Assembly: GCF_000091665.1 (NCBI RefSeq)
Contig: NC_000909.1
Span: 60,001-92,000, forward strand
DNA: 32,000 nt
From: Methanocaldococcus jannaschii DSM 2661
GTDB lineage: Archaea; AGJL01; Methanococci; Methanococcales; Methanocaldococcaceae
Reading direction: 5' to 3'
Shown: positions 1 to 32,000 of the stretch, one piece after another
Numbering within the stretch: the first letter of the stretch is position 1
Layout: each line of letters starts with the position of its first letter
The notes under the pieces: generated by a model
The model's database searches: none
Told to the model about the DNA's origin: nothing
What the model saw: the letters and a program-made list of their open reading frames with translations, nothing else
Program-made: the position numbers and the translations under genes

Positions 1-225
1 GTTGTTTTAGCAAGGGAGTTGGAGATGTGCTATGTCTCTCTATGCAACATAACAAACTATGCCTGTGGAATATCAAAAAATATTTTAACAGTTGATGAAG
101 TTTTGGAAAAAATAAAAGAGATGGAAAATAAAATTTTGAAAGTTGTTGAGGACTTTATAAATTATGGCTTTGGAGAGAGAAAGTGTATCTGCAAAGATGC
201 TTTGAAACATGCTGTTATTGGGTAA
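1..225 (+). CDS. C-terminal fragment of a purine-nucleoside / 5'-methylthioadenosine phosphorylase-family protein (5' end lies outside the window)
   Basis: Frame 1 is open from base 1 (VVLARELEMCYVSLCNITNYACG...) and ends at TAA 223-225. The ARE..M.Y..L...TNYA block resembles the C-terminal region of MTAP/PNP-family enzymes. This is recalled from family motifs and only a fragment is visible. Confidence 0.5.
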   Translation, partial: VVLARELEMCYVSLCNITNYACGISKNILTVDEVLEKIKEMENKILKVVEDFINYGFGERKCICKDALKHAVIG

Positions 226-230
226 ATTAT

Positions 231-310
231 AAAACTAAAATCCTTTAATTTACACCTCCGAGCGTAAGCGAGGAGGTGTTGGGGTATCCCAATAGGGTTT
301 CCCTATGGGC
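231..310. repeat. GC-rich palindromic repeat element (two hairpins) immediately 3' of the phosphorylase gene, bracketed by an imperfect 30-nt direct repeat (201-230 / 311-340)
   Basis: Hairpin 1 is cacctcc (253-259) / ggaggtg (272-278). Hairpin 2 is cccaataggg (288-297) / ccctatggg (301-309) with one bulged A. The arms tatcccaatagg ... cctatgg recur at 31014-31041. The flanks aaacatgctGttattggGtaa and aaacatgctAttattggAtaa are 110 nt apart. Confidence 0.7.
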
Positions 311-362
311 TTTAAAACATGCTATTATTGGATAAGCTATTATTTTTATTTTAGGTGAGATA

Positions 363-605
363 ATGTTATCTAAAATTTTAGGTATATTTAAAGGCAAAGA
401 AAAAATTGAAGAGAAATCAAATAAAATAATTGAGATTGATTATAACAAATGTAAAAACTGTTTATCATGTTATAGAGTCTGTAAAAATAACGTTTTTGCT
501 ATAAAAAACAATAGAGTTGTTGTTAAAAATGAAAATAACTGCACAAAGTGTGGGGAGTGTTTAAAAGTTTGTAGGTATGGAGCAATAATACTTTATGATG
601 CTTAA
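363..605 (+). CDS. Small 2x[4Fe-4S] ferredoxin-like protein
   Basis: 80 aa with two CxxCxxCxxxC cluster motifs (CKNCLSCYRVC and CTKCGECLKVC). The ATG is preceded by aggtgaga. Confidence 0.8.
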   Translation: MLSKILGIFKGKEKIEEKSNKIIEIDYNKCKNCLSCYRVCKNNVFAIKNNRVVVKNENNCTKCGECLKVCRYGAIILYDA

Positions 606-617
606 AAGGGATAACCT

Positions 618-1241
618 ATGGGACTAAAAAACAAGATAATAAAAATCTACGAACTTAATGAAGAGGAGAGAAAAAAAGTTTTAGAATTTTTAAAAAAAGA
701 GATATTAAATGGAAAGATTGTCATCTGTGGGACTGACACTTTATATGGTATTTCAGCAAACGCTTTAAATGAAAAAGCAGTAAGAAAAGTTTATAATATA
801 AAGAGGAGGGAGTTCAACAAGCCTCTATCAATATGTGTTAGAGATAAGAATGAGATTGAAAAATACGCTTATGTAAATGATTTAGCTAAAAAAATTATTG
901 ATAAATTTCTTCCAGGACCTTTAACGATAATTTTAAAGAAAAAACCAGGTATTCCAGATATTGTAGCTAAAGATTATATTGGGATAAGAATCCCAGATGA
1001 ACCAATTATTAGAGAGCTTTCTATAGTTCCTTTAACAACCACATCAGCAAATATTTCTGGAAAAGAAAGCCCTACTACTGTGGATGAGATAGATAAAGAA
1101 GTGTTGAAAAAAGTAGATTATGTTATTGATATTGGAAAATGCAAATATTCAAAACCTTCTACAATTATTAAAATAGAGGATGATAAAATAATATCAATTA
1201 GGGAGGGAGTCATCCCTATTCAAAAATTAGCGAGATGTTGA
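618..1241 (+). CDS. tsaC: YrdC/TsaC-type L-threonylcarbamoyladenylate synthase (Sua5/YrdC/YciO family, single-domain form)
   Basis: 207 aa. It carries GTDTLYGISANA, a KxR motif (IKRR), a SxN motif (TTSANISG) and IGIRIP, all typical of the family. There is no Sua5 C-terminal domain. Confidence 0.75.
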   Translation: MGLKNKIIKIYELNEEERKKVLEFLKKEILNGKIVICGTDTLYGISANALNEKAVRKVYNIKRREFNKPLSICVRDKNEIEKYAYVNDLAKKIIDKFLPGPLTIILKKKPGIPDIVAKDYIGIRIPDEPIIRELSIVPLTTTSANISGKESPTTVDEIDKEVLKKVDYVIDIGKCKYSKPSTIIKIEDDKIISIREGVIPIQKLARC

Positions 1242-1321
1242 TACCTAAAAATAAGTAATTATAATATGATATAATTATTAAGTAAAGAACTTAATTAAAA
1301 ATTGAATTTCGGGTGTTTCAA

Positions 1322-1858
1322 ATGGAAAATAGAAATGATGAACTTTTTATAAAATTGGATAGTTCTATAAAATCACTACTAAGAAGTGCCAGAGAATTCA
1401 AAAAAGAGAATGAAAGTATCTCCAATGTGCTATTACAATTAGCGGAAATGTTGGATAACATTGATAAAACATTAGAAATTATTGAAAAAAACTTTCAAAT
1501 AATTCTAAAAAATCGTGAAAGTGGTAAATTTTCTAATAATGAGATTATCCAAAAATTTGTTAAACCTTTAGAAAATTTAATCAAAGTTATTGAAAATATT
1601 GAAAGCACATCTAACAATTTAAAAAATGAAATTGAGAATTGTGCGTCATCAATCCCTACATTAAAAGAAATAACAGATAAACTTAAAATTATAAATATGG
1701 AGTCAGCAACTCAGGCCATAGAGGAATTTAAAATAGCATACGACATGTTAGAGGATAACAGAAAAAATTTAGATGAGTTAATTGAAAAAACTAAAATATT
1801 AAAAGATAAATTAAAGAATCTCCTTCTACAAATTGATAATTTTCTAAATGAGCATTGA
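1322..1858 (+). CDS. Hypothetical coiled-coil protein
   Basis: The ORF track starts at GTG 1313, but ATG 1322 lies 6 nt after GGTG. The protein is rich in K/E/N/I/L heptad-like sequence and has no recognisable catalytic motif. Confidence 0.55.
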   Translation: MENRNDELFIKLDSSIKSLLRSAREFKKENESISNVLLQLAEMLDNIDKTLEIIEKNFQIILKNRESGKFSNNEIIQKFVKPLENLIKVIENIESTSNNLKNEIENCASSIPTLKEITDKLKIINMESATQAIEEFKIAYDMLEDNRKNLDELIEKTKILKDKLKNLLLQIDNFLNEH

Positions 1859-1896
1859 AAATAACTTTTGTGGGGAGGGGCGTTTAGGTGATAAAG

Positions 1897-2457
1897 ATGA
1901 ACGATAAACAAGCTGATTGGCTTAATAAATTAATAGAAGAACTCGACAAGAGCTCTTCAAGCGTTTTAGAAACAGAAATTGTATTAGATGAAATTATAAC
2001 AAAGCTTAATAACTTAATTTCTGAAATTAACAACTATATCACTGAAATACATTATGGATTAAGAATAACAAATGAGAGAATAAATCTATCTGTTTCAGAA
2101 TTGGATGAATTAGAGAAAAAATTAAAAGAATATTTAGATTTTGCAGAAAATATGAAAAAATCTGTTGAAAATACCCATAACGCAATAATAGCTGTTAAAA
2201 ATGAAATGAGAGATATAAAACATTCATTAGAGGAATCTTCACTCAAAATAAGCAATAGATATAACCTTATGGAAGATACTTTAAAACATCATAGCAAAAA
2301 GATTGAAAGTTTAAGCAACAGCATTAAATCCTTATCAAAAACTCAAGAATCTATAATTAACTCTATAAATTCAACTAAAATGCTACTATATATCACAATT
2401 GCATTAACTGTTGTAAATCTGATTATCTCACTAAAAACTTCAGGCATTATTGGCTAA
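1897..2457 (+). CDS. Hypothetical coiled-coil protein with a C-terminal transmembrane anchor
   Basis: The track starts at GTG 1888, but ATG 1897 follows aggtga. The body is a long coiled coil, and a hydrophobic tail ([18 protein letters not shown]) sits near the C-terminus. Confidence 0.55.
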
Positions 2458-2459
2458 AT

Positions 2460-3551
2460 TTAATAAACGAATTCTTCATAACAAATATTATTATCATTAA
2501 ATATTTTTTTAACTTCATCTAAAAGCTCTTGATAGCAGTATTTTTTGTTAAGGTTTAAATTTTTTTCTAATATTCTGCCAACATCATCATCCCGCATATT
2601 TTTAATTAGAAAAATTACTGAACCTTTTAATATAACTGGATTTTTTAATATCTCATCTCTATCCCCATCTGTAATGCCAATAATCTTTATTCCAAATCTT
2701 GCCAATATATCTCCACATATTGTTGTAGTATCATCTCCAATTGTAATCACTGCCACAACGCCTTTATTTTTAATCATCTCTATAACATCCTCTCCAGCAT
2801 GATTTATAATGATTGTATATCCTTCATCAATCTCTTTACTCTCAATCTTTGGATTTGTTGGATGCCTCCTCAAAATCCCGGTTTTTATAACTGCCTTTTT
2901 TAAATCAACATTTTTTAATTTTTCAATTCCTCCTTCCTTTAACTCTCCTCCAATAATATCAACTAACTTCCCATTCTCAGCAATTAAAATAACTTCATTA
3001 CTCTTAGCTTTTCCAACAACAATGCCATTTACCAATATTGCTTCACCAACATCAACACCATGAACCTTTCTAAAAACTCTCCCCTCTTTTTCCCAAACCT
3101 CTAAGCCATTACTTATACATTTTTCAATCTTTAAATTTAATTCTTTTGATAAATAATTAGCTATTTCTTTAACAATTTTTGAATTATCATCATTCCAAAT
3201 AATTATAGTTCCATCCTCTTCTCCCGGTCTCTCAATCTGAATTATTGGTTTATTTAAATTAGCTCTCTCAACTACGATTTTTCCAAATGTATGCCCTGTA
3301 ATCTTAGATTTTCCATAGTTCATTAAAATTAAAATATCATTGTTAGCTAATTTTTTTAATGATTGGGAAGGCATCAATTTTTCAGATATATCAATAATAT
3401 CTTGCAGATTGTTGTCTATAACAGCAACTCTTCCCATTGTACCTCCTAACTTTGCCTTAACCTCTCCAAATTTCTTCAGTAAATTTATGATTTTTAATGC
3501 GTAGCCACTATCTATAATCTCAGGTCCATGAATAACAACACCAATCCTCAT
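2460..3551 (-). CDS. Conserved archaeal hypothetical protein, function unknown
   Basis: 363-aa ORF with an ATG start and balanced composition. The plus-strand ORFs 2545-2802 and 2809-3063 across it are low-complexity antisense artefacts. I could not recognise a diagnostic motif. Confidence 0.6.
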   Translation of the reverse strand: MRIGVVIHGPEIIDSGYALKIINLLKKFGEVKAKLGGTMGRVAVIDNNLQDIIDISEKLMPSQSLKKLANNDILILMNYGKSKITGHTFGKIVVERANLNKPIIQIERPGEEDGTIIIWNDDNSKIVKEIANYLSKELNLKIEKCISNGLEVWEKEGRVFRKVHGVDVGEAILVNGIVVGKAKSNEVILIAENGKLVDIIGGELKEGGIEKLKNVDLKKAVIKTGILRRHPTNPKIESKEIDEGYTIIINHAGEDVIEMIKNKGVVAVITIGDDTTTICGDILARFGIKIIGITDGDRDEILKNPVILKGSVIFLIKNMRDDDVGRILEKNLNLNKKYCYQELLDEVKKIFNDNNICYEEFVY

Positions 3552-3653
3552 AATCTCACTTTAAGTAAATAATTAATAAATTTCACTATTTGTAAGGAAA
3601 TAATTATAAAATGTTTCCCTCCATATAAAGAAACATTATATAAAGCTTAAAGT

Positions 3654-5078
3654 TTATTGCCTTTTATGTTTCCATCTCCACAAACCTTTTTTTATCCACC
3701 CCTCTCCTAAGTTATGTTTTTCAGCATATTCTCTCAAAACATTTTCCCACTTTTCCCAAAGTTTTGGAAATTCTCTTTTTATTTTATTCATCTCTCCCAT
3801 TTCCATAGCTGGACACATAAAACAGCCAATCCTATCAAATCCCTTCTCATACAGTTTGTTGTATGGAGCTTTCTCTCTCAACAGATATATCCAAACATGC
3901 AGAGAACTCCAATGGAATATTGGGAGGGCATTTATCTGCTTTTTAATGTAAGTGTTTCTATGAATTCTCTTTTTAGTAGCTCTATTAAAGCTCTCATACT
4001 TCCTAATCCCAACAAAGGACAAAACATCATCTTCGTAATTCTCTTCAATAAACTTTTTTAACGGCTCTAACTTACAGATTTCAGAACACCATCTATAATC
4101 TCTTGCTGGAATGCCGTATTCTTTAACTTTCTCCCAGAAATTCTCTCCTCTCAGCCTAATTATTTTAATACCATAGTGTCTTTCAACATCTTCAACGTTT
4201 TTTAGTGTTTCCTCAAATTCTAAGCCAGTGTCTATAAACACAACATCTATGTCTTTACCTAAAGCCTTTAATGTTAAAATTAAAGTAACTAAGCTATCTT
4301 TTCCTCCAGAGAATGCAACCATAACGGGTTTTTTAATTTTTTCATAAGTATTTTTTATAAATCCAATAGCATTTCTTTCATAATTATCTATAACTCCCTC
4401 ATTAGCTCTAACCATTAAATCGAATGCCTCTTCTAAGTTATCATAAATCTTTCCAGGCTTATAATCTTCATTATCTTTAATAAAAAATCTAACCTTAACT
4501 ACTTTTCCCTTCTCCATGTTTTTTATATCTTCGGAGGAAACAACAGCTAATCCAACACCAACAACTCTGTCATTCTCATCAACTATTATCACATCATCTT
4601 TCTCTTCAATATCATCCGTAAATTCGACTATTCCAGGTCTTAAAACAGAACCCTTTCTATTTTTTAAAAATTCTACAACATCATTCTTTATTTTAATTAT
4701 TTTTTTGTAAGCTCCTTTTTCCATTAAATCCTTTGCTCCATTTAACTTTAGCTTAACTTTCCATTTCTCCTTATCTTCATCAAAATATATCAGATATTTA
4801 ACTTCTCCATCAACTATAATCTCATAAGCCTCCTCATTACCAGGAATTTTATTTAACAAAATAATTTTTCCATTTAATACATTTTTAGCTCCAAATTCTT
4901 CTTCCAAAATTTTATTTATAAAATCCATGTCATACTGAAATCCCAATCTTGGGTCTCCTGGTGGAGTTAGCTTTACTTCTTCAGCTTTTGAGCCACAAAC
5001 TTCACAAACTCTCCCTAATAATGGGACATTACAATTTTTACACCATTTTAAATGTATCTTTCCAATGTATGTCTTCAT
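3654..5078 (-). CDS. PP-loop ATPase of the PAPS-reductase family, fused to an N-terminal zinc ribbon and a PUA-like domain
   Basis: PP-loop motif AFSGGKDS. N-terminal CxxC...CxxC (WCKNCN...CEVCG). PUA-like block LRPGIVEFTDDIEEKDDVIIVDENDRVVGVGLAVVSSEDI...KGKVVKV. C-terminal RIGCFMCP. The track start 5096 is TTG; ATG 5078 (MKTYIGK) follows ggaagtga. Confidence 0.75.
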   Translation of the reverse strand: MKTYIGKIHLKWCKNCNVPLLGRVCEVCGSKAEEVKLTPPGDPRLGFQYDMDFINKILEEEFGAKNVLNGKIILLNKIPGNEEAYEIIVDGEVKYLIYFDEDKEKWKVKLKLNGAKDLMEKGAYKKIIKIKNDVVEFLKNRKGSVLRPGIVEFTDDIEEKDDVIIVDENDRVVGVGLAVVSSEDIKNMEKGKVVKVRFFIKDNEDYKPGKIYDNLEEAFDLMVRANEGVIDNYERNAIGFIKNTYEKIKKPVMVAFSGGKDSLVTLILTLKALGKDIDVVFIDTGLEFEETLKNVEDVERHYGIKIIRLRGENFWEKVKEYGIPARDYRWCSEICKLEPLKKFIEENYEDDVLSFVGIRKYESFNRATKKRIHRNTYIKKQINALPIFHWSSLHVWIYLLREKAPYNKLYEKGFDRIGCFMCPAMEMGEMNKIKREFPKLWEKWENVLREYAEKHNLGEGWIKKGLWRWKHKRQ

Positions 5079-5159
5079 AATTATCACTTCCCACAAAGAA
5101 ACTTTTATATACCAAATTAAAGAAAATCTTTTTAGTTTTAGATAAGTTATTTATATAGG

Positions 5160-5471
5160 GTGATTATTTTGGACTTCTCACAGTTTCTTCCAGATATAGG
5201 TAGCGGATTTATTATTGGATTTGTTATTGGCTGGGCTGCAAAAAAGGCTATAAAAGTAGTGGCATTCTTAATAGGGATTTATATATTATCTTTGCTCTAT
5301 TTGGCTAAAATAGGAGTTATTAGCATTAATAAGGAAGCGTTTTCAGCATTACTTGGAAATCTTGAAAATTCGTTATTGGTGTTTGGAGATAAGATTATTG
5401 GACTTATCCATTCATTTTCGTTTGGGACATCTTTCCTAATAGGATTCGGACTGGGATTTAAAAAAGGATAA
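5160..5471 (+). CDS. Small integral membrane protein (about 3 TM segments, possibly FUN14-like)
   Basis: 103 aa with a GTG start. There are three hydrophobic stretches ([38 protein letters not shown]). The family label is tentative. Confidence 0.55.
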
Positions 5472-5513
5472 AATTATAAAATTTAATTTAATTTAAAATT
5501 TAATTAATTTTTT

Positions 5514-5861
5514 TTATTTTTCTAACTCTACAACATCAACGGGCTCTAATGGAATATTTTTTAAAACTTTTCCAATTGTTGCCTTAGCTATTCTAATAGC
5601 ATGTTCTGGACTTTCAGCATTAAATACCTTCATAGATAGTAAAACACCAACCAAAGCTGTTCTTGCTACAACTAAAACACAATCTACCAACTCTCCACAT
5701 TTCGGACAGATAGTTAATCCAATGTCTATATCTACATAGTTCAATCCTTCTTTATTCAACATCTTCCCTATTTGTGATATAGTTACGCTTATAGCGTCTT
5801 CAACATCATCTACGTTTCTCACAATATATGCAGCTTGTAAAGTCACATGATAATTCGGCAT
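5514..5861 (-). CDS. Small conserved archaeal protein (UPF0212/DUF555-like)
   Basis: 115 aa with an ATG start. The N-terminus [14 protein letters not shown] and the motif [10 protein letters not shown] match my recollection of the UPF0212 family. Function is unknown. Confidence 0.6.
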
Positions 5862-6006
5862 CTTATCTCACCAACTACCAAAAATCTCGTTTTATCTAAA
5901 ATCTTAATTTTTATTAATTACCTTAGTTACGGCTTCTATTATTTAAAGTTATTGTTTGATAAATTTTAAATAATTCCTTTATCCACTCATAAACTTAAAA
6001 GGTTTT

Positions 6007-6909
6007 ATGGGGATGGACATGATAGAGATGATTGAAAAGGCAGAGATTTTAATGGAAGCTCTTCCATTCATACAGAAATTTTATGGGAAGATTTTTGTCA
6101 TAAAGTATGGCGGGCATGCGATGATTGATGAGAAGGCAAAGAATTGGACTGCTCAAGATGTTGTTTTGTTGAAGTATGTTGGAATAAATCCAGTTGTAGT
6201 TCATGGTGGAGGTCCAGAAATCAACAAAGCAATGGAAAAAATGGGGAAGAAACCAGAGTTTGTCCATGGGTTGAGAGTTACTGATGAAGAAACTTTAGAT
6301 ATTGTTGAAATGGTTTTAGCCGGAAAGATTAATGGAGACATTGTCTCAAAGTTATCAAAGTTTGGTGGAAAGGCTGTTGGACTATCTGGAAAATCTGGAA
6401 GGATAATTTTAGCCAAGAAAAAATTAAAGAAAATAAAAACTGAAAAAGGGGAGGAGATAGAGGTTGATTTAGGTAGAGTTGGAGAGACAGTTGAGGTTAA
6501 TACTGAACTATTAGAGATTTTGATAAACAACGGCTACATCCCAGTTGTATCACCAATTGGTTTGGATGAGAAGGGAGAGGCATATAATTTAAATGCCGAT
6601 ACCGTTGCTGGAGACATAGCTGGAGCTTTGAAGGCGGAGAAGCTTATTTTAATAACAGATGTTGATGGAATAATGGATGATATAAATAATCCAGAGACGT
6701 TGCATAGAAAATTAACAGCTTCAGAACTAAAAGAAATGATAGAAGATGGAAGAATAAAGGGAGGGATGATTCCAAAGGCTGAAAGTGCCTTATATGCCTT
6801 AGAGCATGGAGTTAAGAGCGTTCATATAATAAATGGAAAGATTCCTCATGCTTTGTTGTTGGAGATATTTACAGAGGAGGGTATTGGGACGATGATAACA
6901 AGAGATTAA
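6007..6909 (+). CDS. argB: Acetylglutamate kinase
   Basis: The motifs VIKYGGHAM, VVVHGGGPEIN, VSPIG, AYNLNADTVAG, LILITDVDG and GGMIPK are the hallmark AAK-family ArgB motifs. The first ATG was used; the exact start is uncertain (several in-frame Met). Confidence 0.92.
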   Translation: MGMDMIEMIEKAEILMEALPFIQKFYGKIFVIKYGGHAMIDEKAKNWTAQDVVLLKYVGINPVVVHGGGPEINKAMEKMGKKPEFVHGLRVTDEETLDIVEMVLAGKINGDIVSKLSKFGGKAVGLSGKSGRIILAKKKLKKIKTEKGEEIEVDLGRVGETVEVNTELLEILINNGYIPVVSPIGLDEKGEAYNLNADTVAGDIAGALKAEKLILITDVDGIMDDINNPETLHRKLTASELKEMIEDGRIKGGMIPKAESALYALEHGVKSVHIINGKIPHALLLEIFTEEGIGTMITRD

Positions 6910-6965
6910 AGTTTTTATATTATAAACTACTTAAGAATTAAAATAAGACAAATAAGGGGATAACT

Positions 6966-7214
6966 ATGCTCAATATAAACAAAGAGATAGCACAAATAGA
7001 AACTGAATTGAATGAATTGAAAAAATTGAGAGATGAAATCTCTGAAAGGATTGAAAAATTAGAAATAAAGTTATTAAAATTGAAAGCATTAGCTATTCCA
7101 GAGGAGGAATTTGAAGAGGATTATGAAGAAATTATAGAAGATGTTAAAAAATCTCTGGATAAAAAAGAGACTGTGCCAGCAGAAGAGGCTTTGAAAGAAT
7201 TGGGATTATTATGA
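6966..7214 (+). CDS. relB: RelB-like antitoxin (archaeal type, coiled-coil and acidic)
   Basis: 82-aa acidic helical protein. Its stop overlaps the downstream ATG (ATGA at 7211-7214), and its partner is a clear RelE-fold toxin. Confidence 0.7.
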   Translation: MLNINKEIAQIETELNELKKLRDEISERIEKLEIKLLKLKALAIPEEEFEEDYEEIIEDVKKSLDKKETVPAEEALKELGLL

Positions 7215-7483
7215 AGTTTAACGTTGAGATACATAAAAGAGTCTTAAAAGATTTAAAGGATTTGCCTCCCTCAAACTTAAAGAAGTTTAAAGAACTAATA
7301 GAAACATTAAAAACCAATCCCATTCCAAAAGAAAAATTTGATATTAAAAGATTAAAAGGCAGTGATGAGGTTTATAGAGTTAGAATTGGAAAATTTAGAG
7401 TTCAATATGTTGTTTTATGGGATGATAGAATAATAATAATTAGAAAGATAAGTAGAAGAGAAGGAGCTTATAAAAATCCCTAA
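7211..7483 (+). CDS. relE: RelE/ParE-family mRNA interferase toxin
   Basis: 90 aa. The sequence ...KRLKGSDEVYRVRIGKFRVQYVVLWDDRIIIIRKISRREGAY is the typical RelE C-terminal beta-sheet signature. There is a 4-nt overlap with relB. Confidence 0.85.
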   Translation: MKFNVEIHKRVLKDLKDLPPSNLKKFKELIETLKTNPIPKEKFDIKRLKGSDEVYRVRIGKFRVQYVVLWDDRIIIIRKISRREGAYKNP

Positions 7484-7561
7484 GCTATTAAAAATTCTAA
7501 TGGCTACATTTTTATATCTCTTTTCTTAATTCAAATAGAAAAAACAGATTCGGCTGATACC

Positions 7562-8010
7562 ATGATTATTCTTTTAGATTTAAATGGAACAATAGCTACT
7601 GATGGGAAGATAAAAGAGGGAGTTAAAGAGAGATTAACTATTTTAAAAGAAAGAGCTGAAATATATATTTTATCGGCAGATACTTCGGAACTTTAAACGA
7701 TATTGCTAAAAGCTTAAATGTCAAAGGTATGAAGGTAGATAGAGAGAAATACGGCAGTGAAAAGATAGCTAAATTAAAAATTTTAGAAGAGTTAAAAAAA
7801 GAAAATCCCAACAAAAAAATTATTGCTATAGGAAATGGAAATAACGATGAACTATTATTAAAAAATGCTGATTTAGGCATCTGCGTTATTGGAGATGAAG
7901 GAGCTTGGAGTAAAACGATATTAAGCTCTGATATAGTTGTTAAAGATATAAATGATGCTTTAGATTTATTGTTAAATGAAAATAGATTGAAAGCTACAAG
8001 TAGGGATTAA
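7562..8010 (+). pseudogene. HAD-superfamily / soluble P-type-ATPase-like phosphatase (COG4087-like), split by a 1-nt frameshift near 7684
   Basis: Frame 2 from ATG 7562 gives MIILLDLNGTIATDG...ILSADTSEL* with stop 7694-7696. Frame 1 is open from 7660 and continues ..FGTLNDIAKSLNVKGMKVD...AIGNGNNDELLLKNADLGICVIG... to 8010. HAD motif I (DLNGT) is in the first part and motif III (GNGNND) in the second. One extra T in act-tcg would restore ADTFGTLND. Confidence 0.8.
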
Positions 8011-8012
8011 AA

Positions 8013-9089
8013 TTATAGCAATCTCTTTATAGCATTCCAGACTAAATAACTTTGAGGCTTTAAAATTCTCTTTTGCGGATTTAAAAATAAAATATTCTCC
8101 TTAACTAAGTAAACATAAACTGGTGTTGGAATATCTTTCTTAGGTATCTCATACTTATCCTTAAATAATCTTAATGCTTTAATGATATCTTCTTTATTTA
8201 TCTCAATAACTTCATTTCCAACCTCTACCCTTGGCTTTGAATAATCTAAAATTTCTAAAAACATATCTAATTTAGAAATCTCATCATTTAACAGGTAATC
8301 TAAAACTTCCTTTAAATCTTTAAAATTGCTTTCTTCAACAACATATTTTATATCCTTTGGCTTCCCTCCTACGTAATTATAGATTAACTCTTTATCTTCA
8401 TTAGTTAAGCTGATGTTATTCTCTTTAGCTAAAAAATCCATAAACTTTAAGGCAGTTTCTTTATCAAAATCATCCACCAATAGATACTTAGCCCTACCAT
8501 CTAACATCGCCTCATTATAAACCCTCTCTATAAACAAACTATCAGAACTTAAACAAAAAACATGACATAGATGCTTATGCTTTGTTAGAGAAACAAAATA
8601 ATTAAACAACTCATAGATTAAGAATCCATTAATCTTCATATCACCAATCTTTTGTAATTCATCTATAATTAAAATTGGCTGTTTCCCTTCTTTTTTAATA
8701 TCCATTAATACTTTAGTTATATATCTAAAGACATTTTTAGTTGTCTTTTTCTTCAAGATTTCTTCTAATGTATTTTTTGGTGCTGGAATACCACATAGAG
8801 AAGGAACGTCCTTTATCAAACTCTTTATAATTTCTACTGGCTTTTTATTTCCCTCATATTCTTCAAATAAAACTTCAATGAAGTCGTCATACTTAGAAAT
8901 AAAAATCTCCCTTAAATCAAAATAAAACACAACATATTTATCCTTGTCCAACCTATTGTTAATAATCTCATTGATTAAGGCAGTTTTACCGCTATTTATA
9001 GGGCCGTAGATAAAATAAACGTCATCTGGCTCTCTATTTAATATATGAAGTATTTCAGCAATCTCCTTTTCTCTATCAAAGAATTTCAT
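8013..9089 (-). CDS. Archaeal AAA-type ATPase (Arch_ATPase / COG1672-like), paralog 1
   Basis: 358 aa. It has FFDREKEI, a Walker A (YGPINSGKT) and a Walker B (ILIIDELQ). It is about 55-60% identical by eye to the neighbouring gene. GGGGTG lies upstream of the ATG. Confidence 0.8.
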
Positions 9090-9119
9090 AGAAACACCCC
9101 TTCTTTATCAAACAAAGCT

Positions 9120-9170
9120 CTATAATAACTTTTTTATAGCATTCCATACTAAAAAACTTTGAGGCTTTAA
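9120..9170 (-). pseudogene. Orphan duplicate of the last ~16 codons of the 9233-10324 ATPase gene
   Basis: The minus strand reads ..[17 protein letters not shown] (stop = cta 9120-9122). The 38 nt at 9133-9170 are identical to 9255-9292 inside the intact gene. No upstream ORF is attached (stop at 9180-9182). Confidence 0.8.
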
Positions 9171-9242
9171 AGGAAACTTTTAGTAAAAGTTTCATCAAAA
9201 CTCGTCCATTAAGTTGGGACTTTCAGTCCCAATTAATGTCCA
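9171..9242. repeat. Modular palindromic repeat element separating the intact gene end from its orphan duplicate
   Basis: Hairpin gaaactttt (9173-9181) / aaaagtttc (9185-9193). Linker gtttcatcaaaa. Hairpin cattaa-g-ttgggact (9207-9221), loop ttc, agtcccaa-ttaatg (9225-9238). The same module order occurs at 30907-31004. Confidence 0.75.
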
Positions 9243-10324
9243 TTCAGTAATTTCTTTATAGCATTCCATACTAAAAAACTTTGAGGCTTTAATGTCCCTT
9301 CTATTGGATTTAAAAACAATATATTTTTCTTAACTAAAAACTCTCTAATATTCTTAGGTATTTTTATATCTTCAATTTCATAATTTTCTTTAAATATCTT
9401 CAATGCATCAACTATTTTGTTATAAAGCTCTTCATCATCTTCTTTAACATCCTCTAAGAAGTATTTTAGCTTTTGGATTTCTTCTTTGAGCATGAACTCC
9501 AAGATATCCTTTAACTCCTTACCAAGCTTTAGCTTAATAATCACATCATAAACATCCTTTGGCTTCCCACCAACATAGCTATAAATTAGCTCCTTCTCAT
9601 CCTCAGAAAGTTTCCTGCCTAAAATATCCTCAGATAAAAAATCCATAAATTTTAAGGCAGTTTCCTTATCAAAGTCATCCACTAATATATAGTCAGCTCT
9701 CCCTCTGAGTTCAGCCCTATCATAAACATACTCAATAAATAAACTATCAGAGCTTAAACAAAAACAGTGCGTTATATGCAATTCCTTAGTCAATCTAACA
9801 AAAAAATTAAATAAATCATCTATCAACTCTCCATTAGATTTCAATCCTTTTAATCTCTGCAGTTCGTCAATAATAATTACAGGCTTTAGACCCTTTTTAT
9901 TCATCTCTCTAAAAACTCTCTCCAAGTATCTAAAAACATCAAAACCCTTCTGTTTGGATAGAATAACTTTTGCCAAGTCAGAAGGGAGAATAATGCTCTC
10001 ATTGAACAGTTTTGCTGTTTTTTCTATAAATTTGATGCCTTCAACTAAAACATCAGCATCTTTTACCATCTGTTTAAATTTGTTATCCTCCCTAATTTCA
10101 AACATTATATCAAAAAAATCACTATAAGATGATATTCTAACTCCTCTTAGATTATAGTAGAAGATTCTATATTTTTTGTCATCTTTTAATCTGTTGATTA
10201 TCTCCATCATTAGAGTAGTTTTCCCACTGTTTATAGGGCCGTAGATGAAGTAGATATTATCTGGAGTTTCATCCAAAATGCCCAAAATTTCATTAATCTC
10301 CCTCTCCCTATCAAAGAATTTCAT
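9233..10324 (-). CDS. Archaeal AAA-type ATPase (Arch_ATPase / COG1672-like), paralog 2
   Basis: It has FFDREREI, a Walker A (YGPINSGKT) and a Walker B (VIIIDELQ). The track start 10330 is TTG; ATG 10324 gives MKFFDRE, as in the paralog. The last three codons and the stop (NGH*) are encoded by the palindromic element arm ttaatgtccatt. Confidence 0.8.
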
Positions 10325-10390
10325 TATCAATCCCTCTATGTTGATTATTTTATTCTAAATCTATATGAGATTGCAAATTTATAACTTTTG

Positions 10391-11539
10391 TTAAATCAAC
10401 ATATCAAACACCTTTTCTGCTGTTTTTGACGTTAGCTCATAAATTGTTACTGATACATCTGATATTTGCCTCAAACTAACTGTTGGTTTTGTGTTTATGC
10501 AGATAGAGTAAATCTTTATCTTCCTTCTCTGCTTCTCCTCCTTAATCTTCTCTAAGAACTCTAAAGAGACTTCACACTCTCCATCTGTTATAAAGACAAT
10601 ATCTCCATTAAACTTTAACGCCTCTCTTAAAGGTTTTTCAAAGTTTGTCCCTCCACCATAAAACACGGATGCAAATTCCAAAATCTCATCAAAAGATACC
10701 TTTTTTTCATAAATCTTTATATCTCTAACTCCATCATCAAATAAAATTGATATATATCTTTTATTTCTTTTTAAAGATATATCCATCAAACATAAGGCTA
10801 TTGCTTTAGCCCAAATCTCCTTATTTCCTCTCATAGAGCCACTTAAATCTAAGCAAACAACAAAATCCCCGCAGTTTTCATTATTCTCCAATATTTTATA
10901 ATTTAGAGGTTTATTTTCATTATATCTTCTCAATAAATCAACAAACAATATCTCTTCAGCAAAGTTTTTGTATTCTGATGATAATAAGTTTATTAAATTA
11001 TTTCCCAAGTTTATTGAATACTTCTCTCCAGAGAAGTGTTTAATCTTCGTTTTATACTTTTTTATAGCCATTCTTTTAAACTTTCCTAAAACTTTCATAA
11101 ATTCTTTAAGTTTGTTGTTTTTTAATAATTTTTCAGTCAATTCTAATTTTTTCTTTGGGTCTGTATAGCTTTTATATCCCTCACCAGAACCAAAAGAACT
11201 AAAAGATGATGTTATATTTTCCATATAACTCTCAAGCTCATCCAACAATTCACTTATATCCTCTTCTCTGCCCTTTTCTTTCAACTCCTTAAGCTTCTCA
11301 CAAAAGAATTCAGTGGCTATTAAAGAATAGTTTTCATCCAACGTAGTTATGGATTTTACATTCTTAAATCTTCTATCCCTCACAATCTTTTTGATTAAAT
11401 CAGTTTCAGTCAAAATTTCAACTTCATATTTAAAGAAGAGATAAAACACTATCTCCGTCTCTCTTTCACTTAAATGGAAGGTAATCTTATTCTTACATCC
11501 CTCCCAAACCATCTTATCATATTTGTCATATCTAATCAT
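10391..11539 (-). CDS. von Willebrand factor A (vWA) domain protein with a MIDAS motif and an uncharacterised N-terminal ~220 aa
   Basis: 382 aa. The C-terminal half has VVCLDLSGSM (DxSxS), ...GGGTNF..., and IVFITDGE, typical of vWA/MIDAS domains partnered with MoxR/RavA ATPases (ViaA/CoxE-like). Confidence 0.8.
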   Translation of the reverse strand: MIRYDKYDKMVWEGCKNKITFHLSERETEIVFYLFFKYEVEILTETDLIKKIVRDRRFKNVKSITTLDENYSLIATEFFCEKLKELKEKGREEDISELLDELESYMENITSSFSSFGSGEGYKSYTDPKKKLELTEKLLKNNKLKEFMKVLGKFKRMAIKKYKTKIKHFSGEKYSINLGNNLINLLSSEYKNFAEEILFVDLLRRYNENKPLNYKILENNENCGDFVVCLDLSGSMRGNKEIWAKAIALCLMDISLKRNKRYISILFDDGVRDIKIYEKKVSFDEILEFASVFYGGGTNFEKPLREALKFNGDIVFITDGECEVSLEFLEKIKEEKQRRKIKIYSICINTKPTVSLRQISDVSVTIYELTSKTAEKVFDMLI

Positions 11540-11619
11540 TCTTTCACCATAATACTAAATCTAAAATAAATCATAAAATATATATACTATCTTGTATAAA
11601 AGTATTACACGGTGAGAGT

Positions 11620-11961
11620 ATGGAGGTTAATCTCTTAAGTATATCTATAAAGCCCCCAATAAAAATACCTAAGAATAAAACGGTAGAGTTAGATGTTGAT
11701 TGGAACATTGAGTATAAAAAATTAGACGCAAAAAAATTCAACTTTGTTTGTAATATCAAAGCTTATGGAGACTTTTCCTTTGAAGCAAATATTGAAGGAG
11801 AGATAAGCACTGAAAATGATTATGATAACATCCCAGACTTTATATCTGTAAGTATAGTAGAGAATTTGATGAAATCTCTTCCTAAGTTAGTTAGCTATGC
11901 TCAACAATTCAGAATTGAGGAAAATGTATTTGTTAATCAGCCTTTATCTCTTGCATCATAA
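11620..11961 (+). CDS. Hypothetical 113-aa protein
   Basis: ATG is preceded by acggtgaga (GGTGA RBS, 5-nt spacer). The composition is non-repetitive and acidic. I recognise no motif. It is on the opposite strand to all its neighbours. Confidence 0.55.
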   Translation: MEVNLLSISIKPPIKIPKNKTVELDVDWNIEYKKLDAKKFNFVCNIKAYGDFSFEANIEGEISTENDYDNIPDFISVSIVENLMKSLPKLVSYAQQFRIEENVFVNQPLSLAS

Positions 11962-11962
11962 T

Positions 11963-12071
11963 TATAGTTTTTTGCAAACATCTTGAAATACATAAGGTTA
12001 TAATGAACGCCTTCTTATTGAAGGCGTTCAATTTTCCTTTATAATTTTAATTACTTTTGCAAAAAACTATA
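11963..12071. mobile_element. 109-nt MITE-like element, copy 1: perfect 16-bp terminal inverted repeats plus an 11-bp central hairpin
   Basis: TIRs are tatagttttttgcaaa (11963-11978) and tttgcaaaaaactata (12056-12071). The central hairpin is tgaacgccttc (12004-12014) / gaaggcgttca (12020-12030) with loop ttatt. It is about 85% identical over its full length to 31892-32000. Confidence 0.75.
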
Positions 12072-12674
12072 TAAACCATTATTTCCAAACTCTTTTAAAA
12101 TTAATGGGATAAATTCATAAACTAACTCCTTATCATATTTATAAAGCTCTTTTATCACATAGAGAGAATATTCGTTAAAATTTTCAAAAAGTTTTAATAA
12201 AATTGCCTCCTTATTATCTGATTTCATGATTAACTTAACCAGCACTTTGGCATAAACTTCATTATCCAATTTCTTTATAAGTTTTGGATATGCATAGATT
12301 GTTAGTTTTGAAGGGATGTTTGCCAAAGCCTCAGCACTTGCAAATCTAATGCATTCAAACTCACTATCTAAGAGTTTTATTAAATAAGGAATATAAATAT
12401 AAACCAAATTTGGATATTTAATGCCAACTTTTTCTATAATTTTTATGCAATAATATATAATAGCCTTATTCTTTGAGTCAGAAGTGTAGTGTGTAGATAT
12501 TATATCCTCAAACCCCCTCTCCTTCGTTGATGTCAATAACTCAAAAACATCATCTAAAATGTTTAACTTTGTTATCTCATCAACTTCCATTTGATATAGT
12601 TCCTTCAAAACCTTTAATTTTTCTCTATTTCCATAATTTAGTTTTAATTTCTTTCTATATTCTTCACAGTTCAT
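12051..12674 (-). CDS. HEAT/armadillo-like helical repeat protein
   Basis: 207 aa, all-helical in character, with a HEAT-type motif ECIRFASAEALANIPSK. Its start overlaps the upstream ATPase stop by 11 nt. The last 7 codons (YSFLQK*) are encoded inside the right TIR of the MITE-like element. Confidence 0.6.
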   Translation of the reverse strand: MNCEEYRKKLKLNYGNREKLKVLKELYQMEVDEITKLNILDDVFELLTSTKERGFEDIISTHYTSDSKNKAIIYYCIKIIEKVGIKYPNLVYIYIPYLIKLLDSEFECIRFASAEALANIPSKLTIYAYPKLIKKLDNEVYAKVLVKLIMKSDNKEAILLKLFENFNEYSLYVIKELYKYDKELVYEFIPLILKEFGNNGLYSFLQK

Positions 12675-13794
12675 TTAAAATCCCTTCAATATAATTATTA
12701 AATTCATCCGTCTCTTTAATTACCTCATCAATAAAGTCAGTTTTTCTTTTGTTTATTATAGCTTCATTCCTTATTTTTTTCAATTCTAATCTTATATATG
12801 CCATCTTACAGAGAATTTCAATTAACTTGTTATAATCTTTTTTACACTCTCCAATTTTCTTAATATCTATGTACTTAAGTTCATTTTTGAGATTTTTAAT
12901 AATTTCTGCCTTATCCAGCACTTGCTCAGCATATTTGTTTGTTATATCAAATATTACCTTTGAAACAATTAAGATATCATCTATATCATCCCAAAATATA
13001 TGTCTCAATATCTCTAAATCTTCAATTTCTGCCTCTCTTCTACCATTTAGATAGGCGAAGCACTTAATAGCTTTAACTGACTTTTTAAATCTCCTATCTG
13101 AAATATAGATGTGGTTTTGGGATAATTTCTTCTTTATATCTACCAAATATCCAATGATATTCTCTATATCAACTTCATTAGCTTTTTCTTGCATCTTTCT
13201 AAGTTCTTTTATTGATATGGTAGTTTTTGGTTTATACTCTTCATCTAATTTAATGAGCTTTACTAAATTCTCACAGCTTCTTATCCCTCTAACCACTTTC
13301 CTAAATAAAAATCTATCATAGAATGCCAACAACTCATTCTCCTCTGGCAATTCATTTGATGCACCAAACAAACTAATTAAAGGCACTTTCTCAATCTTAT
13401 CTCCATTGTGGTAAATTCTTTCATTGATTATTGATAATAAAGCGTTTAATATTGAACTGTTAGCCTTAAAAACTTCATCTAAGAATGCTATTTCTGCAGT
13501 TGGTAGATAACCAGATGTTTTTCTAACGAATCTGTCATTATCCTTTAACTCTTTAATGCTTAAAGGGCCGAATAACTCATCTTCGGTTGTGAATCTTGTT
13601 ATAAGTTTTTCAAAGTAGTTGGCGTTTATATGGGAAGCTATAGCCCTAATTAATTGTGATTTTGCAACTCCAGGATTTCCTAAGAATACAGTATGCTCAT
13701 TTGCTAAGATAGAAGTTAAGGCTATATCAATCTCCTCCCTTCTTTCTAAGAAATATGAGTTTAACTCCTCCCTAATCTTTTCAAGTTTGTGCAT
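12664..13794 (-). CDS. RavA/MoxR-type AAA+ ATPase
   Basis: Walker A is VFLGNPGVAKSQL. Walker B and sensor region are IAFLDEVFKANSSILNALLSIINER. Both align closely with my recollection of E. coli RavA ([34 protein letters not shown]). ATG 13794 (MHKLEKI) is preferred; the track start is TTG 13806. Confidence 0.85.
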   Translation of the reverse strand: MHKLEKIREELNSYFLERREEIDIALTSILANEHTVFLGNPGVAKSQLIRAIASHINANYFEKLITRFTTEDELFGPLSIKELKDNDRFVRKTSGYLPTAEIAFLDEVFKANSSILNALLSIINERIYHNGDKIEKVPLISLFGASNELPEENELLAFYDRFLFRKVVRGIRSCENLVKLIKLDEEYKPKTTISIKELRKMQEKANEVDIENIIGYLVDIKKKLSQNHIYISDRRFKKSVKAIKCFAYLNGRREAEIEDLEILRHIFWDDIDDILIVSKVIFDITNKYAEQVLDKAEIIKNLKNELKYIDIKKIGECKKDYNKLIEILCKMAYIRLELKKIRNEAIINKRKTDFIDEVIKETDEFNNYIEGILNEL

Positions 13795-13798
13795 GATT

Positions 13799-14182
13799 TC
13801 ACTCAATGCTGATTGTGGTTAGTTGAGCAAGTTCAACGCTACTAATACCTTTCAATTTATTTGTAAATTCTATTATCCTATCCCTCTGCCCTTTAATCGC
13901 AATCATCCTAATAATTTTTCCTTCAAATGGAATTTCGAGGGATATAATTACAATATCCTTATATTGGCTTTCCAATTTAACGATGTCTTCAACTGCCTTT
14001 GAGTTATATATAACGGTTATCTCACCAATCTTTGATTCAATTCTACTCAACCAGTCGTATTTTTTTACGTAGTATTCCAAAGCTCTTCTTATAAATTCTG
14101 AACGGGATATTCTTTCCTTATTAATAATTTCATCAACTTCCTTTAATAGATTTTTCTCGATGGTTAATGAAATCCGCTCCAT
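13799..14182 (-). CDS. NikR-fold transcription regulator (ribbon-helix-helix plus ACT-like C-domain) lacking all canonical Ni ligands
   Basis: The N-terminal RHH is ISLTIEKNLLKEVDEII..RSEFIRRALEYYV. The C-domain aligns with NikR (VIYN..., ...IAIKG...). The whole translation contains no His and no Cys. Its stop is 4 nt before (or 8 nt overlapping) the ATPase start. Confidence 0.7.
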   Translation of the reverse strand: MERISLTIEKNLLKEVDEIINKERISRSEFIRRALEYYVKKYDWLSRIESKIGEITVIYNSKAVEDIVKLESQYKDIVIISLEIPFEGKIIRMIAIKGQRDRIIEFTNKLKGISSVELAQLTTISIE

Positions 14183-14354
14183 GATATCACATGTAATATT
14201 TATTTTCTGGATAGTATTAATAACGATGTTTTATAAAAATATTGCTATTAAAGATTAATTTAAATATACAAATATTATGTTATGAATATTTTAATCTAAG
14301 ATAAAATTTTATATTAAAAATTAAACCGAAAATATTATATATGATGAATTTTGT

Positions 14355-14500
14355 TATATGGAGTATGCCATAGGAATCACTCCCACAATGGAACTTACGC
14401 AGAGGCTATACTCTATTTGCTATTGATGATACTTTTAGGCTTTCTTTATGATTCAAAAAAATGCGTAAGTTCTATTGAATAGGGCTCACCTCTGTGAGGA
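14355..14500. repeat. GC-enriched island with inverted repeats in the nikR-like/mrtB divergent intergenic region (degenerate palindromic-element copy or a structured RNA)
   Basis: There is a 16-nt inverted repeat, caatGgaacttacgca (14386-14401) and tgcgtaagttcTattg (14462-14477), with 15/16 complementary. A small hairpin cctc-tgt-gagg sits at 14489-14499. The ccatagga motif is shared with the 285-309 and 31014-31041 hairpins. Confidence 0.5.
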
Positions 14501-14600
14501 ATTCAAAATTTTTTTAAAGATTTTAAAGATTTTTTTAATTTTATCATTTTAATATTATTATTTTAACATTTTTTAGTAATTTTTAGGATAAAATAGAAAA

Positions 14601-14608
14601 TTTTATAT
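14601..14608 (+). promoter_or_regulatory. Candidate archaeal TATA box (tttatata, preceded by a purine-rich BRE-like gaaaat) for the mrt operon
   Basis: It is a perfect match to the methanogen TATA consensus TTTATATA, located 62 nt upstream of ATG 14670. This would give a leader of about 35 nt containing GGTG. Confidence 0.4.
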
Positions 14609-14669
14609 ACCTATTACTATCATTTTCTATAGCTGTAGTAATATATTAACAAAAAGGTTGGTGTTGGTA

Positions 14670-16013
14670 ATGTTACATTATGAAGATAGAATAGATTTGT
14701 ATGATGAAAGAGGAAAGTTGTTGGAGGAAAATGTTCCATTAGAAGCGATAAGTCCTCTAAAGAACCCAACAATTGAGAAAATAGTCAATGACATTAAGAG
14801 GAGCGTTGCTATAAACTTGGCAGGAATAGAAAACGCTTTAAAGACTGGAGCTGTTGGAGGAAAGGCATGTTTCTGTCCAGGGAGAGAGTTAGATTTACCA
14901 ATTGTAGAAAACGCTGAAATTATTGCTGAAAAGATTAAAAGAATGGTTCAAATTGAAGAAGATGATGACACAGTTGTTAAGTTAATCAACGGAGGTAAGC
15001 AATTACTATTACAATTGCCATCAAAGAGGTTGAGAGTAGCTGCTGATTACACAGTATCAGCGCTGATTGGAGGAGGAGCAACTGTTCAGGCAATTGTTGA
15101 TGCCTTTGATGTAGATATGTTTGACGCTCCTGTAGTAAAAACAGCAGTTATGGGGAGATACCCACAGACAGTAGATTTCCATGGTGCTAATATCGCTACA
15201 TTATTAGGACCTCCAGTTTTATTGGAAGGATTAGGTTATGGTTTGAGAAATATTATGGCAAACCATATTGTAGCAGTTACAAGGAAAAAAACATTGAATG
15301 CTGTTGCTTTGGCATCAATATTGGAGCAGACCGCAATGTTTGAAACGGGAGATGCTTTAGGGGCATTTGAAAGATTGCACTTATTAGGTTTAGCATTTCA
15401 GGGATTAAATGCCAACAACTTAACTTATGAGCTTGTTAAGGAAAACGGAAAGGATGGAACAGTTGGAACTGTAGTTGCTTCAGTTGTTGAAAGGGCTTTG
15501 GAGGATGGGGTCATAAGACCATTAAAAACAATGCCTTCTGGTTTCACCGTTTATGAACCAGTTGATTGGGCTTTATGGAATGCCTATGCTGCGTCAGGTT
15601 TAGTTGCTGCAGTTATTGTTAATGTTGGGGCAGCAAGGGCAGCTCAAGGAGTAGCTTCAACTGTCCTCTACTACAACGATATCTTAGAATACGAAACTGG
15701 TTTGCCAAGCGTTGATTTTGGTAGGGCAGAGGGGACAGCAGTTGGTTTCTCATTCTTCTCTCACTCAATATATGGAGGAGGAGGGCCTGGAACATTCCAT
15801 GGAAACCACGTCGTTACAAGACACTCAAAAGGATTTGCTATCCCATGTGCTGCAGCTGCAATGTGTTTAGACGCAGGAACTCAAATGTTCTCAGTTGAAA
15901 GAACATCAGCATTAGTAGGAACTGTTTATAGTGCTATTGACCACTTAAGAGAACCACTAAAGTATGTTGCTGAAGGTGCTGTAGAGGTTAAAGAGAAAGA
16001 AAAAGTAATTTAA
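14670..16013 (+). CDS. mrtB: Methyl-coenzyme M reductase isoenzyme II, beta subunit
   Basis: 447 aa from ATG 14670 (GGTG lies 6 nt upstream; the track start 14658 is TTG). [15 protein letters not shown] at the N-terminus and overall length match the MCR beta subunit. It is first in a B-G-A operon that lacks the C and D genes, which is the isoenzyme II arrangement I recall for M. jannaschii. Confidence 0.9.
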
Positions 16014-16025
16014 AATGGTGATTGG

Positions 16026-16826
16026 ATGGCATACAAACCACAATTTTATCCTGGAAATACTTTAATTGCTGAGAATAGAAGAAAGCACATGAATCCAGAG
16101 GTTGAGTTAAAAAAGCTGAGAGACATTCCAGATGATGAGATAGTCAAAATATTGGGGCATAGAAACCCTGGAGAAAGTTATAAGACGGTTCATCCACCAT
16201 TGGAAGAGATGGATTTTGAAGAAGACCCAATTAAAGATATTGTTGAGCCGATTCAGGGGGCTAAAGAAGGAGTTAGAGTTAGATACATCCAGTTCGCTGA
16301 TTCGATGTATAACGCTCCAGCTCAGCCTTACGATAGGGCAAGAACATACATGTGGAGATTTAGAGGGATTGATACAGGAACACTATCAGGAAGGCAAGTT
16401 ATTGAGATGAGAGAGCTTGACTTAGAAAAAATCTCCAAGAATTTCTTAATTGACACAGAGTTCTTCGACCCGGCAACTTGTGGAATTAGAGGAGCTACTG
16501 TCCACGGGCACTCATTAAGATTGGATGAAAACGGTTTGATGTTCGATGGTTTGCAGAGATACATCTATGATGAAAAGACAGGACACGTTTTGTATGTTAA
16601 AGACCAGGTTGGAAGACCATTGGATGAGCCAGTAGATGTTGGAGAGCCATTACCACACGATTATTTGGCAAAAATAACAACAATTTACAGAAAGGATAAC
16701 ATCGGAATGAGAGAAGATAAAGAAGCTTTAGAAGTTGTTCAAATAATCCATGAGGCAAGAACAAAAGGAGGATTTGGTTTAGAAGTATTTAAAAAAGATT
16801 TGAAAAAGAGATTAGGTGAAGAATAA
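16026..16826 (+). CDS. mrtG: Methyl-coenzyme M reductase isoenzyme II, gamma subunit
   Basis: 266 aa. [24 protein letters not shown] is the canonical MCR gamma N-terminus. There is a 12-nt gap after mrtB and a TAATG overlap with mrtA. Confidence 0.92.
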
Positions 16827-18484
16827 TGGATGTTGAGAAAAAACTCTTCCTAAAGGCTTTAAAAGAAAAGTTTGAAGAAGACCCAAAAGAAAAATACACC
16901 AAATTTTATATATTTGGAGGATGGAGACAGTCAGCAAGAAAAAGAGAGTTTGTTGAATTTGCTCAAAAATTAATTGAAAAGAGAGGAGGAATTCCATTCT
17001 ACAACCCAGACATTGGGGTTCCATTAGGGCAGAGAAAGTTAATGACCTACAAAATATCAGGAACTGATGCATTTGTTGAAGGGGATGATTTACACTTCTG
17101 TAATAACGCAGCAATACAGCAATTGGTTGATGATATTAAGAGAACTGTTATTGTAGGGATGGATACAGCTCACGCTGTCTTAGAGAAGAGATTAGGGGTA
17201 GAGGTTACACCAGAAACAATTAACGAATACATGGAAACAATTAACCACGCTTTACCAGGTGGAGCTGTTGTCCAAGAGCACATGGTTGAAGTCCATCCAG
17301 GTTTAGTTTGGGACTGTTACGCTAAGATATTCACAGGAAATGATGAATTAGCTGATGAAATTGACAAGAGATTTTTAATAGACATAAATAAAGAATTCCC
17401 AGAAGAACAAGCAGAGCAAATTAAGAAATATATTGGAAATAGGACTTACCAAGTAAGTAGGGTTCCTACAATAGTTGTTAGATGCTGTGATGGAGGGACT
17501 GTTTCAAGATGGAGTGCTATGCAAATAGGGATGAGTTTCATTACTGCCTATAAGTTATGTGCTGGAGAAGCTGCTATCGCTGACTTCTCATACGCTGCAA
17601 AGCACGCTGATGTCATTCAAATGGGTATGATACTGCCAGCAAGAAGAGCAAGAGGGCCTAATGAACCAGGAGGGGTGCCATTTGGAATATTCGCTGACAT
17701 AATACAGACTTCAAGAGTTTCAGATGACCCGGCACAGGTAACATTGGAGGTTATTGGTGCAGCAGCTACCTTTTATGACCAAGTTTGGTTAGGAAGCTAT
17801 ATGTCTGGAGGAGTAGGATTTACACAGTATGCGTCAGCAACATACACAGATGACATCTTAGATGATTTTGTTTATTATGGAATGGACTATGTTGAGAAGA
17901 AGTATGGATTATGTGGAGTTAAGCCAAGCATGGAGGTTGTTAAAGATATAGCAACTGAAGTTACATTATATGGATTAGAGCAGTATGATGAGTATCCAGC
18001 TTTATTAGAAGACCACTTTGGTGGGTCACAAAGAGCGGGGGTTACAGCGGCAGCAGCAGGATGTTCAGTAGCATTTGCAACAGGAAACTCAAATGCTGGA
18101 ATTAATGGATGGTATCTAAGCCAGATATTACATAAGGAGTATCACAGCAGATTAGGATTCTATGGTTATGACTTACAAGACCAGTGTGGAGCAGCTAACT
18201 CACTATCAATCAGAAGTGATGAAGGTTTATTGCATGAATGTAGAGGACCAAATTATCCAAACTACGCAATGAACGTTGGACATCAGCCAGAGTATGCTGG
18301 AATTGCCCAAGCTCCCCATGCGGCAAGGGGAGATGCATTTTGCTTAAACCCAATAATTAAGGTAGCGTTTGCTGACGACAACTTGATATTTGACTTCAAG
18401 TGGCCAAGAAAATGTATAGCTAAAGGGGCTCTAAGAGAGTTTGAGCCAGCTGGAGAGAGAGATTTAATCATTCCAGCAGCATAA
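16826..18484 (+). CDS. mrtA: Methyl-coenzyme M reductase isoenzyme II, alpha subunit
   Basis: 552 aa. [12 protein letters not shown]..., [28 protein letters not shown] and [11 protein letters not shown] are conserved MCR alpha active-site regions. Confidence 0.95.
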
Positions 18485-18505
18485 TCTTTATTATCTTATT
18501 TTAAG

Positions 18506-18516
18506 TTTTATTTTTT
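18506..18516 (+). terminator. Oligo-T tract (ttttatttttt), candidate archaeal terminator after mrtA
   Basis: It is the first long T-run, 22 nt after the mrtA stop, and more T-runs follow. Archaeal RNAP terminates at oligo-T. No experimental support is visible. Confidence 0.35.
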
Positions 18517-18745
18517 GGACTTTATTTTTAATTTTAAAATTTTAATTGGAGGGCATAATAATAGATTCAAACATTTTATCAAAAGTTTTAGATAAAATAA
18601 TATTAATGGAAGAGACTTTGAGATAGAGAATCAAGCTGTTGGCATAGTTTCAGACCAGTGTATGTTCCTCCACTTGTTAGAAAAAGATTTATACTAAATA
18701 AGATATTAGGTTTTAATTAAATTTAAATCAGACTGAGGGAGAGGT

Positions 18746-19495
18746 ATGAAAATCTCTATCTGTGGAAAGGGAGGCTGTGGAAAAAGCTCTATAACAACTT
18801 TATTGGCAAAGGAGTTTGCTAAAAAAGGACATAATGTCTTGGTTATTGATGGAGACGAATCTAATCTAAGTTTGCATAAATTGCTTGGTATGGATTTGCC
18901 AAAGGACTTTATAGAGTATCTTGGAGGACGAAAGGAGTTCATGAAGAAGTTGAGAGAAAAAATGGATGGTAAAGAAGTTGAGTTATTTGAGGGAGAGATA
19001 TCTATAGATTCTTTACCAAAAGAGTATTTAGTAGAGAAAGATAATATCAAACTTTTAGCAATTGGAAAAATCCATGATTTTGGAGAAGGTTGTGCATGTC
19101 CAATGGGTGCTTTGTTAAGAGAGTTTTTAAAATCTTTAAAGTTGAAGGATAAAGAGGTTGTTATCGTTGACACTGAAGCTGGAATAGAGCATTTTGGTAG
19201 AGGGGTTGAGGGAGGATGTGATGTTATTATTGCAATTATAGACCCAACCTATGAATCAATAAGATTATCTAAGAAGATAGAGGAAATTGGAGAGAAATTG
19301 GGTAAGAAGGTTTATTTCATAGTTAATAAGGTAGATGATGAGACAAAAGATTTAATTCTTGAAAATGTCAATAAAGATAAGGTTATTGCAGTTATTCCAA
19401 ACAATAAGGAGATTATGAAATGTGGATTAATGGGAGAGGAGTTAAATGCTGAATTATCTGAAATTAAAGATGTTGTAGAGATTTTAACTAAATAA
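18746..19495 (+). CDS. CooC-type (MinD/ParA-class) nickel-insertion accessory ATPase homolog
   Basis: It has a deviant Walker A (CGKGGCGKSS), VIDGDESN, and a CxC metal-binding motif (GEGCACPMG) characteristic of CooC/AcsF-type Ni chaperones. RBS gggagaggt precedes the ATG. Confidence 0.75.
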   Translation: MKISICGKGGCGKSSITTLLAKEFAKKGHNVLVIDGDESNLSLHKLLGMDLPKDFIEYLGGRKEFMKKLREKMDGKEVELFEGEISIDSLPKEYLVEKDNIKLLAIGKIHDFGEGCACPMGALLREFLKSLKLKDKEVVIVDTEAGIEHFGRGVEGGCDVIIAIIDPTYESIRLSKKIEEIGEKLGKKVYFIVNKVDDETKDLILENVNKDKVIAVIPNNKEIMKCGLMGEELNAELSEIKDVVEILTK

Positions 19496-19629
19496 CTTTT
19501 TTCTATTTTTTATATAATTTTTATGAATATTGATGTATTTTTAACGATTATTTTTGATAAACTACCGAAAAATATATATTAGATATTAAAAATTTTTGTT
19601 CATATCATATAGCCTAAAATGGTGACAAT

Positions 19630-20751
19630 ATGTTAAAGAAATTAATAGGTTTATTAACAATTCTAATTATTGCCGTAGGGTTTTGTGGATGTATGGAGCA
19701 GAATATAGAAAAACAAACTCCAACTGCAAGTGAAGCTCCTAACACCATAAAAGTTGTTGATTTGTATGGTAGAGAGGTTGAAGTGCCTAAAGAAGTTAAT
19801 AGGATTGTATGCTGTGGTCCAGGATGTTTAAGACTTATTGTCTATCTAAACGCAACGGATAAGGTTGTTGGAGTTGAAGATACTGAGAAGAAATGGACTC
19901 CATGGACAAGACCTTATAGAATTGCACATCCAGAGCTTGCTAACTTACCAACAATAGGGCAAGGAGGGCCTTGTCCAAAACCAAACCCAGAGGCTATAAT
20001 TCAGGTCAAACCAGATGTAATATTTGTTACATACATGCCAAAGGATGAAGTTGATGCATTACAGCAAAAAACTGGTATTCCAGTAGTTGTTTTAAGCTAT
20101 GGGCAGTTGGCAACATTCAACAACGAAGATTTATTTAAATCATTAGAGCTTGCAGGAAAAATATTGGGCAAAGAAGAGAGAGCTAAGGAGGTTATTGAAT
20201 TTATAAAGAACTGCCAAAATGATTTAAATGAGAGAACAAAAGATATTCCAGACGATAAGAAGCCAAGTGTCTATGTTGGAGGTATTGGATACAAAGGACT
20301 GCATGGAATTGACAGCACTGAGTGCAAATATCCACCATTTGTTGCTGTTAATGCAAAGAACGTTGCAGATGAGTTGGGTAAAGAGGGGCATGTATTTGTT
20401 ACTAAGGAGCAAATTCTAAAATGGAATCCAGATATAATATTCATTGATGAAGGAGGATTGAAGTTAGTTGTTGAAGACTATAAGAGAAATAAAGAATTTT
20501 ACAACTCATTAAAGGCATTTAAGAATGGAGATGTTTATGGTTTATTGCCATATAACTTCTACACAACAAATATAGGAACAGCTCTTGCTGATGCTTATTA
20601 TATAGGAAAAGTAGTTTATCCAGATAGATTTAAAGATATAGACCCAGAACAAAAAGCAGATGAGATATTTACCTTCTTGGTTGGAAAGCCAGTTTATAAA
20701 GAGATGAAAGAGAAATTGGGAGGATTTAAGAAATTAGAGTTTAGCAGCTAA
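19630..20751 (+). CDS. Substrate-binding protein of a Fec/Btu-type (cluster A-II) ABC transporter, lipoprotein-like
   Basis: The N-terminal signal has a Cys-rich lipobox-like end ([14 protein letters not shown]). KPDVIFV and WNPDIIFI are typical of PF01497 iron-siderophore/cobalamin binding proteins. GGTGA RBS. Confidence 0.8.
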
Positions 20752-20787
20752 TTTTTAATTTTTTATAATTTTTATTTTGGTGATAAA

Positions 20788-21906
20788 ATGCTTTTAAAAT
20801 CTCCAGATAAAAGCCCAGAGAAGATATTGAAGCTTTTTGATGAAGTTTATTCAAAAGCAAGGATTTTTTATTTGTTGAGGACAGCTATTGATTTAAATTT
20901 ATTTGAGTATTTAAGCAGTTTTAAAACTGCTAAGGAATTGGCAGAGATTTTAGACGCTGATTTGATTTTAATGGAGTATATGCTAAAAATCCTTAATGAA
21001 TTAGATTTAATTGAGAGTAAAGTTGTAAGTGAAAGAATTTATTACAAAAATGCTGAAATAACCAACATCTATCTGAAAAAGGATTCAAATTATAGCATAA
21101 TCAATCCAATATACAGCTATTTTGAGAATATTAAAAATTGGGAAAATTTAGCTGATATTTTAAAAAATAAATCCAACTGCTCAAATATGGATGTTGATAA
21201 CTTTTTTCCAAAGGTTGTTAGGAGAATGGCAGATGAATGCAAGTGCTGGGAGTTGCAGAAGGTTTTAAATTACATGGCAAAATATGAGGAGTTTAAAAAC
21301 GCCAAAAAACTTCTTGATTTGGCTGGAGGACATGGATTGTATGCAATTGGATTTAGCATGTTAAACAGAAATTTAAAGTGCTATGTCTTTGATTTACCAA
21401 ATGTTATTGAAGAAACCAAAAAATTTATCAAAAAATACAATGCAAAAAACGTCTTCACAATTACTGGAGATTTTTATAAGGATGATATCGGAAAGGGCTA
21501 CGATATAATATTCTGCTCATATAATCCAGGTGGAAAAAATCCAAAGATTGCAGAGAAGGTTTATAATGCCTTAAATGAAGGAGGTTTATTTATAAATAAG
21601 CAATTCTTTCCAGATAAGGAAGAGGGTATTGAAGACTATATAAACAACATGGAATGGAACTTCTCTAAACCAGAAGGGCTTAAGAAGGGTAAAATAAGAT
21701 ACACATTTGAAGGAGATTTAAATCTCAATGATTATTTAAAATACTTAGAAGATTTAGGTTTTAAAATCTTGGAAGTTGTTGATATGTCAGAACTTTTAGG
21801 ACTTGACGAAAACTCTTCGAGTTTTCGTAAGTCAGCGAATCCTTCGGATTCGCTTCGATTTAAAGATAATTCACCAGCAAAGATGATTGTTGCTAAAAAG
21901 CTTTAA
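20788..21906 (+). CDS. Class I SAM-dependent methyltransferase of the O-methyltransferase (family 2)-like type, with an N-terminal winged-helix/dimerisation domain
   Basis: SAM motif I is LLDLAGGHGLYAIGF, followed by an acidic loop VFDLPNV and then GDFYKDD. The N-terminal ~90 aa resemble the OMT dimerisation domain. The C-terminus carries a 48-nt palindromic insertion. Confidence 0.7.
   Translation: MLLKSPDKSPEKILKLFDEVYSKARIFYLLRTAIDLNLFEYLSSFKTAKELAEILDADLILMEYMLKILNELDLIESKVVSERIYYKNAEITNIYLKKDSNYSIINPIYSYFENIKNWENLADILKNKSNCSNMDVDNFFPKVVRRMADECKCWELQKVLNYMAKYEEFKNAKKLLDLAGGHGLYAIGFSMLNRNLKCYVFDLPNVIEETKKFIKKYNAKNVFTITGDFYKDDIGKGYDIIFCSYNPGGKNPKIAEKVYNALNEGGLFINKQFFPDKEEGIEDYINNMEWNFSKPEGLKKGKIRYTFEGDLNLNDYLKYLEDLGFKILEVVDMSELLGLDENSSSFRKSANPSDSLRFKDNSPAKMIVAKKL
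21807..21854. repeat. In-frame 48-nt double-hairpin palindromic element inside the methyltransferase CDS
   Basis: Hairpin A is cgaaaactc-ttc-gagttttcg (21807-21827). Hairpin B is agcgaatcc-ttc-ggattcgct (21834-21854). Both have perfect 9-bp stems with TTC loops. The element translates as about ENSSSFRKSANPSDSL. The stem motifs gaaaact and aatcc recur at 30787-30894. Confidence 0.8.
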
Positions 21907-21929
21907 AATAATTCAAAAAATGTGATAGT

Positions 21930-22979
21930 ATGGACATCCCACAGAAATATAAGTTATATACAAAAAAGAAGATAATTTTTGGGATTATTTTACTTATAAC
22001 TTTATTTTTAAGCTCAATTTATGCCTTATGCGTAGGAGACTATAAATTAACTGTTAATCAGGTTGTAAATGCCTTAATGGGTTATGGAAAAGATGATATA
22101 AACTTAGTTATTTGGAATATCAGACTGCCAAGGATATTTGCCGCAATAATATCTGGAATGTCTTTAGCTGTAGCTGGGGCAGTTATGCAGTGCATTTTAA
22201 GAAACCCATTGGCAAGCCCATTTACGATGGGAATTTCACATGGAGCAATGTTTGGTGCATGTTTTGCCATAATCATGTTTGGTTTTGGAGGGGCTGAGAG
22301 CACTGGAAGAATATTTATAAACAACCCATACATGATAACAATCTTTGCATTCTTAGGGGCTTTGATTGGTGTTGTTGTAATCTTATTACTTGCTAAGTTG
22401 AGGGGATTAACTCCAGAGGCCATGATTTTAGCTGGAGTTGCTATGAGCTCTCTATTTACAGCTGGAACTATGCTCATCCAATACTTTGCAGATGATTTGC
22501 AGTTGGCGGCAATGGTTTATTGGACTTTTGGAGACTTGGGAAGAGCTATATGGACAGAGATTTATATCATGGCTGCAGTTATGATTCCCTCTTTAATATA
22601 TTTCATGTATAAAAGGTGGGATTACAATGCCTTAGAGGCTGGAGAAGAGACAGCTAAATCCTTAGGAGTTAATACAGAGAGGACAAGATTGATTGGCATG
22701 CTTGTAGCTTCATTATTAACATCAGTAAATGTAGCATTCTTGGGAATAATTGGATTTGTTGGTTTAATCTGCCCACATATAGTTAGGATTTGCATTGGAG
22801 GAGATTACAGGTTTTTAATTCCAATCTCTGCATTGTTTGGGGCTGTTTTATTGCTTATTGCTGATACGTTTGCAAGGACAATAATTGCTCCGATAGTGTT
22901 GCCAGTTGGGATTTTAACATCTTTCTTAGGAGCTCCGATGTTTCTTTACTTGCTGTTAAAGATGTATAAAAGAGTATAA
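21930..22979 (+). CDS. FecCD/BtuC-family ABC transporter permease
   Basis: 349 aa with about 9-10 TM segments. RLPRIFAAIISGMSLAVAGAVMQCILRNPLASPFTMGISHGA is the family signature region. Confidence 0.9.
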   Translation: MDIPQKYKLYTKKKIIFGIILLITLFLSSIYALCVGDYKLTVNQVVNALMGYGKDDINLVIWNIRLPRIFAAIISGMSLAVAGAVMQCILRNPLASPFTMGISHGAMFGACFAIIMFGFGGAESTGRIFINNPYMITIFAFLGALIGVVVILLLAKLRGLTPEAMILAGVAMSSLFTAGTMLIQYFADDLQLAAMVYWTFGDLGRAIWTEIYIMAAVMIPSLIYFMYKRWDYNALEAGEETAKSLGVNTERTRLIGMLVASLLTSVNVAFLGIIGFVGLICPHIVRICIGGDYRFLIPISALFGAVLLLIADTFARTIIAPIVLPVGILTSFLGAPMFLYLLLKMYKRV

Positions 22980-23018
22980 TAATAGTATATTATTAGTTTG
23001 CCAAATATTTGGGGTGGA

Positions 23019-23540
23019 ATGTTGGAAAAAACTGTAAAAATAACCTTTATCTTCGAATCAGAAAAAAGGTTGAACTGGGAAGGTTATGTAAATTATTTAA
23101 TATTTGCTCATTATTTTAAATTAATTTATATTTTATTGAGAAACAATAAAGAACTTTTAGAGAGGATTTTAAAGGATTCTCTGGATAATAAAGAAGACTA
23201 TCATAAATTAGGGAAGTATTTGCATCATGATATAATGGGATATATTAGAAGACATGGATATCTCTCATTTCTACCTTTTACTCCACTTCCATTTTATAAA
23301 GAGCTATGTGAAAAATTCATGACTAAAATTCCAGAAAAGCCAATAATTGATTATAAATGCATTGAGAGAATTGAAAATAATAAGATAATCTTTGAGTTTG
23401 AAGGAGAGGAGGAGTGTTTAAGATGTTTAATGTATTTAAAAGATTCATCCATAGATGAATCAATTAAAGTTATAAAATCAGAAGAAATGGTAGTTAAAAT
23501 ATTGGAAATTTTGCTATATATCTTGCATAATTTATTATAG
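23019..23540 (+). CDS. Hypothetical protein embedded in the ABC transporter operon
   Basis: The track start is TTG 22998; ATG 23019 follows ggggtgg. About 173 aa with no motif I recognise. It ends 9 nt before the ATPase ATG. Confidence 0.5.
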   Translation: MLEKTVKITFIFESEKRLNWEGYVNYLIFAHYFKLIYILLRNNKELLERILKDSLDNKEDYHKLGKYLHHDIMGYIRRHGYLSFLPFTPLPFYKELCEKFMTKIPEKPIIDYKCIERIENNKIIFEFEGEEECLRCLMYLKDSSIDESIKVIKSEEMVVKILEILLYILHNLL

Positions 23541-23549
23541 GTGAGTTTA

Positions 23550-24305
23550 ATGATTCTCTCTGTTGATGGAGTTGAATTTGCATATAAAAGTAGGCAAATA
23601 CTAAACAACATAAAATTTGAGGTTAAAAGAGGAGAGGTTGTTTCTATTTTAGGAGTTAATGGAGCTGGGAAATCTACCTTATTAAAATGTATAAATAAAA
23701 TCTTAAAGCCAAAGAGAGGGACAATATTGATTGATAATTTTGATATAAAGAATTTAGATAATCTTGAATTAGCTAAGAAAGTTGGTTATGTTCCACAGAG
23801 AGCTGAAGGAAATTACATGACTGTATTTGATGCTGTTTTGTTGGGAAGGAAGCCACATATAAAATGGGAAGTCTCTGATAGAGATATAGAGATAACTCAC
23901 AAGGTTTTAAAGCTTTTAAACTTAGAGGATTATGCTCTAAGATATACGAATGAGTTGAGTGGTGGAGAACTGCAAAAGGTAATAATAGCAAGGGCTTTAG
24001 TGCAAGAGCCTCAAATATTACTTTTAGATGAGCCAACAAACAACTTAGATTTAAAGAATCAGTTGGAGGTTATGAAAATCATTATGGATATATCAAAATC
24101 TCAAAACATAGCCTCAATTGTAGTTATGCATGATTTAAATTTGGCTTTAAGATACTCCGATAAATTTATAATGCTAAAGGATGGAGTTATATATGCTGAA
24201 GGAGGGAGAGAAGTTATAAATCCAGAGAATATTAAAGCAGTTTATGGAGTCGATGCTTATATTGAAAATGTTAGAGGGATTCCTGTAGTTGTTCCAATAG
24301 GATAA
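23550..24305 (+). CDS. ABC transporter ATP-binding protein (FepC/BtuD-like)
   Basis: Walker A is GVNGAGKST, signature LSGGELQ, Walker B ILLLDEPT and H-loop VMHDLN. ATG 23550 follows aggtga (the track start is GTG 23541). Confidence 0.92.
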
Positions 24306-24394
24306 TCTTTTTTATATAATGAGGTCATATTGGTTATTGCTATTTTATACTTCAAATATAATTTAAAATTTAAAAAAATTTCTAAGTGATGGTT

Positions 24395-25609
24395 ATGGTA
24401 GAGCTTTTATCTCCAGCTAATGATTTAACATGTCTAAAAACAGCTATTGATTATGGAGCAGATGCAGTTTATTGCGGATTGAAAGAGCTAAACATGAGAG
24501 CAAATGCAAAAAACTTTACAAGAGAGGAGTTAATAGAAGGAATTAAATACGCTCACGATAATAATAAAAAGGTTTATCTCTGCACAAATACGGTTGTTTA
24601 TGAAAATGATTTAAAGAAAGTTGAGGAAATTTTAGATTTTGCAAATTCTGCTGAAGTTGATGCAGTTATAGTTAGTGATTTGGGAACTATGCAGTTAGCT
24701 AATGAATTAGGGCTGAGAGTTCATGCAAGTGTTCAATGCAACGTAACAAACTCCTTAACAGCCAAGTTTTATTCAAAGTTTGCTAAAAGAGTTATATTAT
24801 CAAGAGAACTAACCTTAAATCAAATAAAAGAGATTAGAGAAAATTTAAAGAAGGATAAAGTAGATTTAGAGCTTGAGGGCTTTGTTCATGGTGCTTTATG
24901 TGTTGCTATAAGTGGAAGATGCTTTTTAAGCTCCTATTTATTTGGAAGACATGCAAACTGTGGAGACTGCCTACAACCATGTAGAAGAAAGTGGAAGTTG
25001 ATTAATGAGCATCATGACGGCACTTATGAGATAGTTTGTGAAGGGAAATATCTTTTATCTCCAAAGGATTTATGTATGATAGAACACATCCCAGAGTTAA
25101 TGGAGGTTTTTGATTCATTTAAGATAGAGGGTAGAGCTAAAAATGCCGATTATGTGATGAGAACTACAAAGATTTATAGGGAAGCAATAGATAGCGTTTT
25201 AGACGGCAGTTATTATGATAAGCTTGAATATTTCAAAAAAGAGCTTCAGAAGGTCTATAATAGGAGCTATGATACTGGATTTTACTTTAGAGATATAAAT
25301 AAAAATCACGACTTCCAATATGAGATTGAAGGAAATGCATCAAAGTATAGAAAGATTGAGATTGGAAGAGTTGTTAATTTTTACAAAAAGGTTAGTGTGG
25401 CAGAGATTGAGCTATGGCATGATTTAAAAATTGGAGATACCATATTAATAATTGGAAAAACTACTGGCTGTGTTGAGGAGGTTGTTAAATCAATGCAGAT
25501 AAACCATAAAGATGTTGAAATTGCTAAAAAAGGAGAGAGGGTCGGAGTTAAGCTAAATCACTTAGTTAGAGAGGGAGATAGGGTTTATCTATTAAAGGAG
25601 ACAATATAA
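24395..25609 (+). CDS. Peptidase U32 family protein
   Basis: VELLSPAN...AIDYGADAVYCG and EGFVHGALCVAISGRCFLSSY are U32 family hallmarks. The start is ambiguous (GTG 24386, ATG 24389 or ATG 24395). Confidence 0.85.
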   Translation: MVELLSPANDLTCLKTAIDYGADAVYCGLKELNMRANAKNFTREELIEGIKYAHDNNKKVYLCTNTVVYENDLKKVEEILDFANSAEVDAVIVSDLGTMQLANELGLRVHASVQCNVTNSLTAKFYSKFAKRVILSRELTLNQIKEIRENLKKDKVDLELEGFVHGALCVAISGRCFLSSYLFGRHANCGDCLQPCRRKWKLINEHHDGTYEIVCEGKYLLSPKDLCMIEHIPELMEVFDSFKIEGRAKNADYVMRTTKIYREAIDSVLDGSYYDKLEYFKKELQKVYNRSYDTGFYFRDINKNHDFQYEIEGNASKYRKIEIGRVVNFYKKVSVAEIELWHDLKIGDTILIIGKTTGCVEEVVKSMQINHKDVEIAKKGERVGVKLNHLVREGDRVYLLKETI

Positions 25610-25704
25610 ATACAATATGGATGAACTGAAAATTTTGCTTAAGTTTAAATATTATTGCAGAATATATTCAAAAACAAACTTTAATTAATTTAGTAGGGAT
25701 AAGA

Positions 25705-26613
25705 ATGCTAATTTTAGGGGTTGGTTATTTTCTATTAGGGCTTATTCTACTGTATTATGGGAGCGATTGGTTTGTCTTAGGAAGTGAGAGGATAGCAAGG
25801 CATTTTAATGTGTCAAACTTTGTCATTGGAGCTACGGTTATGGCTATTGGAACATCTCTGCCAGAGATATTAACATCTGCTTATGCTTCTTATATGCATG
25901 CTCCGGGCATATCAATAGGAAATGCCATTGGTTCTTGTATCTGCAATATAGGTTTAGTCCTTGGCTTAAGTGCAATTATAAGTCCAATAATAGTTGATAA
26001 AAACTTACAAAAGAATATATTAGTTTATCTTCTATTTGTTATATTTGCTGCAGTTATAGGAATTGATGGATTTTCATGGATTGATGGAGTTGTTTTGCTA
26101 ATTTTATTTATTATCTACTTAAGATGGACTGTAAAGAATGGAAGTGCTGAGATAGAAGAAAATAATGATAAAAACAACCCTTCAGTAGTGTTCTCCTTAG
26201 TTTTGTTAATAATTGGGTTAATTGGTGTTTTAGTTGGAGCTGAATTATTTGTTGATGGAGCAAAGAAGATAGCGTTAGCTTTAGATATATCTGATAAGGT
26301 TATTGGATTTACCTTAGTGGCATTTGGAACATCTCTACCAGAGTTAATGGTTTCCTTAGCAGCAGCAAAGAGAAACCTTGGAGGCATGGTCTTAGGAAAT
26401 GTCATTGGAAGTAACATAGCTGATATTGGTGGCGCTTTGGCAGTTGGAAGTTTATTTATGCATCTCCCAGCGGAAAATGTACAAATGGCTGTGTTGGTAA
26501 TTATGAGCCTTTTACTCTATTTATTTGCAAAATACTCAAAGATTGGTAGATGGCAAGGAATTTTATTTTTAGCTCTATATATAATTGCAATAGCTTCTTT
26601 GAGGATGGGATAA
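25705..26613 (+). CDS. Na+/Ca2+ exchanger (CaCA/YrbG family, NCX_Mj-like)
   Basis: 302 aa with 10 TM-like segments and two alpha-repeat signatures (GTSLPEILTS and GTSLPELMVS). It matches my recollection of the structurally characterised M. jannaschii exchanger. Confidence 0.9.
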   Translation: MLILGVGYFLLGLILLYYGSDWFVLGSERIARHFNVSNFVIGATVMAIGTSLPEILTSAYASYMHAPGISIGNAIGSCICNIGLVLGLSAIISPIIVDKNLQKNILVYLLFVIFAAVIGIDGFSWIDGVVLLILFIIYLRWTVKNGSAEIEENNDKNNPSVVFSLVLLIIGLIGVLVGAELFVDGAKKIALALDISDKVIGFTLVAFGTSLPELMVSLAAAKRNLGGMVLGNVIGSNIADIGGALAVGSLFMHLPAENVQMAVLVIMSLLLYLFAKYSKIGRWQGILFLALYIIAIASLRMG

Positions 26614-28082
26614 TGATAAAGATAACAGTTAAGAGATTTAACGGAGAGAAAGAGTATCTTGAAAGCTATGAAGTCCCAGAAAATATAACAGTTTTAGAGG
26701 CCTTAGAGTATATAAATAAGCATTATGAGGCTAATATTTTATTTAGAGCGTCTTGCAGAAATGCTCAGTGTGGAAGTTGTGCTGTAACAATAAATGGAGA
26801 GCCAAGATTGGCATGTGAGACAAAGGTAGAGGATGGCATGATAATTGAGCCATTAAGAGGATTTAAGGTTATTAGAGATTTAATTGTTGATAGGGAACCA
26901 TATTATAAAAAGTTATTAGGCATAAAAAACTACCTTATAAGAAAAAATTATCCTGAAGAGCTTGAAATTCTCATTCCCAAATATGTTGAAGAGAACAAAG
27001 AGCTTAGAGGTTGTATTGACTGCCTATCTTGCCTCTCTGTATGTCCAGCAAGGGAAGTTAGCGACTATCCTGGCCCAACTTTTATGAGACAGTTGGCGAG
27101 ATTTGCGTTTGATAAGAGGGACGAAGATGGCAGAGAGATAACTGCATACTTTGAAAATATCTACAACTGCACAACGTGTGCTAAGTGTGTTGAGGTCTGC
27201 CCAAAGGAGATTGATATTGTTCATAGAGCTATAGAAAAGCTTAGAGCTTTAGCATTTAGTAAGGGCTATTATATAGAAAATCACTTAAAAGTTAGGGAAA
27301 ATGTTTTAAAATATAACAGAAGTGTTGTTGAAGAGGAATTGCCATTATTAAAGCAAGTTGCTGATTTCTATCCAGCTGAAAGTGAGAAATTAAGAGTAGC
27401 TTTCTTTACAGGATGTTTAGTTGATTTTAGACTGCAAAATGTAGGAAAAGATGCAATAAAGGTTTTAAATGCTCATGGTGTGTCAGTTGTTATTCCTAAA
27501 AATCAGGTTTGCTGTGGCTCACCATTCTTCAGAACTGGGCAGAGGGATGTTGCTGAAATGCTAAAAAGAAAAAACTTGGAAATATTTAACAAGTTGGATG
27601 TTGATTGTGTTGTAACAATCTGTGCTGGTTGTGGAAGCACATTAAAAAACGATTATAAGGAGAGAAAGTTTGAAGTTAAAGATATAACAGAGGTTTTAAC
27701 TGAAGTTGGACTTTTAAAGTATAAACCGTTAAAGATGAGAATCACTTACCACGACCCATGTCATTTGAGGAGAGGACAAAAAATATATAAACAGCCAAGA
27801 GAGATTTTAAAGTCCATTCCAGAACTTGAATTTATTGATATAGAGGCAAGGTGTTGTGGAGCTGGAGGAGGAGTTAGGAGTGGAAAACCAGATATTGCTA
27901 ACTTAATAGGTAAAAGTAGGGCAAGGATGATTTATGATGCCAATGTAGATGCTGTAATTACAGTTTGCCCATTCTGTGAATACCACATAAGAGATAGCTT
28001 AAAAAGGTTTAAGGAGGAGAATAAAATAGATAAGGAAATAGATGTTATGAATATTGTCTCTCTATTGGCTAAAGTCATTTAA
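26613..28082 (+). CDS. tfrB: Thiol:fumarate reductase subunit B-type protein (FrdB/SdhB-like Fe-S domain fused to an HdrD-like CCG domain)
   Basis: The start MIKITVKRF is at ATG 26613 (TAATG overlap with the exchanger stop; the track start 26550 overlaps the upstream gene). A 2Fe-2S region (CRNAQCGSCAV..C), two 4Fe-4S motifs (CIDCLSCLSVCP, CTTCAKCVEVCP) and two CCG motifs (CCGSPFF, CCGAGGG) are present. Confidence 0.85.
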   Translation: MIKITVKRFNGEKEYLESYEVPENITVLEALEYINKHYEANILFRASCRNAQCGSCAVTINGEPRLACETKVEDGMIIEPLRGFKVIRDLIVDREPYYKKLLGIKNYLIRKNYPEELEILIPKYVEENKELRGCIDCLSCLSVCPAREVSDYPGPTFMRQLARFAFDKRDEDGREITAYFENIYNCTTCAKCVEVCPKEIDIVHRAIEKLRALAFSKGYYIENHLKVRENVLKYNRSVVEEELPLLKQVADFYPAESEKLRVAFFTGCLVDFRLQNVGKDAIKVLNAHGVSVVIPKNQVCCGSPFFRTGQRDVAEMLKRKNLEIFNKLDVDCVVTICAGCGSTLKNDYKERKFEVKDITEVLTEVGLLKYKPLKMRITYHDPCHLRRGQKIYKQPREILKSIPELEFIDIEARCCGAGGGVRSGKPDIANLIGKSRARMIYDANVDAVITVCPFCEYHIRDSLKRFKEENKIDKEIDVMNIVSLLAKVI

Positions 28083-28088
28083 TTTTAT

Positions 28089-28517
28089 TTATATTCCAAC
28101 GTATATTTTTTTGTCTCCAATTTCAATAACCTCTTTATCTCCTTCTGGCATCTCTTCAACAATCTCTATATAATCCTTATTGGCTATATCGTTACTCAAA
28201 ACATCTAAAATATATCTCAAATCTTCATCATCTGTGTAAATCTTAGCTTTTACTTTAAATCTCCTCGCCAATCTTGCAATATCTCTTAAAGTCAATTTTG
28301 CTTCAGTAATTAACTCTAAATATTTTTTAGCTTCTTTTAAATCTTCTTCTTTTCCTATTAACACTGGATATTTAACATTGTATATTTCATCCTCCCTAAT
28401 GTCAAATTTTACATTACAAATCTCTATCAATCTGGCAATTATTGATTGAGGTAATCCAGGAGGTATTGGGATTTCCTTTTCATCTATATCATAGCATTTA
28501 AAATTAAAGTTCTCCAT
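28089..28517 (-). CDS. Hypothetical 142-aa acidic protein
   Basis: ATG start with balanced composition. It is probably co-transcribed with the upstream 28561-29481 gene (43-nt gap). No recognisable motif. Confidence 0.5.
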   Translation of the reverse strand: MENFNFKCYDIDEKEIPIPPGLPQSIIARLIEICNVKFDIREDEIYNVKYPVLIGKEEDLKEAKKYLELITEAKLTLRDIARLARRFKVKAKIYTDDEDLRYILDVLSNDIANKDYIEIVEEMPEGDKEVIEIGDKKIYVGI

Positions 28518-28560
28518 GTTTCTCCCTCGTAATGTTATTTATAAAAATTATAAAAATAAT

Positions 28561-29481
28561 TTAAGCTTTATCCTTATGCATCTCAAATTCAACTTCTGAT
28601 TTTGGTTTTATTTTTATTAATATATAGTTTTTCATCTCACTTCTTTTAATATCTGCTATATCTCCCAATGTATAGTTTTTGACTTTAACTTCCCTAATTT
28701 TATCTGCATATTTATCATAATCTAACTTAACTCTCAAACCATCCAATTGAGTAACGATAGGCATTGGAGATAAAATTGAATAAACTTCTTCAACCTGCTT
28801 CTCAATCTCATCTTTAACAACTACTGGTGGAACAATTGGAGGGTCGTAAGATAACTCTCTCCTCCTCTCATTTATAAGTTCTGTTATTACCTCAACCATC
28901 TTTCTTAAAGCTCTAATTTCTTCTCCATGCCTTAATCTATGGCTTCTTCTCCCAAGATTTCCAACATACGGGTAAGGAATATCTATTTTTTCAGGTCCTC
29001 CAGTAACAACAACTGGAATATCCACATCAAATAGATGGGTTTTATTTTTAATGCAATCCTCAAAATTACCCATTACATAAACAGCCAAATCATGCTCCTC
29101 TATTAATCTCCTTTCTTTTTCTCTCAATTGGGCTATGTCTCTCCCAACCCCTCTTGCTAAACCAATCATGTTTGGCTTAGCTCCAAATCTTCTCAAATAT
29201 TCTGAAATATCACAGGCAGTATGTGGGAGGTGATGTCTTGATAAACTTGGAGCCACAACAGCTATTTCAGTCCCTGCCAACGGGGTTTCTATAATCTTAC
29301 CCTTATATTTTTTAGCTTCCTCTTTGATATTTTCAAGTTCATTTTGAGGAATTGCCAAGGTCATATAAACGTCTAACTGCATAACGTGCTCTTGAATAAC
29401 AAAACCTCCGATATCCTCAATCCATTCTTTGAAGATGTTGTTTTTATAAACCCCTCCTTCGTATCTAACTATCTCATACAT
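28561..29481 (-). CDS. Conserved methanogen protein of unknown function (possibly a methanogenesis-marker family member, unverified)
   Basis: ATG 29481 (MYEIVRYEGG) follows GGTGA with a 5-nt spacer; the track start 29493 is TTG. It contains PSLSRHHLPHTACD and GNLGRRSHRLRHGEE. The family label is a weak recollection only. Confidence 0.45.
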   Translation of the reverse strand: MYEIVRYEGGVYKNNIFKEWIEDIGGFVIQEHVMQLDVYMTLAIPQNELENIKEEAKKYKGKIIETPLAGTEIAVVAPSLSRHHLPHTACDISEYLRRFGAKPNMIGLARGVGRDIAQLREKERRLIEEHDLAVYVMGNFEDCIKNKTHLFDVDIPVVVTGGPEKIDIPYPYVGNLGRRSHRLRHGEEIRALRKMVEVITELINERRRELSYDPPIVPPVVVKDEIEKQVEEVYSILSPMPIVTQLDGLRVKLDYDKYADKIREVKVKNYTLGDIADIKRSEMKNYILIKIKPKSEVEFEMHKDKA

Positions 29482-29564
29482 TAGAATCACCAAAGTTTAT
29501 TTCTTAAAAACTATCTTATTATGTTTCAGCTTTTTATTTTTTACCAGGCAATATAAAGTTTCTA

Positions 29565-29945
29565 TTAACTTTTTCTTTTTTCTTCTATAAGCAGTTTCCT
29601 AACAGAATAAGAAACATGGTGGGCTATATTTATCGCTTCCAACTCCCCTCTGGTCTTTGGAAATATAACCTCTTTTTTTAAAATTGCTGAAATAATATCC
29701 TTGGATATGTTGAAAAACTCTCCTCTTTCACATAGAATGTAATCAAACTCATCTCCAACTTTATCAATTAACTCCTTAACCTCTTTAACAATATCTCTCA
29801 ACTTCTGAGTTTCTTCTTCTTTAACCATAACATCTATTTTTTCCACATGCACAATTCTATCTGCTTTAATCTCAACTAAAACCCCAGCATAAACTCTAAA
29901 AAATATATCATTTTCATGATGCCTTCCAGATATATCTATAGCCAA
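29565..29945 (-). CDS. Hypothetical protein with faint RNase H-like (RuvC/YqgF-type) terminal motifs
   Basis: It has a TTG start (MAIDISG...). The sequence (IKVL)AIDISG at the N-terminus and EAINIAHHV near the C-terminus are reminiscent of RNase H-fold nucleases. The evidence is weak. Confidence 0.4.
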   Translation of the reverse strand: MAIDISGRHHENDIFFRVYAGVLVEIKADRIVHVEKIDVMVKEEETQKLRDIVKEVKELIDKVGDEFDYILCERGEFFNISKDIISAILKKEVIFPKTRGELEAINIAHHVSYSVRKLLIEEKRKS

Positions 29946-29963
29946 TACTTTAATCGTATCACC

Positions 29964-30752
29964 TCAAGATTTAAAAAGCATAGAAATTAGATACAAAAAT
30001 AAGTTTTTATACCCAGTTGCAAAGGCAGCTAATAGGGGAATTCCATAAGCTTTTGCATAGCTATAGATAAACCAGTCAATTGGCTCCAACATTCCAGCAA
30101 TAAAGATAAATATAAAGGAACAAGCTATAAGAATTACTATTTTTTTACTTGTTATTTCTCTTTTAACTATTGGGAGAATTTTATTTGATAATTCTACTCC
30201 AACAACGACTGCAGTGGCAAATCCAAAAAATTCAAAAAATCCATGTGGAAGGACAGCAATTAAATCAGAATATTGAAGATTTACTCCAATTAATCCAGTC
30301 AGTGGATTTATGACAGTAAAGATAAATAATATTAATAGATATTTTTGATAACACTTAAATAGTTCTTCTTTCTCTTCAAGTGTTTTAGCTTTTTCTAAGT
30401 CTTTCTTATATAAATAAGCAAGTGCTCCAAGAGCAAACATTATAATCAAACACCCCATAAAATTAGAAACTATATATGAAAGAGCATAAGTTAAGTAAGC
30501 ATTTTTTACCCCAACAGTATTCGATACAGCTGAAGAAACAGCGTTAAATTTTGCAGTTCCAACACTTTGAGCTAATTTAGCTGGTTCAGATATAAAATTG
30601 GATTTTAAAATAGATGATAAATATAAAAGGAACTTCCCTACAGAGAAAGAAAACAGAAATCCTGCCCAACACAAAAAATAGGTTATTAAAATCTTTTTTG
30701 GAATATTTAAAGAGAGATATTTTTTAAAAATCTCCATGGCTTTTACTTCCAT
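29964..30752 (-). CDS. Integral membrane protein (about 6 TM segments)
   Basis: 262 aa with repeated hydrophobic segments (ILITYFLCWAGFLFSF, LIIMFALGALAYL, LLILFIFTVINPL, FFGFATAVVVGV, IVILIACSFIFIFIAG, LLAAFATGY). There are two possible ATG starts (30752, 30737). Confidence 0.65.
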   Translation of the reverse strand: MEVKAMEIFKKYLSLNIPKKILITYFLCWAGFLFSFSVGKFLLYLSSILKSNFISEPAKLAQSVGTAKFNAVSSAVSNTVGVKNAYLTYALSYIVSNFMGCLIIMFALGALAYLYKKDLEKAKTLEEKEELFKCYQKYLLILFIFTVINPLTGLIGVNLQYSDLIAVLPHGFFEFFGFATAVVVGVELSNKILPIVKREITSKKIVILIACSFIFIFIAGMLEPIDWFIYSYAKAYGIPLLAAFATGYKNLFLYLISMLFKS

Positions 30753-30786
30753 GATTTCCCTTGGAACTTTTTATAAACGTTTAGAT

Positions 30787-31041
30787 GGAAACTGTTAGGT
30801 TTTCATTACCGAAGCTACGCTTTGGTTAAATAAATCCTAACGGATTTGTAGCTCTTCGCTCCGCTCCGATTAAATGAAAACTTTTTGAGTTTTTGTAGCC
30901 AGAATTGAAACTTTCTGTTTCATCAAAATTTTTATGAGCATCCCTCGTAGAAAGGGATTCCAACCTATTGGACATTAATTGCCCCTGTAAGGGGCAACTT
31001 AATGGACATGTGATATCCCAATAGGAGGCATCCTCCTATGG
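30787..31041. repeat. Cluster of at least 8 short GC-rich hairpins (modular palindromic elements and/or a structured ncRNA) filling the intergenic region
   Basis: The hairpins are: ggaaac/gttttc (30787-30804); accgaag/ctttggt (30808-30826); aaatcc/ggattt (30832-30847); gaaaact/agttttt (30876-30894); gaaac/gtttc (30907-30921); atccct/agggat (30940-30958); cattaattgcccct/aggggcaa-c-ttaatg (30973-31004); ccaataggagg/cctcctatgg (31018-31041). By hand count, GC is about 47% over 30938-31041. Confidence 0.7.
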
Positions 31042-31044
31042 TAT

Positions 31045-31476
31045 TTAAATCATTCTTATTGGTCTTATAGCACCACAAGCCATACATTTGAGTAAATGAA
31101 CTCTTCCCTCCTTAATAATCTTGGTATCTGGCTTACCGCACTCTCTACAGATAACATACTCCCTCAAGAAGTCATTAATTCTTGATTTTAATAACTCTGG
31201 GCTGATTCTTCTCTGTAAGATTAATCTACCTCCCTCTAAGTTACCAGCACTACCAGTCTCTTTTAAAAGATACTTAGCAAAGAATTCCTCATCTCTATTA
31301 ACTGCCTTAGCCAACTCTCTAAAGTTTCTTATTATTGTTCTATTTCCTTCTATCAAAATCTCAATTTCTGGAAGTTCAAATCTATCTTTTTGGAAAACGT
31401 AATCTGGAATCTGACTTCTTGCTCTCTTTAATAATGCCTTATAATCATAATAGTCAATATTTTCAAGGTCGCTCAT
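31045..31476 (-). CDS. eif2b: Translation initiation factor aIF2 beta subunit
   Basis: 143 aa. It has YDYKALLKRA, RFELPEIEILIEGNRTIIRNF, and a C-terminal zinc ribbon CRECGKPDT...CMACGA. This is the canonical aIF2-beta/eIF2-beta core. Confidence 0.92.
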   Translation of the reverse strand: MSDLENIDYYDYKALLKRARSQIPDYVFQKDRFELPEIEILIEGNRTIIRNFRELAKAVNRDEEFFAKYLLKETGSAGNLEGGRLILQRRISPELLKSRINDFLREYVICRECGKPDTKIIKEGRVHLLKCMACGAIRPIRMI

Positions 31477-31671
31477 TTTATCACCAAAATAAGATTATCA
31501 AAAAACTATAACTTTTAATTTATATAAAAAACTATCCCAATTGCCAAATGGTAATATAGTGTCTTTCAAAATTTATAAAGCTTATTTATTAATAAGGAAA
31601 ATTTCAAAGTGTTTTGAAAGATACTATAAATTCAATTAAAAAAGAATAAAATTTCTAATTAATTATTTTAA

Positions 31672-31857
31672 TTATTTTATTCTCTTACCATTAACTTTCT
31701 TATTTTGCCATGAATATTTTCTCATTCTTTTATTTGGAAATCCACATGCAGCACATCTCTTTTTTCTTACGTGGTAGGCTCTTCTCCCACATCTTCTACA
31801 TCTTATGTGATATGAACCTTTGTTTCTTTTACCCATTGATGGAGTTCCTTTTGACAT
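31672..31857 (-). CDS. rpl37e: 50S ribosomal protein L37e
   Basis: 61 aa and highly basic. [26 protein letters not shown]...CAACGFP is the L37e zinc-finger signature. GGTGA RBS. Confidence 0.95.
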
Positions 31858-31891
31858 AAGTTATCACCTTAAAATCTTTAATTTGTGTTTT

Positions 31892-32000
31892 TATAGTTTT
31901 TGCAAATATTTAGAATACATTAAGGCATATAATGAACGCCTTCTTATAGAAGGCGGTCAATCTTCCTTCGTCAATTTAATAACTTTTGCAAAAAACCATA
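31892..32000. mobile_element. 109-nt MITE-like element, copy 2 (ends exactly at the window edge)
   Basis: TIRs are tatagtttttgcaaa (31892-31906) and tttgcaaaaaaccata (31985-32000). The central hairpin is tgaacgccttc / gaaggcgGtca with one mismatch. It is collinear with 11963-12071 at roughly 85% identity. Confidence 0.7.

Follow-up and report, generated by a model that had tools for sequence, protein, structure and literature searches.

A recurrent hairpin cassette at the C-terminal ends of ATPase paralogs in Methanocaldococcus

The doubled 3' end of an ATPase gene in Methanocaldococcus jannaschii DSM 2661 marks one copy of a hairpin cassette that recurs and recombines and that gives ATPases a replacement C-terminus. 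The cassette was found in nine loci behind seven gene lineages of PF01637 ATPases from several Methanocaldococcus genomes, MJ0147 included, and its host genes, at least seven in number, are non-orthologous. Comparison of these sequences demonstrates the architecture and its recurrence, the coding-type divergence of the two copies of the gene end, and the identity of one orphan copy to the functional end of an ortholog. We consider it somewhat the likelier course that the cassette moves between ATPase paralogs by homology-templated recombination, and not by fresh 50-nt target-site duplication.

A doubled gene end in a tandem ATPase locus

The window analysed here is a stretch of 32,000 nucleotides (contig NC_000909.1, positions 60,001 to 92,000) with a G+C content of 31.6%; its identity to contig DUJR01000013 of GCA_013329685.1 is 99.98%. 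Its ATPase locus contains the following features (window coordinates):

8013..9089, minus strand: ATPase gene 1, a tandem paralog with the canonical ...KRLL* end and without cassette
9120..9170, minus strand: orphan copy O, the same 16 residues as copy B followed by its own TAG stop
9171..9244, minus strand: whole cassette, made up of the NGH* tail, hairpin H2, spacer GAG, hairpin H1 and junction CT
9173..9200, minus strand: hairpin H1, TTTTGATGAAAC-TTTTACTAAAA-GTTTC
9204..9244, minus strand: hairpin H2, AATGGACATTAATTGGGAC-TGAAA-GTCCCAACTTAATGGAC, with its stem at 9214-9232
9245..9292, minus strand: copy B, the 16 terminal family codons within the intact gene 2
9233..10324, minus strand: ATPase gene 2, 363 aa from ATG in the ORF list, PF01637 ATPase_2 plus PF21690 MJ1010-like second domain

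Both ATPases belong to PF01637 (ATPase_2) and have an MJ1010-like second domain, the Pfam families of gene 2 being read off the identical protein in locus L001. PADLOC gave only weak matches for the ATPases (mad8, PDC-S27), and a defence role is not established.

The two copies of the gene end share 38 identical nt (9133-9170 = 9255-9292) at an offset of 122 nt, with both strands read, and a 36-nt probe found three matches at no more than 3 mismatches where none was expected in shuffles. Gene 1 has 36 of these 38 bases in common with the core, and the orphan lies upstream of it, 30 nt from its start codon. The KKLL codons of copies B and O differ at four nucleotides, all four of them synonymous. 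Past copy B, gene 2 continues through AAT GGA CAT TAA (NGH*; 9233-9244, minus strand), and these codons and the stop come from the left flank of H2, in agreement with the earlier note, which had proposed that a palindromic element supplies the new terminus. Its other sequence statements (the doubled gene end, the 38-nt core, the two hairpins, the read-through into NGH* and the synonymous KKLL codons) also hold. The last codons of copy B (…ATTACTG, 9245-9251) belong to the part that is common to most cassette-bearing loci. From the parallel of the MJ0147 locus described below, we take the orphan to be probably the original 3' end of gene 2, now displaced.

No empty site was found for the gene 2 locus, the genome scan giving no relative above 61% over the full length, and the search for a close ortholog of gene 2 likewise found none (best 59-61%). 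P0002 of M. jannaschii is not syntenic with this locus, and the ATPase gene is the sole gene that L013 has in common with the window. The L013 gene bears the cassette and ends in NGH; it and window gene 1, which is without NGH, are each other's nearest relatives (85% identical). Locus L003 was considered as a second context for gene 2 and rejected: it is a chimera in which a 41-nt common stretch connects the MJ0147 locus to the window locus, and an assembly artefact and real recombination both fit this chimera.

A mosaic of two palindromic modules

Two short palindromic modules, H2 and H1, make up the 72-nt element between the copies in mosaic fashion, and both are members of a repeat family that is frequent in Methanocaldococcus genomes. 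Likened by kind to the described elements, this family is most likely of the MJRE type. The 72 nt form two hairpins on either strand (z = -4.9 and -5.2), and none of 200 shuffles folded as well. Compensatory changes were seen in three of the eight pairs of the H2 stem. The GTTTC end of H1 lies 2 nt from the orphan start in the window, and the cassette ends, AATGGACATT… and …AAAGTTTCC, are no inverted copies of each other. A reading of UGAUGA in H1 as a C/D box or K-turn was rejected, the D box being absent. Rfam searches of the whole window at the gathering threshold and of the cassette at a permissive E-value gave nothing meaningful and no family.

Single modules, and no further whole cassette, were found elsewhere in the window, where they form a second cluster:

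30850..31045, no strand assigned: second intergenic module cluster, with an H1 variant, an H2 variant and a third hairpin
30907-30924, minus strand: H1 variant
30966-31012, or more narrowly 30969-31011: H2 variant, its stem swapped to GCCCC/GGGGC
about 31013-31040: third hairpin, CCAATAGG…CCTATGG

No direct repeat was found flanking this cluster (30850..31045). Besides the H2 copy at 30966-31012, further copies of H2 occur in L006 (6134-6180) and in every cassette locus; in L006 the H2 and H4 modules at 6137-6211 lie in frame within an ORF (5807-6880).

The cassette recurs behind other ATPase genes

The cassette-bearing loci are listed by host gene:

Window gene 2
MJ0147 (L035, L210)
P0078 (L010)
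The L013 gene
P0049/P0079 (L204, L206)
P0067 (L207)
P0032 (L209)

Several of them are metagenome contigs. The contig of L204 stops just inside the orphan, and that of a further locus, L205, stops before the nested insert ends. One order is common to all nine loci: …ATTACTG AAT GGA CAT TAA, then H2, CTTA|ATGGACRAGTTTTRATGAAA, H1 (…CTTTTACTAAAAGTTTC) and (C/T)TT, with small variants in the tail at L209. H2 takes the form TTGGGRC-loop-GYCCCAA in the cassette loci. H1 stands directly upstream of the orphan in every related locus, and the H1-to-orphan junction, GTTTC(C/T)TT|TAAA, is the same in eight of nine. Six loci have an orphan with the full 16 codons and a stop, while the L209 orphan consists of the last five codons only. 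Like the cassettes of L013 and L210, that of the window is of the basic 72-74-nt form, free of nested insertions, and it matches the L013 cassette with an nhmmer E-value of about 4e-26. Some other cassettes carry nested inserts at two fixed points, either a 97-nt unit with 16-nt terminal inverted repeats, present in either orientation (L035, L010), or arrays of small hairpins. Straight after the orphan stop each locus continues with unrelated sequence (Fer4, an IS607-like element, other genes); in L206 the IS607-like genes are not part of the cassette. In L209 the gene, cassette, orphan and next ATPase follow one another in the same arrangement as in the window.

In about 100 of the best 120 homologs of gene 2, exactly 16 residues follow LKPQS (...K[KR]xL*), which implies that ...LL* is the ancestral type of terminus; the earlier note had reached the same view, and gene 1 itself ends in KRLL*. 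About 10 of the 120, including MJ_0147 of M. jannaschii, end in ...LLNGH or ...LLNGC. Compared without the C-terminal box, the NGH proteins form no common group, and the nearest relatives of most of them are without NGH. Those of gene 2 (60-63%) lack it, and P0049, which has NGH, has the same body as P0079. By these sequence comparisons the host genes of the cassette are polyphyletic.

Diverged copies flank a near-identical cassette

Cassette cores differ between loci at 0-5 of 75 nt, partly owing to a flipped loop, whereas copies B and O within one locus differ at 4-12 of 48 nt (5-12 of 48 in five of the six loci compared). The copies thus differ by up to 25% and the cassettes by no more than 7%, implying that in five of six loci the copies are older than the arrival of the cassette. 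The codon differences between B and O comprise 24 synonymous and 6 non-synonymous changes, the latter conservative, and AGC/TCA serine switches between them occur in L010, L013, L035, L206 and L207. As the differences are mostly synonymous and include serine switches, it follows that both copies evolved as working gene ends. The TTA CTG codons, by contrast, are the same in most cassette loci, so that a tail native to each gene is excluded.

Sliding identity between cassette-bearing loci was 90-100% in copy B and the cassette versus approximately 50-75% in the gene bodies, so that on the aligned sequences the cassette is far more conserved than its host genes. An appearance of recent spread could also result from strong selection on the cassette. 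The position of the left edge of the common tract ranges from about +40 to -60 nt with respect to the box; between L010 and L013 the last approximately 110 nt are almost identical, with the tract reaching approximately 60 nt further into the gene. A variable left boundary of this kind is expected for homologous exchange.

Three arrangements at the MJ0147 locus

The MJ0147 locus has the order TruB - ATPase - Fer4 - GTP cyclohydrolase III (neither P0045 nor P0025 is syntenic with it), and three lineages show three different arrangements there. In L040 the gene has a normal ...KRIL* end (…CCGCAATCATTTTTAATCTGG…), followed by other hairpin modules and a 25-nt orphan encoding NAIKRVL*. In L035 the box is of native type and bears the NGH tail; a long cassette follows, and the orphan ends in ...KRVL*. 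L210 combines an in-gene box of the L010 type with the basic 72-nt cassette. The orphan of L210, CCACAATCATTTTTAATCTGG…AGAGTGCTATAA, is the functional gene end in L035 and L040. Since it matches the working gene end of its orthologs, this orphan is best read as the displaced native end; the earlier note had likewise taken the orphan of the window for a former gene end.

A proposed route of spread

The homology-templated route that we infer would begin with an element fused to the codons ...L-L-N-G-H-stop, giving a conserved cassette of which copies would then be placed at the 3' ends of several PF01637 ATPase paralogs. The 48-nt C-terminal coding box, LKPQS[FY]L[VI]WNAIK..L, is very conserved and would provide the portable homology; it would be homologous on both sides of the insert, to the donor's in-gene copy and to the donor's orphan. 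A cassette-bearing paralog or allele could in this way serve as template for the repair or recombination of another gene's end. The product would consist of a native body, a chimeric native/donor box, the universal NGH* tail, the hairpins and an untranslated orphan, the last holding the terminal box and stop codon that the resident gene originally had. The same product would result from synthesis-dependent strand annealing, from Campbell-type integration of an excised circle and from gene conversion; exchange between strains as well as paralogs is probable. The comparative data favour what the earlier note had offered as its fallback, a templated repair or recombination event.

Simple templated repair would leave an orphan with a donor-derived 5' part, so that the identity of B and O over 38 nt in the window calls for a crossover at the edge, later homogenisation or duplication in place. 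At this locus the crossover would presumably have fallen in the last 10 nt of the box, at its 3' end, leaving the 38 identical bases.

H1 and direct repeats outside the cassette

At least 121 non-redundant copies of H1 were present in the loci examined, and the module occupies 10 Methanocaldococcus-type places. A pattern scan of metagenomes for H1 returned at least 120 stretches, a count that does not give genome-wide frequencies. Among the matches listed, TTT precedes H1 in 99 of 120 stretches, and since TTT was not part of the pattern, this argues for real homology of the copies. For 12 of 121 H1 modules among the matches listed, the 24-mer right after GTTTC recurs within 450 nt upstream (at least 19 of 24 matches), against two in a mirror control, both of them tandem low-complexity sequence. 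In all cases the orphan is the copy that adjoins GTTTC, and the opposite side of the element varies. Repeats linked to H1 measure 14, 15, 16, 20-22, 24-29, 38-48 or about 85 nt, and were seen at the following targets:

L012: tRNA-Val 3' end, 22 nt exact, about 31 nt in all
L045: tRNA-Asn 5' end
L073: tRNA-Leu 3' end, three stacked copies
L011: degenerate ATPase end, 29 nt
L007: intergenic site, 14 nt
L006: first 26 codons of an AcnX-like gene, about 85 nt, about 80% identical with mostly synonymous differences
L047: last nine codons of a radB-like gene, with TGA versus TAA stops
L088 and L065: further direct repeats

The L012, L011, L007 and L006 sites come from the Methanocaldococcus loci, and the others from the metagenome scan. 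At L012, L045 and L073 the tRNA ends are regenerated. H1 also lies within predicted tRNA introns at position 37-41 (L041, L042, L049, L124), with its GTTTC end 0-4 nt from the 5' exon and in the orientation opposite to that in the ATPase transcript. No transposase or integrase was linked to the modules, and no protein family occurred in more than 7 of 99 loci within 3 kb.

These repeats bear on the proposed spread. Those at the single-copy tRNA-Val, tRNA-Asn and tRNA-Leu ends and at the radB-like and AcnX-like genes speak against movement between paralogs, as single-copy targets are not explicable by paralog-to-paralog transfer. They indicate that some process makes hairpin-linked duplications anew, which keeps the idea of a duplication alive for the founding event. 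Tentatively, and with low confidence, H1 (TTTTGATGAAAC-loop-GTTTC) could be a widespread archaeal mobile or recombinogenic hairpin whose GTTTC end is joined precisely to its target by a one-ended polar process, leaving repeats of 14-85 nt, regenerating tRNA and protein gene ends and forming the core of tRNA introns at the canonical position. If this is true, one undescribed mechanism would have produced tRNA introns, intergenic palindromes and replaced gene ends alike.

Alternative explanations

The earlier note had preferred a single insertion that duplicated a target of approximately 50 nt. In a local form of this reading, a hairpin element bringing its own ...LLNGH* tail would have been joined by its H1 end inside the gene with duplication of approximately 40 nt of target, through staggered breaks, target-primed copying or a template switch at the hairpin. 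The 38 identical nt at the window locus would allow it there, and it draws further on the 14-85 nt repeats at single-copy targets (L012, L045, L073, L011, L007, L088, L065, L047, L006), the excess of recurring 24-mers over the mirror control and the constant position of the orphan on the GTTTC side. However, the cassette and its tail stand behind at least seven genes, and the other cassette loci combine copies that differ at 5-12 of 48 positions, serine codon-family switches included, with cassettes that are nearly identical; the tail codons common to most loci, and hence not native to each gene, are equally hard to reconcile with it. The mostly synonymous differences between the copies in L047 and L006 (in the former with different stops) point to recombination of diverged alleles, and no enzyme was found near the modules. 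We regard local insertion as unlikely: as a general account of the cassette loci it is not supported, while for the window locus itself and for the repeats elsewhere a local duplication would be compatible with what is seen. Site-specific integration, in which the copies would be the attL and attR of a miniature or decayed element whose attP bore an alternative gene end, appears improbable. It would account for a replacement terminus supplied by the element, for an orphan that is the native end, for the same logic at tRNA 3' ends with the stacked repeats at the L073 tRNA-Leu, and for repeat lengths that differ between targets as att cores do. Against this, the inserted DNA measures only 51-290 nt and contains no ORF or recombinase gene, no integrase family recurs near the modules, the variable left boundary (about +40 to -60 nt) is that of homologous and not of conservative site-specific exchange, and one cassette family would need many different attP sites.

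Ancient vertical inheritance from an ancestor of many paralogs, with maintenance by concerted evolution or selection and loss from most genes by deletion, would profit from the ease of such losses, as deletion between the 48-nt repeats cleanly restores an ...LL* gene, and the compensatory changes in the H2 stem suggest constraint. We nevertheless consider it very improbable, given that old orphans would decay and these have intact frames and mainly synonymous differences, that cassette conservation is far above that of the host genes, that three lineages of one orthologous locus have three arrangements, and that a crude comparison suggests incongruent divergence of cassette and gene body. The idea that the orphan is the last 51 nt of a deleted third tandem paralog, which the earlier note had named as a possible refutation, gains some plausibility from the tandem arrangement of genes 1 and 2 and the similar arrangement of L209. 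It is largely refuted and extremely unlikely: homology past 9170, upstream of the orphan, was looked for and not found, and the same H1-to-orphan junction precedes unrelated downstream genes in eight of nine loci. Homology-templated recombination between paralogs is the reading that we prefer for the spread of the cassette.

Implications

A tiny non-coding hairpin cassette that rewrites C-termini across a paralog family leaves datable fossils of the old ends behind, and these orphan fossils document directly how paralogs, and probably strains, of hyperthermophilic methanogens have recombined with one another. For annotation, proteins of the MJ0147 type that end in NGH have an element-derived tail. 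The precise-ended hairpin, the one-sided repeats of variable length and the tRNA introns together point to an archaeal DNA transaction without a known enzyme.

Comparison with known systems

Literature searches found no description of the duplication. The earlier note had remarked that this is no typical transposase insertion, and the anatomy bears this out: a classical MITE or transposase insertion was rejected, the cassette having no inverted termini, no fixed repeat length and no autonomous element or linked transposase. CRISPR/Cas1-type off-target integration, casposons, integron attC sites, IS200/IS605 and IS91 were rejected on anatomy as well (no terminal inverted repeats, fixed repeat length or linked gene, and an insert size wrong for a spacer). 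A diversity-generating retroelement was rejected because the synonymous changes are of all base types and no reverse transcriptase occurs among the called neighbours. As for integrase-type features, direct repeats and a gene end regenerated by the element are present, while a recombinase gene and a fixed crossover core were not found.

MJRE1-3 are palindromic repetitive elements of M. jannaschii (Suyama, Lathe and Bork, FEBS Lett 2005, PMID 16182294). They are reported to be short and mostly intergenic, with few in frame inside genes; that account reportedly includes no duplicated gene end, no replacement C-terminus across paralogs and no one-sided flanking repeat. The modules reported here resemble them in being short palindromes of the same genus with many copies per genome, and in also leaving the coding frame unbroken (H2 supplying NGH*; the L006 ORF at 5807-6880). 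Set against that description, they differ in the duplicated gene end, the NGH tail common to paralogs and the one-sided repeat. REP/BIME elements of enterobacteria and REPINs are likewise intergenic mosaics of short hairpin units with variable order and orientation and co-varying stems, but no RAYT-type transposase and no GTAG or CGTC tag was seen here, and we know of no REPs that leave 14-85-nt target repeats or replace gene ends. Rickettsia palindromic elements (RPEs) and coding MITE-like repeats also add amino acids of a palindrome to a host protein that is not destroyed. RPEs insert in frame within genes and leave no orphan of a displaced gene end, whereas the present cassette lies at the gene end with an orphan left behind.

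Phage 21 and e14 integrate into icd of E. coli, and phages and islands into tRNA genes, with replacement of the gene end. The result is similar to that seen here, a hybrid working gene with an element-supplied end and the native end as a far-side orphan repeat with largely synonymous differences; the insert of 51-290 nt without recombinase, the variable left boundary and the presence of the same cassette in many paralogs set the present case apart. Gene conversion or homing in multigene families resembles the proposed route in that a heterologous insert spreads via flanking homology and tract ends are variable. Here there is no homing endonuclease, and the two flanks have their homology to one and the same target segment, with duplication as the consequence.

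Hairpin modules beyond the gene end

Modules of the families that make up the ATPase cassette (an NGH* tail, hairpin H2, a spacer and hairpin H1, followed by the orphan, or displaced native gene end) were also found packed between genes and lying in frame within an ORF:

Window 30850-31045: intergenic stretch densely filled with a cluster of H1/H2-family hairpin modules
L006 6137-6211: H2 module and CCAATAGG-type module, in frame within a 357-aa ORF (5807-6880)

The window cluster comprises an H1 variant, an H2 variant whose stem is fully swapped (GCCCC/GGGGC), a CCAATAGG…CCTATGG hairpin and a ACAAAAACTC…GAGTTTTTGT hairpin, similar ones of which are nested in the L035 cassette at the MJ0147 locus; no direct repeat flanking this cluster was seen in the window. 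In L006, the modules read through in frame (…GTLIGAESPNLMDVGYSNRGFPLWVE…), and this palindromic insert adds approximately 25 residues to the protein.

Nested units and rearranged cassettes

Several loci carried further inserts, or cassettes and gene ends in unusual form:

L035 3312-3410 and L010 1229-1332, also L204, L206, L207 and L209: 97-nt nested unit in the H2 right arm
Cassettes of L204, L206, L209 and L035: small hairpins in arrays of 2-6, located between GATGAAAC and TAACTTTTAC
L206 3090-5637: ATPase locus with an altered in-gene box (the conserved C-terminal 16 codons)
L003 1558-1640: metagenome contig joining two loci
L023 11163-11315 and L024 11188-11340 (Altarchaeum contigs): duplicated start of an ATPase paralog gene

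The 97-nt unit is bounded by perfect 16-nt terminal inverted repeats (TAACCAATTATCAAAG) and interrupts the H2 right arm at an identical point (AACTTA|ATGGAC) in all six loci. Given this single point and the opposite orientations in L035 and L010, the unit either has inserted more than once at this site or is a segment that can invert. Within the hairpin arrays, stems vary while the punctuation is fixed (…GCTA…, …TT(C/T)AAC), and hairpin number is unequal even among alleles of one gene (L204 versus L206). In L206, a 1-nt deletion shortens the A run of the in-gene box, and the protein therefore ends in AIKDY* rather than AIKRLLNGH*; an IS607-like pair, whose members are a serine recombinase carrying a MerR-type HTH and an ORF of 425 aa, lies about 270 nt past the orphan. 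L003 passes from the VWA gene and gene 2 (the cassette-bearing ATPase gene) of the window into an MJ0147-type cassette, orphan, Fer4 and GTP cyclohydrolase III through a shared stretch of 41 nt; its origin is either chimeric assembly or genuine recombination. In the Altarchaeum contigs, the paralog's first 20 nt (TGAATTTTTTGACAGGGAAA, MNFFDRE) occur twice, spaced by 133 nt, just past another ATPase gene, and may reflect the same type of event as the gene-end duplication, at a 5' end.

Genomic context of the ATPases

The ATPase pair is adjoined by a ParE-type toxin pair (window 6966-7483), and a hydrolase in the window is split:

Window 7562-8010: HAD-type hydrolase in two ORFs (44 and 93 aa)

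The same hydrolase is a single 149-aa gene call in L001, and because one gap is the sole difference between window and L001 across 13.4 kb, the split may be a frameshift or sequencing error. P0025, a close MJ0147 relative, is flanked by KwaA/KwaB (Kiwa) and HsdR in a type I restriction-modification cluster (L037-L039); PADLOC matches to the ATPases themselves were weak.

H1 at tRNA genes and its likeness to an origin element

Among the matches listed, H1 lay within predicted introns, canonically positioned, of Ser, Gly and Arg tRNAs (L041, L042, L049 and L124, also L101 and L132), in the antisense direction relative to the ATPase cassette and with its GTTTC end 0-4 nt from the 5' exon; it also abutted the tRNA-Glu 3' end in L081 and L102. 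The H1 stretch TTTTGATGAAAC (e.g., window 9185-9200) is similar to GATTTTCAGATGAAACG, the mini origin-recognition box of Orc1-1 in S. solfataricus (PMC3089459). The genes hosting the H1 cassette encode AAA+ ATPases; the likeness may well be coincidental.

Follow-up and report, generated by a model that had tools for sequence, protein, structure and literature searches.

A probable MoxR-vWA chaperone module with a Methanococcales-specific HEAT protein beside the mrtBGA genes of Methanocaldococcus jannaschii

Introduction

What is the role of a MoxR-type AAA+ ATPase that is encoded with a HEAT-like protein, a vWA protein and a NikR-fold protein next to the mrtBGA operon of a methanogen? The question arises in a stretch of 32,000 nucleotides from M. 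jannaschii DSM 2661 (the window, meaning the whole stretch of DNA analysed), for which an initial annotation had proposed an uncharacterised four-gene unit serving either in the maturation of MCR-II or another metalloenzyme, or in defence. Exact-sequence look-up identified the four ORFs as MJ0080, MJ0079, MJ0078 and MJ0077. The literature searched mentions none of them, in keeping with their description as uncharacterised, and no such module was found among the reported MCR accessory genes. On balance, we favour the view that MJ0079, MJ0078 and MJ0077 constitute a remodelling chaperone of the MoxR-vWA kind, equipped with a HEAT adaptor peculiar to the lineage and acting on a client that may be an enzyme with a Ni/Co cofactor.

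Results

All four minus-strand ORFs were found where the initial annotation had placed them, and on that strand (Table 1). The geometry that it described was also reproduced: the MJ0080 stop codon lies 4 nt 5′ of the MJ0079 ATG at 13794 (giving a protein of 376 aa), or overlaps this gene by 8 nt if the TTG at 13806 is used (380 aa); the AAA+ and HEAT genes overlap by 11 nt; the gap between the HEAT and vWA genes measures 511 nt (given earlier as 510 bp); and 475 nt separate the module from the listed start of the divergently oriented mrtB gene. Strong purifying selection acts on all four genes, with dN/dS values of 0.02-0.03 for MJ0079 and 0.04-0.07 for both MJ0080 and MJ0077. In a four-species alignment of the region between MJ0080 and mrtB, positions 14311-14387 hold conserved non-coding blocks and positions 14478-14503 a hairpin block, and a search of this region against Rfam yielded no family match.

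Table 1. Features of the module and its surroundings (positions within the window)
Feature	Position	Strand	Description
MJ0077	10391..11539	-	N-terminal helical domain (~1-165) and C-terminal vWA domain with complete MIDAS
MJ0076	11620..11961	+	113-aa ORFan between the HEAT and vWA genes
MITE	11963..12071	.	109 nt, palindromic, 16-nt perfect terminal inverted repeats
MJ0078	12051..12674	-	207-aa HEAT-repeat alpha-solenoid, Methanococcales-specific
MJ0079	12664..13806	-	RavA-class MoxR AAA+ ATPase without LARA domain
MJ0080	13799..14182	-	ribbon-helix-helix DNA-binding domain and NikR_C (ACT-like) domain, nickel site missing
MJ0080-mrtB intergenic region	14183..14657	.	divergent; conserved non-coding blocks (four-species alignment)

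The domain content first annotated, a RavA-class MoxR ATPase and a vWA protein joined by an additional HEAT protein and the product of an RHH/NikR-fold gene, is supported. The best Pfam model for MJ0079 is bpMoxR (7.7e-55), with AAA_5 and AAA_lid_8 also matched, and the protein aligns with residues 10-299 of RavA (E 1.6e-51). Walker A residues K49/S50, Walker B residues D110/E111, N151, R165 and R238/R239 are invariant. MJ0077 matches VWA_2 (9.8e-6) and the vWA region of ViaA (7e-16), and its MIDAS residues (D231/S233/S235/T298/D319) are invariant in 40 homologues. Its AF2 model (pLDDT 84) retrieved vWA domains in Foldseek; no effector domain was detected in the protein, which ends with the vWA domain.

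Only sub-threshold HEAT repeats were reported by Pfam for MJ0078, but its HEAT identity was confirmed both by profile searching and by AF2 modelling (pLDDT 86, 13 helices), the best Foldseek matches of the model being ARM/HEAT solenoids throughout. Homologues of MJ0078 fall into only 20 clusters, every one of them from Methanococcales. When its profile was searched against 1.84e9 representatives, its own family alone scored below 1e-30, the remaining matches being generic multi-HEAT proteins aligned at positions 93-140.

The space between the HEAT and vWA genes had been described as an interruption made up of a MITE-like element and an opposite-strand ORF. Both are real; however, the MITE overlaps MJ0078, encoding its final six codons and stop (YSFLQK plus stop), and the ORF, MJ0076, is a genuine conserved antisense gene, not debris. 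The MITE was found as inverted repeat I2 and direct repeat D5 (fold dG -41.5), and further copies lie at 31892-32000 of the window, in L140 (one) and in L011 (two). At the equivalent position, M. sp. 28A, M. fervens and metagenome contigs have orthologues 82-86% identical to MJ0076, and the Methanothermococcus-like L144 has one that is 36% identical. The gene has a dN/dS of 0.09-0.12, its product matched nothing in Pfam, PHROGs or the PDB, and it may be an accessory component of the module.

The NikR fold of MJ0080 was borne out (RHH_1 3e-11, NikR_C 9e-12 in Pfam), and this two-domain protein can be aligned end to end with Pyrococcus horikoshii NikR. However, it scores below every NikR equivalog cut-off (74 versus 111 bits for the NCBIfam models), and all four high-affinity nickel ligands are substituted, H78/H89/H91/C97 of 2bj1 corresponding to S72/E83/P85/I90. 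S72, E83 and P85 do not vary among six orthologues, in which position 90 is occupied by I or L; MJ0080 itself has neither a His nor a Cys residue. The hint of a nickel regulator therefore fails. MJ0080 is probably the module's own ligand-sensing regulator; it is restricted to the jannaschii/vulcanius subclade, and its orthologue in M. sp. 28A is still directly 5′ of the AAA+ gene though mrt is gone.

The notion of a four-gene unit calls for revision. Coupling of the AAA+ and HEAT genes is invariable, the 11-nt overlap recurring at every type-A locus, but the vWA gene is held more loosely and the regulator belongs to one subclade only. The vWA gene directly adjoins the others in M. vulcanius and M. 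formicicus, stands apart from them in the jannaschii group, and shows no linkage in M. infernus or M. indicus. The conserved core comprises the AAA+/HEAT pair, with the vWA gene in weaker linkage. Synteny of the locus is preserved across species, and its architecture is invariant. In a set of 139 bacterial, archaeal and viral loci, most have the AAA+ and vWA genes side by side.

Discussion

The module very probably belongs to the MoxR-vWA chaperone class. By analogy with this family, MJ0079 would be a hexameric AAA+ motor and MJ0077 its adaptor, with the MIDAS vWA domain engaging an acidic residue on the motor or the client and the N-terminal helical domain perhaps making a second contact; MJ0078, whose translation is coupled to that of the motor, may be a HEAT scaffold that adds or alters client specificity; and MJ0080 would be an RHH repressor with an ACT-like sensor for a ligand other than nickel, controlling the operon and possibly also the shared divergent promoter region.

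A Ni/Co-enzyme client is suggested because mrt adjoins the module in two genera, cooC, cdh and cbiE occur nearby, and a sister paralogue, a two-gene system, is in every case fused to cbiH. At the loci of M. jannaschii, M. fervens, M. sp. 28A and M. villosus, a flanking gene encodes CooC with its CXC motif, and cdhA-cdhB-fdx-cdhC lies 3′ of the vWA gene in M. vulcanius. These contexts are few and mutually non-independent; the links were noticed post hoc, and the richness of methanogen genomes in Ni/Co genes weakens the association, which is suggestive but unproven. We regard a Ni/Co- or tetrapyrrole-dependent enzyme or pathway as only a tentative assignment for the client. MCR-II is the leading single candidate, yet it is unlikely that the client is MCR-II specifically.

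The maturation idea in its narrowest form holds that the module is a dedicated assembly or F430-loading factor for MCR-II (Mrt), serving isoenzyme II only, with mrt co-regulated through the shared divergent promoter region. M. jannaschii, M. fervens and M. vulcanius carry mrtBGA next to the module in divergent orientation, and in Methanothermococcus one gene lies between the two; mrt adjacency is kept in both genera while the other flanking genes vary from case to case. In M. fervens, mrt and the vWA gene are both pseudogenes, with no fewer than 5 lesions in mrtB, mrtG and mrtA and 3 in the vWA gene; the intervening genes are intact. The mrt adjacency, this co-decay and the cbiH, cbiE, cooC and cdh neighbours lend some support to a role in maturation, and the conserved intergenic blocks speak for the narrow form. 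However, strict dependency on mrt is contradicted by loci that retain an intact module with no mrt. In M. sp. 28A, ~360 nt plus a MITE stand in place of mrtBGA, and the intergenic blocks are kept despite the deletion; two Methanothermococcus contigs (L003 and L145) have no mrt at the locus and are identical to mrt-bearing contigs from the mrtB start codon onward; and M. formicicus has no mrt within 8 kb of its module. The unlinked vWA genes of M. infernus and M. indicus, the missing nickel site of MJ0080, the different neighbours of mrt in Methanothermobacter (mvh), and the absence of Methanobacteriales homologues among the 120 best-scoring AAA+ matches also count against it, and we consider such a dedicated factor rather unlikely.

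It is less probable still that the AAA+/vWA pair is a class-I-chelatase-like motor which, like BchI/BchD and CobS/CobT, would power metal insertion or ring modification on a tetrapyrrole of the cobamide or F430 pathway. The type-B paralogue is arranged as cbiH-AAA-vWA in three of three lineages and is translationally coupled to cbiH, an arrangement found nowhere else among the 139 loci; cbiE lies three genes upstream of the type-A module in M. formicicus; and phage CobT-like proteins are among the structural matches of MJ0077. However, the weak matches to cobaltochelatase and BchI models (E 0.016-0.03) compare with 6e-62 for RavA, a CobN/BchH-like large subunit was present in none of the contexts examined, and in the anaerobic pathway cobalt is inserted before the CbiH step.

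The nearest AAA+ relatives beyond Methanococcales lie in virus- or MGE-like islands, which raises a further alternative, namely a domesticated virus- or MGE-derived chaperone that remodels a structural assembly (as in ATV p618/p892 and tail development) instead of a metalloenzyme. In a neighbour-joining tree, which is crude and gives no direction of transfer, genes of archaeal MGE-like islands and a viral contig form the sister group of the Methanococcales AAA+ clade. MJ0079 matches phrog_19600 (9e-78) and phrog_24053 (6e-38) over its full length, the MJ0077 model aligns along its whole length with VWFA proteins of phages (E 7e-23 to 1e-20) and is also matched by ATV ORF892 (4e-13), and the AAA+-vWA pair is retained in 40 of 45 viral loci. 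On the other hand, the module keeps a stable place in the chromosome and has neither virion nor integrase genes near it, and the usual viral companion, DUF6744, is absent from it and unrelated to the HEAT protein. We consider this origin and function improbable.

Least probable is a role in conflict or against viruses as a MoxR-vWA ternary system, a reading that is weak because no defining feature of such systems is present: despite a best Pfam model (bpMoxR) named after beta-propeller conflict systems, relatives in viruses and in MGE-like islands where Csx3, HEPN/NTase and TnpB genes are found as well, and a nearby MITE, PADLOC matched none of the four proteins, no VMAP, iSTAND, FtsH, beta-propeller or effector domain was found in the module, selection is purifying and not diversifying on an invariant, syntenic locus, and the neighbours that had prompted the idea (relBE and the tandem ATPase_2 genes) are M. 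jannaschii-specific insertions outside the unit, missing at the corresponding position of M. fervens and of M. sp. 28A.

Comparison with known systems

Set against the MoxR-vWA conflict systems (Kaur et al. 2020, PMC7159879), the module shares the combination of MoxR, vWA and a third protein, but this third protein is a small HEAT repeat, effector domains and architectural variability are lacking, and the host is a unicellular archaeon. The AAA+/vWA pairing is also that of ATV p618/p892 and of phage MoxR-VWFA pairs such as that of Bacillus phage 0305phi8-36; these are virus-encoded, often with DUF6744, and the ATV pair acts on virion tails, whereas the module is chromosomal and syntenic and has a HEAT subunit never found in viral loci. 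NorQ-NorD, CbbQ-CbbO and CoxD-CoxE likewise combine a MoxR-clade motor with a vWA-MIDAS adaptor and serve a metalloenzyme client, much as the module adjoins Ni/Co enzymes, and NorD is among the structural matches of MJ0077. However, MJ0079 is of the RavA type and not of the CbbQ/NorQ subfamily, no CbbQ_C domain was found in the module, the CoxE match was not significant (E 0.019), and the module's client is only putative.

A further counterpart is E. coli RavA-ViaA. RavA is the best sequence match to MJ0079, with which it shares the GxPGxAKS P-loop and the FLDE(V/I)(F/W)KA Walker B motif, the C-terminal MIDAS vWA domain of MJ0077 matches the ViaA model, and the two genes are adjacent in most relatives. 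The differences are that: MJ0079 has no LARA domain; both proteins score far under the equivalog cut-offs (210 versus 681 bits for MJ0079 with the NCBIfam RavA model, and 58 versus 500 for MJ0077 with that of ViaA); the N-terminal domain of MJ0077 was not detected as ViaA-like; the archaeal host is without the LdcI, Nuo and Frd clients; and the module adds a HEAT subunit and an RHH regulator. In our reading, the widespread RavA/ViaA-like pair occurs here as a three-part variant confined to Methanococcales.

Results

The gene set MJ0080-MJ0079-MJ0078-MJ0077, which is transcribed divergently from the MCR isoenzyme II (MCR-II) operon mrtBGA, is a real, conserved and unstudied module. Exact-sequence look-up identified its members as four minus-strand ORFs, with MJ0076 as an opposite-strand ORF in the gap between the last two. 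All five genes are annotated as uncharacterised, and a literature search found no mention of MJ0077-MJ0080. An ORF check of the window reproduced the coordinates, overlaps and motifs of the initial annotation: the MJ0080 stop lies 4 nt ahead of the MJ0079 ATG start (with a TTG start the two overlap by 8 nt), the end of MJ0079 and the start of MJ0078 share 11 nt, MJ0078 and MJ0077 are 511 nt apart, and the distance between MJ0080 and the listed mrtB start is 475 nt. Values of dN/dS between 0.02 and 0.12 across all five genes, MJ0076 included, indicate strong purifying selection.

Coordinates of the module genes and of related features (window numbering, or numbering of the fetched related locus where an L-number is given)
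Feature	Position	Strand	Description
relBE	6966-7483		M. jannaschii-specific relative to M. fervens and M. sp. 28A
HAD-like gene	7562-8010		between relBE and ATPase_2 genes; split in M. jannaschii (44 + 93 aa), 153 aa in relatives
Two tandem ATPase_2/MJ1010-like genes	8013-10330		M. jannaschii-specific relative to M. fervens and M. sp. 28A
MJ0077	10391-11539	-	vWA
MJ0076	11620-11961	+	113-aa ORFan, dN/dS ~0.1
MITE	11963-12071	.	109 nt, palindromic; 16-nt perfect terminal inverted repeats TATAGTTTTTTGCAAA; fold dG -41.5
MJ0078	12051-12674	-	HEAT
MJ0079	12664-13806	-	MoxR AAA+
MJ0080	13799-14182	-	RHH + NikR_C
Conserved non-coding block	14311-14387		MJ0080-mrtB intergenic; TATA-like stretch and GTGGGAGTGATTCCTATGGCA
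Conserved hairpin block	14478-14503		MJ0080-mrtB intergenic; CTCAC-AGAG-GTGAG
mrtBGA segment	14503-18541		about 360 nt plus a MITE in M. sp. 28A
MJ0084	18746-19495	+	CooC-type nickel-insertion ATPase; C. hydrogenoformans CooC1 2.5e-27; CXC motif conserved
Further MITE copies	31892-32000; L011 6298-6412, 9198-9311; L140 1331-1440		
Type-B loci	L094 9261-12367; L093 8766-13381; L012 4856-8059		AAA + longer vWA
Decayed mrtBGA, M. fervens	L091 4650-9250		
Decayed vWA gene, M. fervens	L091 12147-13293		
mrtBDGA breakpoint, Methanothermococcus	L004 5954		
Ornithine cyclodeaminase	L004 6740-7954		nickel-pincer-nucleotide-dependent (TIGR00300, 5.5e-151); further nickel-cofactor enzyme nearby

MJ0079 matched the Pfam families bpMoxR (7.7e-55), AAA_5 and AAA_lid_8, and aligned with residues 10-299 of E. 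coli RavA (1.6e-51 against the PDB, the alignment ending at RavA 299). Its catalytic residues (Walker A/B, sensor and Arg) are intact, and are invariant in 12 Methanococcales orthologues. Together with the AAA_lid_8 lid, these features make it a RavA-class member of the MoxR clade of AAA+ proteins, and the original RavA/MoxR-type call stands.

The 207-aa product of MJ0078 scored below threshold against the Pfam HEAT model. Its identity as a HEAT protein derives from a family profile search, with repeated matches to many multi-HEAT proteins at positions 93-140, from an AF2 model with 13 helices (pLDDT 86), and from Foldseek, whose top matches were all ARM/HEAT solenoids (TMq about 0.6). It fits a protein of tandem helix-turn-helix repeats arranged as an alpha-solenoid, and the profile, model and Foldseek results all uphold the HEAT-like assignment made earlier. 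Homologue search, the fetched loci and profile search revealed no orthologues outside the Methanococcales. Two other identities, a detached N-terminal piece of the longer vWA proteins and a relative of the viral companion DUF6744, were ruled out by hhalign probabilities of 0.3-0.5%.

The confident AF2 model of MJ0077 (pLDDT 84) comprises an N-terminal helical domain together with one C-terminal vWA domain, with nothing beyond. As proposed initially, it carries a MIDAS, which is complete (D231/S233/S235/T298/D319, DxSxS...T...D) and invariant in 40 homologues. Structural matches in the PDB, NorD among them, cover only the vWA half. Against a viral structure library the two-domain protein aligned as a whole with phage VWFA proteins (TMq up to 0.68; E between 7e-23 and 1e-20) and with ATV ORF892.

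MJ0080 possesses an N-terminal RHH_1 and a C-terminal NikR_C domain, both above the Pfam gathering cut-offs. In the alignment, however, the nickel ligands H78/H89/H91/C97 of P. horikoshii NikR correspond to S72/E83/P85/I90; the first three of these are invariant in 6 orthologues, position 90 being I or L, and the M. jannaschii protein is wholly devoid of His and Cys. Nickel sensing by MJ0080 was therefore ruled out: the description of the lead protein as having a nickel-regulator fold was right as to the fold but not as to nickel. The gene is confined to the jannaschii/vulcanius subclade, where it remains with the AAA+ gene even if mrt is gone. Both intergenic blocks between MJ0080 and mrtB, which are strongly conserved and may be a promoter, an operator or a leader, are kept in the mrt-less M. 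sp. 28A, and no Rfam family matched the intergenic or MITE regions.

The gap between MJ0078 and MJ0077 had been viewed as an interruption consisting of a MITE-like element plus an opposite-strand ORF. Both are present. The MITE overlaps MJ0078 and supplies its last six codons and stop, and MJ0076 is a conserved gene rather than debris: M. sp. 28A, M. fervens and several metagenome contigs have orthologues in this antisense slot, and in one Methanothermococcus-like contig (L144) the orthologue in that slot is 36% identical. MJ0076 matched no known family in Pfam, PHROGs or the PDB, and could be an accessory part of the module that has gone unrecognised. Other Methanocaldococcus loci hold MITE copies too, one of them at the mrtBGA deletion junction in M. 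sp. 28A.

Synteny was pieced together from exact-protein look-ups and one metagenome scan, comparing the ORFs of each locus with the window proteins; a profile search of genome contigs with the AAA+ alignment returned at least two Methanococcales loci. The AAA-HEAT-vWA arrangement (type A) was found in the M. jannaschii group, M. vulcanius, Methanotorris formicicus and Methanothermococcus, and its architecture is constant across the Methanococcales. Its components also occur in M. infernus and M. indicus, with the vWA gene unlinked from the other two. The proposed four-gene linkage is thus conserved in part: AAA+ and HEAT genes share the 11-nt overlap in all type-A loci examined, but the place of the vWA gene differs (it adjoins the other two in M. 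vulcanius and M. formicicus, whereas MJ0076 intervenes in the jannaschii group) and MJ0080 belongs to one subclade only. The ATPase_2 paralogues and relBE were rejected as members of the unit, since neither is present at the corresponding locus of M. fervens or M. sp. 28A; both are strain-specific insertions.

Three lineages, M. villosus, M. igneus and a Methanocaldococcus MAG, carry a paralogous AAA-vWA pair with a longer vWA protein and no HEAT gene (type B). Each time the pair is placed directly downstream of cbiH (cobalt-precorrin C17-methyltransferase): the two overlap by 16 nt in M. villosus, abut in the MAG and are 476 nt apart in M. igneus. The other flanking genes differ. The cbiH link was absent from all other loci examined. 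An MJ0084 orthologue also flanks the M. villosus type-B system.

MJ0079 has more than 3,000 relatives. Of 139 loci fetched from bacteria, archaea and IMG/VR viruses, most have a homologous vWA gene after the AAA+ gene on the same strand; in viral loci, DUF6744 often sits between the two. Relatives are also found in large phages and bicaudaviruses, and PHROGs holds full-length viral families for both proteins. Types A and B group together in a neighbour-joining tree, their nearest relatives being genes in MGE-like islands of archaea (in Ferroglobus and on two metagenome contigs), with a viral contig next in order. These islands also hold a second MoxR-vWA pair. The islands that hold the closest non-Methanococcales relatives of MJ0079 (L005 from Ferroglobus placidus, L009 and L010) resemble integrated viruses or mobile elements of another kind. 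L005 and L009 contain small co-directional ORFs, two different MoxR-vWA pairs and DUF6744, with Csx3 in L005 and HEPN/NTase in L009; L010 has a RavA-like pair with TnpB.

Discussion

The description that fits the module best is a three-part, lineage-specific form of the RavA/ViaA-type MoxR-vWA remodelling chaperone. By analogy with the family, MJ0079 would be the motor, MJ0078 a HEAT scaffold and MJ0077 a MIDAS adaptor, with a nickel-blind NikR-fold protein, the presumed regulator, preceding them in one subclade.

Genomic associations with mrt, cbi, cdh and cooC hint that this chaperone may mature a Ni/Co-cofactor enzyme. The mrt operon runs divergently from the module in M. jannaschii, M. fervens and M. 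vulcanius, and in Methanothermococcus a single gene, for a nickel-pincer-dependent ornithine cyclodeaminase, lies between them; all other flanking genes differ. In M. fervens, mrt has decayed (three frameshifts in mrtB, one in mrtG, and 182 codons lost from mrtA) and the vWA gene carries two frameshifts and a stop, while the four genes between mrt and vWA are intact. Further neighbours of this kind are a cooC gene that has kept its CXC motif, cdhA-cdhB-fdx-cdhC adjoining the module in M. vulcanius, cbiE in M. formicicus, and the cbiH that accompanies type B in every case. However, the module does not strictly track with mrt. Adjacency is kept in Methanocaldococcus and Methanothermococcus, but in M. 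sp. 28A the mrtBGA segment is deleted and all five genes are intact. Likewise, two independently assembled mrt-less Methanothermococcus contigs (L003/L145) are near-identical to mrt-bearing ones (L004/L146), differing by the presence or absence of mrtBDGA, and the module is intact in both kinds. The two kinds are identical from precisely the mrtB start codon on, so that MCR-II acts as a flexible cassette in this position. Moreover, M. formicicus has no mrt linkage, Methanothermobacter mrt has other neighbours, and reviews of MCR accessory genes include no MoxR or vWA protein. Because the associations were spotted post hoc, in genomes rich in Ni/Co genes and with shared ancestry, they are taken as suggestive only. 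The best-supported candidate clients are Ni/Co-cofactor enzymes, MCR-II first, followed by the cobamide pathway and CODH/ACS. A more specific proposal, which we consider a long shot, is that the Methanococcales possess two paralogous RavA/ViaA-like tetrapyrrole-cofactor machines, with type B serving the cobamide pathway and type A serving F430 loading or exchange in MCR-II, or its assembly.

An anti-virus or conflict system of the MoxR-vWA ternary type had been suggested by the neighbouring tandem ATPases and relBE, but these "defence-like" genes are recent insertions. The bpMoxR match is not evidence for such a role either, as MJ0079 aligns with RavA itself, which by its UniProt entry also carries PF20030. 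The third component of the ternary conflict systems is of the VMAP, iSTAND, FtsH or beta-propeller type (PMC7159879), whereas the third protein here is a HEAT solenoid. PADLOC gave zero matches for the module proteins, the architecture does not vary and is subject to purifying selection, and MJ0077 ends at its vWA domain, all of which argue against membership.

MCR assembly and F430 delivery are still unsettled, which limits heterologous MCR expression for methane bioconversion, and MoxR-vWA pairs have been proven as the motors that mature or activate other metalloenzymes (cNOR, Rubisco and Mo-Cu CODH). If the type-A chaperone loads F430 or assembles MCR-II, it would supply a missing ATP-dependent MCR assembly factor; a Methanococcales-specific three-part module beside mrt, with a cbiH-linked sister, is a definite candidate and accessible to knock-out tests. 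Whatever the client: the HEAT third subunit illustrates how chaperones of this family gain specificity; the nickel-blind NikR-fold regulator sets right a misleading annotation; and the virus and MGE relatives bear on the origin of the family.

The module differs from several known systems. Class I (Mg/Co) chelatases combine a BchI/CobS ATPase, a BchD/CobT vWA protein and a large BchH/CobN subunit, but BchI and cobaltochelatase models reached only E 0.016-0.033 on the module, and no CobN/BchH-like gene was present in any neighbourhood examined. The His3Cys square-planar, high-affinity nickel site of NikR (H78', H89, H91, C97) is not present in MJ0080. RavA proper has a LARA domain and a full-length equivalog match, whereas MJ0079 is without LARA and matches the NCBIfam RavA model at positions 7-308 of 498 only (210 bits against a cut-off of 681). 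Nor is MJ0077 equivalent to ViaA over the full length with the N-terminal domain, since the ViaA model matches only the vWA part of MJ0077 (aa 218-350, 58 bits against a cut-off of 500). MJ0077 is nonetheless ViaA-like in its C-terminal vWA domain and MIDAS, and its gene, 511 nt off here, lies beside that of the ATPase in most relatives.
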